Of a stretch of 29,866 bases of DNA, positions 1 through 29,866 are shown piece by piece. The stretch is taken from positions 64,001-93,866 of the IMG/VR virus record IMGVR_UViG_3300028908_000001; one strand, written 5' to 3'. The DNA is from a virus (lineage: Duplodnaviria > Heunggongvirae > Uroviricota > Caudoviricetes). Below the pieces are notes generated by a model. The model had not been told where the DNA came from. It worked only from the letters and a program-made list of their open reading frames with translations, and made no database searches. Numbering within the stretch: position 1 is the first letter of the stretch; the number at the start of each line of letters is the position of its first letter. Made by a program: the position numbers and the translations under genes.

Positions 1-1761
1 AACTGCGGTCAGTGGGGCGCGGCATTCTTCCCTATTTATATGCCCGAGTCGTCGTACTCGCTGACCTATGTAGATGATCCTGAGGCTCCTACACCGTACA
101 CGAAATTGGAATACGCGGGTGCGGCTTTTAGAGGCCCCGTGCGGCGGGTACATTATGATTGGGCGAACAACCCCAATGACTGGGAGTTTGTGACGCGCCA
201 GCAATTGCCGACTGGTGGCGAAAATGTTCACATATTGTCCTGTTTTGACAGCAGCGGCGATCCTATCCAAGGCGCGGCTACTGTCACAAGAGACGGTGGT
301 ACGCCAGATACACGCTACAGGTTCGAGTGGATTTGTTTGATGGCCCCCGCCAAGCACGAGATAACATGCGACGCGGGTACGTTCTATACCTATACGTCAC
401 CCCAGCTTTATAGCGTTATCGCGATGAAGCGTGCATACATAGTAAGCAATTCCAGCACATGGACCGACGTAAGCAACAATGTGAAGCGAATTTCGATTTC
501 TGCTGGTGAAGACGGTCGTATTACAGGCCAGTTGACTTTGGACCGCCGTGCATTCAGCGACAGCAAGGCCCAGAACTGGCTGAAGTACAGACGCCGCGTG
601 GTGAACCTGCAGGCAGGGTGGGCCGATAGTGCGGGGAACCACATAACAGCCGACGGGGCCGCCAAACTGTATGGTTTCGCCACGCGCCCGCAGGCACTTC
701 AAGGACGCGGCATCAAGGCAGAACTGGAGTTCCCGTTGATGGATTATATCTCCACGTTGGCAGCCGAAGGCCGAGGCATTGACCTGCCGCCGGGTGATGG
801 GTTCCAGCTCAAGTGGCTCCTCGAATATATCTTGGAGAGCGTGGGTATTGGCCCCGACTTATATACGCCGCCGTTTGGAGATGTGGATAAGGGCGTAGAG
901 GACTTGGGGATATATGTACCCGTAGGTGATCTGGCAGCCCCCGCCTTCAAGTTGTCGCCGCGCAGCACACTGATGACACTCATACAAAAGTTGCAGATAC
1001 TGGGCTTGGGTGCCCGCTTGTGGCAGAATGGCGAGTACGTAACATGGTCATGCCAGTGGTGTGGTCGCAAGCGCAACAACACGCCCGGCGATACACATTA
1101 TTGGTACAATCATGTTGTCGGCGGCCCCAAGTCGGCGGGCTGTCGCGCATGGGATATGGAACGCACGGGCACATCCTACCTGCACAGCAATGGTTTGTAT
1201 TACGGCATAGACTTGGAAGTTTTCTTAGGCATTAGCCACGCACCGCTGAGTGTACAAGCCGGTGTTGAAGTTCTGAAAGGCGATCTGCTGGGGCCTATCG
1301 AGCGTCCCGAGCTGACACGCGCGGAGGACTTGTACACCACAGTCAAAGTATATGGCCAGACCTACTATCTCGGTAGCCGCGGCCAGCGTGAATTGCGCGA
1401 GTACACCATCACACTCCCGAATTGGGATGCCATCAAGGACAGCACACACCCCGATTATATAGGCCACGAGAAGGTCTATGCTATTGGCCCCGAAGCGTGG
1501 TTGCGGGATGTTAGGTGGCTGCGGGCCATAGGGTTAGTGGAATACTACAAGCGCTGCTTCAGTTGGCCGCGTGTTGCTGTGCGGGTGCCGTTCTGGCCCG
1601 CGGCCAACCTTGGGAAGGTTTTCATCATCTACTGTGATGATACATTGGGGCTTAACAACACCATCTGGCGGATAGTATCATACCGACACAACTTGGATGC
1701 CACGGCTGGGAACTTGGCCAGCTACGGCAGCACCGAACTGGTGGGCATCAAAATATCATGA
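1..1761 (+). CDS. Putative phage tail/baseplate hub-type structural protein (5' truncated)
   Basis: Frame is open from base 1 (NCGQWGAAFFPIY precedes the Met at 40). The C-terminus VAVRVPFWPAANLGKVFII..IWRIVSYRHNLD resembles tail hub protein C-termini, and the gene context fits. Confidence 0.55.
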   Translation, partial: NCGQWGAAFFPIYMPESSYSLTYVDDPEAPTPYTKLEYAGAAFRGPVRRVHYDWANNPNDWEFVTRQQLPTGGENVHILSCFDSSGDPIQGAATVTRDGGTPDTRYRFEWICLMAPAKHEITCDAGTFYTYTSPQLYSVIAMKRAYIVSNSSTWTDVSNNVKRISISAGEDGRITGQLTLDRRAFSDSKAQNWLKYRRRVVNLQAGWADSAGNHITADGAAKLYGFATRPQALQGRGIKAELEFPLMDYISTLAAEGRGIDLPPGDGFQLKWLLEYILESVGIGPDLYTPPFGDVDKGVEDLGIYVPVGDLAAPAFKLSPRSTLMTLIQKLQILGLGARLWQNGEYVTWSCQWCGRKRNNTPGDTHYWYNHVVGGPKSAGCRAWDMERTGTSYLHSNGLYYGIDLEVFLGISHAPLSVQAGVEVLKGDLLGPIERPELTRAEDLYTTVKVYGQTYYLGSRGQRELREYTITLPNWDAIKDSTHPDYIGHEKVYAIGPEAWLRDVRWLRAIGLVEYYKRCFSWPRVAVRVPFWPAANLGKVFIIYCDDTLGLNNTIWRIVSYRHNLDATAGNLASYGSTELVGIKIS

Positions 1762-1934
1762 TTGACTTCTTGGAGCTATTCAAGGAGCTTGAGGATCGGG
1801 GCTATGACCCTTCTGCTCTCTTGGATTACCTACAAAGAGAGCTAGCCCCTGCTATCACACCAGATGAAGAATGCATGATAGACCCCGACACGAATGAGCC
1901 TTACACAGGCTACGATTGGGGTACATACCAATAG
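1758..1934 (+). CDS. Small acidic hypothetical protein (58 aa, MIDFLELFKELEDRGYDP...)
   Basis: ATGA overlap with the upstream stop. It fills the 1761-1945 gap exactly and is absent from the ORF track. Confidence 0.7.
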   Translation: MIDFLELFKELEDRGYDPSALLDYLQRELAPAITPDEECMIDPDTNEPYTGYDWGTYQ

Positions 1935-1944
1935 GTGATGGCCG

Positions 1945-2907
1945 ATGGGCAACGCTACAGATGGGCTGCTTGGAGTACACATCGACAGAGATACGAGTGA
2001 CGCGCCGCTGGCGGATGACCACAATGAGCTGGCGCGGTGGCTGACAGTTATATGCCGCACGCTTATTGGCGGCCCACTCGAAGAAGGTTTCCTGCATGGT
2101 GGCCACCCGACGATTGATACCACCACGGGGCGCGTATCTGCTGGCACACTAATAGGGTTCGCTGGCGGCCGCCCGATATACATGACTTCTGAGCTTGAGA
2201 AGTCAAGCTCGGCGGCTAACGGCACAACCACATCCCTGACAGACAGTAACCTCTACGGCGAAGATGACTTCTGGGTGGGCGCATGGGTAACATTCACCTC
2301 CGGCAGCAATTCGGGCGAGTCGCGGCAAATAACGGGATATGACAGCGCAACGGCCACGCTGTCGTGGGATACGCCGCTGTCTAATTCCGTGAGCACGGGC
2401 GACGGCTACGTTGTTTCGTTCTTCTATGTTCAGGATATACTGGTAGATGGGACACGTTATGTATTCGCCCGCTCGTTGCAGAAGACAATTTATTATGCCG
2501 CGGGCAGTCCGAGTCCGGTGTATGCGCCCGCCGAGTTTGTGGCGCGGTCGTCGTCTACGCCTGCGAGCGGCGAAGTGCTCATTGCCACGGTTACAGTCAG
2601 TGGGGGTTCGATTACGGCCGCCACGGCGGCGGGCAACAAACTATACTCTCACATGGGGCAGTGGACCCAGCTATCTGGTTCCGGAACTGCCCTCAGTGTG
2701 CCGCCGGGGAGCTACATCGACGTTACGATTAGTCATGACCAGCTTGCCCAGCTTGGCGGCATTACAGTGTCGTGTGATAGCCCGCACACCATCACAGTGA
2801 TAGAGCACTGGAAGGACGACGAGTTCAAGGTGCGCATCACCAATGAGGACAGCTACTCACGGGACATTAACTTCACGTGGACACGAGCTGGGCGGCTACT
2901 TGAGTAG
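1945..2907 (+). CDS. Putative virion structural protein, Ser/Thr/Gly-rich and beta-rich (tail fibre/baseplate-like)
   Basis: Module TTTSLTDS..DDFWVGAWVTFTSGSNSGESRQITGYDSATATLSW is of a kind seen in phage tail proteins; it follows the tail-like gene. Confidence 0.55.
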   Translation: MGNATDGLLGVHIDRDTSDAPLADDHNELARWLTVICRTLIGGPLEEGFLHGGHPTIDTTTGRVSAGTLIGFAGGRPIYMTSELEKSSSAANGTTTSLTDSNLYGEDDFWVGAWVTFTSGSNSGESRQITGYDSATATLSWDTPLSNSVSTGDGYVVSFFYVQDILVDGTRYVFARSLQKTIYYAAGSPSPVYAPAEFVARSSSTPASGEVLIATVTVSGGSITAATAAGNKLYSHMGQWTQLSGSGTALSVPPGSYIDVTISHDQLAQLGGITVSCDSPHTITVIEHWKDDEFKVRITNEDSYSRDINFTWTRAGRLLE

Positions 2908-2909
2908 CA

Positions 2910-3890
2910 ATGCCAAAGCTGACGATTAGTGACGGCCGCTTGGTCATACGGGGACCTTCGGGCACACGCTATGTATTCGAGCGCGGGCAGTCCACGGAAG
3001 TTTTAGCAGAGGATGTGGAATACATTATGGCCACCGGGAAGCTATTCTCCTACTGGCAAGAGCAAATGGCCGCGCCGCAAAGGCAAATGCCGCTGCATAT
3101 CATTCGCCATCCGGGTTTGGGCGATAAAGTCTTTGCATTGGCCGCCGCGTGGGCCTTCAAACAAGAACACCCCGACATCACCATCTACTTCGAGACACAC
3201 GATTACTGCAAGAACTGGATTGAACGGGTGCCGTTTGTGCGATTCGGTCGCCCCGCCGAACTCGCTCAAACTGTCGATTTTGACAACATCCCTGCCAATG
3301 CGGGCGACCGCTGTAAGCTCTTCGGCAGGATGCTTGGCGTAGAAGTCAACGACATACGCTTCCCCGTGGAAACCTTTCCTTATTGGCGGCCGCTGCCTGA
3401 ACAGTATGCGGTATTCGCGCCGTGGTGCGGCCCTTGGAAACTGCGTAGTTTGCCACAGGATACCATCAAAGCCGCCCTACGGCACTTTACCGACGTTCCG
3501 CTTGCCATTGTATCAAAGGACCCTTGTCCGTTTCCGTCGTCGCATATCGATTTAACTGGCCCGCGCCAGGGGCCACTGGAGTGCTTGTGGGACATCCTTG
3601 GCAGCGCGGCGGCTGTTATCTCCGTCGATACCGGCATAACGTGGATGGCCGCCGCGTTGGGGAAGCCGACATTAGCATTCTTCGGGCACGTTCCTCCCCA
3701 AGACCGCGCGGCCGCCTGCCACACAGTCTATATCGTCGAGCCGCATATGGACTGCCCGATGTTTCCCTGTGGGGATCACGGTGCACCACCGGCCCCCTGC
3801 GGGGCCACAGAAGAACCCAAGTGCATGAAGGCATACACCCCAGAGGTTGTCCTCTGGAAAATCCGAGAGTTCTTGGCGATGGTGCTATGA
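2910..3890 (+). CDS. Glycosyltransferase family 9 (heptosyltransferase-like) with N-terminal extension
   Basis: GLGDKVFALAAAWAFKQEHP, AVISVDTGITWMAAALGKPTLAFFG and a C-terminal Cys cluster (CPMFPC..C..C) match WaaF/WaaC/WaaQ-type GT9. Confidence 0.88.
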   Translation: MPKLTISDGRLVIRGPSGTRYVFERGQSTEVLAEDVEYIMATGKLFSYWQEQMAAPQRQMPLHIIRHPGLGDKVFALAAAWAFKQEHPDITIYFETHDYCKNWIERVPFVRFGRPAELAQTVDFDNIPANAGDRCKLFGRMLGVEVNDIRFPVETFPYWRPLPEQYAVFAPWCGPWKLRSLPQDTIKAALRHFTDVPLAIVSKDPCPFPSSHIDLTGPRQGPLECLWDILGSAAAVISVDTGITWMAAALGKPTLAFFGHVPPQDRAAACHTVYIVEPHMDCPMFPCGDHGAPPAPCGATEEPKCMKAYTPEVVLWKIREFLAMVL

Positions 3891-4870
3891 ATATCTTATT
3901 TATTAGCCCCACGAGTTACACCGGCGGCGGCCAGCGCTGGCTGCAGATGCTGACTGGTGGCCTGACCGAACGTGGCCACCAGTGCAAGATTATCTTTTCC
4001 GAACGGGGACACCCCGGCACAATCTTCCACAACATCCTGCATGACATGGTGTTGCACCATCTCTGTTACAGGTGTTTCGAGTACGATTGGCCTGCCCGCG
4101 TGGCCGCTGCAATCGATGAGCACGAAATCGATGTGCTGGTTGTAGAACATTCGGAACGCATCGACGAGATAATTCCGTTGTGTAAGCGGCCGCCGCGGGT
4201 TGTGTTTGTAGACCACACTATGTGCCGCGAAACTGTAGACCAACTACGGGCCGTTGACGCTTGGGTTGATGAAGTGGTCTGCGTGTCGCACAAGATAGCA
4301 GCGAAGATAGACTGGTGCCCCGCAAAGGTGATACACAATGCCTGCCCGCCGGTGCCGAAGCTGGGGATAAACGTCCGCGAGTTCATGGGCATCCCCAAGG
4401 ATGCATTCGTGGTTGGCTACATCGGCCGCGTGGACCGCAACAAGACCGTGGACCATCTGGTTGGCGCAGCTATCAATCGCGGCTGGTGGCTGCTGATTGT
4501 CGGCCGCGGGCCGCTAATGGGCCATATCGCCAGCACGCAATACCCCCAGCTCAAAGTATTCCCAACCGATGTCTATTATGTCGGCGATTGGTACGAAGCG
4601 ATGGACGTATTCTGCTTGCCTTCTGAAGAAGAGGGCTTCCCCCTGACACCGTTGGAGGCGTTGTCGTGTGGTTGCCGCGTGGCGATGACACCAGTTTCGG
4701 ACTTCCCTGAGCTGTTCGGCGATAGCATAGCATTCTTCCCTCACAGGAGTGTTGAGTTGGTGGCCGCCGTGGAGAATGCGCCGCCGCCGGATGAGGCGCA
4801 GGCCATCATGCATGAGCAGCTTGGCCTCGACCGGATGATTGAGCAGTACTTGGAAGTTCTGGAGGGCTAA
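3887..4870 (+). CDS. Glycosyltransferase family 4 (GT-B, retaining)
   Basis: Start at ATG 3887 (ATGA overlap). MNILFISP..GGGQRW N-terminus; VGYIGRVDRNK; DVFCLPSEEEGFPLTPLEALSCG (E-x7-E motif). Confidence 0.92.
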   Translation: MNILFISPTSYTGGGQRWLQMLTGGLTERGHQCKIIFSERGHPGTIFHNILHDMVLHHLCYRCFEYDWPARVAAAIDEHEIDVLVVEHSERIDEIIPLCKRPPRVVFVDHTMCRETVDQLRAVDAWVDEVVCVSHKIAAKIDWCPAKVIHNACPPVPKLGINVREFMGIPKDAFVVGYIGRVDRNKTVDHLVGAAINRGWWLLIVGRGPLMGHIASTQYPQLKVFPTDVYYVGDWYEAMDVFCLPSEEEGFPLTPLEALSCGCRVAMTPVSDFPELFGDSIAFFPHRSVELVAAVENAPPPDEAQAIMHEQLGLDRMIEQYLEVLEG

Positions 4871-4873
4871 CAC

Positions 4874-5629
4874 ATGAACTTCGGCATGATCTGGGAAGTA
4901 GACAAGAAACACAAAATTGCCAAAATTACATTCTGGGATGGATTTGTGATGTACATGCCCCATCGGGGCAAGTGGGACTGCGAGGCTTTTCGCAACTACA
5001 ATTCCGTTGTACTGCTCGACCAGTACCGTGCGGGCGATTTCATACACAAAGACGACATAGTAATCGACGCGGGTGCTCATGTGGGCTTGTTCTCGTATTG
5101 GGCCGCGCAGCGCGGGGCCATCATTCACGCATTTGAACCGTATCAGCCCAATATCGAAGCATTTCGGTTACTACTCGGGGAGTATTCGCTCGAAGACAAA
5201 GTGGTGATCGTCGGCCGCGCGTTGAGTGACGAAGGCGGCCGCGTGCCATTCTGGGAGCACCCTGAGAACACGGGTAGCGGGCGCATAACCATCGAGGGCT
5301 TCGGCACCACGGAAGTGGAGGCACAGCGTTTGGATGACTGGGTAGCAGATGCGAAGCTTGAGCACGTTGACTTTATCAAGATAGATACTGAAGGCCACGA
5401 GCGGCAGGTTCTACGCGGCGCGACAGAAACAATTAGGCAGTTTCGGCCTGTGATAGCCGCCTCAGCCTATCACTTCCCCGAAGACGAGAAGGACCTGCCT
5501 CGGCTTGTCAACGACATCGTGGACGGCTATCATATCGTCGTAGAACGCGCGCGGGGCTATTTACCATGCGAGAAAGTGATGTTCGCTGTGCCGGAGGAAC
5601 GTCTTGGAAGCCATAATCCTTGGGCTTGA
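4874..5629 (+). CDS. FkbM-family SAM-dependent methyltransferase
   Basis: VIDAGAHVGLFS, IHAFEP and LDDW..VDFIKIDTEGHERQVLRGA motifs. Confidence 0.92.
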   Translation: MNFGMIWEVDKKHKIAKITFWDGFVMYMPHRGKWDCEAFRNYNSVVLLDQYRAGDFIHKDDIVIDAGAHVGLFSYWAAQRGAIIHAFEPYQPNIEAFRLLLGEYSLEDKVVIVGRALSDEGGRVPFWEHPENTGSGRITIEGFGTTEVEAQRLDDWVADAKLEHVDFIKIDTEGHERQVLRGATETIRQFRPVIAASAYHFPEDEKDLPRLVNDIVDGYHIVVERARGYLPCEKVMFAVPEERLGSHNPWA

Positions 5630-6599
5630 TGGATTGGAACCTTCGTTGGCCCGCCGGTATGATTGTCTTTCGCTGGAGTATCGGGGCTTCACGCAAGCCG
5701 AAACGAGCAAGACGCCCGTGGCGTGGACAGAGTTCGCCACGGGGCTGTCCATGTCAGAACACGGCATAACCGATTTCTGGCATCCTTCCGGCAGGGCATG
5801 GCTGAGCACCGACATCAAGCGGCCTTCCTACTGGTGGAATAGGCTTGACTATACTGTTGGGGTATTGGATGTGCCCGTTGTTACCAGCCCCGCGCGACCA
5901 ATAAACGGCTGGATGGTTGGCGGGCACACCATATATCCAGAGAGCAGGTGGCCCGCCGACCTGCCGGAGATAGACCCCCGCTACGACGCTTACGATTTCC
6001 CCGTGGGTTGGGCGCAGCTTGCTTGGGATCACGAGCCGCTGTGGGCAGAAGTTATCAAACAGATTGATGTTTGTGTTGCCTTCGCGAGGTATCATGTGAG
6101 GACAACGAAGGAAGCGATAGAGAGGCTGATGGCCGCGCGGCCGGTAGACATACTCGTCGTCTACCAGCACATCTCGGACAACATCGGCCATGGGTTCCTC
6201 ACCTGGCATCGTGAAGTATGCGAACAAACCTACTACATGCTGAATGCCCTGGCGCGGTGGCTGTGGAAGACCTATGATCCCGAGCTAAAGATTGTGCTGA
6301 GTGACCACGGGATGGTACCTGTTGAGCAAGATAGCCTTCGCCACCACCGGCGGCAGGTAACAGTAGATGGTCAAGTTACCTGGGAAGGCATGTTGAACGT
6401 GCCGCGCTTCGGGCAATTGTACACCCTCTGTTCGGGGGCGCATTCCGACGACCCGCCCGGGCACTTAGCTTCCAATCATCCGATGTTCCAAGGCACGTGG
6501 CGCTTGCGTGATATAGGCGACGCGATTGTGGGTATACTACAACCGGCGGCCGCCGGGGATGATGTTAGACATCACCTCGCAGCGTTGGGCTATCTATAA
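5604..6599 (+). CDS. Alkaline-phosphatase-superfamily enzyme (type I phosphodiesterase/nucleotide pyrophosphatase-like)
   Basis: TTG start after GGAGG. Motifs IILGLDG, KTPVAWTEFATG (Thr nucleophile region), DNIGH, VLSDHG and a C-terminal HLAALGYL. Confidence 0.82.
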   Translation: MEAIILGLDGLEPSLARRYDCLSLEYRGFTQAETSKTPVAWTEFATGLSMSEHGITDFWHPSGRAWLSTDIKRPSYWWNRLDYTVGVLDVPVVTSPARPINGWMVGGHTIYPESRWPADLPEIDPRYDAYDFPVGWAQLAWDHEPLWAEVIKQIDVCVAFARYHVRTTKEAIERLMAARPVDILVVYQHISDNIGHGFLTWHREVCEQTYYMLNALARWLWKTYDPELKIVLSDHGMVPVEQDSLRHHRRQVTVDGQVTWEGMLNVPRFGQLYTLCSGAHSDDPPGHLASNHPMFQGTWRLRDIGDAIVGILQPAAAGDDVRHHLAALGYL

Positions 6600-6620
6600 T
6601 AGCACTCGGAGGAAGCCAAC

Positions 6621-7046
6621 ATGGGCAGTGACTCTATGCGGGCGTTTCTGGAAGAGAAAGAAGCCTATGAAATATTCAACCTCGCAGCGTGGCCCCTATG
6701 GAATGATGCTTGTGCATTGATTGTGCTGCGCTGCGATGAGAAGAGATGCAAGCTCATACAACAGCTTGCCAAAGGCTCAGTCAAAACCCATCTTGTAGAT
6801 AGCCACACGATTGTGCTTTACAAATACGATTGGGCGTTGGAACTGTATAAAGCAGCGCAGCAAATAGAAGACCCGCGCTTGCGAGTGGCTCTTGTCGCCC
6901 TCCTCACAGGGGGAGCACCCCGAAGCATTCACGACACGCTGGAATGGATTGAGGACGAGAGCGAAGAAGCATTAGAAATAGCCCTGCTCGAAGCGGGGCT
7001 ACTAAGCGAGGAGCATGGCAATGGTCAAGGTAATACTGGAGTATAA
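6621..7046 (+). CDS. Hypothetical protein
   Basis: GGAGG RBS at 6608; it fills the gap inside the operon. No family recognised. Confidence 0.7.
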   Translation: MGSDSMRAFLEEKEAYEIFNLAAWPLWNDACALIVLRCDEKRCKLIQQLAKGSVKTHLVDSHTIVLYKYDWALELYKAAQQIEDPRLRVALVALLTGGAPRSIHDTLEWIEDESEEALEIALLEAGLLSEEHGNGQGNTGV

Positions 7047-7968
7047 TGGCCACCGCAGCGAACAAGTCGTAGAACCAATCATGGAGTTCCGCGACAAGCG
7101 TTTAGCTCTTCCTTCCGACTTCTTGGAAGCCCGCACGGTGGCCGTCGTCCGCGACGGCGGCCTCGGCGACGTCATCATGCTCACGGCGGCCATCCATCGT
7201 ATGGTGGAACTCTATCCCCACCTGCGCGTTGACTACTACGTCAACCCCATCTACGTGGAACTCTTCAAAGGTGACCCCTATATTGCTGATTGTCGCCCGC
7301 TGCAGGCCCTCGACAAGCGGTTCTATGATCTTGTGCTCGACTGCCGCCAGGTCGTGGAGAAGAGTCACCATGCGAAAGAAATAGACCGCGTTACGCTGTT
7401 CTCGATGCGACTTATCGGCGAAGAACCCCGCGAAGGCCCACGACTCTTCTTGCAGCCCCTGACTGGCGAACGTCATTGGCATGTGGACTCACTACTACAA
7501 CAAGCCACGGGCAAGCGCGTGGCCATTGCCCCTCGGTCAGCCTCTCCCTATCGCGATTGGCCCCATGCCAACGAACTGGCACGGCTCATAAAACAAAGCG
7601 GTAATACCCCCTACATCATAGATCATCACGATGAGAAGCTGGCCGCCGTGCCGGAGGCTATCCCTGCGAAGCTCGATCCTCTGCAGATAGCGTGGTTCCT
7701 TAAAGAAGTAGACGTGCTGGTCAGTACCGACACTGGCGTCTACCATGTGGCGGGGGCCGTCGAAGATGGGCCGTTCATGGTGGTTCTCTTCGGAAGTATC
7801 TTCCCGCCGCGCTTGCGCATGGCATGGTACAAGAACTACACAGCGCTGTTTGACCCGTCTTTGCCGTGTTTGGGATGTGATATGAGTCCCAAGTGTAAGC
7901 CGCCCGCGCCGTGCTTGGCGAACATCTCTGCGGAGCGCGTGTGGGAGACCATCGCGGGGCGGCTATAG
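7015..7968 (+). CDS. Glycosyltransferase family 9 (heptosyltransferase-like), second copy
   Basis: RDGGLGDVIMLTAAIHRMVELYP; DVLVSTDTGVYHVAGAV; C-terminal CLGC..C..PCL..ISAERVW. Confidence 0.9.
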   Translation: MAMVKVILEYNGHRSEQVVEPIMEFRDKRLALPSDFLEARTVAVVRDGGLGDVIMLTAAIHRMVELYPHLRVDYYVNPIYVELFKGDPYIADCRPLQALDKRFYDLVLDCRQVVEKSHHAKEIDRVTLFSMRLIGEEPREGPRLFLQPLTGERHWHVDSLLQQATGKRVAIAPRSASPYRDWPHANELARLIKQSGNTPYIIDHHDEKLAAVPEAIPAKLDPLQIAWFLKEVDVLVSTDTGVYHVAGAVEDGPFMVVLFGSIFPPRLRMAWYKNYTALFDPSLPCLGCDMSPKCKPPAPCLANISAERVWETIAGRL

Positions 7969-8047
7969 TGGAGGCGGCGGGAATCGAACCCGCGTCCGCC
8001 CCGGCGGGCTAATAGCCGCGCCGAGAACGTCGAGGCCTTCCGCCCCC
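7969..8047 (-). ncRNA. Miniature tmRNA: tRNA-like domain only, with no tag reading frame or pseudoknots
   Basis: Minus strand reads GGGGGCG GAAGGCCTCGAC GTTCTCGGCGCGGCTATTAGCCCGCCGGGGC GGAC GCGGG TTCGATT CCCGC CGCCTCC A. It has a 7-bp acceptor stem with G3:U and discriminator A, a stemless D-loop ending TCGAC, the GGAC linker and a canonical T arm, all as in ssrA. Confidence 0.85.
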
Positions 8048-8050
8048 CCA

Positions 8051-8389
8051 TCAATGTCCGAACAACATCTTGGCCGCCGCGAATGGGGCGCAAGTCAACG
8101 CAACCCACGAAAACCACAACCGCCACAGGGCGAACACCGCCACGATGACCGCTACTCCTATCATGGCCCAGCAGCCGTTGATCTCCGCCTGCAGCATTGA
8201 GTCGAAGTTGCCTTCCTCTGCTATGATTTGTTCTAGGCTGCGTTTGCGCCGATAAAAATGTCGCCCAACAAGCGCGGCGGCCACCAGCAAAACAACCGCA
8301 AACACCATCCCAGCGATTGCTTGCAGCCTGACGTATGCTAACGCGGATGCCCACATATGATTGCCGATATTGACAACAAAGTCACTCAT
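8051..8389 (-). CDS. Small two-TM membrane protein
   Basis: Two hydrophobic stretches (AIAGMVFAVVLLVAAALVG; WAMIGVAVIVAVFALW); co-oriented with the arm. Confidence 0.7.
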   Translation of the reverse strand: MSDFVVNIGNHMWASALAYVRLQAIAGMVFAVVLLVAAALVGRHFYRRKRSLEQIIAEEGNFDSMLQAEINGCWAMIGVAVIVAVFALWRLWFSWVALTCAPFAAAKMLFGH

Positions 8390-8432
8390 TGTGGGACACC
8401 CCCAGTATCTATCTACCTATACAGCGAGCACT

Positions 8433-8741
8433 TTATGCAGTATTTTTAGTCTCTATGGTGCCTACCTTTTCCACCCGGTATACATAGATACCGGTGGTGT
8501 ACTGCTCGATTTCCTCGACTGTCAGCTCATGCCCACGCTTCTCCGGCGGCATGTCCAGCGCGACAACGACAACTTCTTCGGCTTCCGCCGCCAGATCGAG
8601 CGGCAGCACCCCAATAACGCGCTTCCCGTGCACGTCATCCCTAGTGGCGTGAGAGATGACCATTTCATCGCCACTTATGATGCCGCGCTCACGGAGATAT
8701 TCCACCAGCGCTTGATGTCGGGTCACCACAATTGTTTCCAT
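8433..8741 (-). CDS. csx16: Csx16-like (Cas_VVA1548-type) protein, candidate cyclic-oligoadenylate ring nuclease
   Basis: VVTRH..LVEYL, VIGVLPLDLAA and LDMPPEKRGHELTVEEI match the Csx16 pattern (SRH.GA, IGTLP..LAA, L..P...RG.EL..EE) and the size of about 100 aa. GGGAGG RBS lies 8 nt upstream. Confidence 0.8.
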   Translation of the reverse strand: METIVVTRHQALVEYLRERGIISGDEMVISHATRDDVHGKRVIGVLPLDLAAEAEEVVVVALDMPPEKRGHELTVEEIEQYTTGIYVYRVEKVGTIETKNTA

Positions 8742-8764
8742 TTGTCATGCCTCCCGAGTTGTAG

Positions 8765-8802
8765 TTATCCACACTTAGCATACCCGCACAACGGGTACTT
8801 CA
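8765..8802 (-). repeat. Imperfect direct repeat, copy 2 (orphan copy of the RNR 3' end)
   Basis: 31/38 nt identical to 9123-9160; translates as KYPLCGYAKCG* versus KCPLCGYAKCG*. Confidence 0.9.
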
Positions 8803-9117
8803 ATCTTTCCTCCCAGATATTCTTTCTTCCCAATCGGCGGGAGTAGGAATGGGTTCCAGTGCATGAGGACTGCCGCCACGTTTGGCGGCCGCGCGGCAAG
8901 CCTTCGCCACCAGCTCATAGCGCTGTTCCTCGGATAACATCTTGGCCGCCCAACGCACAACGTCGGCCAAGCAACTAGCACACAAGTCCGCCCATGTTGT
9001 TCGCCAATCTCCCGCGCCAGCAGCATCCGTATAGCGGTCAATGTTTATTCTCAATCTACCTGCGGCGTCGGGCTCGAGGAGCTTGCCGCACATGTCGCAT
9101 TTGCGAGCCAGCGTCAT
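8800..9117 (-). CDS. Small zinc-finger protein (CDMC...CASC)
   Basis: Two CxxC pairs; the likely start MTLARK at 9117 lies just after the RNR stop. Confidence 0.72.
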   Translation of the reverse strand: MTLARKCDMCGKLLEPDAAGRLRINIDRYTDAAGAGDWRTTWADLCASCLADVVRWAAKMLSEEQRYELVAKACRAAAKRGGSPHALEPIPTPADWEERISGRKD

Positions 9118-9122
9118 TATTA

Positions 9123-9160
9123 TCACCCACACTTAGCATATCCACATAGCGGGCACTTCA
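9123..9160 (-). repeat. Imperfect direct repeat, copy 1 (functional RNR 3' end)
   Basis: Pairs with 8765-8802. Confidence 0.9.
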
Positions 9161-12100
9161 TACATCCTTCTGAGTGTTCCATCGGCCCGCCGCATTCTGG
9201 GCAAGCACCATTCTTGCGCTCTTCGATCTGTACTCGCTGGCCCACGGCGGCCTCCAAGGCCTGTCCAAAAGCATCAGCACACGACAATACCTGGCGGCCA
9301 CCGGGTCCCCACGCGGGCATGTGACACGATATGCCACGCAGGTGCTTGATGATGTGCTCGGGGGCCACGCCTGAACGCAGGGCCAGCGAAATCATGCGGG
9401 CCAGTGCCTCCATCTGTGACGAAGCACATCCGCCAGCCTTCCCGATATTTCCAAAGACCTCAAAGGGCTTACTTTCCTCATCGAAGTTGATGGTGACGTA
9501 TAGTGTCCCGCATCCGGTAGTTACGGCCCGCGTTTCGCCCCTCAAGACATGGGGCCGCTTGCGCGGGCCTTCTTGCTTCTTCTCTTCTTTCTTCTTGCCC
9601 GTGGTCAGCACCTGCCCCGCGCGGCAACCATCCCTGTACACCGTGATACCCTTGCAGCCCAGATTGTATGCCAGCATGAATGCTTTGGCAACATCATCCT
9701 CGGAAGCATCATGCGGCATGTTGATTGTTTTGGAGCAAGCCGCATCTGTGTACTTCTGAAACGCCGCTTGGATACGCACATGCTGCTCTGGTGGCACTTC
9801 GTGGGCCGTCACGAAGAGTTTCTGTATGTCTTCGGGGACTTCTGATAACCCACGAACGGTGCCGCGAGCGGCCACCTTCTTCATCAATTCCTCAGAATAG
9901 AAGCCGCGGGCGCGGGCTATCTCCACAAACAGCGGATTGACTTCCACCAGCGTCTCGCCATCGAGAACATGCTTCTCATACGCCACGGCGAAGAGGGGTT
10001 CGATACCGCTTGAGCAGCCCGCGATGATGGAGATGCTGCCCGTCGGGGCTATCGTTGTACATGCCGCATTCCTCATCGGGCGGCCATCTTTTGCCCAAAC
10101 ACTTTCTTCCCACAGCGGGAAGTTGCCGCGCTCTTGAGCCAATGCGGTAGAAGCATGGTGAGCCGTATTCTGGACGTGGCTCATAATCTTCTCGGCCCAC
10201 TCGATAGCCTCGGGGCTATCATAGGCCACGCCCAGTTTAATCAAAGCATCGGCGAAGCCCATGATACCGAGGCCGATCTTGCGACTGGCCCGCGTGGCCT
10301 CCTCTATCTCCGGTAGCGGATACTTGTTGACGTCTATCACGTTGTCCAAGAACCGCACAGCCAGCGCAACTGCTTGGGCCAGTGCATACCAGTCGATGTG
10401 ATCCTCATGCACGAACTTGGATATATCTATTGAGCCGAGGTTGCACGACTCGTAGGGCCGCAGCGGTTGTTCCGCGCAGTTCCCAGTGACTATGCCATTG
10501 AATATGAGGCTGTGATATGTGGGCTGAGTAACGTCGTAGACCGACTCCTCGCCGATATAAGTAATTTCTGCAATCTCATCGCTGAACCGCTGGCGCTTGC
10601 GCAAGACTTTTCCTTGCCGCCAAGCCTCGTACTTTTCTTTGTGATGTGGCAACCGCCATCCTACAAGCTCGGCGAAGCGGGTGCGCGACTCACCATCAAT
10701 AATTAGCTCATACCAAGCAGCACATTGGTATGCCTTGGAGCCGCCGTGGCCATCAGGCAATAGGTGCTCACCAGCATCCCTGCGCTTGTAAACGCGGCTA
10801 AAAATGCCGAAGTTGGCCAGCAGCTTCTGCACATCATGCAACAAAGAGGGGCGCGTGCTAGATAGGCGGCAAGAACAGCGCGTTCCATCACTTGCGCCTA
10901 TTACGGTGCCATCGGTAGCAAATAGCCCATGCAAGTAGCCTATCACGCATTCGCGCGTTCCTTGCCATATCAGCTTCGGTACATGGAATTTGCAATCCTC
11001 GGTGACGCCAATGGAAGCGAGGGCGCGGCTTAATCTCTTAGAAGCCCACATCCACTTGTCGCGCTGGTCCTGTATTTGCTTGCGCGGCGACTGTTCGGGG
11101 ACCAATTGTTTGATAGCCGCTTCTATATCGGGGGCCAACACCTTCTTGGCACCCCACAAGCCGATGTTGACGCGCCCCGACTTATCCCAGTGGCCGTCGC
11201 CAGTTAGCACGCCTACAAGCAGCCCCAATTCATAATTGCCGAGCTGCCCCCAAGCGCCTTCGCCAGATTGGATGAGTAATTCATCCCCCACGCGAAGCTC
11301 GGAGAGCCGCAGTTTGCCGCGCGAAGTATAGAACTCGTGCCATGCTGTAGCCTTAATCTCATACCCCGCCTTGGTACGCACGCGAAACACAGGAGCCTTC
11401 TTGGCAGTCATGAATGCAGGCGTGGCTTCTTGCAAGACAACCCCTCGTTCTCCATCGATGGTCCGCCGGTCAACAGCCACGCGCACCGCTTCTCCCGACT
11501 CATACAGCTCCTTCATAGGGACAAGGCCCCTCTCGGTGTGCAGCAGTGTATCACCCGTGACACATGGGTTAGTGCTTTCGATGGGATGATTGGGCAGAGT
11601 ATGCGCAGCATTTACGCGGTCGATGAACAGCAGCCCCGGCTCGCCCATTGCCCAAGCATTGTGCACTATCTTATTCCATACCTCGCGGGCCTTTAGTTTC
11701 TTTACAGCCTTCCCCGTGCGCGGATTGATAAGTTCATATTCTCGATCCTCCTCGACGGCAGCCATAAACTCGTCTGTAATGGCTACCGAGATATTGAAGT
11801 TTGATAGCCGCCCGTCTTCCATCTTGGCGTCTATGAACTCCAAGATGTCGGGATGGTCCACGCGAAGTATGCCCATATTGGCCCCGCGTCGTTTACCACC
11901 TTGCTTAATGGTCTGCGTGGCCGCATCATACGCCTCCAGGAAGGAGACTGGCCCGGAAGCCACACCCTTGGTTGAGCGAACAATGTCACCGCGCGGCCGC
12001 AGCCGAGAGAACGAAAAGCCTGTGTTGTGTATTACCACCAAACCGTTCTGACCCGCGACATAGTTATTGTATGTATCTACCGTGAAGTCGTAGAAGTACT

Positions 12101-13781
12101 CGGCTGGTGCTTGGGGTACCTCCACGGCCTTAACGCGCCGTAATGCCGGGATCAGCCGCAGCAGGGCTTCTACGCGCCGTTGGCTGGCCGGAGAAAGACG
12201 CCGTGTTGACAATATCTGTCCCAGCATCGCAGTGGCTTGCGCGGGGGAAACACGGTTCGTTAAACGCCAGCGCTGGACATACAGCGTTTCGCCAGCGACA
12301 TCTACACCCTTGCGCCAAGCGTCCACACAGTGAGTACTTATGCCCACCTCCGCCAACAGCTTTTCAACATCACTAAAATCCCACGTGATGTTCAGACCGG
12401 CAGTGGGGCTGCTTAGCCAAGCTTGCAGGCGGCGGAGACGCTGTGAATGCTGTATATATCTGCCAGACAAGTCATAGAGCCGCTGTAGCATATCGGTTCC
12501 AGACACATATATTTCATACGTCGAGCGCCAATGCGCTTTTCGCGGTTGACGACATCGCGCCCGCGTCCTAATGCCGCAGAGGCTGAACAAGGCCGCAAGC
12601 TGCTGGGCAAGTTTAGCACTGGCCGTAGCATAGACAAACTCTGCCTTAGACTCGGAAACAAAACCATCGGAGTCAAAGAGACCCGCGATGAACGTGGCAA
12701 TGGCTTCGCGACTCTGGAGGACAATCTTGGGAACCTCGACTTTTTCGTACTTCTCGCCCGGGCTAAGCCCGGTGTCGTGCGCCACGCACCGCACAAAATC
12801 TTGGTTGAGGCATGTAATGTAGAATACGCCATTCTTATCACGCTGTATAGCATAGCTGTGCCCCGCCAAAAGCGATAAAATCTGCTGCAGCTTCTTGATG
12901 GGTCCCCCATCCGCATCATACAGCCGCAGCCGCAAGCTTTGCTTGCCACTCAATCGGTGCCAACCCAAGTTGCCATTGCCGATGAAAAAGCCCAACAGAT
13001 AGGCATAATCAGGCGTGATATGCGGAACGTCAAGTAAATGCCCTATAGCTGCGATGGCGGTTTCGTTCGGAGCCACGACCCAATCGCCAGCCGCGAGCTC
13101 GGCAGCAGTCTTGGTGGCTACACGCCCGTTTTCAAAAACAAAAAACGGGTGCCAAGAGGATGTAAGCACGGACAGCCCACCGTTGAAGCGTACTAATCTC
13201 TGCTCCTCGGGCGGTACTCGGAAACGCCAAACATGGGTTATAGCAGCGGGCTTGAATGTGTTGTCTTGCGCATCGAAAGCGACAGTAGACAGCGCGCCGC
13301 TTGACACGCTGTAGCATTCTCCGGTGGGGGCCTCAACAGGCTCGGCTCCTCTGTGAATGGCATCCTCCACCACATCGCGGATCGGGCATAGTCCCGCAGT
13401 GTTAGTAAAGACGATGGCATCGCCGCTGATGCACCCGCCGCCCCCTTGATGGATCAGCGCCGCTTGTTTCATAGTCTCGAAGATACCATCCAGCGAGTCA
13501 TCGATGGGAAGTACGAAACAAGCGGATAGAAGCCCTATCTCGGTGCCCGCGTTCATCAACGTGGGGCTATTCGGCAAGAACTTCAGCGAAGACATTAGTT
13601 CATAGAACTTGGAGGCCCACTCGTCGGGGTCGTTGCCGTACCTTTCTTCAGCCGCCGCCACGGCGCGGGCCACCCGCCAGAACATCTCATCAGGAGTTTC
13701 TACAACGTTACCTTCCTCGTCGCGCAGGAGATACCGCTTCTCAAGCAGACGCAAAGCATTCTGGGACAAAGAAGCCCCCAT
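9123..13781 (-). CDS. nrdJ: Class II (adenosylcobalamin-dependent) ribonucleotide reductase containing two inteins; about 720 aa after splicing
   Basis: FLPNSPTLMNAG, LSACFV, GGKRRGANM, TNP|CAEQPL..ESCNLGS and TIAPTGSIS motifs, a C-terminal TSCPD-type domain and a Zn ribbon; no ATP cone. The start at 13781 follows GGAGG. Confidence 0.95.
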   Translation of the reverse strand: MGASLSQNALRLLEKRYLLRDEEGNVVETPDEMFWRVARAVAAAEERYGNDPDEWASKFYELMSSLKFLPNSPTLMNAGTEIGLLSACFVLPIDDSLDGIFETMKQAALIHQGGGGCISGDAIVFTNTAGLCPIRDVVEDAIHRGAEPVEAPTGECYSVSSGALSTVAFDAQDNTFKPAAITHVWRFRVPPEEQRLVRFNGGLSVLTSSWHPFFVFENGRVATKTAAELAAGDWVVAPNETAIAAIGHLLDVPHITPDYAYLLGFFIGNGNLGWHRLSGKQSLRLRLYDADGGPIKKLQQILSLLAGHSYAIQRDKNGVFYITCLNQDFVRCVAHDTGLSPGEKYEKVEVPKIVLQSREAIATFIAGLFDSDGFVSESKAEFVYATASAKLAQQLAALFSLCGIRTRARCRQPRKAHWRSTYEIYVSGTDMLQRLYDLSGRYIQHSQRLRRLQAWLSSPTAGLNITWDFSDVEKLLAEVGISTHCVDAWRKGVDVAGETLYVQRWRLTNRVSPAQATAMLGQILSTRRLSPASQRRVEALLRLIPALRRVKAVEVPQAPAEYFYDFTVDTYNNYVAGQNGLVVIHNTGFSFSRLRPRGDIVRSTKGVASGPVSFLEAYDAATQTIKQGGKRRGANMGILRVDHPDILEFIDAKMEDGRLSNFNISVAITDEFMAAVEEDREYELINPRTGKAVKKLKAREVWNKIVHNAWAMGEPGLLFIDRVNAAHTLPNHPIESTNPCVTGDTLLHTERGLVPMKELYESGEAVRVAVDRRTIDGERGVVLQEATPAFMTAKKAPVFRVRTKAGYEIKATAWHEFYTSRGKLRLSELRVGDELLIQSGEGAWGQLGNYELGLLVGVLTGDGHWDKSGRVNIGLWGAKKVLAPDIEAAIKQLVPEQSPRKQIQDQRDKWMWASKRLSRALASIGVTEDCKFHVPKLIWQGTRECVIGYLHGLFATDGTVIGASDGTRCSCRLSSTRPSLLHDVQKLLANFGIFSRVYKRRDAGEHLLPDGHGGSKAYQCAAWYELIIDGESRTRFAELVGWRLPHHKEKYEAWRQGKVLRKRQRFSDEIAEITYIGEESVYDVTQPTYHSLIFNGIVTGNCAEQPLRPYESCNLGSIDISKFVHEDHIDWYALAQAVALAVRFLDNVIDVNKYPLPEIEEATRASRKIGLGIMGFADALIKLGVAYDSPEAIEWAEKIMSHVQNTAHHASTALAQERGNFPLWEESVWAKDGRPMRNAACTTIAPTGSISIIAGCSSGIEPLFAVAYEKHVLDGETLVEVNPLFVEIARARGFYSEELMKKVAARGTVRGLSEVPEDIQKLFVTAHEVPPEQHVRIQAAFQKYTDAACSKTINMPHDASEDDVAKAFMLAYNLGCKGITVYRDGCRAGQVLTTGKKKEEKKQEGPRKRPHVLRGETRAVTTGCGTLYVTINFDEESKPFEVFGNIGKAGGCASSQMEALARMISLALRSGVAPEHIIKHLRGISCHMPAWGPGGRQVLSCADAFGQALEAAVGQRVQIEERKNGACPECGGPMEHSEGCMKCPLCGYAKCG
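10479..11564 (-). mobile_element. Intein 2 in RNR (362 aa, LAGLIDADG homing endonuclease) at the NP|C active-site position
   Basis: Begins CVTGDTLLHT and ends IVTGN followed by Cys. Endonuclease motifs LLVGVLTGDG and YLHGLFATDG. Confidence 0.93.
12024..13433 (-). mobile_element. Intein 1 in RNR (470 aa, LAGLIDADG-type) at the GGG|TG position
   Basis: Begins CISGDAIV and ends FYDFTV..NNYVAG..VVIHN followed by Thr. Motifs YLLGFFIGNG and FIAGLFDSDG. Confidence 0.93.
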
Positions 13782-13814
13782 CGACAAAGCCTCCAATCTA
13801 CAGGGGAATAGCGA

Positions 13815-14054
13815 TTACTTCGGGTCCTTGTATACTAGCTGCCTAAGCAGTACTGGGCAGATGTTCTTGGCTACTTCCTCTATTATGATGGCCGCCGCCG
13901 TGTGCCACCCAGCCTCCGCTCGGAATTCACGTTGCATCTCCTCATTCGCCTTGGCAGCCGCCGCCATGTCGTGCAGGTCCTTCGCCTCACGGCGATGGTA
14001 CTCAGCTATCTTATGCAGAAACTTCCTTGTGTCCTGGGGTACTTTCCACTCCAT
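13815..14054 (-). CDS. Hypothetical protein (79 aa)
   Basis: GGAGG RBS 7 nt before ATG; co-oriented. Confidence 0.75.
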   Translation of the reverse strand: MEWKVPQDTRKFLHKIAEYHRREAKDLHDMAAAAKANEEMQREFRAEAGWHTAAAIIIEEVAKNICPVLLRQLVYKDPK

Positions 14055-14814
14055 CGGAAATCCTCCAAGGTGCTACATATCGGCGTGCCCGCCGCCCGGG
14101 GTCCTGCTCCGGCAATGGTTCCAGCGGGAAGAAGCCCCGCACGTTGCGGAACCATTCTGACCAACCCAAGTAAGGGAATGCATGAACGCGCACCCTGTGG
14201 GCGTGGGCTATCAATGCCCACAGAGTCGGCTCCAATGTATGCTGTACCTCAAGGTACGCGCGGCAATACACCAGCGCTTCTATCATAGCTTGTGGCCGTG
14301 TTGGCTCAATGACCTCTACGGTTGGCCATAGCCGCGCGAAACGATGGAAAACCGTCTCTTCACCATGGTTGTTGACAATGATGATGCGTGCTCGCTCGGC
14401 GTCGTACTTCTCGGGCTGCAAACATGCTTCGTGCAAGAGCTGAAAGTCTATTGGCCGCCCGCGCTCGTAAATCATGCACACGTATGGCAGTTTTGTGCCA
14501 TCGCGCAGTTCACGACGCTTGAGCCTTACGCGGTGCACACGCAGACGGTCTATCCAAGGACCATAGCTACCGCCAGTCTGCCCAGCGAGCCACCCTGCTC
14601 CCGCATATGTTAGCGTCTTGACCACGGGTATGTCAAGCAAGACATCTACATCGGGTTTAACGGCCCCGCCGAGCGGGCGGCCCACATATTGCACCCGCCA
14701 CGTATAGATGGCGGGCCACACTATATCATCCGCAAACCCGCCTTGGGGCCGCCACGCGCCTCTAATCCTCAAGTGTCGCGCTATCTTCGACTCGGAGCAA
14801 TCGTGGGTCGCCAT
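14011..14814 (-). CDS. Hypothetical protein, possibly a highly diverged GT-B/GT9-like fold
   Basis: Long co-oriented ORF. GGFADDIV near the N-terminus and AMIEALVYCRAYL..WALIAHA echo the GT9 layout. The true start may be TTG at 14772. Confidence 0.55.
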   Translation of the reverse strand: MATHDCSESKIARHLRIRGAWRPQGGFADDIVWPAIYTWRVQYVGRPLGGAVKPDVDVLLDIPVVKTLTYAGAGWLAGQTGGSYGPWIDRLRVHRVRLKRRELRDGTKLPYVCMIYERGRPIDFQLLHEACLQPEKYDAERARIIIVNNHGEETVFHRFARLWPTVEVIEPTRPQAMIEALVYCRAYLEVQHTLEPTLWALIAHAHRVRVHAFPYLGWSEWFRNVRGFFPLEPLPEQDPGRRARRYVAPWRISDGVESTPGHKEVSA

Positions 14815-15013
14815 CTTGACCTAATACGTACCCCGTTAAGAGTGCCAACAACAATGCTGCGTCGTCGCTGACATCCCATGCTTCCTGCCAGCGACGCACA
14901 ACACCCACCCAATCAGCCAATCCTTCTGCTTCAGCATCCGGTAGCCGAAATATATTATCCGCCACGCTGTCGGCTCTTTCTTGAATCATGCGAACGACGT
15001 CTTTGGAGTTCAT
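14762..15013 (-). CDS. Hypothetical acidic protein (83 aa)
   Basis: Co-oriented with a GAGG upstream; no family recognised. Confidence 0.6.
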   Translation of the reverse strand: MNSKDVVRMIQERADSVADNIFRLPDAEAEGLADWVGVVRRWQEAWDVSDDAALLLALLTGYVLGQDGDPRLLRVEDSATLED

Positions 15014-15146
15014 GCTTCAACCTCTCCAAGCGGGCACGAAGCTTCTCCATGTGCTGCTGAGTCCATTGGCCGCCGCGTATCCAGCGGCTGGCCGATACAT
15101 GACTTCTGTGGCCGGGCTTCCGTTTGCGCCAGCTTTTACTGGCCAT
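14955..15146 (-). CDS. Small very basic protein (MASKSWRKRK...)
   Basis: GGAGGTG RBS at 15153-15159; Arg/Lys-rich. Confidence 0.6.
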   Translation of the reverse strand: MASKSWRKRKPGHRSHVSASRWIRGGQWTQQHMEKLRARLERLKHELQRRRSHDSRKSRQRGG

Positions 15147-15195
15147 CGTCATCACCTCCAATATGAATGGTACCACAAGCCGCGGGCTATCAAAC

Positions 15196-16563
15196 TCAAT
15201 AGTACCATTCCGCAGACCAAGGCCGCACGTCTACATGCATCCAAGTCTTCGCAATACCCCTGCCGCCTTTGGGATGATAGCTGCGCAAATATGCGACAAC
15301 ATCTCTGATTGGCACACCATGTATCTTGATGTCAGCCGCCATGCCCGCCATGTGGAAGCTCTTGGAAACACCACCGATGAACTTGTTGTAGTGATACGGC
15401 CGGAAACCGCTGATGATGGTTACCGGCTGCTCATAGTGGTTGCGAATGTCTTCCAGCAACTCCACCAAGCGAGGGTCTATGCGACAGTAGTCGGGGTAGC
15501 GCTCGCCCTTGTAGACGTAGGTCCAGCGTTCTGTAGCGTGATGGCCCGCGTGGGCCAAGAACCTCGCGCGGCTACCATAAGCAAGAAACTCCTTGCCGTG
15601 GAAGTGGTCTGACAGCCGCGCAGTTATTACATCCGCCGTCCTCAGTAGGCCTTTATTGTATTGTGGCCACGGGTTGTAGTAAGGCTGCCCCGGATTGGCA
15701 AGTGCCCCACCTTCGTACTTAAGAAGCTGCGCCCGCGGGAACTTCACCAGCTTGTAGCCCGCCGGTATTTCTGGCTCTGCAACGTGGTGGCGATACTCAT
15801 CGGGGTAGTCCTTCGTGTAGATATGCAGCACCGGCGGCTCCTTACTCCAGTCTATCTGCCCAATGTCCAATTCAATATCAGCGTCCCCCAAGAATTCTCG
15901 CAAACGCACATACGTCTCAGTCTTCCCTGTATGAGGATCGCGTATGAGGTAGCCCGCAACTCGCTCTTCGTCGCGTTCTCCGTCGTTGATAGCCACCATC
16001 AACGGTTTTACAATCTCTGGTCCGCGCATGGTCTCGACCTCCAGCAGGTTGCGCCAACGGTTCCATACTTGCCAGAAGACTTTGGCCCCGCTGATATGCG
16101 GGGTGTACATATATTGTGCCGCCGTGGCGGCATTTTCTGGTGTTACAGTTCCATCTGATAGCCGCCAGGGCTTGCCGACCTTCTTGGCCGCCGCAGGCTT
16201 GTACCAAGTACCCACAGCCTTCGCGCAGGAGAAGATTTGGTTGCGGACACCTTTGAATCTAGGAATGTCGTGGCTATCGGTGGCCCCGAAGCCGAGGGTA
16301 TAGTCAAGGGCACGTTGCCAGCCACGGCCGCCAGCACGGCGAGTAAGAAAACTTTGCTCCTTTTCGGCGGTTACCAAGAGGAAACGCTGGTCCACATCGT
16401 ATTGCCGCGCGGCTTCCTCTATCCACTCTGCGAACTGCGGCATATCTTGCAGCCGTGGGCTATTGATAGCCCGCAAGAACTCCTTTGTTGAGAATGTGGG
16501 ATTGTAGCCCCACACTTCATCGTTCTCGCAAATCCTATTGGGGTTCCATTGCTTGGAAGCCAC
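15196..16563 (-). CDS. Modular endolysin: N-terminal putative lysozyme-like domain, stalk domain, C-terminal peptidase M15
   Basis: C-terminus IISGFR..N..IGGVSKSFHMAGMAADI..HVDVR is peptidase M15. N-terminal LLVTAEKEQS..GF..NQI..NAATAAQYMYTPH resembles a cell-wall hydrolase domain (less certain). Confidence 0.85.
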   Translation of the reverse strand: MASKQWNPNRICENDEVWGYNPTFSTKEFLRAINSPRLQDMPQFAEWIEEAARQYDVDQRFLLVTAEKEQSFLTRRAGGRGWQRALDYTLGFGATDSHDIPRFKGVRNQIFSCAKAVGTWYKPAAAKKVGKPWRLSDGTVTPENAATAAQYMYTPHISGAKVFWQVWNRWRNLLEVETMRGPEIVKPLMVAINDGERDEERVAGYLIRDPHTGKTETYVRLREFLGDADIELDIGQIDWSKEPPVLHIYTKDYPDEYRHHVAEPEIPAGYKLVKFPRAQLLKYEGGALANPGQPYYNPWPQYNKGLLRTADVITARLSDHFHGKEFLAYGSRARFLAHAGHHATERWTYVYKGERYPDYCRIDPRLVELLEDIRNHYEQPVTIISGFRPYHYNKFIGGVSKSFHMAGMAADIKIHGVPIRDVVAYLRSYHPKGGRGIAKTWMHVDVRPWSAEWYY

Positions 16564-16566
16564 CGG

Positions 16567-17142
16567 CTACACCCCTAGCTCTTTTGTTATATGCCGCCAG
16601 CCGTCCACGTTTACATCATAATAGCGCAACTGGGCGGATGCCGCCATAGACCTATCGGCCACACTGTCGCCTATCACAACAGTACGCGGCGACGCTAAAT
16701 CTATCCCTAGCATCTCTTCGGCCGCCGCCAACATGCCCGTGCGTGGCTTGCGCCACGTGCATCCTTGCTCCCCAGTGTGGGTACAGACAAACACATGAAT
16801 ATCATAGGGCAGCGCCAGCGGCTCGAACTTCATATAGAGGTCGCCGCGCGGCCGCTTCTCTACAGCATAATATATCGTATCCGACACGCCGAGAACATCA
16901 CACCATTGTGATACAACCTCCAGCATAACTGCCTCGAATGCATCTAAGTCTAACAGCCCGCGACCGATACAAGACTGATTCGTCACACACACCAGTTGCC
17001 AACCGGCCAACCCTGCGCCATCAAGCGCTTCGACTGCTTCAGGTGTGATTTTGACTTGGTTGTGGCTAACCACATAGTACAGCCCTCGGCTGCTGCATTC
17101 TATGAGGGTGTCATCCCTATCAAAGAAAATAGCGGGTCTCAT
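16567..17142 (-). CDS. gmhB: GmhB-like HAD phosphatase (heptose-1,7-bisphosphate phosphatase family)
   Basis: AIFFDRDDTL, VCVTNQSCIGRG, CTH...C.WRKP.TGML and VIGDSVAD motifs. GGAGGT RBS precedes ATG 17142. Confidence 0.85.
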   Translation of the reverse strand: MRPAIFFDRDDTLIECSSRGLYYVVSHNQVKITPEAVEALDGAGLAGWQLVCVTNQSCIGRGLLDLDAFEAVMLEVVSQWCDVLGVSDTIYYAVEKRPRGDLYMKFEPLALPYDIHVFVCTHTGEQGCTWRKPRTGMLAAAEEMLGIDLASPRTVVIGDSVADRSMAASAQLRYYDVNVDGWRHITKELGV

Positions 17143-18023
17143 GATATGTACCTCCGTTCCCACAACCCCGAGACATACTGGTGCGCGAACCCATGGGCGT
17201 CGTTGACGTAGCCCAGCAGCGCTTCGGGGCTACCGTCGCCACTGGTAACCCACGCTTGCAAGAAAGCCGCCGAGAACGCATCACCAGCACCGGAATATGC
17301 CCACGGCGGGCAATCAACAGCCACCACGGGGACACTATCGACAAGCTCGCCGTCTACATAGAGCGTGGTGGGCTGCCGACCATGCGTTACTACGACGGCT
17401 TTGGTCTTTCTCATCCAATCCTCGCCGATGGCCTCGCGCCACGACATGAATTCTTCCTCATTTAGCTTGATGATAGCCTGCGCGGCCCACTCGTCCAAGT
17501 CTGCTGGTGGTTCTCTGCTGCCATCCCACAACAATTTGGCATCCGGTGTCATTAAATAATCCCTTGCCCGTCTCCAAACATCGGCCATGCCATATCCATG
17601 ATCCACCATTAAGACACCATCATAGGGCGGGCTTAGATGCCGTGGGGAGAATGGAAGCTCGTGAAATGCTTCCAACACAACAGTAGGACTTGGCGTGTCG
17701 ATCCTGCACGGTTTCTTGCCTTGTATACGCATCCGCAAGGCCGGCACACCCGACACGGGCACAGGAACCGTATGAACCTGTGCATGAAACGCACACATCC
17801 GCTGTATCTTTGTGCGCCAAAAAGAGATACCACCGAGAGGAGCCAAGAGAGACACGCGGGCCTCTGGAATTATCTGCTTAAGACACCAAGCAGCGTTGCC
17901 AGCCCCGCCGAGGGCATAGCGCGGGCTATCACACTTATACGTTGGCATATCCTCGCGGGTTGTTAGCCGCGCGGCTTCCAGTAAAACGTCGAGGAAGAAA
18001 TCACCCATGACTAGATAGCGCAC
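17139..18023 (-). CDS. PfkB/ribokinase-family sugar kinase resembling the HldE/RfaE heptose-7-phosphate kinase domain
   Basis: LVMGDFFLD, ALGGAGNAA, VLMVDHGYG, KLNEEEF, VVVTHG and SGAGDAF follow the RfaE kinase layout. GTG start at 18023; overlaps gmhB by 4 nt. Confidence 0.8.
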   Translation of the reverse strand: MRYLVMGDFFLDVLLEAARLTTREDMPTYKCDSPRYALGGAGNAAWCLKQIIPEARVSLLAPLGGISFWRTKIQRMCAFHAQVHTVPVPVSGVPALRMRIQGKKPCRIDTPSPTVVLEAFHELPFSPRHLSPPYDGVLMVDHGYGMADVWRRARDYLMTPDAKLLWDGSREPPADLDEWAAQAIIKLNEEEFMSWREAIGEDWMRKTKAVVVTHGRQPTTLYVDGELVDSVPVVAVDCPPWAYSGAGDAFSAAFLQAWVTSGDGSPEALLGYVNDAHGFAHQYVSGLWERRYIS

Positions 18024-18025
18024 GC

Positions 18026-18409
18026 CTACTCCCCCTCTGTGAGAAAGCCCGCTAAGGGATACGTCAGCCAACCAATAACCTGCAGCCAGAAATATATCTT
18101 ACCTATGAGATGGTCGGCCACGCCCGCCCACGCAAGCCAACCCCTGCCCCACACAAACCAGACGGCGGCACCTATCAACCCGAAAGCTGCCAATACGAGC
18201 ACGTACTCTGCCCAGATGCCCACACGCTGCCCCAACGGCGTCCGCAGCCACGCCTTGCCTTGTGCCGCTGTGGTAAAGACGCTGTTGACAAGGCTCGCCA
18301 CCAGCACAACGAGCGCAAACCGCGCGGCAGCTTCGTGGCCAACAAATATGTATGTCAACAGCCCCCAGAACAAGACGGCGAATATGGCCCTCACATATAT
18401 GCGCATCAT
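18026..18409 (-). CDS. Multi-pass membrane protein, holin candidate
   Basis: Three to four hydrophobic segments in 127 aa; lies two genes upstream of the endolysin. Confidence 0.55.
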   Translation of the reverse strand: MMRIYVRAIFAVLFWGLLTYIFVGHEAAARFALVVLVASLVNSVFTTAAQGKAWLRTPLGQRVGIWAEYVLVLAAFGLIGAAVWFVWGRGWLAWAGVADHLIGKIYFWLQVIGWLTYPLAGFLTEGE

Positions 18410-18846
18410 CCCAGCCTCCTTATCTTGATCCTCACCCCCGGCGGCTCACCGTACCACTTCTCGCACGAACTGGCCACCACTTGACTATCGTCCGCCCAAA
18501 TGATACCTGTAAGCGCATCGGCACATGCCTTGTACAGGTTGTCGGCGTCAGGCCGCTTCGTATGGACAATTGGCAGGTCCTCGGGCTTCATCTTCTTGGT
18601 TGGTGGGAAGTAGAACTGTAAGTCGAGTCTCAGGGGTTCTGTGGGGAATAATGGCCGCCCCGCGCCAACGACTGCAAGTGCGTACTGCGCTATCTTCTGC
18701 TTCCATGCTTCGACACGCGCATCACGTATGTGACGTGCTTTTATGCCATTGGCTGTGCGCACGAGTATCTTTTGTCTGCGTTCCGGCACGGGGCGGCCAG
18801 GAACGAAGAACTCAATTACCTTGGTATCTTCTGAAGCAGGTCGCAT
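18406..18846 (-). CDS. rusA: RusA-family Holliday junction resolvase
   Basis: FFVPGRPVP, TKRPDADNLYKACADAL.GIIWADDSQV and EKWYG motifs. Confidence 0.92.
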   Translation of the reverse strand: MRPASEDTKVIEFFVPGRPVPERRQKILVRTANGIKARHIRDARVEAWKQKIAQYALAVVGAGRPLFPTEPLRLDLQFYFPPTKKMKPEDLPIVHTKRPDADNLYKACADALTGIIWADDSQVVASSCEKWYGEPPGVRIKIRRLG

Positions 18847-19145
18847 ATCGCATAGTACTCCGGATTGAGCAAGAAGCGAACTGCACTCCAGCCGAAAACG
18901 GCTGCAACGAAGAGAAAGATACTTCCGACAGTCAGCAGCGGGCCTGCCGCGTCTACTTCGTCTGCACGCAATTGCTTTAGCCCACACCACAACAAGCCTA
19001 TCGCCAATATCACTGCAAGCCCCGCCCACGCAGCAAAACATACGCCGGAGATATGTTGCTGCCTTAGGAACGCAGTCCACACTGCGGGGGCCACTTCTTG
19101 CAACTTGCGAAGTATCTCGGCTGCGGCACCATCAAGCTGCGGCAT
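18816..19145 (-). CDS. Small two-TM membrane protein
   Basis: GAGGTGAGG RBS before MPQLDG; two hydrophobic helices; C-terminal NPEYYAI. Confidence 0.72.
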   Translation of the reverse strand: MPQLDGAAAEILRKLQEVAPAVWTAFLRQQHISGVCFAAWAGLAVILAIGLLWCGLKQLRADEVDAAGPLLTVGSIFLFVAAVFGWSAVRFLLNPEYYAICDLLQKIPR

Positions 19146-19155
19146 CTCCCTCACC

Positions 19156-19722
19156 TCATGTTTGCAGTATACCCCACTCGGCGGCCTCTTCTTCAAAGAT
19201 GTACTTGCCCGCATCGTTTTCTAATAGCCGCTGCCAGAACTTGGCCGACTTTTTTGTCCTGTCGGCATACCAGTGCGCCAAGCGGGCCGTCACATTCTCC
19301 AAGAACTCTGTGTACACCTTCTGTTCGCCGTGCTTCATATAACCAATCCACGCCCCGACAGAATGTACGAAGAAATAGGCCCCGTCGGCCATCGTGCGGA
19401 TATCGCCCGCCAAATAGATTTCAACGGCCGCGCTCGACACCTGCCCGCAGTTGTGACAGCGAATGATTTTGCCCTTGGTGCGGGTTCGCATTAATGCATC
19501 GCGTATATGCTTGGCATAGGTCAGGTAGCCGCCGCCGCTATTAATCCACAACCGCACTTCACTCACATTTCGGTCGCGGGCTAACCGCTCTATGGCCAGC
19601 ACTATCATTGAAACGTGATCACGGTTGGTTAAGTCGCCGATATAAATGTCACCATGCTTTGCCGCCTCATCCCATGCCTTCCAAAGCTCAGCCGGAGTGT
19701 CTGGTTCCATTCTGAACATCAT
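19156..19722 (-). CDS. clpP: ClpP-like serine protease (S14)
   Basis: LWINSGGG, GQVSSAA (catalytic Ser position), FFVHS (His) and EEAAEWGI motifs; GGAGG RBS. Confidence 0.85.
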   Translation of the reverse strand: MMFRMEPDTPAELWKAWDEAAKHGDIYIGDLTNRDHVSMIVLAIERLARDRNVSEVRLWINSGGGYLTYAKHIRDALMRTRTKGKIIRCHNCGQVSSAAVEIYLAGDIRTMADGAYFFVHSVGAWIGYMKHGEQKVYTEFLENVTARLAHWYADRTKKSAKFWQRLLENDAGKYIFEEEAAEWGILQT

Positions 19723-19912
19723 CAGTCCTCCATCCACAGTTTGTGCAGTAGCCGCCCGGCTCTATCAAGATGCCGCCGCCCCGCTCCAAATCGAAACACT
19801 TCGGACAAGCCCAAAACTGAACAGCATCCTTCACTGGCTTGCCACGCCTGCCACACAATTGTACCAGTAGGCCCCACGGCGTTTCCTTTATAACCACAAA
19901 GCGCTGCATCAA
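19688..19912 (-). CDS. Small zinc-ribbon protein
   Basis: CPKC...CTNCGW; 4-nt overlap with ssb. Confidence 0.65.
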   Translation of the reverse strand: MMQRFVVIKETPWGLLVQLCGRRGKPVKDAVQFWACPKCFDLERGGGILIEPGGYCTNCGWRTDDVQNGTRHSG

Positions 19913-20298
19913 AAGATGTCCCCAAGATCGACATCGCCAGCAGAATCCGAAGTCCCTGCAGTGTCGGTGCTTCCCGTGTCACCAAGTGACACGATTTGCT
20001 GCACCGTAACAACAGGCCGGTAATATTCGCCGACCTTCTCGCTGTCGTAGCGACCCACGACCACAACTTCTGCGCCGTTGGACTGTTCGATGATGCCGCA
20101 AATATCCCCAAACGCGCGGCACCTAACGAATACCTTACTCTCCCTCTGACTACCGTCGCGGCCCTTATACGTCCGCTTGTGCACGAGAGTGAAATGAATA
20201 GACGGCTGCCCCTGGTCATTGAAGACCGGTTCCAGCTTGCCGTCCCTGCCCATCGGCTCTACCGTCCCCGACAGAATTACAGTGTTAATCGCCATCAT
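19909..20298 (-). CDS. ssb: Single-stranded DNA-binding protein
   Basis: INTVILSG, FVRCRAFG, VVVVGR and an acidic tail ending DLGDIF; AAGGAGG RBS. Confidence 0.85.
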   Translation of the reverse strand: MMAINTVILSGTVEPMGRDGKLEPVFNDQGQPSIHFTLVHKRTYKGRDGSQRESKVFVRCRAFGDICGIIEQSNGAEVVVVGRYDSEKVGEYYRPVVTVQQIVSLGDTGSTDTAGTSDSAGDVDLGDIF

Positions 20299-21055
20299 GC
20301 TCCTCCTTCTTTGGAAGCCCCAGTTCTCGTCTGAGGTCTTCTATCATTTTGCCCGCTTCCTCGCGGGCTATGACGCGAACCCAGTTCTGCAGGGCCGCTT
20401 GTGCGGCTGTTATATACGGTGGCACCACAGTCCTTGCCAAGTTGCGGGCCTTCGCCACTGCTCGCTTGTAATAGGCCGCGGGCTTATCTGGCCGCGCGCT
20501 AACATAATAGTACCCATCTTCGCTGCGCCATAAACCATAACCTTCTCGTTGCAGACGCTCCATAGAAGATTGTAGCCACGTTTCCGAGAACGTATCTGCC
20601 GCGTCGGGAGCTGCCTTGCGCAAGTCTGCTATTATCTCGTCTGCAGTAGCCCGCCCGCGGGCCTTCACTACTATCATCAGCCGCGCCAAGTTCAAATCCG
20701 GCCCCATGTATTCAGTACGGAACTCCCCAACTTCCAAGCTCTCGGCAAGGGCCTCTAACCACTTCGCCGCCGCGGGCACCTCATAGAAGGTATACTCCCC
20801 CGTCAGCCGCACCCGGCTGGGCACCTGCAGTAGCACATCTTGCATCGGTACGAATGCTGTCGGTATCTCATAGCGTTTGCCCCACCACGAGTTGTTTTGC
20901 CCCTCTATCTCCGGCACAAACAAGCAAACGTCTGTAGCGACAATGGTGTTACCGACTTGTTCTTCCAGTACGGCACCATATAGTTGCCCGGGCTGCACCT
21001 GAACAGCCACTTCGGTACAGCCCCAAGCCTGAAGCACGCTCAAGCGCGGGTCCAC
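20285..21055 (-). CDS. Hypothetical protein with probable C-terminal winged helix-turn-helix
   Basis: ATADEIIADL..SETWLQSSMERLQREGY..SEDGYY resembles a wHTH. Confidence 0.55.
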   Translation of the reverse strand: MDPRLSVLQAWGCTEVAVQVQPGQLYGAVLEEQVGNTIVATDVCLFVPEIEGQNNSWWGKRYEIPTAFVPMQDVLLQVPSRVRLTGEYTFYEVPAAAKWLEALAESLEVGEFRTEYMGPDLNLARLMIVVKARGRATADEIIADLRKAAPDAADTFSETWLQSSMERLQREGYGLWRSEDGYYYVSARPDKPAAYYKRAVAKARNLARTVVPPYITAAQAALQNWVRVIAREEAGKMIEDLRRELGLPKKEEHDGD

Positions 21056-21270
21056 GGTATCACCGTCCTGCCTTGAGCATCGCGGCCATCCGCCACATGA
21101 TCTTCCAACGATTCCAGCAACTCGCGAACGTACTTTGTTTGCTCAGATGAAAGCTGTTTCATGCTGGTGAGGCCGAAATGCCAATAGATAATGTCGTGGA
21201 GATATTCGTCGGCCGCCGGGCCAGCAAGCTGCCGCGCTATGCCATATATCATACGCAGCGACTCAGGCAC
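21040..21270 (-). CDS. Small helical protein, possibly Mu GemA/gp16-like
   Basis: IYGIARQL..EYLHDII..FGLTSMKQLS..Q pattern; weak resemblance only. Confidence 0.45.
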   Translation of the reverse strand: MPESLRMIYGIARQLAGPAADEYLHDIIYWHFGLTSMKQLSSEQTKYVRELLESLEDHVADGRDAQGRTVIPWTRA

Positions 21271-22036
21271 GGCCTATCTCCTCCTCTTCAATCCGCCGCA
21301 TGACAGTCCAATCGCCGCATATTGTGTCGTACTCGCAGCGCACTTTGCCAGTCGAAAAGCTCTTATCAGGCGGCTTGCCCGCCGGGCATTCAACAACTGG
21401 GGGTGCTACTTTGGCGGCCGCGCAATCTTGTATCTGCTTGATGCGATGAAGAATGCGCTGCCAGGTCTCTTCGTCCCATGCCACCCGCACTTCGCCCACG
21501 AAGTTCTCGTCGCCGCGGCGAATAACATGTATGATAGCTTCGTCGGTCCAGTAACCATTGGCGCGGGCCAAATGCAAGTAACAATGAGTCTGTTCGCGCC
21601 ACTTGAGCCAGTAGTAGCCCAAGTCCTTGGCCCACGGGCTGATGCTCTTACACTCAAGTACAATCCAATGACCATTGTAAAGCACGAGGGCATCGATGTT
21701 GCCGCGAATGCCGAGGCCGCAGGGGTCTTCCAAGCGCAACTCGGTGTACACTTCTTGGAAGACGCCTTGTTCCTTCGCTAAGGATAGCAGCCGCGCGTAG
21801 CGGTCGTGGACATCAGTACCTGCTTCGCCGTAGCGGTTCTCGTCGAAAGTCAACGGCCGCGCGGGCAGACCGAGTAGCTTGAATACCTGCTTGCGCGGGC
21901 AATCTGTAACACCCGAAGGGCTGAGCCAGCCCGGTGTCCGCCGCGGCTTGTACTCAACAGATAGCAGCTTGCCCAAGACCTCTGCTTCGGCGGCTGGCCG
22001 AAAGTCCATATCTTCAGGTATCGTTATCTTCCGCAT
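21263..22036 (-). CDS. Cas4-like PD-(D/E)XK exonuclease
   Basis: SPS..DCPRK, GTDVH, IRGNIDAL..VLECKS, QxxxY and C-terminal C..CEYDTIC motifs. Confidence 0.85.
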   Translation of the reverse strand: MRKITIPEDMDFRPAAEAEVLGKLLSVEYKPRRTPGWLSPSGVTDCPRKQVFKLLGLPARPLTFDENRYGEAGTDVHDRYARLLSLAKEQGVFQEVYTELRLEDPCGLGIRGNIDALVLYNGHWIVLECKSISPWAKDLGYYWLKWREQTHCYLHLARANGYWTDEAIIHVIRRGDENFVGEVRVAWDEETWQRILHRIKQIQDCAAAKVAPPVVECPAGKPPDKSFSTGKVRCEYDTICGDWTVMRRIEEEEIGRA

Positions 22037-22247
22037 CGGCGATCTCCAAGCACAGTTTTTGCCCCGCTGCAGACCACGACATTCCGGCGAAGCGATAGCG
22101 CATAGTGTGGCCACATCTCACACAACGCAACAGACATCCGAAATTGTCCAGCAGAACCGATGGCGATATTCCGTCAGCCTTAGGTAAACGACCGCCGCGG
22201 GCTGTCAATTGCAACACCATTGATCTACCACACTCAGGACATTTCAT
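22014..22247 (-). CDS. Small zinc-finger protein (MKCPECG...CVRCG)
   Basis: Two CxxC pairs; start inferred at 22247. Confidence 0.65.
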   Translation of the reverse strand: MKCPECGRSMVLQLTARGGRLPKADGISPSVLLDNFGCLLRCVRCGHTMRYRFAGMSWSAAGQKLCLEIADAEDNDT

Positions 22248-22587
22248 CTTCGTTGACGGCCGCCGCGCCTGCCGCGCGGCCTTTCTCCACGTCGGCCTGA
22301 TACACGGGCCACAAGGCCGTGTTCTTCGCAGCCAACATCGCACCCGCCACTTGCTTCAGCCGCTGGCGTAAAGTGTGCTTCGACAGCCGCGGGTCCACAG
22401 CGACAACGTAGAGCGGATAGCTCTGCAGTGCTTTCCAGAAGTCGCACCCGTGGCGGCGGCTAATAATCTCCGCCGCCATAGCGAGGTGCCGCACGATTTT
22501 CTGGTCCTTTACGAAACCAGTCTCCTCGGCGGCCACCATGTTCTTCAAGTCATCCCATATCTTCTGCTTGCTCTTGCTCGTCGGCAC
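22234..22587 (-). CDS. Hypothetical protein
   Basis: Co-oriented, overlaps both neighbours, GGAGG upstream. Confidence 0.65.
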   Translation of the reverse strand: MPTSKSKQKIWDDLKNMVAAEETGFVKDQKIVRHLAMAAEIISRRHGCDFWKALQSYPLYVVAVDPRLSKHTLRQRLKQVAGAMLAAKNTALWPVYQADVEKGRAAGAAAVNEDEMS

Positions 22588-22897
22588 TTGCCAAACCCTC
22601 CACCAAGCGCCAAAGGTCTGTGACCCTAGCGGCTATCCACGGCGTTGCCACTTCGTCATCCCAGTTAACCAGCAGATAGAAGGGTAACTGTCCCCTCTTG
22701 TCGCACGCCTGCACAAACTCTTCGACATCGGACTCAATTCGCCGTATGTCGCCTACCCGCATCACCAAATTGCCAGAACGGAAGGCTTGCATGGGCAGTA
22801 AATGACCGGGCTCAATCTCAATAAACGACCACGGCGGTGACTTCTCGTCAAATACGAACTCACGTCGCCCTATCTTCACACTATATGTCTCCGGCAT
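22550..22897 (-). CDS. Hypothetical protein
   Basis: Co-oriented, overlaps both neighbours; no confident family. Confidence 0.65.
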   Translation of the reverse strand: MPETYSVKIGRREFVFDEKSPPWSFIEIEPGHLLPMQAFRSGNLVMRVGDIRRIESDVEEFVQACDKRGQLPFYLLVNWDDEVATPWIAARVTDLWRLVEGLASADEQEQAEDMG

Positions 22898-23201
22898 CGT
22901 TCAAGTCCTCCATGAGCCGCGGCAGGTGCCGCGGGTCTATACACAGCAGGTCCCAATGAAAGCCGGGGCCATCAAATGTCAACCACAACATTGGCAACCG
23001 CCCCGACATGCGGGCTTCCGCCATTATCTTCTCCCACCACTTGCGCTTGATGCTTATGCTAGCCTTCGTCGTCTGCTTGTGTTCTATTAGCCACCGCTTC
23101 CAGTAATAATCACCCTTGTGGAAGCCCGCGCCGCTGATGGGCTGCGCGGTCAGCTCCAAGGGGCCAAGCTTTACTTTCTTACCAGCCCGCGGGTGTCTCA
23201 T
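22881..23201 (-). CDS. Hjc-like PD-(D/E)XK Holliday junction resolvase
   Basis: SGAG..KGD..LIEHK.T.K.SISIK..W..KI..EA..GRLP motif; immediately downstream of recA. Confidence 0.75.
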   Translation of the reverse strand: MRHPRAGKKVKLGPLELTAQPISGAGFHKGDYYWKRWLIEHKQTTKASISIKRKWWEKIMAEARMSGRLPMLWLTFDGPGFHWDLLCIDPRHLPRLMEDLNDAGDI

Positions 23202-24193
23202 TTGACCTCAGCCCAATCAGGCAACTCGGCAGTTCGCAGAAAATGCACGATGTCATCGTAGTACTTATATATGAGCATAGCCGCCGCGTCGGCCCCCTGC
23301 ACCTTCTTGCCCCAGAGATTGTACCAAGAGCCGCTTTGCTTTAACTGCCCTGCTTCAAGCAGGCCCTCTCGGATCAGTAGCGCATCGGTAATAAACGGTG
23401 CTTTGATGGATTGCGATGGCTCTTCGGGATCGGGCACATCATCGAAATAGATAGTGTAAGCCCCGCGGCGGCCCATAGGGGCGTACTTGCACCTCTCGGC
23501 TATCCACAGCACGTTCTTCCCCACTGGCGTGCCGCGGCCGCCATACTGCTTGTGCTTCGTATCCTCGACCATCGGTGCCCTATCGGGGCGCAAGAAAAGC
23601 ATTAGTGACGACTGAAACTTCTGGCCGCGGCCTTGGGCCAACTCGTAAGTGCCAGTCTGCGGGCTGATGTACGCCTGCTGGATAATGACCAAAGCCTGCT
23701 GGGGCTGCAACTTGGCGGTCATATAGCGAACAAACCAATTCATTGCCTTCGCACCAAGGGCATACGACGTAGAGTCCGTAGCCTTCTTGTCAATATCGTG
23801 CTGGCTCAAGAGGGCCGCGCCGCCGTCCAGCACGATAAGGTCCGCGCCAGCGTCCACCCCCGCCTTGGCTATCTCAGCCGCATTCTCAATGGTCTCGGGT
23901 CGGGCCGCTACTACAAAATTCTTCTCATTAACACCCCAAGCCCGCACCCAATCGGCCGTTAATCTGTTCTCACAATCTATCCATAATGTAGATATGTCGT
24001 TCTTGGCGGCCACGTGCAACATAAGAGCCGTCTTGCCGACGTCCTGTGGCCCGTAGATCACCGTTATCCGCCCACGTGGGATGCCCTTATAGTAATAGTC
24101 GAGTGTGTATAGCCCAAACGGAATGAAGTCTATATCGGGCAGATCGCTTAGCGGCCTAACTATTCCCTTCTTCAGAAGGTCCTGCAGCGTCAT
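23198..24193 (-). CDS. recA: Phage RecA/UvsX-like recombinase
   Basis: GIPRGRITVIYGPQDVGKT (Walker A), WIDCE, LIVLDG.AAL and QSGSWY motifs. Confidence 0.9.
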   Translation of the reverse strand: MTLQDLLKKGIVRPLSDLPDIDFIPFGLYTLDYYYKGIPRGRITVIYGPQDVGKTALMLHVAAKNDISTLWIDCENRLTADWVRAWGVNEKNFVVAARPETIENAAEIAKAGVDAGADLIVLDGGAALLSQHDIDKKATDSTSYALGAKAMNWFVRYMTAKLQPQQALVIIQQAYISPQTGTYELAQGRGQKFQSSLMLFLRPDRAPMVEDTKHKQYGGRGTPVGKNVLWIAERCKYAPMGRRGAYTIYFDDVPDPEEPSQSIKAPFITDALLIREGLLEAGQLKQSGSWYNLWGKKVQGADAAAMLIYKYYDDIVHFLRTAELPDWAEVK

Positions 24194-25100
24194 CCTTGGC
24201 CTCCTTCTTGTCTTGCCAACGCTTCCATGCTTCCTCTGCTAGTTCGCGTAGGCCAGCCATGTCCTTGCCTTCTACCCTGTCAGGGTGCTCGACCACGAAG
24301 TGTTGATAGAAAGCTTGGACAAATGCTTCATCGTTGTTGGATACTTGCCGCGCGGCGTACTTGGCCGCCGACTGACGCACAGCCTGCTCCAGCGCTGCAT
24401 CAGCCAGCTTCGCGGCCTGTTCGAGCTTGCCTTGCTCTTGCAAACTCTTTATGTACGCTTCCACGAAATCGTTGTCACCCGTAGCGTTAAGCGCCACCGT
24501 CACAACGCGCATCATCTGCTCATTGGCGTCTACGGTGCCTTCGGTCTTCTCCTGGCCTTTTGTCGCCGCTTGAGCCTCGACGGGCTGGCGGCGCATAGCC
24601 TCGACCATTTCTTCGTAGGTAGCCCCAAGGTCTAGCCCAGCAGCCCGTAGCGCACGACCAATAGCCGATGTGCAAGCGACCTCAATTGGGTTGGTCTCTT
24701 CAGCAGTAAGCCGCCGCTGGCGCATAAGCGCCTTCTTCTCGGCCTCGGTGAGGACGATGCTTGAAGCCCAGCCAACAAAGGGACCGCCAACTAGATCAGA
24801 ATTGACCACTGCCTTCGCTACAACGTACCGGCTATCGATCTCCTCAACACCCGTCCGGACTATATCGACGTCCACTGAGTTTTTGACGGCCCGCCCCAGC
24901 TCGCGGGCTGCTACGCCGTGGGCGTCACGCCACATGTTGATAAGACCAACAACTTGCATGTACGGCTTGCCACCCAAATCGACCGCATACTCCTTGTAGT
25001 CGGCCAAGCGCACCTTGACCGGCCCCACCATAACCACCCGCTGCCAACCACCACCAAGGCCAGCCACGGTCAGTTGAGCATCTTTCGGGGACCATTCCAT
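24156..25100 (-). CDS. Putative Rad52/Sak-like single-strand annealing protein with long helical C-terminus
   Basis: KPYMQV..., ETNPIEVACTSAIGRALRAAG motif; AAGGAGG RBS; next to recA. Confidence 0.55.
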   Translation of the reverse strand: MEWSPKDAQLTVAGLGGGWQRVVMVGPVKVRLADYKEYAVDLGGKPYMQVVGLINMWRDAHGVAARELGRAVKNSVDVDIVRTGVEEIDSRYVVAKAVVNSDLVGGPFVGWASSIVLTEAEKKALMRQRRLTAEETNPIEVACTSAIGRALRAAGLDLGATYEEMVEAMRRQPVEAQAATKGQEKTEGTVDANEQMMRVVTVALNATGDNDFVEAYIKSLQEQGKLEQAAKLADAALEQAVRQSAAKYAARQVSNNDEAFVQAFYQHFVVEHPDRVEGKDMAGLRELAEEAWKRWQDKKEAKDDAAGPSEEGNS

Positions 25101-25153
25101 AGCTTGTTCCTCCTTGTGCTAAACAAGTATTCCCAATATCGCAGGCGTTTAAA

Positions 25154-27256
25154 CTACTTGCCCGCGGCCTCCTTCTCTCGTTCTGCATCTTCTTTGATGA
25201 ACTTCGCCTCTGTTTCCGCGTCCACTTCCGTCCAATGCTCGACCCTGTACACCTGCGGGTAATATATCAGTCCTTGGCCAAGAGCCTGAGGCCATTCCAA
25301 GCCGCCGCGGTTCTTCCGTATCTTGGCTATCAGCCGCAGCGGTTCGTTCTTCTCCGGAAACCGGCGGCGAATGGTAATCTCGACGTCGGTTTGCGCCTCG
25401 CCCACTGCCATACCGGCGGCTTCCCCCGGCTCGGCAACACGCGAACTGGCACGCCCGCGGGCCACCTGCCGCAGGGCAAATACACATGTGTTCGTTGAAG
25501 CAGCCAGCGCCTGTGCTTTCTTTACTATCTCAAAGTTGTGGCGGTAGAATGCGCTGTATTCGGTTTCTGCCAAGTCCAGGTAGTCGATGAATACGAAATT
25601 GGCCTTGGCTTGCAAGACATGGGTCTCCGCCCTAGCAATAGCCGCGGCAACCTTATCTAACGACATCGGCCCGTGTAGAAAGGCCACGTTGGGCTGTATG
25701 ATGTCGTGTATTACCTGCCGCACGGCCTCCCACGCCTCCTCGTCGGCCCGCAGCTTTTGTGCCTGCTGCATTTCTGTCGCAGGCTCGGCATCGGATAGAT
25801 AGCCCAAGCTGGAGCCGAGATTAATGGCCACGCGGCTGATTATGTCTTCCGGCGACGGCTCAAACCCCACAATGACAACGCGAGCCGGTTCGGCGTTGAC
25901 AACCAAGTTAAGCAACATCTGCACAAGCAGAGCCGTCTTACCAATACCGGCGCGGCCCTCAATGTGAAATATCTTGCCTGGGATAAGGTCTAAGTATCTA
26001 TCCAAGACGGGGAAGCCGAGTTCCCAGCGCGAGGCCCGCGTTGCCATATCGACGATGCGTTCCCAACGCTCCCACGCATCATCAGCAGTATAAATAGGGA
26101 CCGCGGGAGCCGCACGGCTGTTGAGTGCCCGCCGCACCAAACTGGCCTCAACGCCCCACGCTTCCGCTACCAGCTTTTCAATCTCCTCGCGGGCCGCCAA
26201 ATCCGCCTGTTGGTATACCTTCCTGACAGCAACTTCGGCCTCTTGGCGGTCTTCTTTTTTGAGTGCCCGCGCGGCCAACCACACCCAGTAGTTTTTTGAC
26301 CGCTTCAGTTGGTCATTTAGCGTGCCCGCCACCAGCGCGTCATTAGCATCCTTCTCCTCAAGCTGTACAACCTTCAACGGCAACTGACACAGCGCCCGTA
26401 TCAAGCGGCCCGCCTGCTCACATTTCTCGAAGCCTTCGTCGGTCGTATCGGGAACAAGCACAATAGACGTATCGGGGAAGTAGGCCAATATGAGCTTCAT
26501 CTGCCCCGCCGACAATGCGCCCATCGTAGCCACCGCGGGCACGCCTTCCTGATACAAACTCATAGCGTCATACGGGCCTTCGGCCATGTACAAGACACCT
26601 GCCGTTTCCCAAAGTGCCCGCGCCTGGCAGATGCCGAAGAGCGTGGCGGCCCGCCGGAGGCCGTACATCGTTTCGTACTTGGGAACGTCTATCAGGTCTT
26701 GCCGTACGCCCTTCTTGGCTGCCGCCCGCGCGGCCGCCTGCTTCTTAACATCCTCGCTCCAGTTATGAAATTGCCATCCGACGGGATGACCATACACATC
26801 TGTCACGGGGAGAACTATCTGCCCGGTTTCGGGGCGATATCCAACGAGGAACGTCTTGATGGTCTCGTCTGTTAGCCCACGCCCGTGGAGATATTCAACA
26901 ACTTCGGGGTTCTTCCACAAACGGTCATGCCAGTAGGCCGCCGCGCGGCTCATATTTTCGTACTTCCGAAACGCCTCGCGGGCCTTCTCTATATCTTGCG
27001 CTTGCATACCCAACTCTTGGGCCAATTCGACAAGCGCTTGCCAGCGGCTAATGTTCTTGGCGGCGGCCAACCAGTCGAAGACATCCCCGTGGGCACCACA
27101 GCCGAAACAGTAGTAATGGTCGGGATAGATGTGGCAACTGGGGGTTTTCTCCGTATGAAACGGACAAAGTATCTTCCCGTTGCGATTTATCTGATGGGTG
27201 CGGCCAACAATTTCTCGGAGGTCAACGCGCCGCCGGATATCTTCCCAGAGAGACAT
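25154..27256 (-). CDS. Fused DNA primase-helicase (CHC2 zinc finger, TOPRIM, DnaB-like SF4 helicase)
   Basis: CPFHTEKTPS..YYCFGCG; AEGPYDAMSL; EGRAGIGKT, FIDYL, RQVAR and KNRGG motifs. Confidence 0.93.
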   Translation of the reverse strand: MSLWEDIRRRVDLREIVGRTHQINRNGKILCPFHTEKTPSCHIYPDHYYCFGCGAHGDVFDWLAAAKNISRWQALVELAQELGMQAQDIEKAREAFRKYENMSRAAAYWHDRLWKNPEVVEYLHGRGLTDETIKTFLVGYRPETGQIVLPVTDVYGHPVGWQFHNWSEDVKKQAAARAAAKKGVRQDLIDVPKYETMYGLRRAATLFGICQARALWETAGVLYMAEGPYDAMSLYQEGVPAVATMGALSAGQMKLILAYFPDTSIVLVPDTTDEGFEKCEQAGRLIRALCQLPLKVVQLEEKDANDALVAGTLNDQLKRSKNYWVWLAARALKKEDRQEAEVAVRKVYQQADLAAREEIEKLVAEAWGVEASLVRRALNSRAAPAVPIYTADDAWERWERIVDMATRASRWELGFPVLDRYLDLIPGKIFHIEGRAGIGKTALLVQMLLNLVVNAEPARVVIVGFEPSPEDIISRVAINLGSSLGYLSDAEPATEMQQAQKLRADEEAWEAVRQVIHDIIQPNVAFLHGPMSLDKVAAAIARAETHVLQAKANFVFIDYLDLAETEYSAFYRHNFEIVKKAQALAASTNTCVFALRQVARGRASSRVAEPGEAAGMAVGEAQTDVEITIRRRFPEKNEPLRLIAKIRKNRGGLEWPQALGQGLIYYPQVYRVEHWTEVDAETEAKFIKEDAEREKEAAGK

Positions 27257-27261
27257 GTAAT

Positions 27262-27343
27262 CCTCCTAGCGAAGGTATCTCCAAGGGCCGGGGATCGCGA
27301 TAGATATCGACGCCATCGGTCCCCGGCCCGGACAAAGGAGGTG
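27262..27343 (-). promoter_or_regulatory. Structured leader of the primase-helicase: anti-SD mimic, GC-rich hairpin, then SD
   Basis: Minus strand reads CACCTCCTTT (27343-27334), then a 10-bp stem GGGCCGGGGA/TCCCCGGCCC (27329-27285), then AGGAGG (27267-27262). The function is inferred. Confidence 0.5.
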
Positions 27344-27356
27344 CTCACAAGCTATT

Positions 27357-27779
27357 TTACTTCGACTGCTCCCTAGGGTCAAGGCCCTCTGCGGGCAAAC
27401 GCAACTCATAAACCGGCTCGGCGGGCCAAACCCACCAAGCCCAGCGCGGCGGTTCCTTCACAAGCAACATCGGCTGCTGTGTATCCGCTAACACAGGCAT
27501 CTTGTCACACATCGTTGACACCAAGATGCCATCTCGCCGGTATACTACGGTCCAAGTGCCGCCGCCAGCAGGGTACACAGCCGTAACAGTATGCGTGGAC
27601 ACCGAAGCATGGCTCCAAACCAGCGCATAGAAGCCCCAACAGATGAGCCCGCAGATCCCAATCGCTATTACGGCTATCAACAGTGCTTCACCCGCGCGGT
27701 CTTCGTTGGCTGCCGCGAACGCTATAGCACTCAACACAATGACCGCCGCGGCAATCATAACCAGCACGCTTAGCATCAT
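27357..27779 (-). CDS. Membrane protein with two N-terminal TM helices
   Basis: Hydrophobic N-terminal half; ATGA overlap with dnaN. Confidence 0.72.
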   Translation of the reverse strand: MMLSVLVMIAAAVIVLSAIAFAAANEDRAGEALLIAVIAIGICGLICWGFYALVWSHASVSTHTVTAVYPAGGGTWTVVYRRDGILVSTMCDKMPVLADTQQPMLLVKEPPRWAWWVWPAEPVYELRLPAEGLDPREQSK

Positions 27780-28876
27780 TGGCTCCCCCTCGGCAGTATC
27801 TGCATCGGCATCAGTATATACAAGAAGGCGTCACCGCCGACTTTTGTTAGCCGCGCGGGTGAGTACTTCCCAGAAAACGATAGCTCTACTTCATCTTCTG
27901 AGATCACATTTAGCGCTTCCGCCAAGTAGCGGCCGTTGAATGCAATCTCGGGGACTTCACCTTGGGTTTTGCAGGCCACGCGGGCCTCGGCGCGGCCAAT
28001 ATCGGGCGCTTCGGCAGTCAACACCAGCTCGTCATCCTCTAGCGCGAACACAATCCTGTTTGCGTCCTCGCGGGCCACCAATCCAACACGGTTGATAGCC
28101 GCCAACAGGTCCGCCGCTCCAATATACACCGAGCCGACGTACTCCGTTGGTATGACACGCTCATAATTCGGGAACCGACCCGCTATCAGTCGCGTCCGCA
28201 GTACCATGTCTTCCGCCGCGAACTCGGCGACGTGGCCGTCAGCAGAAAAGCGCGCTGTTTCGTAGTTCTTTAGCAGCCGCGCGGCTTCCTTCAAAAACAC
28301 ATAGGGAATAATAAGCTCCGCCTCGGGGCCACTTATATCGAGACGATACTGTGCAAGGCGATAAGTATCGGTGGCCACAAGTGTCAGGTCATCTCCAAAG
28401 GTGAATAGAACGCCCGTGAGGATCGGCCGGGTTTCGTCCTTCAGCGTGGCGTAAACCACATGGTCGATAGCCGCCGTCAAGTCGGGACCGTTTATGTTTA
28501 CCTCGATATTCCCCTCTGGCGGCGGCAACATCTCCCAAGTATTCGGCGGCATCATCCGCAACACGTACCGCGAACCGTTGCTGCTAACTGCCGCGCCGTC
28601 GTCTACAGTTTCGATGACGACAGTATCGCCACGAAGCTGTCGGACGACTTCCTGCAACAGCTTGGCTTGCACCAGAACGGTGCCTGTATCGCCCGTTGCT
28701 TCGACGCTGCGCTCGGCGTGGAGATACTCCAAGTCGCTGGCCGCCAGGCGCAGCCTACTCTCGGCAGCTTCCAAACAAATGCAACTCTGCACGGGCTGTG
28801 TGGACTTATCACCAGCCGCGCGGCTAACAAACGTCACTGCATCAGCCAGCACATCACGGGATACTTCTATGCGCAT
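27776..28876 (-). CDS. dnaN: DNA polymerase III beta sliding clamp
   Basis: Full-length 366 aa from MRIEVSR; RPILTGVL, VATDTYRLA, RLIAGRFPNY, IAFNGRYL and ILMPM motifs. Confidence 0.95.
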   Translation of the reverse strand: MRIEVSRDVLADAVTFVSRAAGDKSTQPVQSCICLEAAESRLRLAASDLEYLHAERSVEATGDTGTVLVQAKLLQEVVRQLRGDTVVIETVDDGAAVSSNGSRYVLRMMPPNTWEMLPPPEGNIEVNINGPDLTAAIDHVVYATLKDETRPILTGVLFTFGDDLTLVATDTYRLAQYRLDISGPEAELIIPYVFLKEAARLLKNYETARFSADGHVAEFAAEDMVLRTRLIAGRFPNYERVIPTEYVGSVYIGAADLLAAINRVGLVAREDANRIVFALEDDELVLTAEAPDIGRAEARVACKTQGEVPEIAFNGRYLAEALNVISEDEVELSFSGKYSPARLTKVGGDAFLYILMPMQILPRGSQ

Positions 28877-29349
28877 TGCGCTTCCTCCTCTTGAGATGCC
28901 CTTGTCCAAGACGCCAAGCTGGTCCTATAGCGCCCCAGCGCATCGCGGAGCTTGGCGGCGAACTCTTTGTACCACTCATCGGCCCCCAGACTTAGGTATA
29001 TGAACTCCGCCGACCGCACTCTATCATCATCATATTTCGCTACGCCCCTAGCAAGGTCTATTCCAATGCTCAGCGACTCATGCCGTCTAGGGTTGATTTG
29101 GCGCAGCGCGTCAAGAAGGTTCGATACTTGGCTGACCGCACAAGCCAGATGGCCCAGCAGGTTCATCATACAAAAAAACTCGCGCCAATCGCGGGGCCGC
29201 CAGTTGGCAATCGGATACTCCCACAAACTAAGCTGAAGCTCTGCGCTGTTGTCTTCCAACGCGAGGTAGTAACCCACACCCCCGCCCGTATTGCCAATGG
29301 GCCGTGATGCACCTTCGCTCAGCAGCGCAAACAGTTCCCTATAGGTCAT
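28867..29349 (-). CDS. Hypothetical protein (160 aa)
   Basis: AAGGAGG RBS; overlaps the dnaN start. Confidence 0.72.
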   Translation of the reverse strand: MTYRELFALLSEGASRPIGNTGGGVGYYLALEDNSAELQLSLWEYPIANWRPRDWREFFCMMNLLGHLACAVSQVSNLLDALRQINPRRHESLSIGIDLARGVAKYDDDRVRSAEFIYLSLGADEWYKEFAAKLRDALGRYRTSLASWTRASQEEEAQCA

Positions 29350-29361
29350 GATGTCGCCTCC

Positions 29362-29866
29362 TTACAGTAGCCGTGGCTGCTTCAACTTCTCTCGCATTCT
29401 CTCTATGGCGATCCGCCGATACTCTTCGCTGATGTCGATGTAGATACTACCCCGCCCGAGCTCTTCGCAAACCAAAGATGTGGTACCGACACCACCAAAG
29501 GGATCGAGGACTATACAAGGAACGGGTTCATCATGTTCACAATCGCACGTCGGAACCCAGCCCATATTCTCAACGACCGTCACGTAATCGGTCGCAGTGG
29601 TTCGGACACCATCGACGGTTTCATAACTACTCAGCGATTTTTCGCGTGAATTGCACCGCGTTGTTTTGCGGCCGTCGCAAACCGCCTTGCCCACCGGGCG
29701 CACCTGCCGGACATAAGATGCACCACAGACAGGGCAGCATCCCTCCTCGCTTGTCCCCGCACGAATGCAAATGGCTGCCAAGCGCGACGGCATGACAGCA
29801 TAGTGCGGCACCGAAGACGGCTCGGTTGGAATAGTCCAAACATCGCGCAAGGCCCGTTTGTGATAC
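29362..29866 (-). CDS. N4C/N6A DNA methyltransferase, C-terminal part (5' end outside the window)
   Basis: RDVWTIPTEP...HYAVMP..LA..CI.AG, a Cys-rich insertion and VLDPFGGVGTT (SAM-binding motif). The frame is open to the window edge. Confidence 0.9.
   Translation of the reverse strand, partial: YHKRALRDVWTIPTEPSSVPHYAVMPSRLAAICIRAGTSEEGCCPVCGASYVRQVRPVGKAVCDGRKTTRCNSREKSLSSYETVDGVRTTATDYVTVVENMGWVPTCDCEHDEPVPCIVLDPFGGVGTTSLVCEELGRGSIYIDISEEYRRIAIERMREKLKQPRLL

Follow-up and report, generated by a model that had tools for sequence, protein, structure and literature searches.

Trans-translation is the main bacterial ribosome-rescue and quality-control pathway, and the locus described here, in an uncultured phage from a hydrothermal-vent metagenome, raises the question of why a phage would encode the two ends of a tmRNA without the part that normally lies between them. 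In tmRNA the tRNA-like domain (TLD) accepts alanine, SmpB binds where a tRNA would have its anticodon arm, and together they move into the vacant A site of a stalled ribosome (PMC4131195, PMC11915505). The initial annotation of this DNA described a 79-nt RNA consisting of such a domain only, and we ask here whether it is a genuine tmRNA gene, whether it belongs to a family, and what it might do during infection.

The genome is a 93,866-bp IMG/VR record with 127-bp terminal repeats and is rated complete; the window referred to below is the whole stretch of 29,866 nucleotides that was analyzed and is the last 29.9 kb of that genome. Among listed sequencing runs, the sequence is present in one DNA data set, a hydrothermal-vent metagenome that is possibly its source sample, and in no RNA data set. 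The mini-tmRNA gene occupies genome coordinates 71966-72047 and its parts are listed in Table 1. Its first base, G1, lies 3 nt past the TGA stop codon (8053-8051) of the last ORF of the minus arm, and the CUA that follows discriminator A79, where CCA is not encoded, is the complement of the TAG stop codon of the convergent ORF; both the 3-nt spacing and the A-CTA end had been noted earlier and are confirmed by the sequence.

Table 1. Components of the mini-tmRNA gene and its flanking ORFs (window positions), and TLD-only tmRNA genes in three cultured Streptomyces phages (positions in the extracted loci L313 to L315).
Feature	Position	Strand	Evidence or remark
Whole TLD-only tmRNA gene	7966..8047	-	Direct reading of sequence; RF00023 61.5 bits; family model R1 65.5 bits, E 7e-13
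Predicted mature RNA, 79 nt	8047-7969	-	
Acceptor 5' strand GGGGGCG, RNA 1-7	8041..8047	-	G3 of G3:U70 at 8045
Stemless D-loop analogue, RNA 8-18, 11 nt	8030..8040	-	GG at 8037-8036 (RNA 11-12)
UCGAC, RNA 15-19, ends D-loop analogue	8033-8029	-	
P2-like closed hairpin, RNA 19-51	7997..8029	-	Constrained fold, centroid fold, Rfam alignment
GGAC junction, RNA 51-54	7994..7997	-	Rfam consensus alignment
T arm GCGGG-UUCGAUU-CCCGC, RNA 55-71	7977..7993	-	Sequence, Rfam
Acceptor 3' strand CGCCUCC, RNA 72-78	7976-7970	-	
Discriminator A, RNA A79	7969	-	
CUA trailer, predicted to be replaced by CCA	7968-7966	-	
Last minus-arm ORF, 112 aa, hydrophobic, without family match	8051..8389	-	
Convergent GT9-like glycosyltransferase ORF	7015..7968	+	TAG stop 7966-7968
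BRock TLD-only tmRNA gene	L313:1492-1572		Gap of annotated tRNA array
LuckySocke TLD-only tmRNA gene	L314:1496-1576		Gap of annotated tRNA array
Shaeky TLD-only tmRNA gene	L315:1491-1572		Gap of annotated tRNA array

Reading of the sequence bears out every detail of the two tmRNA ends that had been reported in normal order, namely the acceptor stem, the G3:U pair, the discriminator A, the D-loop, the GGAC junction and the T arm. The acceptor stem has 7 bp, and its G3:U76 pair in RNA numbering corresponds to tRNA position 3:70. G52 and A53 stand opposite A18 and G17, forming the tandem G.A/A.G pairs of the Rfam tmRNA consensus. UCGAC and GGAC are separated by exactly 31 nt, and together with C19 and G51 these form a 33-nt closed hairpin that stands in place of the pseudoknots and tag ORF of tmRNA, as had been proposed; in a constrained fold the hairpin of this copy has 14 bp, two single-base bulges and a 3-nt loop. 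Folded as a canonical TLD, the RNA has a free energy of -43.6 kcal/mol, which is 0.7 kcal/mol above the unconstrained minimum of -44.3 kcal/mol.

The two software checks suggested in the initial annotation gave clear outcomes. Rfam model RF00023 matches the window with 61.5 bits (E 6.2e-22) against a gathering score of 47, and the same match is returned in a whole-genome search; this is far beyond chance. The alignment runs from model position 1 to 374, and 18 nt of the RNA stand for 308 internal positions of the model. ARAGORN, applied to the window and to all 93,866 bp of the genome, calls neither a tRNA nor a tmRNA. An ordinary tRNA can be rejected, since there is no cloverleaf with a D stem and a 7-nt anticodon loop, ARAGORN finds none, and the hairpin loop is 3 nt. 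Rfam, a covariance model of the family (R1, described below) and the constrained fold all agree with the earlier reading of a tmRNA TLD without an mRNA-like domain. Measured against a canonical tmRNA, the tRNA-like domain is present, and the mRNA-like domain, with its resume codon, tag frame, stop codon and pseudoknots, is absent, the 31 nt between UCGAC and GGAC being nearly all paired. The gene has instead the features that define a TLD-only tmRNA: a 7-bp acceptor with G3:U70 and A73; in the Rfam and R1 alignments, a D-loop that lacks a stem and contains GG and UCGAC, tandem G.A pairs at the GGAC junction, and a GGGUUCGAUUCCC T arm; and a P2 closed by a short hairpin, in an RNA of less than 100 nt with no resume codon, tag ORF or pseudoknots. 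We conclude that this is very probably a genuine TLD-only (CDS-less) tmRNA gene of the mycobacteriophage DS6A type.

The initial annotation held that known phage tmRNAs keep a tag frame and that natural tag-less forms are known only from some protist mitochondria, a belief that the DS6A record makes outdated. Hudson et al. 2014 (PMC4131195) list 'Mycobacterium phage DS6A (TLD only)', and this tmRNA has been on record since 2009 (Mao et al. RNA Biol 6:355, as summarized in PMC4131195 and PMC11915505); it appears as CDS-less in PMC11915505 and at the tmRNA Website as tmID 11587 / Phage__Mycobacterium.9. The 2025 tmRNA database contains 9 'standard, no CDS' and 79 bacteriophage sequences among a total of 97,179 (PMC11915505). 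A TLD-only phage tmRNA is therefore not unprecedented, DS6A being already known from these summaries, and a full-text search of the literature for other names under which such phage RNAs might appear found nothing relevant.

We located the DS6A gene at coordinates 28478-28560 of JN698994, where it is unannotated. Like the element described here it is phage-encoded, about 80 nt long and in standard unpermuted order, with a G3:U70 acceptor, a discriminator A, a stemless D-loop, a short closed P2 hairpin and a T arm, and it too ends in A-CUA with no encoded CCA and is unannotated in its record. It begins 10 nt past the stop codon of gp33, compared with 3 nt from the upstream stop codon here, and differs in having GUCGAC, a GGCAC junction and a T stem with A:U pairs, as well as an inner GAAAACCGCACGCGG motif where this copy has a plain GC-rich 14-bp hairpin. 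The phages themselves are quite different, DS6A being a 60-kb temperate actinophage and the present one a 94-kb hydrothermal-vent metagenome phage.

Other tmRNAs without a coding sequence are the jakobid and oomycete mitochondrial forms (Rfam RF02544) and the ∼65-bp Mallomonadaceae plastid tmRNAs, and these organellar RNAs are considered to be still helpful with incomplete mRNAs, together with SmpB (PMC11915505). They share with this element a natural lack of the tag reading frame, but they are usually permuted, AT-rich and vertically inherited from the endosymbiont, whereas this gene is viral and has the standard bacterial RF00023 as its best Rfam match. Full-length phage tmRNAs are also known, as in the Bxz1-type mycobacteriophages (PMC4131195). 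These have the same TLD consensus as the present gene, and that of Calle_1 also ends in A-CUA, but they are either 360-410 nt long or permuted and in two pieces, with an mRNA-like region that is missing here. T-arm matches in phages SM1, Tunturi_4 and Calle_1 were considered as candidate mini forms and proved to be full-length or permuted tmRNAs, showing that phages carry both kinds. With tRNA-Ala the element has in common the G3:U70 and A73 alanine identity, the T arm and predicted maturation by tRNA enzymes; unlike tRNA-Ala, it has no D stem, anticodon arm or variable loop.

Two of these phage tmRNAs lie in settings worth recording. In Pseudomonas phage SM1 (NC_041877.1) an unannotated permuted beta-type tmRNA (L121:2364-2815; RF01850 111 bits, RF04321 119 bits) lies in a 1.4-kb region that has no annotated features, with a tRNA-like sequence immediately before it. 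In Tunturi_4 (PP885687.1; L123:2120-2881) an unannotated permuted tmRNA (RF04321, 79 bits) begins some 5 nt past the end of a gene of ArfB-like size that carries the annotation 'RF-1 domain peptide chain release factor', such that two ribosome-rescue components sit side by side.

A search of viral metagenomes for homologues and an analysis of stem covariation had both been proposed, and both support the reading of a conserved RNA. The IMG/VR database was searched with a pattern composed of GGGGNNG, UCGAC, a spacer of 15-45 nt, GGAC and a T arm, which matches at least 119 contigs, or at least 120 loci when this phage's own copy is included. By rough arithmetic, some 26 specified bases in a search of about 10^11 bases would give well under one random match. 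The at least 120 loci comprise 85 distinct sequences of 68-87 nt, and ARAGORN calls just 1 of 120. The DS6A gene does not fit the pattern. Eighty-three family sequences were aligned; a first MAFFT alignment gave a poor consensus fold, and the covariance model R1, incorporating the TLD structure, was built and used for realignment instead. DS6A, which was outside the training set, scores 65.1 bits with R1, and the present element scores as given in Table 1. In the R1 alignment standard pairs fill 94.2% of cells, whereas sliding the 3' partners by 1-3 columns lowers this to 44-57%. Changes on both sides are seen in 18 of the 23 pairs. The covariation score is 0.606, the slid controls reaching 0.094 at most, and the observed values are not attained in any of 500 shuffles. 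A model-fitted alignment favors structure and the slid controls carry the same bias, yet the gap is large. A looser scan recovered 14 further members in metagenome contigs, which have the same acceptor and T arm and quite different, compensated hairpins. The family also extends to cultured phages, with unannotated TLD-only tmRNA genes in Streptomyces phages BRock, LuckySocke and Shaeky that score 80-85 bits with R1.

In most members, DS6A included, a 7-bp P2 stem leads through a purine-rich internal loop to a small CCG-tetraloop-CGG hairpin, and the consensus is AAAGCCGCAYGCGG. The inner part of AAAGCCGCAYGCGG, a 3-bp stem with a tetraloop that follows the purine-rich internal loop, is a motif common to most of the family. 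This inner AAAnCCGCAyGCGG motif, which is a majority trait recognized here and not a published criterion, is present in DS6A and absent from the present copy as well as from loci L062, L081 and L088. With its continuous GC-rich 14-bp stem this copy is thus a somewhat atypical member. A metagenome scan for the same 5' region returned no matches, and none of the 14 members from the looser scan has a related hairpin. Close relatives of the phage were sought in IMG/VR by pattern searches confirmed with tblastn, and the 102-aa Csx16-like protein encoded nearby led to two loci, neither with a mini-tmRNA; the GT9 protein and the primase-helicase led to none. Nor did blastn with 2.2 kb of surrounding sequence match any of 50,697 phage records. 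Because no close relative of the phage or of its hairpin was found, the selection evident in the alignments is that acting on the family and not on this particular copy.

The 3'-terminal 29 nt of the RNA, comprising GGAC, the T arm, the acceptor 3' strand and the discriminator, are identical to the 3' end of many bacterial full-length tmRNA genes. Among 121 occurrences of this 29-mer in bacterial genomes, 111 have a matching 5' end and correspond to tmRNAs of 344-422 nt, the remaining ten lack any 5' end within 600 nt, and none is a mini form; the TLD-only form is phage-specific within the sample examined. The 29-mer is common to Verrucomicrobia, Planctomycetota, Proteobacteria, Myxococcota, Actinomycetota and others, and host assignment by means of it therefore fails. 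A recent derivation from host tmRNA was also considered and rejected, because the P2 strands match those of none of the 111 bacterial tmRNAs that share both ends.

The first search pattern fixed G1-G4 and left their partners unspecified, and C72, C71, U70 and A73, all outside the pattern, are invariant in 83 of 83 family sequences, such that G3:U70 is present in every aligned member, with G3 fixed by the pattern and U70 free. The GG of the D-loop, also outside the pattern, and C74 are each conserved in at least 90% of the 83 aligned sequences, and C74 is so even though only 25 of the 85 unique sequences among the matches listed encode CCA. G:U pairs elsewhere in the RNA change freely to G:C or A:U in the same alignment. 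A second scan, in which the whole 5' acceptor strand was left free, found 46 new loci, 37 of them with a 6-7-bp acceptor; G3:U70 is present in 36 of these 37 and G:C in none, and pairs 4-7 covary. Both the fold and the alanine determinants of the TLD-only family are under selection, and the conservation of the latter points to selection for recognition by alanyl-tRNA synthetase (AlaRS).

What, then, might such an RNA do? It probably acts through SmpB on trans-translation, and the version that we favor, with a probability of about one half, is a charging-dependent one in which it would compete with host tmRNA by way of the host's AlaRS, SmpB and EF-Tu. The expression, processing, charging, SmpB binding and ribosome events that make up this scheme are what we infer from the sequence features. 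The RNA would be transcribed as the tail of the minus-arm operon, and since the stop codon of ORF 8051..8389 lies 3 nt before G1 it is probably cut from the transcript of that operon; there is no promoter-like site between this ORF and the RNA, and a scan for promoters and terminators around the gene gives no more than the shuffled expectation. Host RNase P would cut at G1, the 3' end would then be trimmed, CCA would be supplied by the host CCA-adding enzyme, and the host AlaRS would charge the product with alanine through G3:U70 and A73. Host SmpB and EF-Tu would bind the mini-tmRNA, which has no resume codon, tag frame or pseudoknots and so cannot complete trans-translation. It would thereby compete with host tmRNA for SmpB and stalled ribosomes, and SsrA tagging, hence the ClpXP-type degradation of proteins from broken messages, would be either blocked or replaced by the transfer of a single untagged alanine. 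Tagging could be prevented by SmpB sequestration, or by the mini-tmRNA itself taking the nascent chain. Ribosome entry with alanine transfer, one of the functions put forward in the initial annotation, may be favored indirectly by the invariant alanine identity set of the family. A more specific form of this proposal, that the alanyl-TLD together with host SmpB enters stalled ribosomes and accepts the nascent chain without a template, charging being obligatory, is conceivable but doubtful.

The phage would have to rely on its host for these partners, as its complete genome has no gene for SmpB and none of the RF-1/ArfB type. Across the whole genome there is also no tRNA gene detectable with ARAGORN and no other RNA above the Rfam gathering scores, and the 25 Pfam families found most often in the 84 ORFs that lie outside the window include none related to translation. 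Rfam searches of genome 20000-24500 for a hammerhead ribozyme were negative both at gathering scores and at E <= 0.01. The minus arm encodes a ribonucleotide reductase (RNR) with inteins, a primase-helicase, a sliding clamp, a UvsX-like recombinase, RusA, a ClpP homologue and an M15 peptidase, and the plus arm glycosyltransferases and an FkbM methyltransferase.

The RNR large subunit (9123-13796, minus strand) is 1557 aa long, with two Pfam stretches each of Intein_splicing and LAGLIDADG_3, and Hom_end. A stand-alone 102-aa Cas_VVA1548 protein (PF09652, E 2e-20; Csx16-like) is encoded at 8433-8741 on the minus strand with no CRISPR-Cas locus nearby, and its homologues in two IMG/VR phages (L125 and L126) are 51-55% identical. 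A HAD/PNK3P-type phosphatase and a PfkB-type kinase (16567-18071, minus strand), together with two GT9 heptosyltransferase-like genes, a GT4 gene, an FkbM methyltransferase gene and a type I phosphodiesterase gene (2910-7968, plus strand), look like a phage-borne set for heptose or glycan modification. The ClpP-family protease homologue (19156-19737, minus strand; PF00574, E 7e-11) lies amid replication and recombination genes, outside the head module, and any link between it and the mini-tmRNA is speculation.

The best of the competing explanations, though on balance an unlikely one, is that the RNA is purely a sponge, titrating host SmpB, with charging and ribosome entry irrelevant. The initial annotation had raised SmpB sequestration and a block of SsrA tagging, and the precedent for it is real: a similar TLD-only molecule strongly inhibits endogenous tmRNA in E. 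coli, according to the accounts of Mao et al. 2009 in PMC4131195 and PMC11915505, and the summary in PMC4131195 indicates that this inhibition did not need chargeability. For the present RNA such an effect may be suggested by analogy, and the retention of the D-loop GG, UCGAC and GGAC junction of the tmRNA consensus is in keeping with it. However, G3:C70 would leave the helix intact and so should be acceptable in a sponge, yet all 83 aligned members and 36 of 37 divergent genes have G:U, and invariant A73 and a C74 conserved in at least 90% also argue for selection on AlaRS recognition. It is mainly because G3:U70 and A73 are invariant that the charging-dependent model ranks above the sponge.

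The genomic surroundings of the family bear on an improbable alternative, that the RNA is a processing or punctuation element which recruits RNase P and 3' enzymes to define or protect the minus-arm mRNA at its 3' end, or to set cistrons apart, and which plays no part in translation once released. Among the matches listed, an upstream ORF on the same strand ends no more than 30 nt from G1 in 16 of the 62 loci having such an ORF, the spacing from the stop codon in this phage being 3 nt, and a convergent ORF ends within 12 nt of the discriminator, as here, in 5 of 19 convergent cases. A tRNA gene lies on the same strand within 160 nt in 16 of 82 unique loci, again among the matches listed. In at least six loci belonging to one clade (L003, L027, L030, L071, L097 and L107) the RNA is situated between two recurrent same-strand genes, which are most likely those for the prohead protease (S78) and the major capsid protein of a head operon; these are also the commonest of the 149 flanking proteins among the matches listed (9 major capsid proteins and 8 S78 prohead proteases, with no SmpB and no RF-1). 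Such contexts fit co-transcription with the neighbors and tRNA-type processing, and for the family they speak against use as an attP. However, punctuation needs only the acceptor/T minihelix and leaves G3:U70, A73, the tmRNA-specific D-loop and the G.A junction unexplained, although it could be a second role of the RNA beside its main one.

Comparably improbable is that the gene is a decaying remnant, a non-functional stub left by internal deletion of a former full-length tmRNA. Full-length tmRNAs do occur in phages (Pseudomonas phage SM1, Tunturiibacter phage Tunturi_4 and Cellulophaga phage Calle_1), a deletion within helix P2 would automatically yield a closed hairpin, and this copy lacks the inner motif of its family and has no close relatives found that would show constraint; in principle it could be a recent deletion product. 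Against this, no TLD determinant is damaged, the fold comes close to the optimum, and the gene fits exactly between two stop codons, leaving no residual sequence. Its P2 strands are unlike those of any of the 111 bacterial tmRNAs with the same ends, and selection acts on this same architecture in over 100 further phage lineages.

Two further proposals from the initial annotation fare considerably worse. An attP core, named there as an observation that would count against a functional RNA, would make the 3' half a site for recombination with the host ssrA gene. The genome does encode one tyrosine recombinase, and in many bacteria ssrA ends in the same 29-mer as this gene. The recombinase gene (genome 15685-16638) is, however, about 55 kb away in a tightly packed block of genes, making this role unlikely; attP needs only the 3' part whereas the complete 5' acceptor, D-loop and hairpin are present, an integrase is just 1 of the 149 flanking genes among the matches listed, and there is no second copy of the sequence in the genome, such that we regard this explanation as highly improbable. 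An anticodon-free decoy against tRNA-targeting defense nucleases is equally hard to credit, for although the RNA is generally like a tRNA and some members are in phage tRNA arrays, there is no anticodon stem-loop for anticodon nucleases to act on (most members have a tetraloop and this copy a 3-nt loop), and the conserved features are those of tmRNA and of no tRNA isoacceptor.

We have described here a class of tmRNA gene for which the literature offers one phage example and which is now seen in considerably more than a hundred phage lineages, cultivable Streptomyces phages among them. These genes are almost invisible to ARAGORN (1 of 120 among the matches listed) and absent from GenBank annotation, and so represent a known but badly under-annotated kind, for which BRock, LuckySocke and Shaeky provide experimental systems. 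The strict conservation of G3:U70 leads to the prediction that function needs charging, beyond SmpB binding. If the alanyl-TLD does accept nascent chains, it would constitute a phage-encoded, template-free branch of ribosome rescue, giving untagged and undegraded products after the addition of a single alanine, or repeated alanine addition, and the published SmpB-sponge effect would be part of the story. A phage RNA that hijacks the proteins of trans-translation would be a compact, RNA-only takeover of the translation quality control of its host.

Follow-up and report, generated by a model that had tools for sequence, protein, structure and literature searches.

Csx16 and the ring nucleases of viruses

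Viral ring nucleases that serve as anti-CRISPRs form an established class, to which AcrIII-1, AcrIII-2 and, probably, Crn4b belong. A host Csx16 assayed in EDTA converts cA4 fully to linear products, and leaves cA3 and cA6 untouched (PMC12409355). The degradation of cA4 that a first, sequence-only reading of the locus described here had mentioned is thus published, and is cA4-specific. Hoikkala et al. (2025, PMC12409355) counted Csx16 in 2 phage genomes out of 28,114. These are probably the Methanobacterium viruses Drs3 (ORF3) and PhiF3 (ORF30), which gave the only Csx16 matches found in INPHARED. A search of the literature that reached few subscription journals yielded neither a test of any Csx16 as an anti-CRISPR nor a description of the branch of the family reported below.

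A csx16 gene in a complete phage genome

The gene under study is carried by a phage known from a virus record of 93,866 bases, which has a 127-base terminal repeat and is rated complete; the genome measures 93.7 kb. The window, i.e. the whole stretch of DNA analysed (29,866 nucleotides), is the last third of the record. Terminase, portal, tyrosine integrase, endolysin, sliding clamp and RecA-like genes are all encoded by the phage. No close relative of the phage was found at the csx16 locus.

The csx16 reading frame (P0002, 8433..8741, minus strand) starts with the ATG at 8741, ends with the TAA that closes at 8433, and encodes 102 aa, a putative cA4 ring nuclease. The Shine-Dalgarno sequence GGAGG (8750..8754, minus strand) is located 8 nt 5' of the ATG, so that the strong ribosome binding site previously noticed is indeed there. 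Membership of the Csx16 family, which had been proposed from motifs, was borne out by profile searches. The protein matches PF09652 (Cas_VVA1548, Csx16) with 73.1 bits and E 2e-20, the gathering cut-off being 25, and the alignment covers profile positions 2-90 of 91, i.e. the whole domain. The Csx16 models of PADLOC also match, the best with E 6e-20. The score on the NCBIfam TIGR02620 model, a CRISPR-associated equivalog domain, is 24.7 bits (E 2e-5), under the cut-off of 46.35; six other members of the same branch score 16-26, Drs3 and PhiF3 about 45, and the canonical Allochromatium protein 113. The codon adaptation of csx16 (0.74) is the same as that of the phage core genes, and denotes native usage. 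A promoter scan performed at chance level, and gave no convincing promoter for csx16 itself.

The frame is overlapped by an antisense ORF of 161 aa (8361-8846, plus strand), of which it might be a shadow; that csx16 is not a gene, or is an assembly artefact, is nevertheless extremely improbable. This reading was rejected in view of the full-length family match, the ribosome binding site, the 1,414 matching cluster representatives and the conserved residues. One Logan contig of 41.5 kb moreover covers positions 7970-10500 with zero differences from the phage, although it is maybe not independent, as it comes from a 2019 hydrothermal-vent metagenome that is possibly the source sample. Sequence comparisons confirm csx16 as an intact, translatable and correctly identified Csx16-family gene of a complete tailed phage.

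The absence of a cas operon and of an array, earlier noted for the window, holds for the whole 93.7-kb genome. No CRISPR array was detected there by a repeat-spacer scan that recovers a real array in one of the comparison loci (L011), and no Cas1, Cas10 or RAMP proteins were found by searches that each gave matches in control genomes. A phage-borne CRISPR locus was hence rejected, and csx16 is stand-alone, outside any type III locus. DUF1874 (the AcrIII-1 family) is similarly missing from the genome. In a PADLOC scan of 95 phage proteins, only methyltransferases were found among the matches listed (25 of 85 families).

Other genes of the phage deserve mention. A Mg-chelatase-family ATPase resembling ComM/YifB is encoded at 16887-18332, minus strand (L138), and has homologues in two loci hosting csx16 relatives (L051, L072). 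Glycosyltransferase genes are clustered at 2910-7968 (plus strand) and 16567-18071 (minus strand), and include GT9-like, GT4, FkbM methyltransferase and phosphodiesterase-family members. By reading of the sequences, HAD phosphatase and PfkB kinase genes accompany the cluster, in a set that looks heptose-pathway-like.

Neighbourhood of csx16

Towards the distal end of the leftward replication arm, where csx16 is located, the order is NrdJ, orphan gene, csx16, hydrophobic gene, mini-tmRNA. NrdJ, the upstream neighbour, is a B12-dependent ribonucleotide reductase (RNR) with two LAGLIDADG inteins (9123..13796, minus strand), the exons of which are 63-76% identical in DNA to genes of the class that probably includes the host. 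The orphan gene (8800..9132, minus strand) encodes about 105-110 aa with an N-terminal CxxC; no relatives of it were found. On its two sides the 3' end of RNR is repeated directly, in diverged form (8765-8805 and 9123-9165, minus strand). The second of these is the true RNR end. The first (8765..8805) is a copy of the last codons, and still translates as RNR C-terminal residues plus stop. Since 23 nt separate the end of this diverged copy from the ATG of csx16, we infer that csx16 was once located directly behind an RNR gene, and that the CxxC orphan was inserted later. The codon adaptation of the orphan, 0.67 versus 0.74 for csx16, lends weak support to its later arrival. No joint skipping the orphan between the two RNR-tail repeats was found in the contigs of one run, which drop rare variants.

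Directly downstream of csx16 is a gene encoding a hydrophobic product of 112 aa (8051..8389, minus strand), probably a membrane protein, with no family match. The arm ends with a tag-less mini-tmRNA (7966..8047, minus strand), which matches RF00023 with 61.5 bits (gathering cut-off 47) and consists of the tRNA-like domain only. Both ends of the domain are present, and about 300 positions of the model are absent. The mini-tmRNA could perhaps be an integration core as well. Its 3' 28 nt are also found in high-depth contigs of the source run.

An RNR gene and a tag-less tmRNA as neighbours might suggest that the protein works outside cyclic-nucleotide immunity, for example in a nucleotide or RNA-end metabolism tied to either of them, and it is true that a CRISPR link was seen at none of the relative loci examined. 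This is very unlikely, because neither RNR nor either flanking gene resembling those of this phage was found in any of about 100 relative loci, and cleavage of cA4 is the sole activity demonstrated in the family. A neighbourhood so little conserved is the pattern that an accessory gene moving on its own should leave.

Csx16 relatives in viruses and plasmids

An exhaustive search retrieved 1,414 cluster representatives with E<=1e-3, far more than chance would give; at 1e-10 the number is 582. The best 151 relatives include 108 proteins of more than 125 aa, and 12 in which two domains stand in tandem. Seeded scanning located 40 IMG/VR loci, including a few near-duplicates, and 59 metagenome loci, many of which are short. 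Neither a CRISPR array nor any of 17 type III proteins was found at these roughly 100 loci. None of the 40 whole IMG/VR virus records hosting a csx16 relative has a RAMP protein over cut-off or a DUF1874 protein. One of the records (L056, G020:C1:46841-47551) contains a lone weak RAMP-like match of 20 bits, under the cut-off. PHROGs provided one weak match, of unknown function. A scan of GTDB gave three matches, which are not a census, as one narrow pattern was used.

Relatives about 50% identical to the phage protein reside on the plasmids pDEIPR02 of Deinococcus and pMESIL02 of Allomeiothermus, in both cases outside CRISPR loci. In Deinococcus proteolyticus pDEIPR02 the member is stand-alone (L005:8001-8285), among small co-oriented genes, ssb and RES-domain genes, in a run which looks like a plasmid leading region. 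Allomeiothermus silvanus pMESIL02, a cultured and tractable plasmid, hosts two branch genes (L012:5998-8013 and L126:5989-6774), each with two Csx16-like domains; one encodes 671 aa, and one adjoins conjugation genes. An unknown domain of about 140 aa, the same or similar by eye, either precedes or follows the Csx16 domain in P0015, P0038, P0066 and L031:9995-10708.

CRISPR-associated Csx16 proteins are about 35% identical to the phage protein, the CRISPR-linked Allochromatium copy about 37%. The phage protein scores 47 bits on a profile of canonical Csx16, versus 138 on a profile of its own branch. A quick IQ-TREE tree, built on 98 columns, places the query together with 79 rows from viruses, plasmids and metagenomes on one side of a split with SH-aLRT 97. 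On the other side of the split are proteobacterial CRISPR-associated Csx16, an archaeal plasmid copy, and Drs3 and PhiF3, both on long branches. The tree is unrooted and its sampling biased, the first set having been picked for its resemblance to the query, and the second being proteobacterial; it shows a distinct branch, and no direction of transfer is claimed.

Conserved residues, fold and dimer model

The polar cluster of Csx16 is complete in the phage protein, which has T7-R8-H9, H31, G44-x-L46-P47 and R69-G70-x-E72-L73. All the residues that are near-invariant both in 123 canonical sequences and in the mobile branch are present. A four-residue helix segment is missing from the branch, this protein included, and several positions invariant in the canonical set differ in it. 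The phage protein is changed at W15, T45 and N49-type positions, and for this its specificity could differ. A protein that counters defence by another substrate or mode, either as a cA4 sponge or by degrading other cyclic nucleotides (cA3, cA6, CBASS signals), is accordingly worth considering, though rather unlikely. The branch is distinct from the host type that was tested, non-enzymatic sponges are known among the related Csx15 proteins (PMC13148439), cA3 too is cut by Csx20 when the concentration is high (PMC12409355), and the first copy is degenerate in some tandem relatives. Yet the phage protein has kept every polar residue that is a candidate for catalysis, with 84-99% conservation in the branch, and a sponge is disfavoured by the large amounts of cA4 which type III systems make (PMC13148439).

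The AF2 model of the phage protein has a pLDDT of 96.5. Its top structural match among 48,161 chains is the DUF1874 protein AFV3-109 (2j6c), with Z 5.1, rmsd 2.5 and 73 aligned residues; the Crn2 domain of Csx1-Crn2 follows with Z 4.0. A structural match thus stands beside the PF09652 match; on one or the other the sequence-only reading had made its case depend. These Z scores are middling, and informative only alongside the sequence match; they repeat the result published for Csx16, Z 4.8 to 2J6B (AFV3-109) (Hoikkala 2025, PMC12409355). Foldseek gave no match at E<=1e-3 against PDB and BFVD, and phmmer only chance matches against PDB.

The same early reading had called the two families unrelated, which is too strong, as a DUF1874 protein, albeit at a weak score, is the closest fold, and Makarova 2020, according to PMC8284326, had already remarked on a partial similarity. 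It was right that the hallmark motif of AcrIII-1 is missing: GH-x-[SA]-T, present in 10 of 10 DUF1874 sequences inspected, is absent from the phage protein. Membership of DUF1874 was rejected on this ground and for lack of a PF08960 match. Comparison by hhalign aligned 12 C-terminal columns only, with probability 6% and a score of 20.3 versus 17.6 for the best of 30 shuffles. The structural alignments are given as ranges and not as residue pairs, model 1-91 to AFV3-109 37-109 and model 1-92 to Crn2 487-563. If these ranges were ungapped, H9 might fall on the catalytic H45 of AFV3-109 and H495 of Crn2; the extended hhalign alignment pairs H31, not H9, with the catalytic histidine of DUF1874.

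Dimer modelling, suggested at the outset, was carried out with two copies of the chain and AMP. The homodimer reached an ipSAE of 0.79 versus 0.00 for the best control, with contact agreement of 100% and pLDDT 92. The ipSAE mark is passed by 20 of 30 solved homo-pairs and by 1 of 23 single chains, and the AMP ligand is unscored. The phage protein is hence predicted to be a homodimer. The 12 tandem two-domain relatives are what is expected for an obligate dimer.

Host lineage and origin of the gene

The named best matches of the phage sliding clamp belong to Armatimonadota, with 35-41% identity. This is the likely host phylum, the assignment resting on clamp identity without a spacer match. A spacer search with the DNA of the window as query was dominated by matches to RNR, and says nothing for or against spacers. 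Cas10 is over cut-off in 43 of 201 Armatimonadota genomes, and is found in 69 of the 201 at E<=1e-3. Of 79 genomes from the likely class of the host, 3 have Csx1-type genes. A search for the Card1/Can2 family gave no match anywhere, control genomes included, and is thus uninformative. The branch profile matched none of the 201 genomes, which are incomplete MAGs searched without a positive control. In a second phylum, PF09652 was over cut-off in 1 of 301 genomes, a Dehalococcoidia MAG also met in the GTDB scan. With Cas10 in 43-69 of the genomes and no Csx16 of the branch, the target type III defence plausibly exists in the host lineage, and a host-lineage donor was not found.

It had been supposed that the phage uses a captured host off-switch. 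Recent capture from the host was rejected on account of native codon usage, of kin residing on viruses and plasmids without cas genes, and of the lack of matches among the Armatimonadota genomes.

Proposed function

We regard it as rather probable that the phage protein cleaves cA4 as a homodimer, and in this way counters type III defence. Two chains are predicted to pair via the C-terminal strand and the G44-P47 region. From what is known of the family, cA4 would bind across the conserved face including T7/R8/H9, H31, R69 and E72, and would be cut without metal into short linear adenylates, as by a host Csx16 in EDTA, H9 or H31 being the probable general acid. In infection, the enzyme would lower the cA4 produced by host Cas10. 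Effectors activated by cA4, such as Csx1, would stay off, and the phage would replicate despite a matching type III spacer. The recurrence of stand-alone relatives in 40 IMG/VR loci, in non-CRISPR plasmid regions and in the archaeal viruses Drs3 and PhiF3 provides supporting context. Against this reading, the activity of the mobile branch is a prediction, identity to the CRISPR-associated proteins is low, and the TIGR02620 cut-off is missed. Caution is also called for by viral AcrIII-2, which gave no rescue in a plasmid assay in vivo, and by the challenge to the native role of AcrIII-1 (PMC12751052).

Timing has also to be weighed. The expression of csx16 may be late, since the gene comes after RNR, where the arm is about to end and far from its first genes, and no promoter of csx16 itself was convincing; the system to be countered senses early RNA. 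The protein could therefore be an active cA4 nuclease that is ineffective as an anti-CRISPR in lytic infection, because made too late, or that damps self-targeting by type III systems while the phage persists as a lysogen or in a carrier state. The place of csx16 so far along the replication arm and the tyrosine integrase-family gene of the phage are in line with this. [quoted passage not shown] We judge this unlikely nonetheless, as the gene has been kept both by unrelated viruses and by plasmid regions with many small genes next to ssb, which fits counter-defence, and the integrase could be a resolvase, lysogeny being only a possibility for this phage.

Comparison with known systems

The anti-type III nuclease proposed here is close to CRISPR-associated Csx16 (PF09652/TIGR02620, PMC12409355), with which it shares the Pfam family over the full length, the invariant residues, the AFV3-109 structural neighbour and the predicted homodimer. 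It differs from it in being stand-alone rather than part of a type III locus, in the sequence, about 35% identical, in lacking the short helix segment, and in falling under the TIGR02620 cut-off. The Csx16 of Drs3 and PhiF3 are likewise virus-encoded, stand-alone and about 100 aa long; they belong in contrast to archaeal viruses, are about 33% identical, and are found on the canonical side of the tree, outside the branch of this phage. AcrIII-1/Crn2 (DUF1874, PF08960) resembles the phage protein in the proposed role, in being a small dimeric alpha/beta protein with a weak fold match, and in a C-terminal G-x-x-L-[ST]-x-x-E-I stretch, but is set apart by the profile and motif differences described above. 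The viral SAVED ring nuclease AcrIII-2 (PMC12751052) and Crn4b of phages and plasmids (PMC12830947) are also host-type ring nuclease families found on mobile elements, as probable anti-CRISPRs. Their folds are unrelated to Csx16; AcrIII-2 gave no rescue in vivo, and the Acr role of Crn4b is putative.

A wider conjecture is advanced tentatively. Clustered at 50% identity, the Csx16 branch might amount to hundreds of groups, fusions and tandem forms being numerous, confined almost only to viruses and plasmids, and might rank among the commonest type III anti-CRISPRs of uncultured phages, overlooked as sets of cultured phages have two distant members. It would maybe be a distant homologue of AcrIII-1, and the source, not an offshoot, of the CRISPR-associated copies.

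The phage csx16 would be a new example of a published idea. Its confirmation would place a third family of viral ring nucleases beside AcrIII-1 and AcrIII-2, and provide a small, probably thermotolerant protein to probe the disputed protection of phages by cA4 destruction. A single gene is unsurprising, phage Csx16 having been counted in 2025; of more value is how broad the mobile branch is.

Follow-up and report, generated by a model that had tools for sequence, protein, structure and literature searches.

The complete 94-kb genome of an uncultured phage (G000) encodes a PfkB-type kinase, a GmhB-like phosphatase, a stand-alone nucleotidyltransferase and three GT9-family transferases, and we hold with moderate confidence that these form an HldE-type NDP-heptose supply that depends on host GmhA and feeds GT9 enzymes expressed along with the structural genes, with virion proteins as the most likely target. 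The kinase, the phosphatase and two of the GT9 genes lie in the window, the 29,866-nucleotide stretch of this genome from which the analysis started. In bacteria, ADP-heptose is made by GmhA, the HldE kinase, GmhB, the HldE adenylyltransferase and HldD, and GT9 enzymes consume it. The phage enzymes would account for three of the four steps from sedoheptulose-7-phosphate to NDP-heptose by the HldE (beta, ADP-type) route, with an anomeric kinase (17139-18023) followed by a 7-phosphatase (16567-17142) and by the stand-alone nucleotidyltransferase (genome 12080-12523). GmhA and HldD are not encoded, so that the host would have to perform the initial isomerisation and, where this is needed, the epimerisation from D,D to L,D. 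Three GT9 enzymes, one encoded in the head module and two in a post-tail cassette, would then consume the activated sugar, and a short, possibly methylated heptose-containing glycan would be put on virion proteins during lytic growth.

Results

A coupled kinase and phosphatase gene pair

The kinase gene (window 17139..18023, minus strand, 294 aa; PF00294) starts with a GTG at 18023, located 2 nt past the stop of the preceding ORF and preceded at a distance of 5 nt by the Shine-Dalgarno sequence GAGGGGGAG, and stops with a TGA at 17139. The phosphatase gene (window 16567..17142, minus strand, 191 aa; TIGR01656) runs from an ATG at 17142, with GGAGG ahead of it, to a stop at 16567. This ATG shares an ATGA with the TGA of the kinase gene, and the two genes are thereby translationally coupled. 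Coordinates and strand are as described in an earlier note, made from the sequence of the window, which had read the pair as coupled HldE-like kinase and GmhB-like phosphatase genes on the minus arm.

As a PfkB-family sugar-phosphate kinase, the product scored 34.6 bits against PF00294 (cut-off 25.8). Its match to rfaE_dom_I (TIGR02198) was full-length but weak (21.4 bits, E 1.2e-4) and fell below the equivalog cut-off of 345 bits, and ribose-1-P and nucleoside kinases ranked second among the NCBIfam matches. An exhaustive HMMER search returned only 16 matches. The closest relatives among them (P0006 and P0007) reached 1e-30 to rfaE_dom_I, and their genes adjoin genes for an HldE-II-type nucleotidyltransferase and GmhA. 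The kinase sequence alone gave no significant match in PDB, while the family profile matched HldA (4e84) at 6e-60 and the next PfkB at 2e-18, a ranking to be read with the fact that the profile and its alignment contain canonical HldE-like sequences. The AF2 model (pLDDT 80.6, pTM 0.85) is of lower quality in the substrate-side lobe (pLDDT 42-65). In Foldseek, its top 6 PDB matches were HldA and its top 30 Swiss-Prot matches all HldE, with a small margin over YihV. The catalytic motifs GG, NxxE and GAGD are kept, and GGAGN, N188-E191 and GAGD are invariant in the family alignment. The HldE N-terminal stretch R(I/L)SPEAPVPV is not conserved; the alignment places RLTTREDMPTYK there, where the kinase of the nearest complete relative, the 86-kb genome G001, shows the comparable ED(A)PTYK. 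Taken together, profile and model comparisons point to an HldE-domain-I/HldA-like enzyme, which is probably closer to HldA/HldE than to the rest of the PfkB kinases.

The phosphatase is a HAD-IIIA protein that passed TIGR01656 narrowly (85.7 bits, cut-off 84.15). It scored 85.3 bits (E 3.6e-24) against GmhB (PRK08942), below the equivalog cut-off of 178 bits, and 49.5 bits against hisB_Nterm, 36 below GmhB. Its top Pfam match was PNK3P (32.5 bits). Four of its five best PDB sequence matches are named GmhB (4pnh, 4e-12) and one is an unnamed HAD protein; HisB-N was reached at 9.5e-5. By structure the two families were level, with HisB-N 2fpr at 1e-10 and GmhB 3l8h at 1.5e-10 in Foldseek and PNKP also among the matches. 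All but one of the named database relatives are called GmhB, at an identity of 33% or less. The HAD catalytic residues are all kept (D8, D10, N55-Q56-S57, R131-K132-P133, G158-D159 and D163). The divergence that the earlier note had pointed out in this protein was borne out: motif I is FFDRDDT, the zinc loop has C-T-H-x5-C-T-W in place of the C-x-H-x5-C-x-C of GmhB so that the fourth ligand becomes Trp (W130), and an insertion of about 25-27 aa, modelled as extra beta strands, precedes the zinc loop next to the specificity loop. A GmhB query against 50,697 phage records matched 9 records, all uncultured, the corresponding figure for the kinase being 33.

Directly downstream of the phosphatase lies a gene (window 15196..16563, minus strand) for a two-domain lysin-like protein composed of a conserved N-domain and an M15 peptidase (PF08291, 62 bits). 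The kinase-then-lysin order is conserved in G001, whose lysin N-domain is 52% identical. As a lysin gene follows the pair, a MurNAc-recycling trio (AmgK/MurU/MupP-like) was considered and rejected because its enzyme families, namely an APH kinase, an NTP_transferase and a HAD-IA phosphatase, differ from those found here.

A nucleotidyltransferase gene outside the window

GmhA, a nucleotidyltransferase and HldD are absent from the window, as the earlier note had stated. A search of the complete genome recovered the nucleotidyltransferase, a stand-alone HldE-domain-II-like protein encoded at genome positions 12080-12523. It matched PF01467 at 59.6 bits, and its best family was rfaE_dom_II (TIGR02199) at 91.6 bits, below the equivalog cut-off of 181.5 bits, with TagD 50 bits lower (41.6). 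The best PDB match was 5x9q, which we take to be the Burkholderia heptose-1-phosphate adenylyltransferase HldC. HxGH is kept as H-A-G-H (residues 13-16). Opposite the STT of Salmonella HldE the alignment has ASGG, a departure from the family (F/L)xxGxSTT motif, and the STTR5 motif is too diverged for a confident call on CTP/UTP use by the arginine rule.

GmhA (SIS_2) and HldD (Epimerase) gave no match at E<=1 in the complete genome, in which the positive controls were detected, and neither was found in G001. A cupin in place of GmhA was considered and set aside, as Cupin_2 gave no match in G000 (at E<=1) or in G001. Since neither complete genome carries GmhA, such a cupin or HldD, supply of the substrate is an assumption of our reading.

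GT9 genes in the head module and in a post-tail cassette

Two GT9 genes on the plus arm, which the earlier note had placed about 9 kb away, were verified at 9.2-14 kb from the kinase, and a third was located in the head module outside the window. All three exceed the PF01075 gathering score of 22 bits. The first (window 2910..3890, plus strand, 30.0 bits) opens the cassette after the tail genes and has a G001 ortholog at 46% identity (E 5e-69); its GGLGD and VDTG align to the catalytic Asp and the donor site of WaaC. The second (window 7015..7968, plus strand, 26.8 bits; heptsyl_trn_I E 1.2e-10) keeps GGLGD and TDTG, and the third scored 35.2 bits. A profile built from five phage GT9 sequences matched WaaC at 8e-10, in an alignment that covers both the catalytic GD and the donor-site DTG, as well as 3tov (a GT9 family entry) and WaaF at 1.5e-8, while its match to TibC was weak (E 2.6e-3). 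The phage GT9 sequences share a conserved C-terminal four-Cys motif, which may correspond to the iron finger of TibC.

Between the two window GT9 genes, all on the plus strand, are genes for a GT4 glycosyltransferase (3887..4870; PF13692 56.5 bits, PF00534 50.3 bits), the ATG of which, as read from the sequence, overlaps the stop of the first GT9 gene (ATGA) and which has orthologs in G001 (39%) and in the partial relative G003 (42%); an FkbM-family methyltransferase (4874..5629; PF05050 74.7 bits, TIGR01444 96.4 bits); an alkaline-phosphatase-superfamily enzyme of the type I phosphodiesterase/nucleotide pyrophosphatase kind (5604..6599; PF01663 41.7 bits), with Atlas feature matches to PF01663 clusters at 0.91-0.92; and a 141-aa ORF (6621..7046) matched only by phrog_4127 of unknown function (E 1.3e-4). 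Family profile matches revealed no membrane or flippase genes in the cassette. A 320-aa ORF at 1945-2907 was considered as a hidden glycosyltransferase and set aside, as it had no family match and its Atlas leads were tail proteins.

Co-occurrence in relatives

Neither megablast with an 8 kb query nor tblastn with the window kinase gave a match in the 50,697 phage records, and IMG/VR scans with single proteins (kinase, TerL or head GT9) retrieved no relatives; G001 and the fragment G003 were reached only when two-sequence alignments served as IMG/VR queries. One metagenome scan found solely a near-identical strain of G001. A distant fragment, G002, is uninformative: it is 49% complete, and no GT9, PfkB or HAD-IIIA was found in it.

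G001, the only complete relative, holds the whole set, namely the kinase, the nucleotidyltransferase, a GmhB-like phosphatase, three GT9 genes and the GT4 ortholog, so that the check on co-occurrence with GT9 genes in related phages, which the earlier note had suggested, came out in favour of its proposal. In G003 the PfkB kinase sits within a GT9/GT4 cluster, a further case of co-occurrence with GT9. As all of these sequences, two complete genomes and a fragment, belong to a single lineage, their cases are not independent events. A helicase gene neighbours the nucleotidyltransferase gene in both the phage and G001. The G001 phosphatase carries its insertion at the same site as the window phosphatase and keeps the zinc loop C-P-H-x5-C-A-C. 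In the G001 nucleotidyltransferase, HxGH is without its first His and its Gly, and the G003 kinase has GAGN, not GAGD. Among relatives, the pathway may be in decay or have been put to another use.

Discussion

The earlier note had proposed that the phage makes NDP-heptose for its own transferases. The pathway part of this proposal was strengthened by the nucleotidyltransferase, the third GT9 gene and the co-occurrence in relatives, and the gain to the phage and the end use stay at the level of proposal. The analysis establishes that the genes are present, are homologous at the family level, keep their core catalytic motifs and occur together in relatives; sugar, nucleotide, time of expression and acceptor are inferred. 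Heptose in particular is named with reserve, as all three supply enzymes fall far short of their equivalog cut-offs and depart from conserved motifs. The phage might either boost or re-route NDP-heptose synthesis, and the product might serve as a virion coat or in receptor masking. We rank virion proteins as the most likely target, the host envelope as less likely and DNA glycosylation as unlikely. The virion is placed first because the transferase genes belong to late structural operons, with the supply genes located in the replication arm. Candidate acceptors are a 157-aa head-module protein (genome 48420-48893) that ends in a Ser/Thr/Lys-rich tail and two tail proteins of 894 and 1176 aa. 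A sharper version, in which a supply trio with a viral GmhB serves three Cys4-finger GT9 enzymes that O-heptosylate head and tail proteins late in infection, is put forward tentatively; heptose would then be a sugar of the virion coat, a role in which it is not known from any virus.

The same supply line could instead act on the host envelope (LPS inner core, another heptose-bearing glycan or an S-layer). Surface glycans would then be boosted or remodelled during infection or lysogeny, with superinfection block or less progeny sticking to debris as the benefit. Surface-glycan remodelling is the classic reading of cyanophage 'LPS genes', phage surface-modifying genes often adjoin tail-fibre genes as in P-SSM2, and the phage GT9 profile lies nearer to the LPS enzymes WaaC and WaaF than to TibC. 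The genome also encodes an integrase, which makes lysogenic conversion possible. However, supply genes in replication-arm operons together with a GT9 gene in the head module suggest lytic rather than prophage expression, remodelling of the core poorly explains three separate GT9 genes spread across structural operons of two phages, and the cassette has no visible membrane or flippase genes. We therefore regard an envelope target as improbable.

Somewhat more doubtful is that the same kinase, phosphatase and nucleotidyltransferase logic activates a sugar other than glycero-manno-heptose, by analogy with the Ara5P route of RB69/DLP3-type phages, a precedent for arabinose (PMC13326640). GmhA is missing in both complete genomes, all supply enzymes score far under the equivalog cut-offs, and each departs from its family: the kinase at its lid motif, the phosphatase at its specificity loop (Trp and insertion) and the nucleotidyltransferase at its C-terminal motif. 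Against this, PfkB, zinc-loop HAD-IIIA and cytidylyltransferase-like proteins are exactly the families of HldE, GmhB and HldC, whereas the arabinose route has an APH-type kinase and an NTP_transferase-type enzyme (PMC13326640). Moreover, the closest kinase relatives neighbour GmhA, and the GT9 consumers keep the ADP-heptose donor motif.

That the activated sugar ends up on phage DNA, on a hydroxymethyl- or hydroxy-pyrimidine as an escape from restriction, is very unlikely. A metagenomic phage precedent does exist for heptose on 5hmC (bioRxiv 10.1101/2023.12.21.572611), the cassette GT4 resembles BshA/MshA-like GT-B enzymes that serve as DNA glycosyltransferases, and a C5 cytosine methylase gene adjoins the G003 kinase gene. 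However, G000 gave no PF00303, PF12851 or PF00145 match and so lacks a thymidylate-synthase-like hydroxymethylase or hydroxylase, TET/JBP and a C5 methylase, neither a ThyA-like gene nor TET occurs in G001 or G003, and the transferases are located in structural operons. To our knowledge, GT9 enzymes do not act as DNA glycosyltransferases. An incidental adjacency of a PNKP-like 3'-phosphatase or histidinol-phosphatase-type HAD protein with a generic sugar or nucleoside kinase, as the PNK3P, HisB-N and PNKP matches, the second-rank kinase families and the location among replication and repair genes might suggest, is likewise very unlikely, because the zinc loop and RKP signature are specific to GmhB/HisB and not present in PNKP, GmhB is preferred over HisB in both profile and PDB sequence scores, the two genes are coupled, and relatives carry the matching nucleotidyltransferase along with the GT9 genes.

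The preferred reading, a heptose supply serving virion glycosylation, compares with several known systems. With the bacterial ADP-heptose pathway the phage shares the same three enzyme families in a split, HldA/HldC-style architecture with core catalytic motifs kept, and its consumers are likewise GT9 proteins with GD and DTG motifs. It differs in lacking GmhA and HldD, in having the genes scattered over three loci, and in the altered kinase lid motif, the DRDDT, Cys-to-Trp change and insertion of the phosphatase, and the ASGG that replaces xSTT in the nucleotidyltransferase. TibC and Aah, bacterial autotransporter heptosyltransferases with a GT9-like GT-B fold that transfer ADP-heptose onto protein serines, provide a working model for virion heptosylation, although the phage GT9 proteins are shorter than TibC (about 320 against 406 aa) and match it more weakly than WaaC. 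Mycobacteriophage virion glycosylation cassettes, with glycosyltransferase and methyltransferase genes in or near structural operons, presumably serve to decorate proteins of the capsid or tail; we know of none with heptose supply genes or GT9, and their host group is different.

Among T4-like cyanophages, heptose clusters occur in P-SSM2 (PSSM2_309-313), S-CAM1, S-CAM3, S-T4 and P-TIM68, where nucleotidyltransferase, kinase and GmhA genes sit between tail-fibre genes. A split HldE-type kinase and nucleotidyltransferase are common to these clusters and to this phage. By contrast, the cyanophages have GmhA and an epimerase with no annotated GmhB, whereas this phage has GmhB with no GmhA or epimerase, has its supply genes unlinked and carries three GT9 genes. 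In assays, viral heptose enzymes make ADP-heptose (Tang et al., Science 2024, as relayed in PMC11461863 and PMC11573728), and the commentary on that study gives the phosphatase step as absent in viruses. The 'contig 53' cluster heptosylates 5hmC by means of a HAD-kinase fusion, a cytidylyltransferase and a GT-B enzyme (bioRxiv 10.1101/2023.12.21.572611). This system and the phage NDP-arabinose route share with the present phage a phage-encoded kinase, HAD phosphatase and nucleotidyltransferase that feed a GT-B transferase, and differ from it in their APH-type kinases, their non-GT9 transferases and their 5hmC/5hoC-making genes, which are not in G000.

Phage heptose modules are thus known already, and the gene inventory extends a known pattern; the unusual point is the viral GmhB. 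If the enzymes have the activities assigned here, this phage and G001 show that the phosphatase step can be encoded by viruses, from which a recent cross-kingdom survey, in the account given by its commentary, reported it as absent. Heptose supply genes tied to GT9 genes embedded in head and tail operons would provide a testable case for heptose-decorated virions. A coat of this kind would matter for adsorption of the phage, for its stability in hydrothermal settings and for explaining how common heptose genes are in environmental phages.

A coupled kinase-phosphatase pair within a tight operon

The PfkB kinase gene (294 aa, GTG at 18023 to TGA at 17139, - strand) and the coupled HAD-IIIA phosphatase gene directly after it (191 aa, ATG at 17142 to 16567, - strand), which the earlier note had read as an HldE-like and GmhB-like supply of NDP-heptose for GT9 heptosyltransferase-like genes, are both present in the window. 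The phosphatase ATG lies on the kinase stop in an ATGA overlap and is preceded by GGAGG, the stop of an upstream ORF is 2 nt from the kinase start, and the phosphatase stop is 3 nt from the start of the next gene, encoding a two-domain M15 lysin-like protein. Because of these junctions, upstream ORF, kinase, phosphatase and lysin are taken as one tight 4-gene operon. The kinase-then-lysin order is common to two phages otherwise sharing few genes (lysin at window 15196-16563 (-), and at 10894-12243 of contig L007 in the other); the 190-aa lysin N-domain is 52% identical between them, and the C-terminal peptidase domains differ (M15_3 versus M15_4).

The kinase is very isolated, with one distant match in a word-index search and only 16 when 1.84 billion representatives were searched exhaustively with HMMER. 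Of its three nearest relatives, P0005 (34% identity) is encoded in a complete 86-kb phage, P0006 adjoins a nucleotidyltransferase scoring 147 bits to rfaE_dom_II, and P0007 belongs to a sugar cluster that includes a GmhA scoring 197 bits; P0006 and P0007 score 1e-30 to rfaE_dom_I. Searched alone, the window kinase has no significant PDB sequence match, and it has another sequence where HldE carries the canonical R(I/L)SPEAPVPV. With a profile and MSA that include canonical HldE-like sequences, a caveat on the HldA and HldE matches, the kinase family hit Burkholderia heptose-7-phosphate kinase HldA at 6e-60 (next PfkB kinase, 2e-18), and the AF2 model (pLDDT 80.6, substrate-side lobe poorly modelled) gave HldA as its top six PDB matches and HldE as its top 30 Swiss-Prot matches.

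The divergence described for the phosphatase was also found: DRDDT in place of DRDGT, a zinc loop of C-x-H-x5-C-x-W versus C-x-H-x5-C-x-C in GmhB, and about 25 extra residues just ahead of this loop, modelled as extra beta strands (AF2, confident, pLDDT 92.4). All HAD catalytic residues are kept. Its best equivalog is GmhB (85 bits; HisB-N 49.5 bits), four of its best five PDB sequence matches are named GmhB proteins (the other is an unnamed HAD), and all but one of its named database relatives are called GmhB, at identities of 33% or less. Foldseek with the model does not discriminate between GmhB and HisB-N, its sister phosphatase.

A nucleotidyltransferase and three GT9 genes in the complete genome

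The nucleotidyltransferase is absent from the window, as the earlier note had it, and is present elsewhere in the genome. A search of the complete genome located a cytidylyltransferase-like protein of 147 aa (genome 12080-12523, - strand), its gene flanked by those of a Dam-type methylase and a helicase. It scores best against rfaE_dom_II (91.6 bits, E 4e-26; TagD 41.6 bits), and its best PDB match is 5x9q, which we take to be Burkholderia HldC. The HxGH motif is unchanged, and the C-terminal xSTT reads ASGG. Judged from sequence, kinase, phosphatase and nucleotidyltransferase belong to the HldA, GmhB and HldC families, respectively, with core catalytic residues present. SIS/GmhA, SDR epimerase/HldD and Cupin_2 searches were negative across the complete genome and positive in control genomes.

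Both GT9-like genes of the window (2910-3890 and 7015-7968) score above the Pfam gathering threshold, and a third lies in the head module (genome 48890-49825, L005:8890-9825; 35.2 bits). All three align to WaaC and WaaF, with the catalytic Asp and DTG donor motif retained. The window cassette runs GT9, GT4 (starting at 3887, ATGA-coupled to the preceding GT9), FkbM methyltransferase, AP-superfamily enzyme, unknown ORF and GT9. Directly upstream of the third GT9, a 157-aa head-module protein (L005:8420-8893, + strand) ends in a tail of about 40 residues rich in Ser/Thr/Lys/Arg and is a candidate glycan acceptor. Five of six phage GT9 proteins (window 2910-3890 and 7015-7968, L005:8890-9825, and L025:14432-15532 and L026:12015-13037 of the relative G001) have a four-Cys motif, roughly C-x2-5-C-x7-13-C-x3-9-C, after the DTG motif and outside the WaaC-aligned region. 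TibC carries a metal finger, and the four-Cys motif may be a similar one.

The window is the final 29,866 bp of an IMG/VR record of 93,866 bp with direct terminal repeats, which is rated 100% complete and comes from a tailed phage. At nucleotide level, none of 50,697 deposited phage records is related to it. The phage encodes TerL, portal, minor tail protein, primase-helicase and a sliding-clamp-like processivity factor, as well as a UvsX-like recombinase, RusA, a ClpP-like protease, an integrase and a long ribonucleotide reductase. The large subunit of the latter (1557 aa, window 9123-13796, - strand) matches PHROG only at residues 12-120 and about 1100-1556, and the nearly 1000 residues inserted between could represent inteins or homing elements. 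Among the replication genes is one for a protein of 283 aa that weakly matches a Cas4-like nuclease (window 21263-22114, - strand; TIGR00372, E 4.5e-7). In the early + arm, a radical SAM/SPASM enzyme is encoded at L004:6172-7266 (+ strand; 49.9 and 33.1 bits), and a further, weak match to radical SAM lies at L004:13058-14011 (+ strand). SPFH/Band-7, AAA+ ATPase and HTH proteins are encoded at L003:4305-5201 (-), L003:16884-18332 (-) and L003:9236-11521 (-); a Mg-chelatase/MoxR-type AAA+ ATPase gene adjoins the integrase, and a 761-aa protein has MarR/TrmB-type HTH domains.

Co-occurrence in related phages

In a comparison of related phages that the earlier note had set as a check on its reading, supply genes were found together with GT9 genes. 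With the window phage included, the set consists of two complete genomes plus a fragment, all from a single lineage, and these are not independent events. In G001 (86,019 bp, complete), reached via the lysin alignment, a kinase 32% identical to that of the window is again directly upstream of the lysin, and a 39%-identical nucleotidyltransferase again adjoins a helicase. Its GmhB-like phosphatase, encoded at another locus, has the canonical DRDGT and a complete zinc loop, and its insertion of about 40 aa falls at the same site as that of the window protein. Three G001 GT9 genes exceed the Pfam threshold, one being an ortholog of window 2910-3890 (46% identity) that precedes the GT4 ortholog; GmhA and cupin are absent from this complete genome. 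The partial relative G003 (43.8 kb, 50% complete) has the helicase-nucleotidyltransferase pair, one GT9, the GT4 ortholog and, inside a glycosyltransferase cluster, a PfkB kinase with an HldE-like profile match (hhalign probability 99.2%). This cluster adds RmlD-like, SDR epimerase/dehydratase and C5 cytosine methylase genes (L040:10335-14275; L041:380-1540), so the make-up of the glycan cassette differs between members of the lineage. The G001 nucleotidyltransferase (L028:3974-4690, - strand) reads TPNH versus HAGH in the window phage, losing the first His and Gly of HxGH, and the G003 kinase (L040:18974-19864, + strand) has GAGN in place of catalytic GAGD; such changes may be signs of decay, with these copies inactive or repurposed.

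Proposed use of the sugar

In the pathway we propose, heptose-7-P made by host GmhA would be converted to heptose-1,7-bisphosphate by the phage kinase, the coupled phosphatase would remove the 7-phosphate, and the nucleotidyltransferase would make NDP-heptose, which would stay in the D,D form without the action of host HldD. GT9, GT4 and FkbM would next assemble a short glycan that may be methylated. Because the supply genes belong to the replication arm and the transferase genes to the head and tail operons, use during lytic growth on virion proteins is favoured. The main alternative is that the host envelope is modified instead, as the GT9 proteins are closer in sequence to LPS heptosyltransferases than to TibC. 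Transfer of the sugar to phage DNA is unlikely, since the phage genome has no ThyA-like, TET or C5-methylase gene. Taken together, the nucleotidyltransferase, the third GT9 and the co-occurrence strengthen the pathway side of the NDP-heptose interpretation, which is partly supported as a whole. That the sugar is heptose, and that it ends up on the virion or masks a receptor, is inferred.

Phage-encoded heptose genes are already known: tblastn with a kinase relative matched 33 phage records, mostly T4-like cyanophages, and P-SSM2 has nucleotidyltransferase, kinase, GmhA and epimerase between tail-fibre genes. According to two commentaries (PMC11461863 and PMC11573728) on Tang et al. (Science 2024), ADP-heptose is made in vitro by viral heptose enzymes, and viruses lack the phosphatase. 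In a metagenomic phage cluster, heptose is transferred to 5hmC DNA (bioRxiv 10.1101/2023.12.21.572611), and RB69-type phages follow the same kinase/phosphatase/nucleotidyltransferase logic for arabinose (PMC13326640). With a Salmonella GmhB query, matches were limited to nine phage records, all of them uncultured and several being short contigs; cultured phages gave none. Unusual in this phage are the GmhB step, the lack of GmhA, the scattered genes and the three GT9 genes inside structural operons. With its genome complete, it offers a clean case for testing virion heptosylation and a viral GmhB.
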